A stretch of 64,000 nucleotides of DNA from an uncultured Gammaproteobacteria bacterium (GCA_963922965.1 CAWUKA010000001.1:3990-67989); one strand, 5' to 3'; numbered from the stretch's first letter, positions 1 to 64,000 are shown. The notes: generated by a model from the sequence alone, not told the origin. Numbers and translations are program-made.

Positions 1-10729: not shown

Positions 10730-12082
10730 GTGGTTACTATTTGGCAACATTGCCTGGGTTTTTTGCAGGACGAAATTTCATCCCAGCATTTCAATACCTG
10801 GATTAGGCCACTGCAGGCAGAGTTTGAAAATCAGACTTTAAAGTTACTTGCACCCAATCGATTCGTGCTTGACTGGGTTAACCAGCATTACATGGGGAGA
10901 ATTCGTGAGCTATTACAATCTTCAACAGATACTGCATTTGCGGAAGCGCAAGATGCAGAAGTCATCATTGAGGTTGGTACGCGTCGTGCAGCGGCAAATA
11001 ATAAACAAACAGCGTCAGAGCGTCAGCCTACGACAACAAACAGCACTAAGCAAACGCCAAGCACAAGTAACTTGAATCCTATCTTTACGATACACACATT
11101 TGTTGAAGGTAAATCAAATCAAATAGCACGTGCAGCAGCGATACAGGTCGCAGAAAACCCGGGTGGCGCAAACAATCCACTTTGCCTTTATGGCGGTGTT
11201 GGTCTGGGAAAAACCCACCTCATGCAAGCTATAGGTCATCTTATCGTCGACCGCAATCCTGTGGCAGAGGTACTGTATTTACATGCAGAGCGTTTTGTTG
11301 CCGACATGGTCAGAGCCTTACAAACCAATCAGATGGAAAAGTTTAAAGACCGCTACCGAAAAGTAAAAGCGCTATTGATTGATGATATTCAATTCTTCGC
11401 TGGCAAAGGACGATCACAAGAGGAGCTTTTCCACACTATTAACGCCCTACTTGAAGGTCAACGTCAAGTCATCATTACCTGTGATCGTTATCCAAAAGAA
11501 ATCAGCGGTGTTGAAGAAAGATTAAAATCACGCTTTGGTTGGGGGCTTACAGTTGTTGTTGAACCACCTGATCTTGAAACACGTGTTGCGATCCTTCTTA
11601 ACAAGGCCCAGCAGACACAGGTTGATTTACCATACGAAGCCGCATTTTTTATTGCTAAACGGATACGTTCCAATGTTCGTGAGTTAGAAGGAGCGCTAAA
11701 ACGCGTTATCGCGAACTCACAATTCACGAGTAAGCCAATTACCATAGACTTTGTTCGTGAAGCACTGAAAGACTTAATCATGTTGCAAGACAAGCTAGTC
11801 ACGATCGATAATATCCAGAAAACGGTAGTAGAGTATTATAAAATTAAGGTTGCGGATATTTTATCTAAACGCCGAAACCGGTCGGTCACACGCCCGCGTC
11901 AAATTGCTATGGCATTGGCGAAAGAGTTAACGAATCACAGTTTGCCAGAAATAGGCGATGCGTTTGGTGGTCGTGATCATACTACGGTCTTGCATGCGTG
12001 CCGAAAGATTTTAGAATTGCGAGAAACAAATGTCGATATTGCAGAAGATTACATGAATTTACTGCGGACATTATCTACATAG
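10730..12082 (+). CDS. dnaA: Chromosomal replication initiator protein DnaA
   Basis: 450 aa. GTG start 11 nt after an AAGGAG RBS. N-terminus [14 protein letters not shown]...WIRPLQA. AAA+ Walker [12 protein letters not shown]-terminal HTH DNA-binding domain. Confidence 0.95.
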
Positions 12083-12104
12083 GATAGCTTTAATAGGTTT
12101 AATT

Positions 12105-13211
12105 ATGAAAGTAACGCTAGCACGCGAGTCAATTTTAAATCCACTGCAATTAGTTTCCGGTGTTGTTGAACGACGTCAAACATTACCGATTCTTTCTAAT
12201 GTCTTATTAAAACTACAAGCAACCTCGCTGACCTTAACAGCAACCGATCTTGAAGTTGAGCTGGTTGGACGCACTGGCTTCGAGCAAACAACAGAAGCCA
12301 TAGAGGTTACACTACCGGCGCGCAAGTTATTAGATATCTGTCGATCTTTACCAAATGATGCCAATATTGAGTTTTCGTTTGAAGAGACACAGGTTGTCTT
12401 ACGCTCTGGTAAAAGTCGGTTTCTACTTTCAACACTACCTGCTACTGAATTTCCTGCTGTGGAGAGTGAACCGGGAGATATCGAGTTTGTCATTCAGCAA
12501 CAAGATCTACACGACTTGATCGAGAAGACAGCGTTTTCTATGGCACAACAAGATGTTAGATACTATCTGAATGGTTTGTTACTCGATATTAGTGATAATA
12601 AGTTGAGTTGTGTCGCAACAGATGGCCATCGTTTAGCGCTATGTCAGCTCGAAAACCAAAGTGTAGCAAACTATCCTAATACACAGGTTATTATTCCACG
12701 CAAGGGTGTGCTTGAGTTATTGCGCTTACTCACAACCAGTGAGCAGCAAGTATCAGTCAATATTAACAAAAATCATATTCGTGTTCAGTCTGAGCAGTTT
12801 ATCTTTAGTTCAAAATTAATTGATGGTCGATTTCCGGACTTCAAACGCGTCGTGCCAACCCATTGTGATAAGACGCTATTGCTGAAGCGAGAGCTTATAA
12901 AGAATGTCTTATCTCGTGTCGCAATCTTGTCGAATGAAAAGTACCGTGGTATTCGCTTTACCCTTACAGAAGGAAAATTGAGTATTTCTGCCACCAATCC
13001 AGAGCAAGAACATGCTGAAGAAGAACTGGATATTGATTATAGTGCTGAGGGCCTCGAAATAGGTTTTAATGTTAATTATATCTTAGATGTTTTATCCAAC
13101 TTAAAATCAGAGCAGGTTAGTTTGTCATTATCCGATCCTAACAGTAGTTTACTGATTGAGGATCCAAGTAGTAGTCATCAATTGTATGTAGTCATGCCGA
13201 TGCGGCTATAA
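12105..13211 (+). CDS. dnaN: DNA polymerase III beta sliding clamp DnaN
   Basis: 368 aa with a three-domain clamp. N-terminus MKVTLARESILNPLQLVSGVVERRQTLPILSNVLL. C-terminus MPMRL. Confidence 0.95.
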   Translation: MKVTLARESILNPLQLVSGVVERRQTLPILSNVLLKLQATSLTLTATDLEVELVGRTGFEQTTEAIEVTLPARKLLDICRSLPNDANIEFSFEETQVVLRSGKSRFLLSTLPATEFPAVESEPGDIEFVIQQQDLHDLIEKTAFSMAQQDVRYYLNGLLLDISDNKLSCVATDGHRLALCQLENQSVANYPNTQVIIPRKGVLELLRLLTTSEQQVSVNINKNHIRVQSEQFIFSSKLIDGRFPDFKRVVPTHCDKTLLLKRELIKNVLSRVAILSNEKYRGIRFTLTEGKLSISATNPEQEHAEEELDIDYSAEGLEIGFNVNYILDVLSNLKSEQVSLSLSDPNSSLLIEDPSSSHQLYVVMPMRL

Positions 13212-13931
13212 TCATTACATTTAGGAATACTGCTTGCTATAGTTTGTGCAGGTCAGGTCTTTCCGCTTTGGCGCGGGCCAACTGCTAGTACCATTTTCTT
13301 TTCAAGGTCAGCCCGAATAGTATTTTCTTGAAAGCGCTTCATCTCGGCTATTCTGCAACAGAATGCGAAATAGCCACGACTATTCTGCATTCTGTTACAG
13401 AATAGTCAGTAGTGGGTGTGAGAAAGTAGCTTAGATTAAGTACATTATGGCTAGAAAAAGAAATACGATCCTTATTGGCTACTCCTTTCCGCCGTTAAAA
13501 GCACTATTAATCAGTATGTTATGATCAATGGCTTGGCACCTATTGGTCAAGTAAGGTTTGCTTGTTTACAAGTTCGTGCCTCAATACTACCCATCATAAT
13601 CTAGTGACTTTTGTTTATCAGGTATTTTTCAGGCTTACCCATAGTCTATGAACAATTTGATTAACGAGCTATTAGATATTAATCCGTCATGCCAGTGTCT
13701 GTTAACTGCTATATAGAATTGTAAACCCAGGGTTATAGACTTAACTTGGCCTCAAATTTGTCTATAAATGTAGCCGAGATATACCCTGGTTACGAATACT
13801 AAGTGCTGGTCGCCGAAGCTTAACAAAATAAGCTCGCGATGAGTCGTTAATTAACTATCCAATCAAATTCATATTAGAGTGCCAGCGAATGAGTTGGGAA
13901 ATGTTGATCAGTCTAGATTTGATTGAGCAAG

Positions 13932-15059
13932 CTAATCAAGTTTAGCGAAATCTACAGCCTCAATGATATTTGAATCGAAACAACCATGTTTCACGTGAAA
14001 CATGGCGTGTGGGTATTGGCCAAAATGTTTTAACAATGGCGCCTCATGAATGCAGGTTACAAAAATTTGACCCTTTAAATCTGCAAGTAAACTAAGTAGT
14101 GCCGCTTGTTTTGTTTCATCAAGCTCTGCAGGCAAATCATCTAGTAGGTATAAGCAGGGCTTATTAGTTTCTTGCTGGAGTAAATAACCCTGCGCTAGAC
14201 GCAGCGCGCTAGCCCAGAGCTTTTGCTGGCCGCGCGACAAAATATCTTGAGCTCGGGTGCCGTCAGCAAAAAACTCAAGATTAGCCCGGTGTGGCCCAAT
14301 ACTGGTGTAACCGTGATAAGCATCTTGTCTATAATGCTCAACAAGTGCCTGTGCTAGGCTATTATCGCAATGCCAACCGCGTGCGTAGCGCAAACTAATC
14401 TCATACTCAGGTAAAACTAATCCAATTAGCTTCGTAAATAATGGTTCGAGTTTTTCTATAAAGGTTTGGCGCTGGTCATTTAAGGCAAGGCTTAGTGCAA
14501 CAAAGTCGTTATTCCAAAGTTCCACTTCAGGTTTTGTTAAACGTTGTTTCAATGCAGCGTTTCTCTGCTTGAGTACCCGTTGAAACTTGTGCCAAAGCGC
14601 TAAAAAGTCATGTTTCACGTGAAACAAGCCCCAGTCTATGAATTCACGGCGGAATTTTGGTCCTTCTGTAAGTAGACGATAACTATCTGGGTTGATGAGC
14701 TGGATTGGCAGTTGTGCCGCGAGCTGGGCAAGACTAACAACCATATCGCCGTCGATCTTAATTTTGGTTTCACCATTCCTCGAACGTGAAACACCGACCG
14801 GTATGGCTTCGGCACTAGTAACCTTTTTGAGTTGTCCATGGACCACAACGCAGTCAGCTTGGTGGCTGATCACCGTTTTAATCAAGTGGCTGCGAAAGCT
14901 GCGGCCCAAGCCAAGCAAGTGAATAGCTTCTAAAAAACTTGTTTTACCACTTCCATTGGCGCCAACAATTAAGTTGATATGTGGGTGCAGTGATAAGCTA
15001 GCTGATTTGATATTGCGTAGATTTGTAATTTGAATTTGTTCCAACATAGCGATGACCAA
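13932..15059 (-). CDS. recF: DNA replication and repair protein RecF, inverted relative to dnaA-dnaN-gyrB
   Basis: 375 aa. Walker A GANGSGKTSFLEA. The signature region and Walker B LLDDLPAELD are present. Unusually it is on the minus strand, between dnaN (+) and gyrB (+). Confidence 0.9.
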   Translation of the reverse strand: MVIAMLEQIQITNLRNIKSASLSLHPHINLIVGANGSGKTSFLEAIHLLGLGRSFRSHLIKTVISHQADCVVVHGQLKKVTSAEAIPVGVSRSRNGETKIKIDGDMVVSLAQLAAQLPIQLINPDSYRLLTEGPKFRREFIDWGLFHVKHDFLALWHKFQRVLKQRNAALKQRLTKPEVELWNNDFVALSLALNDQRQTFIEKLEPLFTKLIGLVLPEYEISLRYARGWHCDNSLAQALVEHYRQDAYHGYTSIGPHRANLEFFADGTRAQDILSRGQQKLWASALRLAQGYLLQQETNKPCLYLLDDLPAELDETKQAALLSLLADLKGQIFVTCIHEAPLLKHFGQYPHAMFHVKHGCFDSNIIEAVDFAKLD

Positions 15060-15491
15060 GCTAAAATCATGATTAGCTTAACCGAGGCCTTACTTGAATG
15101 AAATGATTACTTTGAGTGGTCGGAATTTGGATTGATTTTGTATCTTGATGTCTTAAGTTAGTCTGCGTGTGCCGTTCAATGTATCCAGTAGGCAATTTTA
15201 GAAATCATCGTCAATCTAGAGATAAAATATCACTCACTTATTGACCATATTTTACAAAAAACGCTAATTTGAGGCTAAAAAGCAAATATTTGTCGCTAAA
15301 ACACGACAAATAGAAGATCGGTCCCGTCATAAAATTTATCTTCTGCTATAAATTACTTAAAATAAGCTAAAATGTCGCTAATTGTCTATAAAATCCATAT
15401 CCATACACGAATTATTTGTGAGGTTGCGCTAGTAGTCGTCTATTGTGAGCATCGATAAAGTGTAAGAATATGACCCAAGGCGACACAAAAG

Positions 15492-15500
15492 TGGTATAAT
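15492..15500 (+). promoter_or_regulatory. Candidate extended -10 element (TGgTATAAT) of the gyrB promoter
   Basis: TGGTATAAT lies 28 nt upstream of the gyrB ATG. A CAGGAG RBS lies at 15517-15522. Confidence 0.4.
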
Positions 15501-15512
15501 GCAACGATTTAA

Positions 15513-17945
<2,433 letters not shown>

Positions 17946-17969
17946 CGCGTTCAGCAATGGGAGGTAGCA

Positions 17970-18587
17970 ATGGTGATGTCATTACTTGCTAAAGGTGCGT
18001 TGATGGGTTTAATCGTCGCTATCCCGATTGGTCCTATTGGTATACTCTGTATCAATCGCTCACTACGGCATGGTTTTAGCGCAGGTGTTGTTACCGGCCT
18101 TGGCTCGGCGATTGCAGATGGTATCTATTGTTATTTTGCTATTGTTGGCGTATCTGCGTTGACTAATTTCCTTTGGCAAGAGGAGAAACTTTTCACTTTG
18201 CTTGGCGCACTCCTATTAGCAATTATTGGCCTTAAGCTAGTCCTAGATCATAAGCTCATCACAGAAAATACTAATGTGGTAAAAGCAAGCTTGTTTTTTG
18301 CATTTGTTTCAGCTTTTGTTCTTACCTTTATTGACCCACTCACAATTGTTCCTTTCACCGGTATGATCGCAGGTTTGGGTGTTGAACAGATTCAACAAAT
18401 GAATGCAGCTAAGGAAGAAATAGTAATCGGTGTAATAATTGGTGCATTAATGTGGTGGGTGATTGTCTGCGCTACGTTTGCTTCACTACATCATCGTATC
18501 AGCTCAAGGCTGATTCGTTCAGTCAATGTCTGTTCTGGAGTTTTATTGTTAGCATTTTCAGCACTCGCAATTCATTCCGTTGCTTAG
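17970..18587 (+). CDS. LysE/RhtB-family amino-acid exporter
   Basis: 205 aa, about 6 TM segments. Its N-terminal pattern (GALMGLIVAIPIGPIGILCI) is typical of the LysE translocator family. Confidence 0.65.
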   Translation: MVMSLLAKGALMGLIVAIPIGPIGILCINRSLRHGFSAGVVTGLGSAIADGIYCYFAIVGVSALTNFLWQEEKLFTLLGALLLAIIGLKLVLDHKLITENTNVVKASLFFAFVSAFVLTFIDPLTIVPFTGMIAGLGVEQIQQMNAAKEEIVIGVIIGALMWWVIVCATFASLHHRISSRLIRSVNVCSGVLLLAFSALAIHSVA

Positions 18588-18644
18588 GCTAAAACCTTTA
18601 TTTAGTTCGAGGCTCTTCTTTGCCAGATTAGGCGTGCAGAGTGT

Positions 18645-19217
18645 TTAATCAGTGATCTTAATTTGATGATGGCTTAATAGCTGTTCTGCGAAAGATGCTA
18701 GGTCATTGTAAACCTGCTTCGGTTTAAATATTCTATTATATTTTTTTAGTGTTTTGCTACCATTGCCGGTTTTAACGAGAAAAAAGTCGATTCCGCAAGC
18801 ATGTGCAGCCTCGTAATCACGATATGAATCACCAACCATAATTGTTTGTTCAGGCTGCAGTTGGGCTGTCGATAGGATTTGCTTGAGTAAGCCCGGATGG
18901 GGCTTTCTACAACCACAGTTATTTTCGGGCAGGTGCGGACAAAAAACAATAGCACTAATGTGTCCGCCTGCTGCTTCGATGAGTGATGTCATCTTAGCGT
19001 GAATTAATGCCAGTGTCTCATAACTATAATAGCCACGACCAATACCAGACTGATTAGTGGCTATGCTAATAGCAAAGCCTGCTTGGCAGAGTTTGGCGAT
19101 AGCCTCAATGCTGCCAGGAATTGGTAGCCATTCCTCGACAGTTTTAATGTAGGCCTCACTCTCGACATTGATAACCCCATCACGGTCAAGAATGATATGT
19201 TTGATAGCAGTTTCCAT
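18645..19217 (-). CDS. gmhB: D-glycero-beta-D-manno-heptose-1,7-bisphosphate 7-phosphatase GmhB
   Basis: 190 aa. HAD motif I LDRDGVIN. Zn-binding CPH...CGCRKP motif characteristic of GmhB and the histidinol-phosphatase subfamily. Confidence 0.85.
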   Translation of the reverse strand: METAIKHIILDRDGVINVESEAYIKTVEEWLPIPGSIEAIAKLCQAGFAISIATNQSGIGRGYYSYETLALIHAKMTSLIEAAGGHISAIVFCPHLPENNCGCRKPHPGLLKQILSTAQLQPEQTIMVGDSYRDYEAAHACGIDFFLVKTGNGSKTLKKYNRIFKPKQVYNDLASFAEQLLSHHQIKITD

Positions 19218-19319
19218 TTATTCTTTAGTTGGCTATTGCGTTAGAATGTTCCCCAACCTGACTGCTAAGCAAGCCAAGCTGGGGACTTAATGAGGCATCC
19301 CTCATAGGGTGTGTTATGT

Positions 19320-20102
19320 CTAGCTCGCTACTTTCTTAATGTGCTCTTGTAAGTCATCTTTACTTGCTGCACCAGGGACATAGTCAATTGAGTCACTACC
19401 CGTCAAATTTTTCGTGTTTGTAAATAAAAATGCTGGTGTTCCGATAATGCCAAGTTTTTGTGCCAAATGAAAATCTTTCTTTACCAGTGCAGCTGTCTTT
19501 GGATCATCAATATCTTTTTTTAGTGTTCTGAGATCTAACCCTGCCTTCTCTGCAGCTGCAAAGATTTTATTTTTATCCAAACGGGTTTTTACGTCGAGCA
19601 GGGCTTTATGAAACTCGATATATTTATCTTGCCCCTGTTTTTGTGCTGCTATCGCCGCTTTGGCGCTAAGCTCAGACGCTGGGCCAAATATTGGTAAGAC
19701 CTTTATGACAATCTTTAGATCAGGGTTGTTTGCTACCAGTTCGTCAATGACATTAGACATATCTTTGCAATGTGGGCATTGAAAATCGAGAAATTCAACC
19801 ATTGTTAGAGTCGACTGTTGGTTGCCAATGATAGGGTTATAACTTGGATTGAATAGTACGTCTTTGTTTTCGAAAGCGGCTTGTTTTGCACGCACCGTCA
19901 TTTCTGCAATTTTCTTCTTTTGTAGTGACTGAGCAACCTCAACCATGATCTTGGGGTTTTCAACAAGATAATCATGGATAATTTTTTCGATTTCTTGTTT
20001 TTGTACTTTATTAAACTGTTGAGCTGGGGCTGCTACTGTTGATAAAGTAAACAAAGATATCAGGGCAGTCGTGACAATAACTAAGCAGTGATTTCTTAAC
20101 AC
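19320..20102 (-). CDS. Periplasmic DsbA-family thiol:disulfide oxidoreductase with an N-terminal extension (Com1/DsbA2-like)
   Basis: 260 aa. Signal peptide. Thioredoxin-fold CPHC active site (FQCPHCKDM). About 27 kDa with an extra N-terminal domain, as in Coxiella Com1 and Legionella DsbA2. Confidence 0.75.
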   Translation of the reverse strand: MLRNHCLVIVTTALISLFTLSTVAAPAQQFNKVQKQEIEKIIHDYLVENPKIMVEVAQSLQKKKIAEMTVRAKQAAFENKDVLFNPSYNPIIGNQQSTLTMVEFLDFQCPHCKDMSNVIDELVANNPDLKIVIKVLPIFGPASELSAKAAIAAQKQGQDKYIEFHKALLDVKTRLDKNKIFAAAEKAGLDLRTLKKDIDDPKTAALVKKDFHLAQKLGIIGTPAFLFTNTKNLTGSDSIDYVPGAASKDDLQEHIKKVAS

Positions 20103-20507
20103 GTGTATATCCTCTTTGATGAAGTTAACAAATTGTCCGGAGTGTTAACCCTACTCATCATCTAGACAGGGTGAGTAGGATCTCTGGTGAAGTATATACC
20201 AACATCGATTCAGCTTGAATGCAAGCTTGTTGTAACCATGTATAAGATTGTTTGCTAATAAAAGGCAGCTTCGTTGTTGAATTGAAATATAAAAGCAGCG
20301 TTACCTAGAAAACTTTTGACCGCACAACTCGTATCAACTTTAGTTGAATTTTGAGGTTACAATTTATGCTTTATCGGATTGATTTTTTTCTCTTCATCAC
20401 ATAATCTTTGCTCAAATAAAATTTATCTTGGCACATGCACTTAGTAGGCATGAGTGCTATTCAAATAACCCCCCCAAGAGTGATGACCCTAACTATGGAC
20501 AAAGATT

Positions 20508-21203
20508 ATGACTAAACGAGCAATTGTATTAACCTCTGGGGGCCTAGACTCTGCGACGTGTCTCGCAATGCTAAAAAGGCAGTCTTTCGAGTGTTACTCA
20601 TTAAGTTTTGATTATGGCCAGCGTAATCGCTCAGAGCTAGACGCTGCTCGTCGTGTCGCTGAAAATTTAGGCGCCAAACTGCATCGTTGTGTCAAGTTAG
20701 GTATTGGTGTTTTAGGTGGTTCAGCGCTGACTGATCAAACTATCGCTGTCCCAGATTATCGTGGCGATGGTAAAATTCCGGTAACTTATGTTCCAGCACG
20801 CAATACAGTTTTTTTATCTATGGCACTGGGATGGGCTGAGATAGTACATGCGCATCACATTGTGATGGGGGTTAATGCGGTAGATTATTCAGGCTACCCA
20901 GATTGTCGACCGCAATACATCGAGGCTTTTCAAAGCATGGCGAATCTTGCAACTAAAGCTGGTGTGGAAGGTGAACAATTTAAAATTTTAACGCCGCTGA
21001 TTAAGCTTAACAAAGCTGAAATCATCAAATGTGGTGTCGAGCTTGGTATTGATTACAGCACGACAGTGACCTGTTATCAGGCTGATGAGCAAGGTAGAGC
21101 ATGTGGCCGTTGTGACAGCTGCACTTTACGGCGCAAAGGTTTTCTTGATGCTGGCGTCGAAGATCCAACTCGCTACCAAATCGAGGATATTTCTATTGCT
21201 TAG
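20508..21203 (+). CDS. queC: 7-cyano-7-deazaguanine synthase QueC
   Basis: 231 aa. PP-loop SGGLDSAT. C-terminal zinc-binding motif CGRCDSC. Confidence 0.92.
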
Positions 21204-21213
21204 TCAAGCAAAT

Positions 21214-23382
21214 TTATACCGCGGTCAAGTTAGCATAAGCAGCAACTAACCACTTTAAGCCAGTATCTGCGAATTGTACCTGGACTTTAGTTTGGCTGCC
21301 TTGTCCTTCAAAATTTAAGATTACTCCTTCACCAAATTTTGGATGCGATATCGTTTGACCAATACGAAAGCCTAAACTATGCTGTTGACTCGATGCTGAT
21401 GGTCGAAGCGATCGTTGCTTTATATTATGACCAAATGGTTTGGTAATGGTTGTTTTAGGGCGAACTTCATCAACTAAATCATCAGGTATTTCTTTTATAA
21501 AGCGTGAAGGATGATGTAGGTCAATACGGCCATGTAGGCGTCGATATTCGGCATAGGTCAGGTAAAGCTTTTGCATGGCTCGTGTGATACCAACATAACA
21601 GAGGCGACGTTCTTCCTGCAATCGCTGTAAATCTTCACTCGATCGTTGATGTGGAAATAGCTCTTCTTCCACCCCAGTCATGAAAACAAGTGGAAATTCT
21701 AAACCTTTAGCTGAATGTAATGTCATTAAATGTACGCAGTCCTCGTCAGCTTGACCTTGCGTCTCACCTGATTCGAGTACGGCGTAAGAGAGGAACCCAT
21801 CTAAGGGTGTCATATCGGAGTCTTCGTTACTATATTGGGCTGCTGCGTTTATAAGCTCATCTAAGTTTTCAATTCGTGCGTGTGCTTTTTCACTACCTTC
21901 TTTTTCGTAAGCATTGACTAGCCTGCTCATTTGAATAACCAAGCCGATTTGATCATCAAGAGTCAGATCTGCTGTTCTTTGTTGCATACTATCGATCAGT
22001 GTTAGAAAGGTTTGTAAGGCGTTATTCGCTCTTGCACTAAAATGACTTTGTTTAACTAGGAAACTTGCTGCCTGCCAGAGTGATTGAAATTGCGAGCGAG
22101 CATGATCACGTAGCTCCGATAAGGTTCTTTCACCAATGCCACGAGTAGGTGTGTTAACGACGCGCTCAAACGCGGCGTCATCGTTGCGATTGACAAGCAA
22201 ACGTAGGTAAGCCAATGCATCTTTGATCTCAGCGCGTTCGAAAAAGCGAAAGCCACCATAAACTCGATAAGCAATATTTGATTGTAGTAGTGTTTCTTCA
22301 ATAATTCGTGATTGCGCATTTGAGCGATATAGGATAGCAATTTCACGTCTACAGCCCGCTTGTTCACACCAGTCTTTAATGCGCGCTGCGATAAAACGAG
22401 CTTCATCAATTTCATTAAATGCAGCATATAGCGTGATTTTTTCACCATCATGGCCGCTCGTCCATAAGTTTTTCCCCAGCCTATCATTATTTGCAATAAC
22501 GGCATTTGCGGCATTGAGAATATTGCCCGTAGAACGATAGTTTTGTTCGAGCTTGATAATTTGTGGATTAGGATAGTCACGCTGAAAACGATAAATGTTT
22601 TCGACTTTAGCACCTCGCCAGCCATAAATTGATTGATCATCATCACCAACAATAGTGAGGCAAGTGCTTTCAGTTGCAAGCAGTTTCAACCAAGCATACT
22701 GTATGGTATTTGTATCCTGGAATTCATCAACCAGAATGTGAGAAAAGCGTTGTTGGTAATGATTAAGAACATCGGTATTCTGTTGCAGTAACTCATAGCA
22801 ACGCAACAGTAATTCAGAAAAGTCAACAAGGCTGCTTTGATCGCAGGCTGTTTGATACAGTTCGTAAATATTAATTAATGTATTGTTATAGTTATCACTA
22901 TGGTATGACAAATCCTTTGCTCGTAAGCCCTCATCTTTTTTATTGTTAATGAACCATTGCACTTGCTTAGGTGGCCACATGGTGTCGTCGATGTTATTTG
23001 CTTTCAAAAGTCGCTTGATTAAACGGAATTGATCATCTGAATCTAAGATCTGAAAGTGTTGCTCTAGCCTTGCTTGTTGCCAGTGTGCTCGCAGTAAGCG
23101 GTGGGCCAAACCATGAAAAGTACCGATCCAAAGCCCATGAGCGGGAAAGCCGAGTAGCTGCTCGATTCGGCTTCGCATTTCTGCAGCAGCTTTATTAGTG
23201 AAGGTTACAGCGAGTATACTGTACGGTGAAACTGCACACTGTTCACTTAGCCACGCCACACGGTGGGTCAGAACCCGAGTTTTTCCACTCCCAGCACCGG
23301 CTAGCACGATCAGTGTTTGTTCTGGGGATGAAACTGCTAACTTTTGATTGTCATTCAGTTCGGCAAAGTATTTTTCGTACAT
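21214..23382 (-). CDS. uvrD: DNA helicase II UvrD
   Basis: 722 aa. LIVLAGAGSGKTRVLTHRVAWL and SPYSILAVTFTNKAAAEMR match UvrD rather than Rep. UvrD-length C-terminal region. Confidence 0.85.
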   Translation of the reverse strand: MYEKYFAELNDNQKLAVSSPEQTLIVLAGAGSGKTRVLTHRVAWLSEQCAVSPYSILAVTFTNKAAAEMRSRIEQLLGFPAHGLWIGTFHGLAHRLLRAHWQQARLEQHFQILDSDDQFRLIKRLLKANNIDDTMWPPKQVQWFINNKKDEGLRAKDLSYHSDNYNNTLINIYELYQTACDQSSLVDFSELLLRCYELLQQNTDVLNHYQQRFSHILVDEFQDTNTIQYAWLKLLATESTCLTIVGDDDQSIYGWRGAKVENIYRFQRDYPNPQIIKLEQNYRSTGNILNAANAVIANNDRLGKNLWTSGHDGEKITLYAAFNEIDEARFIAARIKDWCEQAGCRREIAILYRSNAQSRIIEETLLQSNIAYRVYGGFRFFERAEIKDALAYLRLLVNRNDDAAFERVVNTPTRGIGERTLSELRDHARSQFQSLWQAASFLVKQSHFSARANNALQTFLTLIDSMQQRTADLTLDDQIGLVIQMSRLVNAYEKEGSEKAHARIENLDELINAAAQYSNEDSDMTPLDGFLSYAVLESGETQGQADEDCVHLMTLHSAKGLEFPLVFMTGVEEELFPHQRSSEDLQRLQEERRLCYVGITRAMQKLYLTYAEYRRLHGRIDLHHPSRFIKEIPDDLVDEVRPKTTITKPFGHNIKQRSLRPSASSQQHSLGFRIGQTISHPKFGEGVILNFEGQGSQTKVQVQFADTGLKWLVAAYANLTAV

Positions 23383-23392
23383 TGGATTAGTA

Positions 23393-32791: not shown

Positions 32792-34534
32792 ATGACGCAT
32801 ACACCTGGGCAAATATTCTTAGAGCAGCGTCGTAGTGCCAAGCCAAATGGCTGGGATGTGATTGCTCTGATGCTGATTTTTGCCTTTGTTATATTGTTGG
32901 CATGGGGTGCAAGAGAGATGTCAGGTCCTTTTGAAGTTGGTAAGAGTATTCCGATTTCACTTGATCCGATTAATCTACCACACTATGCATTACAAAGTAC
33001 TATGCGTATTGCTATCGCCTTATGTTTCTCTTTTTTGTTTACTTTTATCTTAGGTGCGCTAGCAGCAAAGAATAAACATGCGGAATTACTCATTATTCCC
33101 ATGGTCGATGTGTTGCAGTCGATACCTGTTTTAAGTTTTTTATCAGTTACTGTGACAGGTTTTGTGGTGATGTTCTCTGGCAGTATGTGGGGTCCGCAAT
33201 GGGCGAGCATTTTTGCGGTTTTTACTTCGCAGGTTTGGAATATGATTTTGAGTTTCTATCAGTCATTGATCACGCTACCAAGTGACATCGAAGAAGCAGC
33301 TAAAGCATTTCATCTATCCAGTTGGCAAAAATTTTGGAAGATAGAGGTGCCATTTGCTATCCCGGCATTACTATGGAACACCATGCTATCATTGTCTGGT
33401 AGTTGGTTTTTTGTTGTTGCTTCCGAGGCAATGACAATCTCGAATCAAAAGATATCGTTGCCAGGTATTGGCTCTTATATCGCGCTTGCAATTGAGCAAG
33501 CCAATGAAATTAGTATCTTCTATGGTATTATCGCCATGTTTATCGTGATTTTTATTTATGATCAAATTGTTTTTCGTCCGCTTGTACAGTGGTCTGAGCG
33601 CTTTGCGTTAGATTACCGTGGGAAAAAACGTGATCGGCAGCCGTGGTTTACTACATTCCTACAAAAAACTCGTTTCGTTTACTATTTTTTTAATTTACTT
33701 ATCCTCTGCTACGAGAAAACTACTGGCTTACCTGCTCTGACTCGGAGCAATAGAATAACACTGCCACAACTATCAAATAAGGTCGTTATAGCACTGATAT
33801 CAGTTTGGTATTTGCTATTGCTGCTCATGACAGTCGGCTCGCTAATCCTGCTTTACCAGTTTATCTTTACTGTTATACCTATTATTGAAGCAATCCATGT
33901 TTTTTTTCTCGGTTTCATTACTGCGGTGCGTGTTTTTATTCTAATCGTATTGAGCTCTTTGCTATGGGTTCCAATCGGTGTTTGGGTTGGTTTGCGGCCA
34001 AAGATCGCCCGAGTTATTCAGCCTACGGTACAGTTCATAGCAGCATTTCCAGCAAACGTGTTATTCCCTGTTGTCGTATTGATGATTTTGCACTTTAAAT
34101 TGAATGTAGAAGTTTGGACTTCACCTTTAATGATACTCGGCACACAGTGGTATATTTTTTTTAATGTTATCGCTGGTACAATGGCACTGCCAAAAGAACT
34201 ACAGCAAGCCGCTGAGAACTATGAGGTTAGTGGTTGGCTTTGGTGGAGAAAAATATTATTACCAAGCATTTTTCCATATTATATTACCGGTGCAATGAGC
34301 GCTGCTGGCGGTGCATGGAATGCCAGTATCTTAGCAGAAGTTGTGTCTTGGGGTGATACGACGCTACGTGCAACTGGCCTAGGTGCTTACATTAGTATTT
34401 ATTCAGCCGCAGGTGATTTTCCAAGGCTAGCTTTAGGCACAATCGTCATGTGTATATACGTGATTACTTTAAACCGTTTAATTTGGCGACCACTTTATCT
34501 GCTTGCAGAAACAAAATTTCAGATGGGAAAATAA
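32792..34534 (+). CDS. ABC transporter permease with two fused BPD_transp_1 domains (NitT/TauT-like)
   Basis: 580 aa. Two EAA-loop regions (IEEAAKAFHLSSWQKFWKIEVPFAIPAL and LQQAAENYEVSGWLWWRKILLPSIFP), i.e. two tandem permease domains. Confidence 0.8.
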   Translation: MTHTPGQIFLEQRRSAKPNGWDVIALMLIFAFVILLAWGAREMSGPFEVGKSIPISLDPINLPHYALQSTMRIAIALCFSFLFTFILGALAAKNKHAELLIIPMVDVLQSIPVLSFLSVTVTGFVVMFSGSMWGPQWASIFAVFTSQVWNMILSFYQSLITLPSDIEEAAKAFHLSSWQKFWKIEVPFAIPALLWNTMLSLSGSWFFVVASEAMTISNQKISLPGIGSYIALAIEQANEISIFYGIIAMFIVIFIYDQIVFRPLVQWSERFALDYRGKKRDRQPWFTTFLQKTRFVYYFFNLLILCYEKTTGLPALTRSNRITLPQLSNKVVIALISVWYLLLLLMTVGSLILLYQFIFTVIPIIEAIHVFFLGFITAVRVFILIVLSSLLWVPIGVWVGLRPKIARVIQPTVQFIAAFPANVLFPVVVLMILHFKLNVEVWTSPLMILGTQWYIFFNVIAGTMALPKELQQAAENYEVSGWLWWRKILLPSIFPYYITGAMSAAGGAWNASILAEVVSWGDTTLRATGLGAYISIYSAAGDFPRLALGTIVMCIYVITLNRLIWRPLYLLAETKFQMGK

Positions 34535-34538
34535 GACA

Positions 34539-35843
34539 ATGAAGCAGCCAATCCTACAGGCAGTAGATATTAGCAAGTCATTTACTCGTTCTGGCCAGCA
34601 AGAACTATTAGTACTTGATCAAGTGAACTTCAACTTATATGAAAATGAAATAGTTGCGATCTTGGGTAAATCAGGCTCTGGTAAGTCAACCTTGCTGCGT
34701 ATTTTATCTGGCTTGATTGATTCGAGTACCGGCCAGGTGTTTTATCGTAGCCAACAAGTTGCTGGGCCTGTTAAAGGTATCTCGATGGTCTTTCAAAATT
34801 TTGCTTTAATGCCTTGGTTAACTGTATTAGAAAATGTTGAAATTGGCCTAGAAGCACTGGGCGTTGATAAAGATTCGCGGCGCAAAAGAGCGCTCGGTTT
34901 GATCGATACAGTAGGGCTTGATGGTTTTGAATCAGCTTATCCAAAAGAGCTTTCTGGAGGTATGCGCCAGCGCGTTGGCTTGGCGCGCGCACTTGCAGTT
35001 GATCCTGATGTTTTACTCATGGATGAGCCTTTTTCAGCGCTTGATGTGTTAACAGCTGAAAATCTCCGCAGTGATTTAATTGACATTTGGCGCCAAGGCA
35101 AGTCGCATACCAAAGCCATTTTAATCGTAACACACAATATTGAAGAAGCAGTCCTAATGGCGGATAGAATTATTATTTTTGATAGTAATCCTGGCATGAT
35201 AAAAAAGGTACTCGCAGTCGATTTGTCGCATCCACGTGATGATGAAGATACTAAATTCACAGCTTTGGTTGATCAGGTGTATCTAGCTATGACGGCAGAT
35301 GCTAACGCTACCGCAGTGACTGGCGAATCAGCGTCAACGATTAGTCTAGCTTACCGCTTGCCTGATGCTGATATTTCTGAAGCTACCGGTTTGCTTGAGG
35401 AATTAGCAGAGGGAGACACCAATCGTACCAGTCTACAGGCATTAGCTGAGTCACTCCATCTCGATGTTGATGATTTGTTTACCCTTACAGAGATATTAGA
35501 GATTTTAAAATTTGCTACTATTTCTGAAGGTGATATAGAGCTCACAGCAGCAGGGCGCGCATTTGCTAAAGCTGATATTCTTGCGCGCAAACAAATCTTC
35601 GCTAAGCACCTATTAGATAATGTTTCACTCGCGCGTTTTATTCGTCAAATTTTAGATGCTCAGTCTGATCATTGTATTGTCAAAGATCGAATTGTTGATG
35701 AGATTGTTGACGACCTGAGTGAGAAAGAGGCTGAACGAGTCTTACGTTTAGTGATTGACTGGGGGCGCTATGCTGAAATCTTTGCTTACGATGATAACTC
35801 GAGACTACTAAGCCTAGAAAACCCAGGGGAAGATATAGACTAA
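34539..35843 (+). CDS. ABC transporter ATP-binding protein (NitT/TauT-type) with a ~190-aa C-terminal extension
   Basis: Walker A GKSGSGKST. Signature LSGGMRQRVGLARAL. Walker B LLMDEPFSALD. Start moved to ATG 34539 (MKQPILQAV). The C-terminal domain is unassigned. Confidence 0.8.
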   Translation: MKQPILQAVDISKSFTRSGQQELLVLDQVNFNLYENEIVAILGKSGSGKSTLLRILSGLIDSSTGQVFYRSQQVAGPVKGISMVFQNFALMPWLTVLENVEIGLEALGVDKDSRRKRALGLIDTVGLDGFESAYPKELSGGMRQRVGLARALAVDPDVLLMDEPFSALDVLTAENLRSDLIDIWRQGKSHTKAILIVTHNIEEAVLMADRIIIFDSNPGMIKKVLAVDLSHPRDDEDTKFTALVDQVYLAMTADANATAVTGESASTISLAYRLPDADISEATGLLEELAEGDTNRTSLQALAESLHLDVDDLFTLTEILEILKFATISEGDIELTAAGRAFAKADILARKQIFAKHLLDNVSLARFIRQILDAQSDHCIVKDRIVDEIVDDLSEKEAERVLRLVIDWGRYAEIFAYDDNSRLLSLENPGEDID

Positions 35844-37318
35844 TGATAAAAAATATTTGGGCACGACAGTATCCTATTGCGCGCCTTCTTTATTTTTTCA
35901 CATTGCTACTATTCGTCACTACGCTACTAGCTGAAACGATAAAGCCAGTCGCATTGAGCTTAGAAGAGGCAATTTTATTAGCGCAACGTCACAATGCTAA
36001 TATTAAGAGCGCTAAGCTCGATCGAGTTGTCGAAAAATATAATCTACGTGTAGCAGAGTATGCTTTTCAATGGCATCTGCAGGTTGATGGCGATGCTAGT
36101 TATACTGATGAGAAATCGTATAGCCATGATTACGGTGCCGCTGAATCACAAGCAAAATCATTAGCGCTAACACCTAGCGCCTCGCTAAAAACTAAGTACG
36201 GCACTTCTTATTCATTTTCATTTGATAATCGTACTGATGGTGATACCTATAACCCAATAGCTGAATTTAATATCACCCAGCCATTGCTGCGTGGTGCAAA
36301 TAAAGAAGTGATTAATGCGCCATTAACGAATTCTTATAATTTAGAATCTATTAATAGGCTTGCGCTAAAAATTAAAGTGATGCAGGAAATGAATAGAGTG
36401 ATCAAAGATTACATTACCTATGCTGAGGCACTCACTAGACTTGATATTGATAAAAGAACGTTATATGACTACCAGGCTGTTAAAAGTCAAACTGAAATAA
36501 AAATTAAGGCTGGCGAACTTGCTGAGTCTGATATTAAGCAATCAATAGCGGATATTGCTAGCCAAAAAGTAGTGATTTTATCTGATAAAAATGATGTTGA
36601 TAATAAGCGCATGGTATTGCTAAAAGATATCGGCTTGCCGATAAATCTACCTATTCGAATTGATAGGAATATTCAGTTAAAAAAACTGGATACGCCGAAT
36701 TATAATGGCGCACGCCTTTTGCTATTGAAAAATAGCCTACTGCATCAAACTAATCAAATGACCCTACAAGCCGATCGACTAAATTATCTTAAAGCAAAAG
36801 ATGATAAGCGTTGGCAGCTTGATGTTAATGCTGTTGTAACACTGGGTGGTGGTGGCGGATCTAATCCCAATAGTGGCTTGGAAAGTTTGGTAAAAGGTGA
36901 TAATCGTGCTGGTCATTTGAATGTTGCACTTAGTGTGCCACTGACGAAGACTGAGCTCAAGCGCAATATAGTTGCTGCAAAAATTCAAGTTGAGAAAGAT
37001 CAGGTTAAAATTGAACAAGATAAGTTAGAGTTGCAAACCGAGCTTTTAAATCAAATACGAAATATCGATATCCAACGTCGTCAGATTATATTAGCAGAAG
37101 ATGCTGTTAAAGCAGCAAAGCAAAGTGTAGAGGTTGTTAAAAAACAACAAGCCTATGGTCGTTCATCACCATATCAAGTATCTTACGCCCAGAATAATTT
37201 TAGGCAAATACAAATTAATTTATATCAGAAAAGATACGCTTATCTGCAATCGATTTCTCAGTTGCAAGCAGATTTAGGCTTGATGTTAGATGTTTGGGGC
37301 ATTCAGTTACGTGACTAG
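35843..37318 (+). CDS. Outer membrane efflux protein (TolC-like OMF)
   Basis: 491 aa. Signal-like N-terminus. The LSLEEAILLAQRHNANIKSAKLD start of an OMF repeat. Two-repeat architecture with coiled-coil segments. Confidence 0.78.
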   Translation: MIKNIWARQYPIARLLYFFTLLLFVTTLLAETIKPVALSLEEAILLAQRHNANIKSAKLDRVVEKYNLRVAEYAFQWHLQVDGDASYTDEKSYSHDYGAAESQAKSLALTPSASLKTKYGTSYSFSFDNRTDGDTYNPIAEFNITQPLLRGANKEVINAPLTNSYNLESINRLALKIKVMQEMNRVIKDYITYAEALTRLDIDKRTLYDYQAVKSQTEIKIKAGELAESDIKQSIADIASQKVVILSDKNDVDNKRMVLLKDIGLPINLPIRIDRNIQLKKLDTPNYNGARLLLLKNSLLHQTNQMTLQADRLNYLKAKDDKRWQLDVNAVVTLGGGGGSNPNSGLESLVKGDNRAGHLNVALSVPLTKTELKRNIVAAKIQVEKDQVKIEQDKLELQTELLNQIRNIDIQRRQIILAEDAVKAAKQSVEVVKKQQAYGRSSPYQVSYAQNNFRQIQINLYQKRYAYLQSISQLQADLGLMLDVWGIQLRD

Positions 37319-37994
37319 TTTGGTTCAAATTCATCAGTTAGGTAAGAATTTTTATGTTGGCGATGACTTGATACCAGTGTTAACTGATATTAATTTAACT
37401 ATTGAGTCAGGTGAGTTTATAGCGATCAGTGGGCCATCAGGTTCTGGTAAATCAACCTTGATGAATATCATTGGCTTGCTTGATGAACAAACTAGTGGTT
37501 TGTATACCTTGGCTGGTTCTGATGTGAGCAATTTGTCGGATGATCAGCGCTCACTGATGCGTAATCGATCTATTGGTTTTGTATTCCAATCGTTTTATTT
37601 ACTGCCTCGACTCACTGTGCTTGACAACATTGGCTTACCATTGCTGTATCAAGGCATGCCGCGTGAGGCAATTAGAGAGAGAGCATTAGCGATGCTTGTT
37701 CGATTTGGCTTGCAGGGTTTAGCGGGCCGCAAGCCTGACCAGCTCTCTGGTGGCCAGCAGCAACGGGTAGCAATCGCAAGAGCATTGATTGCTAAGCCAA
37801 AGCTTTTACTAGCGGATGAACCAACCGGTGCATTAGATACGAAAACTGGGCAAGCAATCATTGATTTATTTTTTGATTTAAATCAACAAGAGCAAATTAC
37901 TATTGTACTTGTGACCCACGATGAAACTATTTCGGATCAATGTCAACGTATCGTCCGTGTCATCGATGGATCTTTACATCAAGGACGCTCATAG
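37311..37994 (+). CDS. ABC transporter ATP-binding protein, MacB/LolD family
   Basis: GPSGSGKST Walker [16 protein letters not shown] signature. [12 protein letters not shown]alker B. Probable GTG start at 37311, overlapping the OMF stop. Confidence 0.82.
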
Positions 37995-39181
37995 TGTTTA
38001 GACAGCAACTGGTAGAGGCCTGTGCAAATTTACTTGCAGCAAAATTACGATCAATGCTTGCAGTGCTTGGTGTGTTGGTTGGTGCCGCATCAGTAGTCGC
38101 GATGGTGTCGGCCGGCCAGTTGGCGACTAACATGGCGCTAAAAGAGTTTAAATTACTTGGTACCAATCTGTTAGCAGTTAGCATTCATCAGTCAACCGGG
38201 TTGTATGCCCAACAAGAGCACTTAAGTCAAGCAGAAGTGTTAGACATTGCTACTTCGGTGTCACAGGTAAAGGCTATTGCACCCTATTCATTTTCATACT
38301 TACCCATCAGTTTTGTTGGGCGAAAATTATCAGCATCAGTGATTGGCGTAACGGAATTAATTCAAAGCCTTGCACATATCGAAATGCAATCTGGCCGCTT
38401 CATTTCCGATCTTGATCATTTGCAATATTTTTGCGTGATAGGTAACAAGCTTTATCAAGACTTGCTATTAACCTATTTGCAAAATCCAATTGGGCAAACT
38501 ATTCAAATTGGAGATAAACTTTTTACTATTGTTGGTGTGATGGCGCCTTGGCAGCAGAACGCGTTTATAAATCAGGATGTAAACCGTAATATCTTTATAC
38601 CTCTCGATACTGCACATGCCATTAACCGCTACGCCGTTATTAGTGAGCTGCTTATTCGTTTACAGCACGCTGATCAATCGACTGAAGCGCAGTTCCATCT
38701 GGAGCAAAAGCTGAAGAAGAAACTCCCCCACGCTAACTTGTTTTTTCGTAGTGCGGAACAGCTATTAGCCCGAATGAAAACGCAAAGTCGTATATTAACG
38801 CTACTACTCGGCTTGATTGGTGGCATCTCGTTATTTGTTGGTGGCATTGGTGTCATGAACGTCATGCTAGTGACTGTTACAGAGCGTCGGCGAGAAATTG
38901 GTATCCGCAGAGCAGTTGGTGCAACTGCTTGGCAGATACAGCAGTTATTTTTAATTGAATCGACATTATTGGCACTATTAGGCGGGGTGCTCGGGATTGT
39001 GCTAGGTGTGACAGTTTCTTACGTTATCACACGATTTACCGGCTGGGATTTTACCATCTACGTTACACCTATCATCATAGGATTTTTAGTTGCGACAGCA
39101 ACCGGTGTATTTTTTGGCTATTACCCAGCTCGTGTTGCCGCTCGCTTGAATCCAATAGCGTGTTTGCGTGATGTCGAGTAG
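37994..39181 (+). CDS. ABC transporter permease, FtsX/MacB-type with a large periplasmic domain (LolC/E-like)
   Basis: TM1 (LAVLGVLVGAASVVAMV), then a ~220-aa periplasmic domain, then 3 C-terminal TM segments carrying the FtsX motif (TERRREIGIRRAVGAT). GTG start in a TAGTG overlap with the ATPase. Confidence 0.8.
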   Translation: MFRQQLVEACANLLAAKLRSMLAVLGVLVGAASVVAMVSAGQLATNMALKEFKLLGTNLLAVSIHQSTGLYAQQEHLSQAEVLDIATSVSQVKAIAPYSFSYLPISFVGRKLSASVIGVTELIQSLAHIEMQSGRFISDLDHLQYFCVIGNKLYQDLLLTYLQNPIGQTIQIGDKLFTIVGVMAPWQQNAFINQDVNRNIFIPLDTAHAINRYAVISELLIRLQHADQSTEAQFHLEQKLKKKLPHANLFFRSAEQLLARMKTQSRILTLLLGLIGGISLFVGGIGVMNVMLVTVTERRREIGIRRAVGATAWQIQQLFLIESTLLALLGGVLGIVLGVTVSYVITRFTGWDFTIYVTPIIIGFLVATATGVFFGYYPARVAARLNPIACLRDVE

Positions 39182-39183
39182 TT

Positions 39184-40251
39184 TTACGCATTCACTCTTG
39201 GGTCAAGCTCATTATTTAGGTAGCGGCTATACATAGACTCTAATGGAATGACCTTGATTTTTCCAGCTTGACCGCAGGTGTTGAATGCTTCATAGCGTGC
39301 AATACAAATATCCCTCATAGCCGCTTGCGCTTCACCCAAATACTTTCGCGGATCAAATTCGCTCGGCTTGTTTGTCATAAAGCGGCGAATAGCACCAGTC
39401 GATGCTAAGCGGAGATCAGTATCAATATTAATTTTGCGGACACCGTGACGGATACCTTCTTGAATCTCTGCAACTGGAACCCCGTATGTTTCTGCAATAT
39501 CACCACCATGCTCATTGATAATGGCTAACCATTCTTGTGGTACTGATGATGAACCATGCATAACAAGATGAGTATCAGGAATACGGCTATGGATCGCTTT
39601 GATTCGATCAACCGCCAGCACTTCACCGGTGGGTGGACGAGAAAATTTATAGGCGCCATGACTGGTGCCAATAGCAATTGCTAAAGCATCGACTTTGGTA
39701 TCAGCAACAAATTCAGCGGCTTGTGCTGGGTCAGTCAGAAGTTGATCACGATTGAGGGTGCCTTCAGCACCTGAGCCGTCTTCTTTGTCTGCTGTTAGCG
39801 TTTCGAGTGAACCCAGACAACCTAATTCACCTTCAACAGAAACACCACAGGCGTGTGCCATCGCCACGGTACGACTCGTAACGTCAACGTTATAATCATA
39901 GTCCGCAGGTGTTTTCATATCTTCGTGCAGTGAACCATCCATCATGACTGAAGAAAAACCGAGTTGAATAGAGCGCTGACAGACGTCGGGTGATGCCCCG
40001 TGATCTTGATGCATGCAAATTGGTATATACGGATAAGATTCGATTGCACCAGCGATTAAGCTACGTAAAAAAAGTGGACCGGCATACTTACGTGCACCAG
40101 CAGAGGCTTGCAAGATAACCGGGCTGTTAGTTTTGTCGGCTGCTTCCATAATAGCACGTACTTGTTCAAGATTATTGACATTGAAGGCCGGCACACCGTA
40201 GCCGTATTCAGCAGCATGATCGAGTAATTGACGAAGCGAGATGAGCGCCAT
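39184..40251 (-). CDS. fba: Fructose-bisphosphate aldolase, class II
   Basis: 355 aa. N-terminus [48 protein letters not shown] is near-identical in pattern to Pseudomonas-type class II Fba. Confidence 0.92.
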
Positions 40252-40373
40252 AGTGATTCTCCTTGTGGGTGCGCGTTATTTTTATTCTTATGCGACCCAC
40301 ATGGGCCGGTGTGGTATAGTGTATCCTTAAGATGGGTAGAATTTTAAATGAGCAGCAACAGGGTTGCAAGCGA

Positions 40374-41471
40374 ATGCGTAAACATAGACTGATTGTTATC
40401 TCTGACCTCGCCGGTGGTGGCACCCAGTGGGTTTTAAGTCGACTACTTCCACAATGGTTAGCAGCTGGCCACCGATTGACAGTGGTCACGTTAGCGGGCA
40501 AAGAACACGATGCGGTTGCACTTGATCCGGCAGTGAATCGAATAGCACTGAATATGATGGCATCGTCTGGCAGTCTATTAGCTGGGATAAAAAATAATTT
40601 CCGTCGTATTATTGCCTTACGTAATCTATTTCGCGAGCAGAAGCCTGATATCATCATCAGCTTTATTGCTGCAACTAATATTATTAGTTTGCTTGCTACG
40701 ATTGGCTTATCCATCCCGGTTGTTATTTCCGAACGCAATGATCCAACACGGCAAGTGCTAGCCTTGCCTTGGCAACTACTCAGAAGAGGTTGTTATGGTC
40801 TTGCTGAGAAGGTAACAGCGAATAGTCAGTTTGCGCTAACAGAATTAAGTCGCTATGTGAAACAAGATAAACTAGCTTATGTCCCGAATCCACTACCGCA
40901 ACCAAGTACTCTGGTTTGTTGCAAAGAAAAATTTTTATTAGCAGTAGGTCGCCTACATCCACAAAAAGGCTATGATGTCATGCTTTCAGCTTTTGCCAAT
41001 AGCCAAGCTGTACAACTAGGTTGGCGGTTAAAAGTCTTGGGCGCAGGTTATTTGCTGCCAGAGCTACAGGTGCAATGTCAACAGCTAGGGATTGCTGATG
41101 ATGTTGACTGGTTAGGCTATCAAGCTAAAACAGCTAATTACTATCTAAAAGCATCTGCTTTTATCATAACTTCTCACTATGAAGGTATGCCAAATGTTTT
41201 ACTCGAAGCAGCAAACTATGCCTTGCCTATCATTGCTTCCGCTAGCTGTGAAGGAGCAAAAGAGATTTTACAAGATAAGCATTCATGTTTGTTTGTACCC
41301 GCGGCAGATATAGATGCATTTGCAACAGCAATTGATACATTAGTGTTAATGCCAGTAGCAAAAGCGCAGATCATGGGTCGAGCTGCGCAGCAGGTTGTTC
41401 AACAACAATTTAGCGAAGATGCAATTCAAACTGCTTGGCAGGCCATTTTTGAAGAACTTGAGTATGTCTAA
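40374..41471 (+). CDS. Glycosyltransferase family 4 (group 1)
   Basis: GT-B fold. The C-terminal region carries GT4 motifs (GRLHPQKGYDVML; EGMPNVLLEAANYALPIIAS). Start set at the internal Met (MRKHRLIVIS). Confidence 0.75.
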   Translation: MRKHRLIVISDLAGGGTQWVLSRLLPQWLAAGHRLTVVTLAGKEHDAVALDPAVNRIALNMMASSGSLLAGIKNNFRRIIALRNLFREQKPDIIISFIAATNIISLLATIGLSIPVVISERNDPTRQVLALPWQLLRRGCYGLAEKVTANSQFALTELSRYVKQDKLAYVPNPLPQPSTLVCCKEKFLLAVGRLHPQKGYDVMLSAFANSQAVQLGWRLKVLGAGYLLPELQVQCQQLGIADDVDWLGYQAKTANYYLKASAFIITSHYEGMPNVLLEAANYALPIIASASCEGAKEILQDKHSCLFVPAADIDAFATAIDTLVLMPVAKAQIMGRAAQQVVQQQFSEDAIQTAWQAIFEELEYV

Positions 41472-42663
41472 TAACAAACAAGTTGTTCTTTTTGTTGATG
41501 CGGGCAGCTCTGGTCGAGGCGGCTCTTTTCATAGTTTATGTGATTTGCTGCGAGTCAATCAGCAGCAGGGCAATACTAGCATTGTTGTCTTATTTAACTC
41601 ATCTCCGCTTGAAAAGCAGTATCAGTCATTTGGTGCAACTGTTCTTCAGCTACGTCATTCGGTATTTTCAACAGCGACAAAATCCGATTTTTGCTCATGG
41701 TGTTATAACAAGGCAAATGCAATTGCAGTTCGACTATCAACACAGTTAGGGTTAATTTTTGAAATGCTATTTCATCAGCCTGCATTAACCGAATTAAAAA
41801 AAATTGTCGATCAGCATAAAGTTACCTGTATTCATTTAAACAATCAGCCGATGCGGAATTTTTTTGGCTTTATGCTAGCAAAAAACAAGAACTTGCCGGT
41901 GGTGTCGCATCTTCGAACTACGCACACCTATGGCTTTACAAAAGCACATGCTAAATATGTCAATTCCATTGCTAGTCAGTTTATCGCGGTATCTGAAGCA
42001 GTAAAGCAGTGTTGGCAGCAACAAGGTTTACCTGCTGCTCATATTGCCGTGATAGGAAATCCAGTTGCGCTAAACAAACGAACTCTGAAAGGTGCTCGGC
42101 AACCATCGGACTCCTTTAAGGTGGTCTATGCAGGTCGGTTAGAATCAGCTAAGGGGCTTAATTTTTTATTGCGTGGTTTTGTTAAAGTGTACGCAGTCAA
42201 TCCAGCAATAGAGCTACATTTGCTTGGTGTCGGATCTTATCAGCACACACTTGAGCAAGCCGTTGCTGAACTCGGTATTGCCGAACAGACTTTTTTTCAC
42301 GGTTATGTTACAGATGTAATACAACAATTATCACTGTTTGATGTGCTCGTGCTACCTTCAGAGAATGAGGGTTTTGGTCGCGTTATCCTAGAGGCAATGG
42401 CAGCTGGGATTGCTGTGATTGCAACTCGGGTTGGCGGGATTCCCGAATTAGTCCAACATCATAAAACAGGCTTGTTGGTTGATTACAATGATGATGATCA
42501 ATTGGCTAGCAGTATTTTACAAATCCAACAACAGCATCAATGGTCTGCTGAAATGATTGAAAATGCTAACCAATTTCTACAAAATAATTATTCTTTTCCA
42601 TTGTTTAGCCAGCGTTTGCTGTCCATTTACTGTAATTTGGAACATCAGTATGAAAAAATATAA
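41464..42663 (+). CDS. Glycosyltransferase family 4 (group 1)
   Basis: EX7E-type GT4 motif region (SENEGFGRVILEAMAAGIAVIATRVGGIPELV). Start at ATG 41464 (MSNNKQVVLF), in an 8-nt overlap with the upstream GT. Confidence 0.78.
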   Translation: MSNNKQVVLFVDAGSSGRGGSFHSLCDLLRVNQQQGNTSIVVLFNSSPLEKQYQSFGATVLQLRHSVFSTATKSDFCSWCYNKANAIAVRLSTQLGLIFEMLFHQPALTELKKIVDQHKVTCIHLNNQPMRNFFGFMLAKNKNLPVVSHLRTTHTYGFTKAHAKYVNSIASQFIAVSEAVKQCWQQQGLPAAHIAVIGNPVALNKRTLKGARQPSDSFKVVYAGRLESAKGLNFLLRGFVKVYAVNPAIELHLLGVGSYQHTLEQAVAELGIAEQTFFHGYVTDVIQQLSLFDVLVLPSENEGFGRVILEAMAAGIAVIATRVGGIPELVQHHKTGLLVDYNDDDQLASSILQIQQQHQWSAEMIENANQFLQNNYSFPLFSQRLLSIYCNLEHQYEKI

Positions 42664-43267
42664 AACAGTAGCTTTATTAGGTCGTCAGGCTGGACTAGAA
42701 GTGCTACAAAATGTACTACTGACCGATGAACGTATCGAGCTCACTTGTGTGGTAACTCACGCTCAACTACCAACTGCCGAGGGTGGTGGTGAGCGCCCCG
42801 AATACAAACAATACCAGCAGCTTTGTGCAGCACATGCGCTACCTTTGCTAACGTTAGATAGAGATCAAGCTAAGCAACTCGATAGTTATTTGCCGACTAG
42901 TGAAATTGACTTCATCATATCATTGTCATGGCGCTATATTCTTCCTAAATCGCTATTAGCACGCGCGCGCTGTGCTAGCATCAATTTGCATCGCGGTGAT
43001 ATTGATAAATTTCCTGGCACACAGCCCGTACGTCGGGCACTGGAAGCTAACGAAACGCGGGTAGCGATTACGGCACATCACATGATAGAAGAAGTCGATG
43101 CTGGCCCAGCGCTTGCGACAGTTTGGCGAGAAGTCCCATCACTCGAGTCAAGTGCGCAGGATAGAGTTGCTTTGACTGAGGCGGTAAAGCAAAGCCTTAT
43201 TCCACTCTATTCACCACTATTGCAGCTTGCTTTAGATGCAGTGCTCACTGACCAGCGTTTCATATAA
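42650..43267 (+). CDS. Formyltransferase-domain protein (Fmt/PurN-like N-domain only)
   Basis: 206 aa. Catalytic triad context is conserved (INLHRG... with Asn and His; EVDAGP with Asp). Short, with no C-terminal tRNA-binding domain, which is the sugar N-formyltransferase type of architecture. Confidence 0.65.
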   Translation: MKKYKTVALLGRQAGLEVLQNVLLTDERIELTCVVTHAQLPTAEGGGERPEYKQYQQLCAAHALPLLTLDRDQAKQLDSYLPTSEIDFIISLSWRYILPKSLLARARCASINLHRGDIDKFPGTQPVRRALEANETRVAITAHHMIEEVDAGPALATVWREVPSLESSAQDRVALTEAVKQSLIPLYSPLLQLALDAVLTDQRFI

Positions 43268-43927
43268 TACAATTGATGTCTGAATAACACTATTTGTGTT
43301 AAAAAAATCTAGCATTGCATTGTCTGGAATAATTTTTAATTCGCTATACTCGTTGCTGTCACCCTGTTGAAATCGTTGTGCTATAACTTCAGCGTCTAAT
43401 GTTACCGTTAACGAAATCCCTAAGTCATAAACGCCAGTTGTGGTATCTTCGATTAAGACAAAACAGTCTACTGCTGTTGTTTCATCTAGCTTGATATTGA
43501 TTTCTTCCTCTAATTCATCGTATAGCTGTTGTAAAGGATTATCGCAATTACAGGCATCGACACTGCCGGAGGGGGCGCATTCCCAGTAATTTGGCAATTG
43601 GCTAACTACAGCTGAGCGACGCGCCAATAGGTAGCCGCTTTCGCAGTGTAATATGCCACTGACTGCTAGCGGTTGAATTTTCAGTTTAGTTTTTAGTTCG
43701 GGCGAAATTAATGTTGCAAGAAATTCTCGATAAGGTCGAATGCTGATTTCCAGCAACTGCGGTTGCCAGTTGTTTACGCTGACAATGTGATTATCTGTTA
43801 ATGATCTTTTTGCTGATTGCTGTTGCCAAATTTTATCGATCTGTTTTTCTAGTGAGGAATCGATAGTTGCGGTAGACTCTCTCGTAATAATTTTTAGTGG
43901 CTGCTTGAGCCGATAAACATGATTCAT
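43232..43927 (-). CDS. Hypothetical protein, possible divergent Nudix-fold hydrolase
   Basis: 231 aa. The segment YLLARRSAVVSQLPNYWECAPSGSVDACNCDNPLQQLYDELEEEINIKLD resembles the Nudix box GX5EX7REUXEEXGU, but key residues are substituted. Confidence 0.45.
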   Translation of the reverse strand: MNHVYRLKQPLKIITRESTATIDSSLEKQIDKIWQQQSAKRSLTDNHIVSVNNWQPQLLEISIRPYREFLATLISPELKTKLKIQPLAVSGILHCESGYLLARRSAVVSQLPNYWECAPSGSVDACNCDNPLQQLYDELEEEINIKLDETTAVDCFVLIEDTTTGVYDLGISLTVTLDAEVIAQRFQQGDSNEYSELKIIPDNAMLDFFNTNSVIQTSIVLYETLVSEHCI

Positions 43928-44568
43928 GGTGTTAACTCATCAATTAACTCAGCCAGAGAGCTGATCGATTCACAGGGGGTGGCATGTGCTTTTAGTGTAG
44001 TAGAAGGTTGTTTATTTAAGAGGAATGTTTTTATGCCGGCTTGCAATGCAGAACTCGCACCGGTTTCAGTGTCTTCAACCGCAATGCTATCAAGTGCTTG
44101 CACTGATGCTTGTTTTAGTGCAGCGAGATATGGTGCTGGATGTGGTTTACCTTGACTGGATTGTTTAGCGTCAATGATGAAGTCGATATATTCTATCAGA
44201 TTATGTTGCTCTAGCCAGTCTGAAATCAGTGATCTGTGATTTGAGGAGACAATTGCAATGCTATAAAAATTTTTCTTTGCGTGTTGTAGGACTTTCAAAG
44301 TACCGAGTATCGGTTGTACCTCTTGGTAGATCCGATTGACTTGTCTCATATAATTAGCTTTTAGTTCCGACTCGCTGATAGGTAAATCATAGCTTTGTTT
44401 TAGAAAAGCGATCACTTCATCAAGTGGTGGTCCATTTAAGCGAGCAAATTCATCTTCACTACCTTGGTAGCCAAATTCGGCTAAAAATCCATAGTATATT
44501 TCGACTAGTGCTGGGATACTATTTGCAATTGTACCATCGAAATCGAGAAATAAGCCTTGCTTCTTCAT
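43924..44568 (-). CDS. HAD-superfamily hydrolase (phosphatase or beta-phosphoglucomutase-like)
   Basis: Motif I LFLDFDGTIANS. The later SNHRS and (K)...DT motifs are consistent with HAD subfamily IA. Start set at the internal Met to avoid overlap. Confidence 0.75.
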   Translation of the reverse strand: MKKQGLFLDFDGTIANSIPALVEIYYGFLAEFGYQGSEDEFARLNGPPLDEVIAFLKQSYDLPISESELKANYMRQVNRIYQEVQPILGTLKVLQHAKKNFYSIAIVSSNHRSLISDWLEQHNLIEYIDFIIDAKQSSQGKPHPAPYLAALKQASVQALDSIAVEDTETGASSALQAGIKTFLLNKQPSTTLKAHATPCESISSLAELIDELTP

Positions 44569-44572
44569 ACTA

Positions 44573-45259
44573 TTACGCATAAGGATAAGTTCGGGCTCGG
44601 GCAACTTTAGCTGTTGACCAATCATCCCAGTTAATTTTCTGATAGGTTGTGCGCGCGTTGGGGTTTTGCTGGATTGCCGGTGCCACCCTTTGATTGATTA
44701 AAGGGACCATCATGGTCAGTAGCTCTTGCTCAAGTTCAATCATTTCTAAGTACAGCTCAGTTGCCGTCACTTGTCTTGGGTCGAGCTGGCACTTGACTTG
44801 AGCGATGATTGGTCCGGTATCTATGCCCTGATCAAGCCAAGATAATGTGATGCCAGTTTCATGGCAGTCGTTTAGTATGGCATTCACAATCGGTACCCAG
44901 CCGGCGCCTTTTGGTAACAATGATTCATGTAGTCCGATTAGGGGGTATAAATTTAATAAATCTGCATTGAATAACTGCTGCCAGCTGAGGCAATAAATAA
45001 AATCGGGGTTGAGTGATTTTATCTCTTGATAGAAGTCGTTGATGTTGCCATTTACTTCAATAACTGGAACTTTATTCGCAAACTTATATTGGCTTTTATC
45101 AATCAAATCGACACCTTCCCAGCCTGGTGAGCTTGGGCCACGAGTATAGAACATCACAATCTCTTCACCTAATGGTATCGAGCCGATTATCAGGGTAGTC
45201 AAATTGAATACTGTGAGTAAACCCAAGTATTTTGCCGGCTTTGCTGCTTTCCTCAGCAA
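44573..45259 (-). CDS. Formyltransferase-domain protein (Fmt-like N-domain); the 5' end overlaps an LmbE remnant
   Basis: Canonical formyltransferase core LIGLHESLLPKGAGWVPIVNAI...LDQGIDTGPII. The N-terminal ~30 codons of the ORF are the alternate frame of the LmbE fragment. Confidence 0.65.
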   Translation of the reverse strand: MLRKAAKPAKYLGLLTVFNLTTLIIGSIPLGEEIVMFYTRGPSSPGWEGVDLIDKSQYKFANKVPVIEVNGNINDFYQEIKSLNPDFIYCLSWQQLFNADLLNLYPLIGLHESLLPKGAGWVPIVNAILNDCHETGITLSWLDQGIDTGPIIAQVKCQLDPRQVTATELYLEMIELEQELLTMMVPLINQRVAPAIQQNPNARTTYQKINWDDWSTAKVARARTYPYA

Positions 45260-45455
45260 GCATGTCCTGCGCGGGCCTTGCTTTATCAGTTTTTGAACTC
45301 ATGTAGCGCCCTGCTATACCGCGAGTCATGGTCACTAACGATGCTTGCCAGCCTTGTTTGGTTTTTAGTCTAACTGTAGCGCCGCAGCCGAGCACTTCAT
45401 CGTCTGGGTGGGCCGCTACCACCATAAGGTGTTTATTTTTCATCGTTAACTCCAA
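45165..45455 (-). pseudogene. N-terminal fragment of a PIG-L/LmbE-family N-acetylglucosaminyl deacetylase, truncated after ~96 aa
   Basis: HLMVVAAHPDDEVLGCG (the AHPDDE metal-binding motif) and LGFTHSIQFDYPDNRLD are typical of the LmbE N-terminus. The ORF stops at 96 aa, whereas the family is ~220-250 aa. The downstream sequence continues as the formyltransferase in another frame. Confidence 0.55.
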
Positions 45456-45764
45456 CGGGGTGTAAAATTTATTCTAGTTCAGTGTGTCCATGGTCACAAG
45501 TCACCTGCTGAGCATGGATTAACATGATTGATAAAACCATAGTCTTTAGCAGCGCTAACTTGATTGATCAATTCATTTTTGGCCAACACAGATTTGTGTT
45601 GATTAGCAATGTTGGTCCCGATATGCTTAAAAAAGTCAGCAGCTGAGTTGCTTATTTATTGTATTTAAACAGCACAGTAATCGAGATGTTACATTATCTA
45701 TTGTGGCCTTCAAGCAAGGTTAGCAAATCAACCCGCCTAAACTAACTGACAAAACTGGAGAGGC

Positions 45765-46973
45765 ATGACTGAATTTTTACCTTACGCAAAACAATTTATC
45801 GATGATGTTGATATTGACGCTGTAGTTGATGTATTAAAAAGTGATTGGCTCACTTGTGGTCCCACTGTCGATCGGTTCGAAACAGCGTTTGCTGAGTATG
45901 TAGGTAGTCAGCATGCAGTTGCATGTGCGAACGGTACCGCTGCACTGCACTTATTGACCTTAGCCCTTGGTATTGGTCCGGGGAATCAAGTCATTGTACC
46001 AAGTGTCACGTTTGCTGCTACTGCCAATGCTGTGCGTATGGCTGGTGCCGATGTTATTTTTGCTGATGTCGATCCTAATACTGGTCTTATCACAGCAAAT
46101 ACCCTCGCTGCTGCACTGCAGCGCTGCGAGCCTACTCGACTAGTCGCGGCTTATCCGGTTCATCTTGCTGGTCGTTATGTTGATATTGTAGTGCTGCGGG
46201 AATTGCTCGAATCATTTTGTCAACGTGATCCAGTTATCATTGAAGATAGCTGCCATGCGTTAGGGGGTTACCTTGCGGGAAGTCAACAGAAGATCGGTAG
46301 TTGCCAACACAGCACGGCAGCAACTTTTTCATTGCATCCGACAAAGATCATGACGGCAGGCGAGGGTGGCGTGATTACAATGAATGATGAGTCGTTAATG
46401 GCACAGTTAAAGCTGTTAAGAACACACGGCATTAGCCGAAATTCGCAACACTTTGTCAATTCAAGTTTTGCTGTTGCCGACAATGGCGAGCCAAACCCAT
46501 GGTATTATGAACTCCAGCAACTCGGCTTTAATTACCGGATTACCGACTTTCAGTGTGCACTGGCTGAAAGTCAACTTAAAAAGTTGGATGATTTTGTTGC
46601 CAAGCGGCAACAATTAGTGAATCACTACGACCATTGTTTACAACAAGCAGCTATTCCGCAGGTTCGGCCAATGCAGCGGGGTCAAGCGAGCAATAACAGC
46701 TGGCATTTATATGCGATCGAAATTGATTTTGCTGCAGCTGCTAAACCGCGTGCAGAAGTCATGCAGGCATTACGGCAACAAGGGATTGGCAGCCAAGTAC
46801 ATTACATTCCATTACACATACAGCCTTATTATCAGGCGCAATATGGAGAGCTTGAATTACCTGGTGCGTTTACTTATTACCAGCATACTTTATCTTTGCC
46901 ACTTTATTTTGCCATGAACAATTCGGATGTTGAGCAAGTGGTAGAAGTGCTGAGTGCTGTTTTAGCTGCTTGA
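45765..46973 (+). CDS. DegT/DnrJ/EryC1/StrS-family PLP-dependent sugar aminotransferase
   Basis: 402 aa. Its N-terminus and the conserved regions around GTAALHL and CHALGG are typical of nucleotide-sugar 4-aminotransferases of the PseC/ArnB type. The PLP lysine lies in the K-containing segment SLHPTKIMTAGEGG. Confidence 0.8.
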   Translation: MTEFLPYAKQFIDDVDIDAVVDVLKSDWLTCGPTVDRFETAFAEYVGSQHAVACANGTAALHLLTLALGIGPGNQVIVPSVTFAATANAVRMAGADVIFADVDPNTGLITANTLAAALQRCEPTRLVAAYPVHLAGRYVDIVVLRELLESFCQRDPVIIEDSCHALGGYLAGSQQKIGSCQHSTAATFSLHPTKIMTAGEGGVITMNDESLMAQLKLLRTHGISRNSQHFVNSSFAVADNGEPNPWYYELQQLGFNYRITDFQCALAESQLKKLDDFVAKRQQLVNHYDHCLQQAAIPQVRPMQRGQASNNSWHLYAIEIDFAAAAKPRAEVMQALRQQGIGSQVHYIPLHIQPYYQAQYGELELPGAFTYYQHTLSLPLYFAMNNSDVEQVVEVLSAVLAA

Positions 46974-47990
46974 TCAGATGTTGTAGACGTTTGCCTTGTA
47001 TTTCGCAAGATTAGCTGGATTCTTGAACCAATCAATCGTGATAGCCATTGCCTTGGAAAAATTGTCAAGGCCTGAGTATTGTGGTTGCCAATTTAAGCGT
47101 TGCTGCGCCAGACTATTATCAGCAACTAAACGATTCACTTCGCTTTTCTCTGGTCTAATGCGCTGCTCGTCTATGACTACATCAATGTCTTGTTGCATGA
47201 GTTCGGCAATTAAGTTGGCGGTATCACCTATTGAAATTTCGAAACCAGTACCTAGGTTCGTTGTTGTGCCAATACAACTATCGCTTGTCAGTGCGGCATA
47301 AAAACCTTCAGTGATGTCATCAACAAAGTTAAAGTCTCGTGTTGGTGTCAGCGCCCCGAGCTTGATTTGCTGATGTCCTGCTGCAATCTGACTGATAATC
47401 GTTGGAATGATGGCGCGTGCAGATTGACGTGGACCAAAAGTATTAAAGGGTCTGATCACAGCCACCGGCAGATCGTGTGAGCAGTGAAATGCAAGCGCGA
47501 GTTGGTCGGCTGCCACTTTTGATGCGGCGTAAGGGGATTGGGCTGATAGTGGGTGAGTCTCACTGATCGGTACCGTTTGCGCTGTGCCGTATACTTCACT
47601 GGTTGAGGTATGAATCACTTTTTTAAGACTAAGTTCGCGTGCAGCAGTTAACACATTAAGTGTACCGGTGACGTTGGTGTCGATATACGACTGCGCAGCG
47701 TAATAAGAGTAGGGGATAGCAACTAATGCTCCCAAATGGAGTACTGCATCACAGCCTCGCATCGCGTTATAAACAGTTTGGTAATCTCTTAAATCACCAG
47801 AAACAGTTTCGATGTTTGCTGTTTTGTGATGAGGTAATACTTCAGTGTCAAGCCAGCCGATTTGAGCAGACGAGTTGTAAAGATAAAACGCTTTGACATT
47901 GGCACCTTTTGCTAATAATTTTTCAACAAGATGAGAGCCGATAAAACCTTCTGAACCGGTTACGAGTATTGTTTTGTTATGAATTTCCAT
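46974..47990 (-). CDS. NAD-dependent nucleotide-sugar epimerase/dehydratase (extended SDR)
   Basis: 338 aa. Rossmann motif GSEGFIGSHL. Catalytic YAASK (YxxxK). Confidence 0.8.
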   Translation of the reverse strand: MEIHNKTILVTGSEGFIGSHLVEKLLAKGANVKAFYLYNSSAQIGWLDTEVLPHHKTANIETVSGDLRDYQTVYNAMRGCDAVLHLGALVAIPYSYYAAQSYIDTNVTGTLNVLTAARELSLKKVIHTSTSEVYGTAQTVPISETHPLSAQSPYAASKVAADQLALAFHCSHDLPVAVIRPFNTFGPRQSARAIIPTIISQIAAGHQQIKLGALTPTRDFNFVDDITEGFYAALTSDSCIGTTTNLGTGFEISIGDTANLIAELMQQDIDVVIDEQRIRPEKSEVNRLVADNSLAQQRLNWQPQYSGLDNFSKAMAITIDWFKNPANLAKYKANVYNI

Positions 47991-49173
47991 GATTAACCTC
48001 GGTTAGATGGGGGCTGCTTGGTAAATTTATAATTCGTTGTGCTAAATCTTCAGTGCAGGTTAGGTCCATGTGTGGACTGTGCTGATAGATGTTAAGTGTA
48101 TGCAATGGCTGCCAAGCTGGTCGTAACAAAACCTTTGCTGCGTGTGCGCGAGCAAGAATGGCTTCATGTAGATTTTGATCAGCTTGTTTTAATAAAAGTG
48201 CATTGAGCCAATAGTTACTGCGAGCAAAGTCTGCTTCTGCAAAGCAATCAACGTATGAATTGCCAGCAAATGCATTTTGATAGCGTGCCGCTAATGTTCT
48301 TTTCAACTCGACAAAATGTTGCAATGATTGTAACTGAGCAACACCGAGAGCAGCGTTGATGTTAGGTAGACGATAATTATAACCGATTTCATCATGCTGA
48401 TAGTGCCATGGGTGACTGCACTTTGCTGTGGTTGCCAAATGTTTAGCGCGCTTTGCATAGTTGGCATTGTTGGTGACCAATGCTCCGCCACCACCGGTGG
48501 TAATGATTTTATTGCCATTAAAGCTGAACATAGCGATATCAGCATGATTGCCAACGTGTTTATTTTTATAGAAAGAACCGAGTGCTTCGGCGGCGTCTTC
48601 GATCAGGTACAGCTGGTACTCATCGCATAGTGCACGACAACTATCAAGATTTGTTGGGTGGCCAAAAGTATGCATGACACATAGCGCTGAAATTTTGCGT
48701 CCAGTTTGTTCATTGAAGACTGCATTGTCTCTGCGTTGTGCGATTTGGCTAAGATAGTCGGCAAGTTTATCAGTATCAACACCTAAAGAATTTTCGTCGA
48801 TATCAACAAAGTGAGGGTATGCGTCTAGGTAACTAATGGCATTGGCAGTGGCGACAAAGGTTAAACTTGGTACTAGTACTTCATCATTGGCTTTGATATC
48901 AAGCACCCGCAACGCAAGGTGTAACGCTGTTGTCCCATTTACAGTTGCAACAGTATGTTTGATACCAGTAAGCATTGACAATTGCTGTTCGAATTCGGCG
49001 ACATATTTGCCAAGATAGGAAACATAGCCACTATCGAGTGCGCTGATGACGAATTTTTTCTCAGCTTCGCCTATGCAAGGTTCATGCAGTGGCAACGTCG
49101 TATTAGTTTGGCCGGTCACTTGCCGAATAATGCCGATAATCTGATCGGAAATAATTTTATGCTCATCGAGCAT
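47977..49173 (-). CDS. DegT-family aminotransferase (LegC/PseC-like)
   Basis: Conserved DegT regions (VATVNGTTALHLALR; FSFNGNKIITTGGGGAL). Start set at the internal Met (MLDEHKIIS). Confidence 0.8.
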   Translation of the reverse strand: MLDEHKIISDQIIGIIRQVTGQTNTTLPLHEPCIGEAEKKFVISALDSGYVSYLGKYVAEFEQQLSMLTGIKHTVATVNGTTALHLALRVLDIKANDEVLVPSLTFVATANAISYLDAYPHFVDIDENSLGVDTDKLADYLSQIAQRRDNAVFNEQTGRKISALCVMHTFGHPTNLDSCRALCDEYQLYLIEDAAEALGSFYKNKHVGNHADIAMFSFNGNKIITTGGGGALVTNNANYAKRAKHLATTAKCSHPWHYQHDEIGYNYRLPNINAALGVAQLQSLQHFVELKRTLAARYQNAFAGNSYVDCFAEADFARSNYWLNALLLKQADQNLHEAILARAHAAKVLLRPAWQPLHTLNIYQHSPHMDLTCTEDLAQRIINLPSSPHLTEVNHGNS

Positions 49174-49316
49174 GACTGAAGTCTCTTGTTCTTGTTGGTA
49201 GGCAGAATTGCGCAAGTATGGCATAATCAGTTCAGTTTTAACAACAGTATGCCTAGTCGTAAATCAGAATCGAGGGGGGGTGAAGTGGCTAGTATACTGG
49301 CTAAGGAGATAGAGTA

Positions 49317-50396
49317 TTGTCAATAAAAGACTGGGAAAAGTGTTTAGTGCCAATGTCTGCAAGTATTCGTCAAGCGATTGAAGTCATTGATCAAGCCGCG
49401 TTCCAAATCGGTTTAGTCGTTGATGAAGAGCGGGTTTTGCATGGTGTTATTACCGATGGCGATATCCGGCGCGCATTTTTACACAACCATCAGCTTGATG
49501 AGCCGATTACCACCATCACAACCAAAAAACCGTTTTCAATATCGACTGAAGACGCCGCTGCTGTGCCACAAGCTGTGATTAAGCACATGCGTTTTCATTC
49601 CTTGCACCATATTCCAATCATCGATGCACACAATCGTGTTGTTGGGCTTGAATACATTGATAACTTCATTATGCATACCAAGCGCGATAACATCGTTTTT
49701 ATTATGGCAGGTGGCTTGGGGACACGACTAAAGCCGCTAACCGATGACTTGCCAAAGCCATTGTTAACGGTTGGTGGCTATCCGATGCTCGAATTGCTGA
49801 TTCGAAATTTCGCTTCTTATGGCTTTTATCGCTTTGTGATTGCTGTTAATTATAAAGCTGATTTAATTATGCAAACGATTGGTAATGGCGAGCAGTATGG
49901 CGTTGAAGTTGATTATGTTATCGAACAGAAAAAATTAGGCACTGCTGGTGCACTGAGCTTATTAAATGAAAATCCAGCACAGCCTATGATCGTTACTAAC
50001 GCAGATATTCTGACGAATATGGATTTTGCTAAGTTGTTGCAGATGCATGAAGCAAGTTATGCCGATGTCACACTGTGCTCACGACAGTATCAGTATACAG
50101 TACCGTTTGGTGTGTTGCAGGTAGATGGTGCTGATCTAGTCCGTATTGAAGAAAAACCACAGCATACTGCTAGGGTAAATGCAGGCATTTATGTGTTTAA
50201 TCCATCGATTTTGAAACAAGTGCCGCACGCTACTAAAATTGATATGCCAATGTTACTGCAGCAATTGCTCGAAAAAAATTATCATGTTGCAACCTACAGT
50301 ATCGATGAATATTGGCTTGATGTTGGCCGTGTTGAAGAGTTAAAGCGTGCCCAACTTGATTGCGAAAAATTGTTTTGGCATGAGCTTCTAATCTAA
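49317..50396 (+). CDS. CBS-pair plus nucleotidyltransferase (PtmE-like sugar-1-phosphate guanylyl/nucleotidyl-transferase)
   Basis: 359 aa. An N-terminal tandem CBS region is followed by an NTP-transferase domain with the IMAGGLGTRLKPLTDDLPKPLL signature (G-x-G-T-R motif). Confidence 0.75.
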   Translation: MSIKDWEKCLVPMSASIRQAIEVIDQAAFQIGLVVDEERVLHGVITDGDIRRAFLHNHQLDEPITTITTKKPFSISTEDAAAVPQAVIKHMRFHSLHHIPIIDAHNRVVGLEYIDNFIMHTKRDNIVFIMAGGLGTRLKPLTDDLPKPLLTVGGYPMLELLIRNFASYGFYRFVIAVNYKADLIMQTIGNGEQYGVEVDYVIEQKKLGTAGALSLLNENPAQPMIVTNADILTNMDFAKLLQMHEASYADVTLCSRQYQYTVPFGVLQVDGADLVRIEEKPQHTARVNAGIYVFNPSILKQVPHATKIDMPMLLQQLLEKNYHVATYSIDEYWLDVGRVEELKRAQLDCEKLFWHELLI

Positions 50397-50404
50397 CCTC
50401 ACCA

Positions 50405-51172
50405 TTAGATACGCATATTAAAACCTTTCTCAGCGAGAAAATGTTTAGCTCCCAATGGAGTTTGTTCAGTAAATTGAAATATGGCACTAGCACAAACGGC
50501 ATCGATGTGTGGTAGTGTTAACGCATCAAGCATGTGTTGATAATTGCCTGCACCACTGCAGGCAATGATCGGGATTGATACCTCAGCAATCTGCTGGAGT
50601 AAGTCAAGATCATAGCCAGTCATTTTGCCGTCATTATCGATTGATGAGATGATAATTTCGCCGGCGCCTGCACGCTCGAGCTGTTTAATCCAATCACTTA
50701 CTATCAGCTTAGTATCAACTGTGCCGGCATGGCTATAACAGTGATAGTGATCACCGTGCCGTTTTGCGTCAATGCCAGCGACGATACATTGACTACCAAA
50801 CTGGTTGGCAGCTTGTTGAATCAAGTCAATATTGTTATAACAAGCACTGTTGATTACAACTTTGTCGGCACCAGCTTGGAGAAAGTTAGCGATATCCTCA
50901 ACTGAATCAATGCCACCGCCGACAGTGAATGGTACAAAGCACGCTGAAGCAAATTGTTGAATCAGAGTGTAATCAGCCTTACGTTGATTGTTCGTTGCTG
51001 CAATATCGTAAAGCACCAATTCATCGACCTCACGAGCATTAAATACTTTGATAGCTGTCAGTACGCTGCTGACCGTGCGCCAATTATCAAAGCCACTACC
51101 CTTGACCAGATCAACGCCATTCCAAAGTAAGCTTGGTATGATACGGGTTTTAAGCATCAGAGCGCTCGACAA
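50405..51172 (-). CDS. Imidazole glycerol phosphate synthase cyclase-subunit paralogue (HisF-like, WbuZ-type)
   Basis: 255 aa (beta/alpha)8 HisF-like protein. Located inside a glycan cluster next to HisH- and WbpG-like genes rather than in a his operon. Confidence 0.8.
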   Translation of the reverse strand: MSSALMLKTRIIPSLLWNGVDLVKGSGFDNWRTVSSVLTAIKVFNAREVDELVLYDIAATNNQRKADYTLIQQFASACFVPFTVGGGIDSVEDIANFLQAGADKVVINSACYNNIDLIQQAANQFGSQCIVAGIDAKRHGDHYHCYSHAGTVDTKLIVSDWIKQLERAGAGEIIISSIDNDGKMTGYDLDLLQQIAEVSIPIIACSGAGNYQHMLDALTLPHIDAVCASAIFQFTEQTPLGAKHFLAEKGFNMRI

Positions 51173-51785
51173 AGTTCTTTAATAGCTGTAAGCCTGAGGT
51201 TGAGCTTTTTTCTGGATGAAATTGAACACCATAGATATTTTCTCGCTTAATGGCTGTAACCAGCGTGTCGCAGTATGGTGTCGTACCAATCACATGCTGT
51301 TGTTGTTCAGCAATAAAATGATAGCTATGCACAAAGTAAAAATCAGCTTGTGACCGGATATTGGAAAACAATTTCTCGCTATTGTCAAAGCTCAGGTTGT
51401 TCCATCCAACATGTGGTACTTTTTCCTGGTTGGTGGCAACAATTTTTTTCACCTTGCCAGGAATTAATCCGAGTCCAGCAGTTTGTTCTGGTTCGCTGCC
51501 CAAGCTTGCTAAGAGTTGCATGCCAAGACAAATGCCGAGTAACGGAAAGCCTGATTCAACGTGGTCGAGTAGCGCATCCTGCCAACCGGATTGTTGCATG
51601 ATCTGCATGGCTTGCTGAAAAGCGCCAACACCCGGTAGGATAAGATGACTCGCATCATCTACTTGTTCAGGATTATCCATAATCATTGGATTAAATTGTA
51701 GCGTTTTAAGTGCATTATAAACTGAGGTGATATTGCTAATACCTAGATTGATAATGCCGATCTGTTGATTATTCATCATTATCAT
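51150..51785 (-). CDS. Glutamine amidotransferase class I, HisH-like (WbuY-type)
   Basis: 211 aa. Catalytic Cys in GICLGMQLL. C-terminal HPEKS. Confidence 0.82.
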   Translation of the reverse strand: MIMMNNQQIGIINLGISNITSVYNALKTLQFNPMIMDNPEQVDDASHLILPGVGAFQQAMQIMQQSGWQDALLDHVESGFPLLGICLGMQLLASLGSEPEQTAGLGLIPGKVKKIVATNQEKVPHVGWNNLSFDNSEKLFSNIRSQADFYFVHSYHFIAEQQQHVIGTTPYCDTLVTAIKRENIYGVQFHPEKSSTSGLQLLKNFVERSDA

Positions 51786-52923
51786 ATTTGAGTTTGGTTA
51801 GGCTGCCGTTGCTATCTTTAATCAACTCGCCTTTTTTATTGGTTCGAAATAATTTTCTATTGGTAAAGTTATCGCATATCTCAATGAATTGATCGATGCT
51901 TAAATCAAGTGGCGCAATGATGTCTACAAGTGATTTTCCTAAATGCTGCCACGGAAATTCACCATCATGTTTGCGCGCTAACACCATGCCCTGTTGCCTG
52001 GTTAGTCGGCTTCGTCGGATGTGTAAGCAAGCTAAATCTGTGGTGCGAGAAAATCCATATTTAAGAAATTTGAAGTAATCATGAATACCATTTTGGTGAT
52101 TATCTAGATTTTCATAATTGACGATAGAACCTTCAACTACTGTTGAATAGGTGTTAAATCCATGTGCTTGTGCGACTAGGGCGTTATGGTAGCCATCCCA
52201 AGGAAAAAAATGACCGAGGAATAAGCTAGTAATGCCAACCCGTACTAATGTTTCATCATCAGGGTAGGTATAAAGATCAAGATCGCGTTCAGTAATCCCA
52301 CTTTTACCAATGACATCAGTAACACGCATACCATTTAAACCACCAAACTCTTCTAGCCAACGTCGATTCAGCATTTGACTATTGCTTGCTACATCTGGAC
52401 CACCGTATTCGTTTTGTGAATTTTCACCCCAGAGAATAACTGGGATGTTAAACTGGACAGCAATGCGAATTGGAATGGTGAACATCGCAAGATGCTCAGG
52501 CCAAGAAATATCACCAACCTGCTCAAGACCAATGCGGTTCAATTTACGCCGTATCACTGGATCCGGTGCAACTTCAATCAAGTCGATGCCATTTTGTCTG
52601 AGTGCGTCGATATTTTTTCGGCCAAGTTCGGTTAAATCACATGTTCTCGAGGTGACAACTAATGGTCGTAGGCCAAGCTCAAGTGCTTTTAAGGTTTGAT
52701 AGGTACTATCTTTGCCACCGCTAGACGGAATAACACAGTCCCAGGCACTGTTGCTTCGCTTGCAGGTTTGCTCGAGAATAGTCATTAATTCGACTTCGCG
52801 TTGCTGCCAATCAACTTGCTGGCGCTTTTCTATATAGCGGCAAGCACTGCATATGCCTTCTTCATCAAATTGTAAATCTGGCTTAGTATCAGGCATGATG
52901 CAATTTTTGCAATAGCGTTGCAT
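51769..52923 (-). CDS. N-acetyl sugar amidotransferase (WbpG/PseA-like, PP-loop ATP pyrophosphatase family)
   Basis: 384 aa. N-terminal Cys cluster (CKNCIMPDTKP...CSAC). PP-loop SSGGKDST. Confidence 0.8.
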   Translation of the reverse strand: MQRYCKNCIMPDTKPDLQFDEEGICSACRYIEKRQQVDWQQREVELMTILEQTCKRSNSAWDCVIPSSGGKDSTYQTLKALELGLRPLVVTSRTCDLTELGRKNIDALRQNGIDLIEVAPDPVIRRKLNRIGLEQVGDISWPEHLAMFTIPIRIAVQFNIPVILWGENSQNEYGGPDVASNSQMLNRRWLEEFGGLNGMRVTDVIGKSGITERDLDLYTYPDDETLVRVGITSLFLGHFFPWDGYHNALVAQAHGFNTYSTVVEGSIVNYENLDNHQNGIHDYFKFLKYGFSRTTDLACLHIRRSRLTRQQGMVLARKHDGEFPWQHLGKSLVDIIAPLDLSIDQFIEICDNFTNRKLFRTNKKGELIKDSNGSLTKLKYDNDE

Positions 52924-52934
52924 ATTAACTCCTT

Positions 52935-53546
52935 TTACTTGCGCTTGAGTAGAAACCAGGTTTGGTTATCCCAACTCGGCTCAGCACGTTTCCATAAGAA
53001 GCCATAGTCAACCAACTCTAAATCATTTGGGTATCGATCAAGTACTTCACCAGCAAAGTCGCGTTTAAATAGTCGTTCTTGTTCGCCACGATAGCTCACT
53101 GTAGTTGGTGTTGGATTAAAATATTCACTGATCAAAATATATTTATTTGATAAATTAAATAACTTATCGTAAGTATAACTCAGTTCATTTGGGTTTAAAT
53201 GGATGAGAACACCACAAGTCATCACAAGCTCAAAACATTGGTCGCTATCAAATTCATGAATCGAGCAATTTACCGCAGTCACATAGCTGCACTCTTGCAG
53301 TTTTTCGTAAGCTGTTTTATTGATTTCAATTCCAGTGAGCTTGCTGTTCGAATTTAAGGAATGTAATGCTGCTAGATTATGCCCAGCATTAGGTCCTATT
53401 TCACAGGCTGAGTCTAATTCTCCGGTGAGTATCACTAGTTTTTTAAAAAATTTTATACGACTTGCGACATCAATGTTATTCCGTTCGATGTATTCATCAC
53501 CAAATTCACCATGCCAAAATTGTTCTTGCTCATTCATTTGCCTCAT
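52935..53546 (-). CDS. Class I SAM-dependent methyltransferase (pseudaminic-acid-biosynthesis-associated methylase-like)
   Basis: 203 aa. N-terminus FWHGEFGDEYIERNN and glycine-rich EIGPNAGHNL resemble the small methylases found in Pse/Leg clusters. Sits next to the amidotransferase trio. Confidence 0.65.
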   Translation of the reverse strand: MRQMNEQEQFWHGEFGDEYIERNNIDVASRIKFFKKLVILTGELDSACEIGPNAGHNLAALHSLNSNSKLTGIEINKTAYEKLQECSYVTAVNCSIHEFDSDQCFELVMTCGVLIHLNPNELSYTYDKLFNLSNKYILISEYFNPTPTTVSYRGEQERLFKRDFAGEVLDRYPNDLELVDYGFLWKRAEPSWDNQTWFLLKRK

Positions 53547-53548
53547 CC

Positions 53549-54283
53549 TTAATCCTTTCGATTTTGCTCAAATATTTCATTCTTTTTCAACCAACTTGGA
53601 TGTTGTGACAGTAGGTTGGTGATATCTTCTAGTGTGTAATCTGGCTTGCTCGGATACAGTGACTCGATAATAAGTTTAATTAACTCTAGATCATCTGGGT
53701 AATCCAGAGTGACGCGGATATAGCTAGTATCATCTTTATTCATGAGGTTAGCTATTTTAAATAAATGTGGATTTTGTCTCAGATAAAAGGTCACGTGTTC
53801 ACGCTCTTCAGCAGACTGCGCTCTGTGATAGAGTTTGGCTAAGCATGTTAGGCTGAAAATTTCTACATCCATGCCGCGTGGGTAACTACGGGCAAGTAAG
53901 TTGCTGGCGTAATCAAGCGTTGCTTCATTGTTGGCAAATAAATCGATGACCTTGTCAATGATATTAGGATCAATGAGTGGGCAGTCAGAGGTGACACGTA
54001 TGATCGCCTCTGCTGAAAATGCTTTGGCAGCATGGTAATAGCGAGATAGAACATTGCTATCTGAGCCTCGGAAACATTCCACGCCGTAGTCATTGCATAT
54101 ATCAATAATAATATCATCAATGGTTTTGGTACTGGTTGCGATCACAATGCAATCCGCGTGCTTGACCCGTTTTAGTTGCTCAATGTGGTAACCAATGATT
54201 GATTTCTCGCGTATTTCTTTGAGAATTTTTCCTGGCAAACGTTCTGATGAGACATGTGCTTGCGAGATGATGACTTTACGCAT
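53549..54283 (-). CDS. Cytidylyltransferase, CTP_transf_3 family (SpsF/PseF-like)
   Basis: 244 aa. N-terminal VIISQAHVSSERLPGKILKEI matches the SpsF/PseF pattern (QAR-x-S-x-RLPGK). Confidence 0.75.
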   Translation of the reverse strand: MRKVIISQAHVSSERLPGKILKEIREKSIIGYHIEQLKRVKHADCIVIATSTKTIDDIIIDICNDYGVECFRGSDSNVLSRYYHAAKAFSAEAIIRVTSDCPLIDPNIIDKVIDLFANNEATLDYASNLLARSYPRGMDVEIFSLTCLAKLYHRAQSAEEREHVTFYLRQNPHLFKIANLMNKDDTSYIRVTLDYPDDLELIKLIIESLYPSKPDYTLEDITNLLSQHPSWLKKNEIFEQNRKD

Positions 54284-54408
54284 ACATTACACCCAATCAA
54301 TACAGCTGGTGGTTAGCTGGTTGGCTCTAACCTTAAGTATAGAAAAAGTTATGCATTCGGGATGATCAATCTGGTGCAATAATGCCATTTGACCCGTTTA
54401 TATCGGTA

Positions 54409-55434
54409 CTAAAGTGCTTCAGAGTTGCGTAGCAATTGCTGAATTTGTTCTCTATCCAGCCATTCGTTATTTGAATCGCTGCTGTAGGTGAATCGATCGG
54501 GAACTGGTGTGACTTGTTGCTCAGTATAGGGTTCATCATCCCAATATTTGAACTGTGGTGTGATCATATAACTGTCTGTTAGTTCTAAAGTATTACGTGC
54601 ATCATCGGCGGTTACCATCACTTCATGCAATTTCTCGCCAGGGCGAATGCCAACAACTTCATGTGGTAACTCAGGCGCGATTGCTTTAGCGAGATCAACA
54701 ATGTTGACGCTTGGCAGTTTAGGTACAAAAATTTCACCACCTTTCATGCGGTTAAAGCAAGAGAGGACAAAATTAACCCCTGAGCCAAGCGCAATCACAA
54801 AACGTGTCATCTCTGGATCTGTGATGGTGAGATGAGTTGAGCCTTCAGCAACACATTGGCGAAAAAAGGGTACAACGCTGCCACGAGAACCGATGACATT
54901 GCCATAACGGACAACAGCAAAACGGGTTCGCCTGTGGCTGCTGAGACTATTAGCGGCGACAAAGATTTTATCCGATGCTAATTTTGACGCCCCGTATAAG
55001 TTAATTGGGTTAGCTGCTTTGTCAGTAGACAAAGCAATGACTCTATCGATATTATTGTTGATTGCGGCACGAACAACATTTTCCGCACCGTGGATATTGG
55101 TTTGGATGCACTCAAAGGGGTTATATTCAGCGGTTGGTACTTGTTTTAAGGCGGCGGCATGGACAACGAAGTCAACATCTTGCATTGCCATTTCTAACCG
55201 CGCGTAATCGCGCACGTCACCAATGAAAAAGCGGAGTACTTTTTGGTCAATCTGGCCTAACTGTTTTGCCATTTCATATTGTTTTAGCTCATCGCGTGAG
55301 AAAACAATTAGACGTTTTGGTGCGTAGCGGTCGAGTACCGATTTAATGAAGTGCTTACCGAATGAACCACTCCCACCGGTAATGAGGATCGATTTGCCAT
55401 TAAGGTCGATAGGGTTGGAATACTTTGTAATCAT
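54409..55434 (-). CDS. Nucleotide-GlcNAc 4,6-dehydratase (PseB/LegB/FlaA1 family, Polysacc_synt_2)
   Basis: 341 aa. ILITGGSGSFGKHF Rossmann motif. Catalytic YGASK. Whether it is of the inverting (PseB) or retaining (LegB) type cannot be told from sequence alone. Confidence 0.82.
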   Translation of the reverse strand: MITKYSNPIDLNGKSILITGGSGSFGKHFIKSVLDRYAPKRLIVFSRDELKQYEMAKQLGQIDQKVLRFFIGDVRDYARLEMAMQDVDFVVHAAALKQVPTAEYNPFECIQTNIHGAENVVRAAINNNIDRVIALSTDKAANPINLYGASKLASDKIFVAANSLSSHRRTRFAVVRYGNVIGSRGSVVPFFRQCVAEGSTHLTITDPEMTRFVIALGSGVNFVLSCFNRMKGGEIFVPKLPSVNIVDLAKAIAPELPHEVVGIRPGEKLHEVMVTADDARNTLELTDSYMITPQFKYWDDEPYTEQQVTPVPDRFTYSSDSNNEWLDREQIQQLLRNSEAL

Positions 55435-55548
55435 ACTTATTGGTAGTATTATTGGCGTTAACTATGAATATAGTGCAGGCTTGTCGGAATTGCTAAGTGT
55501 CAGCAGCCTGTCTTCGGATGTGTCAAATCACTACTTAAGCCAGATGTG

Positions 55549-55881
55549 CTAGCTTGATGGCGCTAGTTTTAACGCGGCTATGCGTTTATCTAACTCTAGC
55601 ACTTCTGTAGTGTCGCTTGGTGAACTTGCTGGCGGTGGGAAGATGTTGTAATATTTACCATCTTCACTGTCTATACTCACTGTACCTGGATATGCTGCTT
55701 CTGTTGGAATCGTAGCTGTAGGCTGAGCATCGGCTGCAGATGCTTGTGGTGAGTTTGACTCCTCAGCAGATTGTCGGGGCAGTGTTGCTGTACGCGTTTG
55801 TTTTGCCCTAGGTCTTCCCTCCTCCTTTCCTTCTCCCCCAAGCTCGCAAAGATTGCCTGCAATTGTTCTGCTACGTTTCAT
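55549..55881 (-). CDS. Small low-complexity (P/S/A/T-rich) hypothetical ORF in a locally GC-rich, polypyrimidine-rich patch
   Basis: 110 aa with no motif. It coincides with a GC-rich stretch (55741-55860) that is atypical for the surrounding AT-rich cluster. It may be spurious. Confidence 0.25.
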   Translation of the reverse strand: MKRSRTIAGNLCELGGEGKEEGRPRAKQTRTATLPRQSAEESNSPQASAADAQPTATIPTEAAYPGTVSIDSEDGKYYNIFPPPASSPSDTTEVLELDKRIAALKLAPSS

Positions 55882-55978
55882 AATATTGATAGCTTTAATA
55901 AGTTATAAGGTAAATACTACATAGCAGCAGTGGTGGGGACAAGCCGAAGGGCGTATTAATTTTATCTAAAACTTTTAG

Positions 55979-57131
55979 TTAGCTTTTACTGGCTAATAGC
56001 GTTTTTAGGCTAGCTAGTGCTTGTGAGAATGGTATCACTTCAATGTCATCTTGATAGTAGTAGTGCGTTTGACCACCGTAGAGTAAATAGTATTTTGCCA
56101 TTGGGTAATCAGCGGCAAAGGTTTTTATCGCTTTGAAGTCGGCTTTGTTTAAATTTGATTTTCGTTTTATTTCAAAAGCGAAAAAACTATTATTACCATA
56201 TAAGATAAAATCAACTTCGAGTTGATTTTGAGTGCGCCAATAATAAAAATTATAATCAAGTTCAAAGTAAGCATTAAGCGCCATTGCTTGTTGCAAGAAT
56301 AGTGTTTCTAACACAGCTCCTTCTAATTCTTCGGTCGAGTCCAGCACTCCTTGTGGTCTTAATGAGCGGTAGACGCCAACATCAAAAAAGTAAAATTTAG
56401 GTCGTGAAGCCATATTGCGTTTGGCACGTTTTTTAAAAATAGGAATACGGTGCGCGATTAATAAGTCTTCTAGAATATCAAAGTAATTAGCAATGGTATG
56501 ACGATTCGATGAAGTTTCTTTAGCAATACGTGTGTAATTAGTCACGTCGCCTTGTGAGAAACTTGCTACTTCTAGAAATTTGGCGAATAAATTGAGATTG
56601 CGCGTCAAACTTTCTTGTAATACTTCTTCGCGAAGATAAATTTTAACATAACTCGCTAAATAATTTTTTGGATCTTCATATGTATAAATCGAAGGCAAGT
56701 TACCAAATTGTAATGACGTTGTTAAAGAGAATTGTGCGCCAAGTTCGTAGCTCGTGAGTGGATGCATTTGCTTAGTTAAAGCACGGCCAGCTAACAGGTT
56801 AACTCCTTTTTTTCGTAATGCTCGCGCGCTAGAGCCAGTGATTATAAATTTGCTGCCCCTTGTTTCGATCAGTCGATGCACTTCATTGAGTAACAGAGGA
56901 ATTTTTTGTATCTCATCTATGATGACCCAGTCCGGTGTATTTAGCAGGAATGCGACTGGCTAAGCTGGCTGGATTTGCCAGTAAAGCTTGATACTCGTCA
57001 GTCCTTAACAGGTCAAAGGTAATAGCATCTGGCAGTAAGTGCCCTAACCAGTATGCTTTACCGTTCCTCTCGGGCCGAGCAACGATGCTATGTTTCGAAC
57101 GGGGATTCAGTTTTAATAGTCTTTCAAACAT
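55979..57131 (-). pseudogene. AAA+ ATPase of the COG1373/DUF4143 family, split by a frameshift
   Basis: An N-terminal fragment (56913..57131, carrying a degenerate P-loop RPERNGKAYWL) and a C-terminal 300-aa ORF (55979..56881). The C-terminal frame reads upstream as ...PDWVIIDEIQKIPLLLNEVHRLIETRGSKFIITGSS (Walker B), out of frame with the N-terminal part. Confidence 0.6.
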
Positions 57132-57326
57132 TGGTAAGTCTTACATGCCTAGTCTATTGAACTTAAATGATTTTTTACCTATATCTATACGAAGGCTAAA
57201 AAAACACTATATGGAACACCACTTTTTATGAAAAACGAGATCTTTATTCTCGTTTTAGTATACTATTATCCGACTGCGCGGTTGGTTAAGCGCTAGAGCG
57301 TACCAAAGAGGATAGTGAGGGAATGC

Positions 57327-59177
57327 TTACACTGTATCTATTGGTTCGAAAGCGTTGATCTGATTGCCGAATAAAGCTCTGAATTGATTGTTGGTTTGAT
57401 AAAGTTCATTGAAACTACCTTGCGCAAGACATTGACCAGCGTCAATAACCACTAACTTGTCACATAAGCGAATTGATGAGGCGCGGTGGGCGATGATGAT
57501 CAGTGTTTTGATCTTGCTAAGTTGTTGCAATGCGGCGTTAAAATCATTTTCAGTGATTGAGTCGAGCGCGTTGGTTGCTTCATCCATAATGAGAATATCT
57601 GGATCGCGATACAGTGCGCGTGCAATACCAACGCGCTGACATTGGCCGCCTGATAGGCGCATCCCATGCTCACCGACTCGTGTGTTTAACCCATCAGGTA
57701 GTTCGCTGATAAATTGATTCAGTTGTGCTGCTGCAATTGCAGCATTGAGTTTGTCAAGATCAATATTATTTTGTTCGATACCAAAAGCTATATTTGTCAT
57801 TAAGGTATCATCAAGTAAGAAAATCTTTTGCGGCACATAACCGATCAGCGACGATAGTGCGGATGTGTCCTGACTAATGTCATCATCATCAAGTATGATT
57901 TTACCTTGTTTAATCGTCAGTAAGCCAAGAATCACATTAACCAGCGTACTTTTACCAGCACCAGATAAACCAACAATGCCAAGCGAAGAGTTTTTTTCAA
58001 TCGTGAGTGAAATATCGTTTAGTGCATTCAGCCTGCTATTAGGGTATTGGTAACTCACATTTTGCAACGTTAACCGATGCTTGAAGTGAATCGATGAGTA
58101 GTGAAAATTAGCACTAAGTATTTGTTTGCTTGGTGTTGATTTGATGATGTCATGAATAATAAATACTGAAGCATGATAGCGGCGCAGTAAACCGATCGCG
58201 TTATAAATCCGAACTGATACTGGTAGTAAGCGCTGCACCGATAATGCCATCACGCTTAAAATAGGTAGTATGCTAATCAAGTTTCCGTGTGTAGCGAGAA
58301 GGTAGAGCATGATTAACACCAAGACCGCAAATGCAATGGTGTTAAGTGCGATACCTGGGGTAGCAGAAATGGTTTCAAACAGGATATTCTTTTGGTTCAA
58401 TGCCCGAACCGGCGTCATGAAACGTTCGATAAAAAAACTTTCACTGTGATGACTATTAATTTCTTTTTTGCCTTGGAGGCTTTCGGTTGCGTACTGGTGG
58501 ATATGCCTACTGAGCAGTTCGTTTTCTCTGCTGATCCGTGTGATGGCATGCTTACTATAACGGCTTATTAACGTCATGCACGCTGCAATAACCACTGTCA
58601 CTGAGATCACTAACCCAGGATCGATGCTAATCATGAGCGTCGTTAATGTTATCAAGATAAGGCCATCCGTGAGTATGGTTAAAGTTTGTTTCAATACGGA
58701 GGCAGTATAGTTGGTATCAACTAACAAATGCTTTGCATAAGTAGATGAGTTCAGATCAGTCGTTTGTTCGTAAGGTGTGTACAGAAAACACTGCAGACAG
58801 CGATGAGATAAACTGCGCGAAAAGCTGGTCGTAAATTTGCTTTGTATAATAATGTTGGTAAGCGATAGCACGCCTTTAACCAGGATCACACCAATAATAC
58901 AAAGCCCCAAAAAGATCATGAACCGATGATCAGATGAAAAATGCAATAATAAATAAATCCGCTGCAATGTTGCATTGCTATGAATCAATCCCGGCTGCGA
59001 TAAAATCTTCACATAGGGAAAAATGGCCCCGACACCAACTAGCTCAATGGCTGATAACGCTAACATGGCGAGTATCAATTGTGCGGACTGATACTTTTGT
59101 TGTTTAAGTAATAATGACCAAATCGCGCTAATGATTGACTTTGATTTAGGCTGGCTCATGCTGATTGTGTTTCTCAT
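57327..59177 (-). CDS. ABC exporter with fused transmembrane and ATP-binding domains (MsbA/type I exporter-like)
   Basis: 616 aa. An N-terminal 6-TM domain followed by an NBD with Walker A GLSGAGKST, signature LSGGQCQRVGIARAL and Walker B ILIMDEATNALD. Confidence 0.85.
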   Translation of the reverse strand: MRNTISMSQPKSKSIISAIWSLLLKQQKYQSAQLILAMLALSAIELVGVGAIFPYVKILSQPGLIHSNATLQRIYLLLHFSSDHRFMIFLGLCIIGVILVKGVLSLTNIIIQSKFTTSFSRSLSHRCLQCFLYTPYEQTTDLNSSTYAKHLLVDTNYTASVLKQTLTILTDGLILITLTTLMISIDPGLVISVTVVIAACMTLISRYSKHAITRISRENELLSRHIHQYATESLQGKKEINSHHSESFFIERFMTPVRALNQKNILFETISATPGIALNTIAFAVLVLIMLYLLATHGNLISILPILSVMALSVQRLLPVSVRIYNAIGLLRRYHASVFIIHDIIKSTPSKQILSANFHYSSIHFKHRLTLQNVSYQYPNSRLNALNDISLTIEKNSSLGIVGLSGAGKSTLVNVILGLLTIKQGKIILDDDDISQDTSALSSLIGYVPQKIFLLDDTLMTNIAFGIEQNNIDLDKLNAAIAAAQLNQFISELPDGLNTRVGEHGMRLSGGQCQRVGIARALYRDPDILIMDEATNALDSITENDFNAALQQLSKIKTLIIIAHRASSIRLCDKLVVIDAGQCLAQGSFNELYQTNNQFRALFGNQINAFEPIDTV

Positions 59178-59479
59178 TTAAACAAATTGAAGTTTAGTTT
59201 AACATTTGTGAGTTTATTTGGCTGCACAACATTGCTAGATAGCAAAATAAAAGGAAATGGCTTCCAGCATAGGTGTGACGTCCAAACACGGCTTTATAAC
59301 TGACTAATGTCCAAGTCGTAGTCAGCTGACTGTTGTTAAACCGCTGCATGAATTATCCAGTTAGCAGCAGTCTTCCGCATTCTATTGTTAATCTTACTCA
59401 GATTGTTAAGATGTGACCTAATTTAATAAATTTGATATCCCAGTCGGTATGATTAATTTACTAACAGAGAAGGAATGTC

Positions 59480-60499
59480 ATGGCTGTCAGTCAGCAGCAG
59501 AAACCACTACTCATTGCTGAGGTTGGGCAAGCGCATGATGGCTCTTTGGGTATAGCCCACGCCTACATTGATGCAGCTGTCGATGCCGGTGCTGATGTGG
59601 TGAAATTCCAAATGCATATCGCGAGTGAGGAATCCACCCTTGATGAGCGGTTCCGGGTGAACTTCAGCTATCAAGATGCAACCCGTTTTGACTACTGGCG
59701 CCGTATGGAGTTTACTGAGGCCGAGTGGCTTACATTAAAGACCCACGCTGAACAGCGTGGGTTGCAATTTTTATGTTCGGTGTTTTCGGTGGCGGCAGTG
59801 CAGCGGTTGCAACGCTTGCAAGTAACGGCTTACAAGGTTGGCTCCGGTGAAATACAATCGACTGATTTACTTGCTGCATTACTTGAGACGGGTAAACCCT
59901 TACTCATCAGTACTGGCATGTCAAATTATACTGAGATCGATGATCTGGTTAAGCAACTTGAGTTAGTAAAGGCCGATTATTTGTTGATGCAATGTACGTC
60001 TGCCTATCCGGTGCCGCTTACAGAGGTAGGTATGAATGTGATTACTGAATTTAAACAACGTTATCCGTGTCAGATTGGTTTTTCTGATCACTCTGGCTCG
60101 ATCTACCCGAGCTTGTTTGCAATGACACAAGGTGTTGCGGCAGTTGAAGTGCATGTTGTGTTTGATAAGGCGATGTTTGGTCCTGATGTTAAAGCATCAC
60201 TGACGTTTGCGGAGTTGAAAACATTAGCAGAGGCGCGAGATGCGTTTCACACCATGCAAACCAGTCCAGTTGATAAAGATAACATGGCAAGTAGCCTAGC
60301 ATCGATGCGCTCACTGTTTAATAAAAGTGTTGCACTCAGTGTAGACTTGCCTGCTGGCACCTTGCTAGATGCGAATATGTTGACACTAAAGAAGCCCGGT
60401 ACTGGTATTCCACCTGGGCATATGAGCGATATATTTGGTAGGCGCTTGAAGCATGCTGTTACTGCTGATCGTCTACTCAAAATTGAGGATTTAGAATAA
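59480..60499 (+). CDS. neuB: N-acetylneuraminate/legionaminate synthase family (NeuB/LegI/PseI)
   Basis: 339 aa. LLIAEVGQAHDGSLGIAHAYIDAAVDAGADVVKFQ TIM-barrel motif. C-terminal SAF domain. Confidence 0.88.
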   Translation: MAVSQQQKPLLIAEVGQAHDGSLGIAHAYIDAAVDAGADVVKFQMHIASEESTLDERFRVNFSYQDATRFDYWRRMEFTEAEWLTLKTHAEQRGLQFLCSVFSVAAVQRLQRLQVTAYKVGSGEIQSTDLLAALLETGKPLLISTGMSNYTEIDDLVKQLELVKADYLLMQCTSAYPVPLTEVGMNVITEFKQRYPCQIGFSDHSGSIYPSLFAMTQGVAAVEVHVVFDKAMFGPDVKASLTFAELKTLAEARDAFHTMQTSPVDKDNMASSLASMRSLFNKSVALSVDLPAGTLLDANMLTLKKPGTGIPPGHMSDIFGRRLKHAVTADRLLKIEDLE

Positions 60500-60501
60500 C
60501 T

Positions 60502-61647
60502 ATGCGAACGATTTGTGTTGTCGTCAATAGCCGTGCTAATTACGGCCGGATAAAATCAGTATTGCAAGCCATTCAAGCGCACCCTGATTTGAATTTGAAG
60601 TTGGTAGTTGGCGCATCGGCACTATTATACCGCTATGGTGCAGTGCATGAGGTGATCGAGAAAGATGGCTTTGCGATCGATGCTACCATCTACTCGATAT
60701 TAGAAGGCGAAAAGCCAACAACGATGGCTAAATCGACCGGAATGGGCATCATTGAAATATCATCAGTATTCGAGCAATTGCAGCCTGACATCGTTATCAC
60801 CGTCGCTGATCGGTTTGATACCTTGGCGACTGCAGTAGCGGCGAGCTACATGAATATTCCACTAGCACATACGCAAGGTGGTGAGGTTACTGGCTCGATT
60901 GATGAGAGCGTCCGTCATGCGATTAGTAAGCTCGCGCATATTCATTTTCCAGCAACTAAGCAAGCCGCCGAATACTTAGTCCGGATGGGTGAAGATCCGG
61001 AAACGGTACATTGGGTAGGCTGCCCAGCTATCGATGCTATTGCTAAGATTGATTTATCTTTGCCAACTAATTTTTTTAACCAGGCAGCTGGTGTTGGTGC
61101 TACACTTGATAGTGATCAGCCTTATCTCGTTGTATTGCAACATCCAGTCACGACTGAGTTTGGTCAAGGCTATCAACAAATCAAACAAACACTAGCTGCA
61201 ATTGCTGAGATTAAGATGCAAACGGTCTGGCTCTGGCCCAATGTTGATGCAGGCTCGGATGATGTATCAAAAGGATTGCGCGACTTTCGTGAAAAATATA
61301 AGCCTGATTATTTACATTTTTATCGTAATTTTCCTGTTGAGGATTATGCCCGTCTGATTAACAATTGTAGTTGTCTAATTGGTAATTCAAGTTCTGGCTT
61401 ACGTGAAGGCAGTTATCTTGGTATCCCGGTTGTTAATATTGGTACGCGCCAAGCAGGGCGTGAACATGCTAGTAACATTATGTTTGCTGATTATGTAGCT
61501 ACTGACATTCAAGCAAAGATTATGCAGCAGTTGGCACATGGGCGTTACCCCTCAGCAAACTTATTTGGTGATGGTCATGCTGCAGAGAAAATTGCCGATA
61601 TTTTAGCGAAGACACCGATCAAGATTCAAAAGAGACTACATTACTGA
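60502..61647 (+). CDS. neuC: UDP/GDP-N-acetylglucosamine 2-epimerase (hydrolysing), NeuC/LegG family
   Basis: 381 aa. N-terminus MRTICVVVNSRANYGRIKSVL is typical of hydrolysing NeuC-type 2-epimerases. Confidence 0.85.
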   Translation: MRTICVVVNSRANYGRIKSVLQAIQAHPDLNLKLVVGASALLYRYGAVHEVIEKDGFAIDATIYSILEGEKPTTMAKSTGMGIIEISSVFEQLQPDIVITVADRFDTLATAVAASYMNIPLAHTQGGEVTGSIDESVRHAISKLAHIHFPATKQAAEYLVRMGEDPETVHWVGCPAIDAIAKIDLSLPTNFFNQAAGVGATLDSDQPYLVVLQHPVTTEFGQGYQQIKQTLAAIAEIKMQTVWLWPNVDAGSDDVSKGLRDFREKYKPDYLHFYRNFPVEDYARLINNCSCLIGNSSSGLREGSYLGIPVVNIGTRQAGREHASNIMFADYVATDIQAKIMQQLAHGRYPSANLFGDGHAAEKIADILAKTPIKIQKRLHY

Positions 61648-62375
61648 TGGCTATTCGGGGTTTATCCGTTTTAGCTTTGGTGCCAGCACGTGGTGGAAGC
61701 AAAAGTATCAGCAAAAAAAATCTGTGCTTGGTAGGTGGCTTATCACTGGTTGCGCGAGTTGCGGCAGTTGTTAGCAGTATCGACTGGATCGATTTTGCTT
61801 TACTCAGCACTGATGACAAAGACATAGCGGCTGAAGGTATGCAACATGGTTTGTCAGTACCGTTTCTAAGGCCTGATAAACTTGCTCGAGATGATACTAC
61901 GGCGCTAGCAACTTGGCAGCATGACTGGCTGGCAGTAGAACGTCATTGCCAACAGCAATTCGACATTGCAATTTGGTTGCAGCCAACCAGCCCAACTCGA
62001 ATTGTTGCTGATGTTGAGATGACAGTGAATGCGCTGTTAACCAATAACTGTTTTGCAGCAGCTACCGTGAGTCGATTGCCGGGCCATTACCATCCGGAAA
62101 AAATTTTACAGATCGACGCTAATAATTATCTCGAATATTATGTCGGCGGTCAGCAAGGGAAAAGTTTGCGTCAGCAGTTAACACCTTATTATTACCGCAA
62201 TGGTCTTTGTTATGCCGCTAAACGCCAATGCATTTTGGAGTTGAACAGTATAATCGAATATCAATGTTACCCTGTTGTGATTGACAGGCCAGTTGTTAAT
62301 ATTGACGAGCCCTATGAATTAGCATTAGCCAATTGGATGACAGAAGAAGATGACAAGATCAAAGCAGCTACGTGA
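61647..62375 (+). CDS. neuA: Acylneuraminate cytidylyltransferase family (NeuA/LegF)
   Basis: 242 aa. [18 protein letters not shown], the CMP-NeuAc synthetase N-terminal motif. Confidence 0.85.
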
Positions 62376-63972
62376 TTTAATTGACTCGAACCAGCTTGAG
62401 TTTATTTTGGAAGCCCATAATGGCCTGAGTGCAAAAATTGTTGCAGAAGCTGGTTTTAAAGGCATTTGGGCCAGTGGGTTGACCATCTCAGCGCAGTTTG
62501 GTGTACGCGACAATAATGAGGCAAGTTGGACCCAGGTGCTCGAAAATGTTGAATTTATGGCTGATGCTGTTGAGTTACCAATTTTGTTAGATGGCGATAC
62601 CGGTTATGGCAATTTTAACAATATGCGTCGCTTGGTGAATAAGTTAGAGCAGCGCCAGGTTGCTGGTGTTTGTATTGAAGATAAATTATTTCCAAAAACC
62701 AATAGTTTTATCAAAGGTGATGCCCAGCCACTTGCTGATATTGACGAGTTTTGCGGCAAAATAAAAGCCGGTAAAGATGCGCAACTCGATGATGACTTTG
62801 TGATTGTCGCCCGGATTGAAGCATTTATTGCTGGCTGGGGTATTGCTGAGGCGATTAAGCGCGCTGAGGCTTATCATGCTGCTGGCGCTGATGCGATTTT
62901 AATTCATAGTGCACTTGCTGTAGCTGATGAGATTCTCGCGTTTAAGAAGGAATGGGCTAGCCATTTGCCGGTGCTCATTGTGCCAACAAAATATTATGCT
63001 ACGAGTACCGAAATTTTTCGTGAGTACGGTTTTTCGTTGGTGATTTGGGCAAATCACCTTTTGCGTTCAGCAATTAATGCGATGCAGGGTACTGCGAATA
63101 GAATATATCACGATCAAAATCTACTCGCGGTTGAGGATCAGGTTGTATCTGTTGCTGAAGTATTTCGTTTGCAAGGCGCTGACGAATTAAAGCAAGCTGA
63201 ATCATTGTATTTGCCAAAACATTATGATAGCCAATATCGTGCATTGGTGTTAGCTGCTTCACGTGGTAAAGAGATGGGCGAGTTAACCCTCGATAAGCCG
63301 AAAACAATGCTACGCATTGGCGGTAAACCTCTGTTGGCACGTATTATCGATAGTTATCGAGCGGCTGGCATCAAGCAAATTGGTGTTGTTCGCGGTTATA
63401 AAAAAGATCAGGTGAACTTGGTCGATATTGTTGCAATCGACAATGATGAGTATGATTCAACCGGTGAACTTACCTCATTAGAGAAAGGTTTAATTCATTA
63501 TAAAGACAGTGCCAGTATGCCAATGATTGTTTCATATGGTGATGTTTTATTTAGAAAATATATCGTTGAGTTACTCAAAGAATCGAAAGCAGACTTTGCA
63601 ATTGCAGTTGATGTCAATTGGCATGAGAGTCGGAATAAGAATCGTGATGCAGATTATATTACCGCTGATGTGGCTTATTCACGCTACAGTCAAGCTGATA
63701 GTATTAGCTTGCAATATATTGCAAGTGATGTTGACGAAGTGGCTATTCATGGTGAGTGGATTGGAATGCTCAAACTATCAAGTGTTGGTGTATCTGCGCT
63801 AGAAACTATTTTAGCTGAGCTGCGTCAGCAAGCAAATTACAATAATTTGCAAATGCCTGATTTGCTGAACGCCCTAGTACAACGCAATCATCAAGTTGCG
63901 GTTATTTATACGACAGGGAATTGGCTCGATATCGATAGCGTTGAAGACGCAGTATATGCGGGAGAGTTTTAA
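62350..63972 (+). CDS. Phosphoenolpyruvate phosphomutase fused to a C-terminal nucleotidyltransferase domain (Ppm-PntC-like)
   Basis: 540 aa. N-terminal ~290 aa: ICL/PEPM fold with the PEP mutase-specific motif [10 protein letters not shown] (EDKxxxxxNS) and the LDGDTGYG metal site. C-terminal ~250 aa: nucleotidyltransferase-like ([25 protein letters not shown]). Confidence 0.8.

Positions 63973-64000: not shown

Follow-up and report, generated by a model that had tools for sequence, protein, structure and literature searches.

A conserved accessory module of pseudaminic acid loci, apparently interrupted by a ~0.49-kb deletion in an uncultured gammaproteobacterium

The region between positions 42650 and 45455 of the 64-kb window (the whole stretch of DNA analysed here) is one instance of a conserved gene module accessory to the biosynthesis of pseudaminic acid (Pse), a sialic-acid-like sugar of the cell surface. 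It appears from the reading of the junction (see below) that the loss of ~0.49 kb in one deletion has wrecked two of its genes, encoding a PIG-L/LmbE deacetylase and a formyltransferase-fold protein of 221 residues (FT221), and has left intact those encoding a Nudix hydrolase, a HAD phosphatase and a second formyltransferase-fold protein (FT205). We lean towards a joint reading in which this deletion hit a conserved Pse module whose Nudix and HAD proteins by-pass PseG and whose PIG-L and FT221 proteins exchange the N5 substituent. An earlier note on this DNA had described the five genes as a sub-cluster. The genes and their coordinates, within a large pseudaminic/legionaminic-acid glycan cluster, are as it gave them, but the ad hoc grouping has to be replaced by that of a recurrent module.

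The gene order of the module is PIG-L deacetylase, FT221, a slot for an N-acyltransferase, HAD and X, a NUDT22-like Nudix protein of ~230 residues. It recurs in 13 further loci spread over several phyla, among them Verrucomicrobium, Sneathiella, Magnetococcus, Vicinamibacterales, Bdellovibrionales, Pseudobdellovibrionaceae and Rhodospirillales, beside PseB/PseC/PseI/PseF and mostly without PseG. PseB, PseC and/or PseI homologues were found in the fetched flanks of 10 of the 13, and none in those of L005 and L008. The slot is occupied by a GNAT of the PseH type in 10 loci, by a PseJ homologue in L001 (FT195, which matches the PseJ structure 6ci2 with E 2e-41) and by a protein of the FT205 type in L007 and L086. 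A full-length PIG-L homologue lies directly 5' of FT221 in every one of the 13 loci, often abutting it, with HAD and X close by, the match in L007 being divided between two frames. This constant adjacency fits a pair that deacetylates and then re-acylates, and lends support to the deacetylate-then-formylate pair proposed in the earlier note.

In the window, the PIG-L gene is a remnant (45165..45443, minus strand) of 92 codons counted from ATG 45443, or 96 if started at TTG 45455 (ORF 45165-45455). It matches the Pfam PIG-L profile (E 1.6e-16) over positions 1-83 of 129 and the 92-residue product keeps the AHPDDE metal-binding/catalytic motif, read as VVAAHPDDEVLGCG. When the intact 240-residue PIG-L of L001 was used as a tblastn query, its residues 12-99 matched window positions 45428-45171, while residues 100-240, including HHPGDYNWDH, gave no match in any frame of the 64-kb window. 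The remnant thus lacks the C-terminal 141 residues and with them the His-containing zinc motif (HxxH / xDH). The intact relatives (232-243 residues, in Pse operons) matched no curated equivalog.

The FT221 gene has lost its other end. The ORF (44573-45259, minus strand) matches Pfam Formyl_trans_N (PF00551) with E 1.5e-18 and 67.6 bits against a cut-off of 26.1, yet homology to the family starts only at residue 23, and 193 of the 221 codons are readable from ATG 45154 (44573..45154). Homologues are 221 residues long and begin with MARIIVIGGIESTFxNAQ; those annotated as 193 residues are gene-calling artefacts, their N-terminus still being encoded upstream. With the 22 deleted codons the window copy has lost I7, G8, G9, I10, E11, S12, N16 and L20, which are invariant in 54 members, and its N-terminal Rossmann-like subdomain (beta-1/alpha-1) is incomplete.

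The two homologies meet at 45170..45173 (minus strand), as located by their ends and by direct reading of the sequence. The last PIG-L-homologous codon, att (45173-45171), and the first FT221-homologous codon, tta (45172-45170), share 2 nt. At the junction (45171/45172), PIG-L codon 99 runs out of frame into FT221 codon 23, the ~0.49 kb lost corresponding to PIG-L residues 100-240 and the first 22 FT221 codons. The PIG-L frame then ends at a TGA stop (45167-45165). Translation from ATG 45154 could rely on AGGTGA (45170-45165) as its ribosome-binding site. These data bear out the earlier description of an LmbE-type gene cut to 96 residues and overlapping the formyltransferase in another frame, but not the indel near 45165-45260 that it considered, nor a one-base frameshift: the part carrying HxxH, sought with the full-length homologue, is gone from the entire window rather than displaced, and FT221 lacks 22 codons. 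The genes cannot be restored by correcting an indel.

The deletion is known from one assembly only, a metagenome or MAG-type record, and the only other record, L002, matches the window without a difference over 16.6 kb and therefore provides no independent confirmation. The gap might then be a mis-assembly of the metagenome contig or a minority allele, PIG-L and FT221 being intact in the real genome or in most cells. We consider this improbable since the junction is clean, with 2 nt of microhomology and no Ns, and good homology continues on both flanks. In addition, the FT221 remnant departs from the family at four columns where all 54 others agree, against none to two in the other members, which is consistent with selection on this gene having already ceased. 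Far less credible is a functional fusion or programmed frameshift that would yield one bifunctional protein from the PIG-L stump and the formyltransferase. The two ORFs do overlap in different frames, and the out-of-frame tail TLIIGSI resembles the lost beta-1 strand RIIVIGGI, but 60% of the PIG-L fold, its C-terminal part, is missing from the stump, the ~170 FT221 hits include no fusion (all are 221 residues long or mis-called as 193), and no slippery or stimulatory element was noted in the junction sequence. Repeat and consensus scans gave nothing notable. The frameshift fusion or repairable sequence error of the earlier note thus finds no support, and we retain the deletion as the explanation of the break.

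The second formyltransferase-fold protein, FT205 (205 residues; 42650..43267, plus strand), is complete, including its N-terminal subdomain (Formyl_trans_N, PF00551, E 9e-14; 52 bits against a cut-off of 26.1). Its gene closes a GT4-GT4-FT operon and shares 36 bp, tail to tail, with the Nudix gene. The family comprises ~50 clusters with the consensus INLHRGxLPxYAGAEP...VDAG, and its homologues in L007 (39% identity) and L086 (46%) lie between FT221 and HAD. In the window protein I-D replaces the near-invariant L-P (HRGDID versus HRGxLP), while N112, H114 and D150 are retained. It was this protein, with its HRGDIDKFPG loop, that had been singled out as deviant and possibly a regulatory paralogue, and FT221, with its HxSLLPK...DTG core, as canonical. 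It is FT205 that keeps Asn-His-Asp, and its reading as a regulatory paralogue finds no support. Conversely, FT221 is not canonical: a Gly stands at the position of the catalytic Asn in the window copy (Gly-x-His) and in 90% or more of the 54 members.

The Nudix protein, X231 (231 residues; 43232..43927, minus strand), is apparently intact. It scores below threshold with Pfam NUDIX (14.3 bits, E 0.041; cut-off 21.1); among structures, NUDT22 is its top match, the Nudix alpha/beta/alpha fold is present, and the two-domain architecture (N-terminal domain plus Nudix domain) superposes on that of NUDT22. The Nudix box reads D-E-L-E-E-E-I-N-I. Set against GX5EX7REUXEEXGU, it retains all three Glu of REUXEE and differs in the Arg, the final Gly and the spacing of the upstream Gx5E. 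The earlier note identified the protein correctly as Nudix-like, but its catalytic Glu residues are not substituted: E138, E141 and E142 are present and are invariant or near-invariant among 69 family members, so that metal-binding Glu residues are conserved. The inactivity that the note considered finds no support. From fold and genomic context we infer that X231 is a UDP-hexose hydrolase yielding UMP and hexose-1-phosphate.

The HAD phosphatase, likewise confirmed (HAD_2, E 3e-35; 122.5 bits, cut-off 23.8), belongs to the HAD-IA, beta-phosphoglucomutase family (HAD-IA subfamily model TIGR01509, 43.9 bits against 29.4). It has 214 residues counted from ATG 44568 (43924..44568, minus strand), the longest ORF starting at 44625 (43924-44625). 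The motifs DFDGT, VSSN, GKPHP and EDTETG can all be read, and the protein is 42% identical to the HAD of L001. No NCBIfam equivalog cut-off was reached; beta-PGM-family and sugar-phosphatase models match below theirs. The HAD stop overlaps the X231 start (ATGA), and of the 10 multidomain representatives tested, 5 join X to HAD; fusions of X to GNAT, PseF and PseG domains also occur.

The window encodes PseC (45765..46973, plus strand; TIGR03588, 458.6 bits against 423.5), transcribed divergently from the module, and PseB (54409..55434, minus strand; TIGR03589, 524.8 bits against 407.75), while PseG and PseH domains gave no tblastn match in its 64 kb. PseG (GT28_C or TIGR03590) was not found within 8-10 kb on either side of the module in 7 annotated loci, nor in this range in L171, where X, HAD and PseH-PseI are present without PIG-L or FT221. 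The setting is a nonulosonic-acid cluster; the window also carries Leg genes and its sole NeuB-family synthase scores better as NeuB/LegI than as PseI, which counts against a clear Pse assignment. The Nudix and HAD proteins together may substitute for the UDP-sugar hydrolase PseG. According to this model, PseB and PseC would provide UDP-4-amino-4,6-dideoxy-AltNAc, which the slot enzyme would acylate at N4. As this enzyme is FT205 here, the N4 group is probably formyl, which would give N7-formyl. The Nudix protein would then split the UDP-sugar into UMP and sugar-1-phosphate, and HAD would strip the phosphate, releasing the free hexose for Pse synthase. In intact modules, PIG-L would remove the GlcNAc-derived N-acetyl group (the future N5) and FT221 would re-acylate this position, probably with formyl. 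This swap would be inactivated here, hence a product expected to retain N5-acetyl.

Alternative functions must be weighed against this scheme. The Nudix and HAD proteins might not by-pass PseG but, for instance, clear dead-end or excess UDP-sugars, recycle UDP/UMP or act on CMP-Pse, with PIG-L and FT221 tailoring the sugar independently. Nudix enzymes are frequently housecleaning enzymes and two architectures, L001 (TIGR03590, 204 bits) and P0161, combine X with a genuine PseG domain, so that X cannot be a simple PseG replacement everywhere; PseG could also be encoded elsewhere in the genomes that seem to lack it. Yet X and HAD are encoded in tight operons, are frequently fused and accompany PseH-PseI where PseG is undetectable, and such close tracking of core genes is unexpected for a cleanup enzyme. 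We therefore regard this alternative as rather unlikely and keep the PseG by-pass. Formyl transfer by FT221 is uncertain because of the missing catalytic Asn, and an invariant N-terminal motif peculiar to the family, IGGIES..N, is atypical of Fmt or ArnA. FT221 might thus transfer another acyl group or be a non-catalytic partner of PIG-L, leaving N5 as a free amine or otherwise acylated; free-amine CMP-NulOs do occur in Kuenenia, as the preprint passages cited below indicate. This too seems unlikely, given that FT221 shows no variation at His, Asp and the SLLP folate loop and that its best profile matches are all N10-formyl-THF enzymes. That the two stand-alone formyltransferase domains, as the earlier note rightly called them, are housekeeping PurN, PurU or Fmt enzymes caught in the cluster by chance has next to no likelihood. 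Both weakly match the PurN (41.9 and 37 bits, cut-off 150), PurU (29.7 and 22.7, cut-off 286) and fmt (38.2 and 70.4, cut-off 201.5) models, but far below the curated cut-offs; both lack the C-terminal Fmt domain, and their families are restricted to nonulosonic-acid loci. Their assignment to sugar pathways is thereby upheld.

Among known systems, PseJ, the Anoxybacillus UDP-4-amino-4,6-dideoxy-AltNAc N-formyltransferase (PDB 6ci2/6ci4), is likewise a stand-alone protein of ~200 residues in a Pse cluster, in the place of PseH, and is credited with completing the route to Pse5Ac7Fo (PMC11040635). Both window formyltransferases fall outside its clade: the FT221 profile matches 6ci2 with E 1.3e-9, and FT205, whose nearest solved structures are Fmt and ArnA, with merely E 1.5e-4. 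Unlike PseJ, FT221 invariably occurs together with a deacetylase, and its catalytic Asn is missing. ArnA, WlaRD, VioF and QdtF have the Formyl_trans_N fold in common with FT221, and likewise its His, Asp and SLLP elements. To our knowledge, all four retain the Asn-x-His motif, in contrast to the Gly-x-His of FT221; window FT205 has HRGDID and not the HRGxLP of its family. Over the first 83 profile positions the deacetylase remnant has the fold of MshB, BshB and GlcNAc-PI deacetylase, and it shares their AHPDDE motif but, unlike them, is a 92-residue stump.

A 2026 preprint deals with Ca. Kuenenia stuttgartiensis and its legionaminic-type cluster (bioRxiv 10.64898/2026.04.20.719630). Its passages on formyltransferase, deacetylase and pseudaminic report the detection of both free-amine and N-formyl forms of CMP-NulOs, and mention no Nudix or HAD partner. 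As far as these passages go, the deacetylase and formyltransferase of that cluster share with PIG-L/FT221 a proposed logic, deacetylation and formylation at the nucleotide-sugar/precursor stage, which the detected CMP-NulOs support. PseG (TIGR03590, UDP-2,4-diacetamido-2,4,6-trideoxy-beta-L-altropyranose hydrolase) would perform the same step as the proposed Nudix and HAD couple, the release of the free hexose for PseI. It does so with a GT-B fold that releases UDP in one step, whereas the couple would employ two unrelated folds and release UMP and then Pi; it is absent from the window and 8 related loci, yet in L001 it forms a fusion with X. Human NUDT22, a UDP-glucose/galactose hydrolase to which X231 is only 15-19% identical in sequence, converts UDP-glucose into Glc-1-P and UMP (PMC10101856); unlike it, X231 is bacterial and is encoded in an operon with Pse genes.

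The short PIG-L deacetylase ORF (45165-45455, minus strand), the Formyl_trans_N ORF behind it (44573-45259, minus), the HAD_2 hydrolase (43924-44625, minus, with its likeliest start at 44568) and FT205, a second Formyl_trans_N protein of 205 aa (42650-43267, plus), are all recovered by Pfam where the earlier note had placed them, and must be real genes since their E-values range from 1e-14 to 1e-35. The observations of that note were largely right; its interpretation holds only in part. At normal thresholds X231, the Nudix-like protein of 231 aa (43232-43927, minus), has no Pfam or NCBIfam match; all it gives is a sub-threshold NUDIX hit (E 0.041). The start of FT205 overlaps the stop region of an upstream GT4 gene by 14 nt (42650-42663), and at its 3' end it shares 36 nt (43232-43267) with the 3' end of the Nudix gene, which converges on it. 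Predicted promoters and terminators are no more numerous than in shuffled sequence, and Rfam has no match in the window.

The region is enclosed in a nonulosonic-acid glycan cluster of at least 24 kb. PseC (45765-46973) and PseB (54409-55434) exceed their NCBIfam equivalog cut-offs, as LegC (47977-49224) does its own; LegB (46974-47990) reaches 472.5 bits, slightly below the cut-off of 475. Genes of the pseudaminic acid type (PseB, PseC, a Pse-associated methylase and a WbuX/HisH/WbuZ amidotransferase set) are interleaved between 45765 and 62375 with genes of the legionaminic acid type (LegB, LegC, a PtmE-like CBS-nucleotidyltransferase and a NeuC-like epimerase). The cluster also encodes two cytidylyltransferases, a PglK-like ABC exporter, GT4 glycosyltransferases and a PEP mutase. 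The last is fused to an NTP_transf_3 nucleotidyltransferase at the cluster edge (62350-63972, plus), which suggests phosphonate decoration of the glycan. The sole NeuB-family synthase (59480-60499) has a higher score for NeuB/LegI than for PseI, and homologues of the UDP-sugar hydrolase PseG and of the N4-acetyltransferase PseH are absent from the 64-kb window. A 300-aa ORF (55979-56881, minus) carries DUF4143 and only the last 46 positions of AAA_14, with a 446-bp gap upstream, and looks like a second truncated gene within the cluster.

The truncated pair belongs to a module that is conserved in thirteen other loci encoding a homologue of the formyltransferase, a family referred to here as FT221. 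The named ones are labelled Verrucomicrobium, Sneathiella, Magnetococcus, Vicinamibacterales, Bdellovibrionales, Pseudobdellovibrionaceae and Rhodospirillales, the others being metagenome contigs. Only 6 of 80 loci found in a genome scan with the FT221 alignment are true ones, the rest being generic formyltransferases; these also dominate a metagenome scan, which added two true loci. A full-length PIG-L homologue lies directly upstream of FT221 in all thirteen, and a HAD hydrolase and an X231 homologue are nearby in every one. PseB, PseC and/or PseI homologues stand beside the module in ten; the fetched flanks of L005 and L008 contain none. Several loci have PseF or a CTP_transf_3 cytidylyltransferase, and in one the module adjoins flagellar genes. 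The gene between FT221 and HAD varies: ten loci have a PseH-like GNAT there, in some cases joined to PseI, L001 has a clear homologue of the N4-formyltransferase PseJ (PDB 6ci2, E 2e-41), and L007 and L086 have a homologue of FT205 (39% and 46% identity). Extra, uncharacterised neighbours are frequent at module loci: L086, L087, L168 and L169 have GFO_IDH_MocA oxidoreductases, radical-SAM/SPASM proteins, an aldo-keto reductase, a CTP_transf_3-Aminotran_3 fusion and a FemAB-family protein, which hints at more tailoring of the sugar. The module is a conserved and apparently uncharacterised variant of pseudaminic acid biosynthesis.

In the window, this arrangement is damaged. Nearly all FT221 members are exactly 221 aa long and begin with MARIIVIGGIESTFxNAQxLxxLGEEIVMFYTRG; the window copy shows homology only from residue 23 on (LGEEIVM...). 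When the intact 240-aa PIG-L of a related locus is compared by tblastn, residues 12-99 match 45428-45171, and residues 100-240 match nowhere in the 64 kb, whatever the frame. PIG-L homology ends with the codon at 45173-45171, which shares two bases with the codon at 45172-45170 where FT221 homology starts. Since PIG-L ends 0-10 nt before FT221 in related loci, the simplest history that the alignments suggest is a single deletion of about 490-500 bp, which would have removed 141 PIG-L codons, the stop codon and spacer, and 22 FT221 codons. Across the junction the reading frame changes, so that PIG-L stops two codons beyond it, and FT221 could restart only from an ATG at 45154. Among the FT221 residues lost are eight that are invariant in 54 members (I7, G8, G9, I10, E11, S12, N16 and L20). 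The remnant deviates at four more columns invariant in all 54 others, while other members show 0-2 such deviations (mean 0.24). Because of the lost segments and these four unique substitutions, both genes are most likely dead.

The earlier note had allowed that a corrected sequence might yield a full-length LmbE and a separate formyltransferase, yet a one-base fix cannot restore either of them. There is nothing unusual about the broken deacetylase, a deletion pseudogene whose FT221 partner was beheaded in the same event. No repeats account for the event. The sole other record, L002, is byte-identical to the window over 16.6 kb and thus gives the deletion no independent confirmation. FT221 homologues of 193 aa were considered as independent truncations and discarded, being start-codon mis-calls with the N-terminal coding sequence present upstream. 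At L007 (Vicinamibacterales MAG OZ250139.1, 5264-5925) the PIG-L match is split between two frames (residues 11-45 and 56-239), which would come from a frameshift or from an indel error of the long reads behind the record. The other frame of the PIG-L remnant tail (45175-45259, minus) lengthens the formyltransferase ORF to a TTG at 45259 and reads ...TLIIGSI, resembling the deleted FT221 beta-1 strand RIIVIGGI; the likeness is probably due to chance.

The two formyltransferases had been labelled canonical (FT221) and altered (FT205), which is close to the reverse of what the alignments indicate. FT221 does have the HESLLP...DTG motif, but where the catalytic Asn is expected, two residues ahead of the His, the window copy and at least 90% of the family have Gly, and the RG motif has Ala for Arg. 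FT205 retains Asn112, His114 and Asp150; its family consensus is INLHRGxLPxYAGAEP, and the window copy alone has I-D for the near-invariant L-P. Neither protein comes near the cut-offs of the PurN, PurU and Fmt equivalog models. Since the FT221-HAD slot holds a GNAT, a PseJ homologue or an FT205 homologue across loci, FT205 is best read as a candidate alternative N4-acyltransferase rather than the regulatory paralogue once suggested. In the window it has left the slot and is now the last gene of a GT4-GT4 operon that runs on the opposite strand. PseJ is credited with completing the route to Pse5Ac7Fo (PMC11040635).

X231 had been considered possibly inactive through substitution of its catalytic glutamates. 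A word-indexed search finds only X231 itself, and exhaustive HMMER searching was needed to reveal a family of 1045 cluster representatives (E<=1e-3). In an alignment of 69 sequences E116, E138 and E142 are among the invariant residues and E141 is near-invariant; X231 has all four, its box being D-E-L-E-E-E-I-N-I, which lines up in the family profile with the REL-EELGI box of BdRppH (E 1.3e-4). Modelled with AlphaFold on the family alignment, X231 reaches a pLDDT of 96.8 (a single-sequence model, pLDDT 29.5, was discarded). In Foldseek comparison with the PDB the model matches human NUDT22 best, with six entries and chains at the top (E down to 2.7e-14, TM 0.76); for other Nudix proteins E is near 1e-6. 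NUDT22 converts UDP-glucose to glucose-1-phosphate and UMP (PMC10101856). With its glutamates kept and NUDT22 as the best structural match, X231 looks like an active nucleotide-sugar pyrophosphatase of the NUDT22 type rather than a degenerate protein.

Ten multidomain representatives of the X231 family were scanned for fusions: five are HAD-X, one GNAT-HAD-X, two X with GNAT, one X-PseG-GNAT and one X-cytidylyltransferase-PseG. All partners are Pse-pathway activities, HAD being the most frequent. Large multidomain Pse proteins include X-PseG-PseH in L001 (4781-7018, 745 aa), X-cytidylyltransferase-PseG in P0161 (1008 aa) and GNAT-HAD-X in P0192 (590 aa). No PseG-type domain occurs within 8-10 kb in seven Pfam-annotated module loci, and the PseG model TIGR03590 also fails to hit those of their neighbours that lack annotation. 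This holds for L171 as well; it carries X, HAD and PseH-PseI without PIG-L and FT221, indicating that Nudix-HAD and PIG-L-FT221 are separable pairs. The most economical reading is that X and HAD accomplish the net reaction of PseG in two steps. X would cleave the UDP-linked 2,4-diamino-2,4,6-trideoxyhexose to UMP and sugar-1-phosphate, a phosphatase of the beta-PGM HAD family would then take off the phosphate, and the free sugar would pass to the Pse synthase. However, such a bypass is not the whole story, because L001 and one other architecture join X to a genuine PseG domain (in L001, 204 bits where the cut-off is 153.55). In the literature we found no link between Nudix and pseudaminic or nonulosonic acid, or between Nudix and PseG, and no role described for the Nudix and HAD genes of the module.

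Pseudaminic and legionaminic acids adorn flagella, capsules and LPS; antigenicity and recognition by phages depend on their N-acyl groups, and the Pse enzymes are under study as drug targets. To our knowledge, the six-enzyme PseB-C-H-G-I-F route is usually taken as universal, and we know of few enzymes that alter the N5 substituent. We tentatively propose, as a possibility short of even odds, a widespread, undescribed PseG-free branch in which Nudix and HAD, often fused, free the hexose with release of UMP and then Pi, with an optional N5 exchange by PIG-L and the Asn-less FT221; in the window nature would have knocked out the exchange pair and left the bypass intact. If so, genome surveys requiring PseG would under-call Pse producers, and PIG-L and FT221 would be specific candidates for the enzymes that de-acetylate and re-acylate N5. 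The finding for this genome itself is more ordinary: its tailoring pair is a pseudogene remnant.

PIG-L would strip the GlcNAc-derived N-acetyl group, the future N5 substituent, and re-acylation would follow, exchanging it for another group as in Pse5Fo7Ac or Pse5Fo7Fo. The invariable adjacency of the two genes fits this order of deacetylation and re-acylation, akin to the deacetylate-then-formylate sequence of the earlier note; FT221, which lacks the catalytic Asn, may or may not transfer formyl. In the window the pair is destroyed, so that the surface sugar of this genome probably keeps its N5-acetyl. According to a 2026 preprint, Ca. Kuenenia has CMP-nonulosonates with a free amine and with N-formyl, and its Leg-type cluster contains a deacetylase and formyltransferase pair (bioRxiv 10.64898/2026.04.20.719630). 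Halorubrum makes N-formyl legionaminic acid, with a predicted formyltransferase in the cluster.
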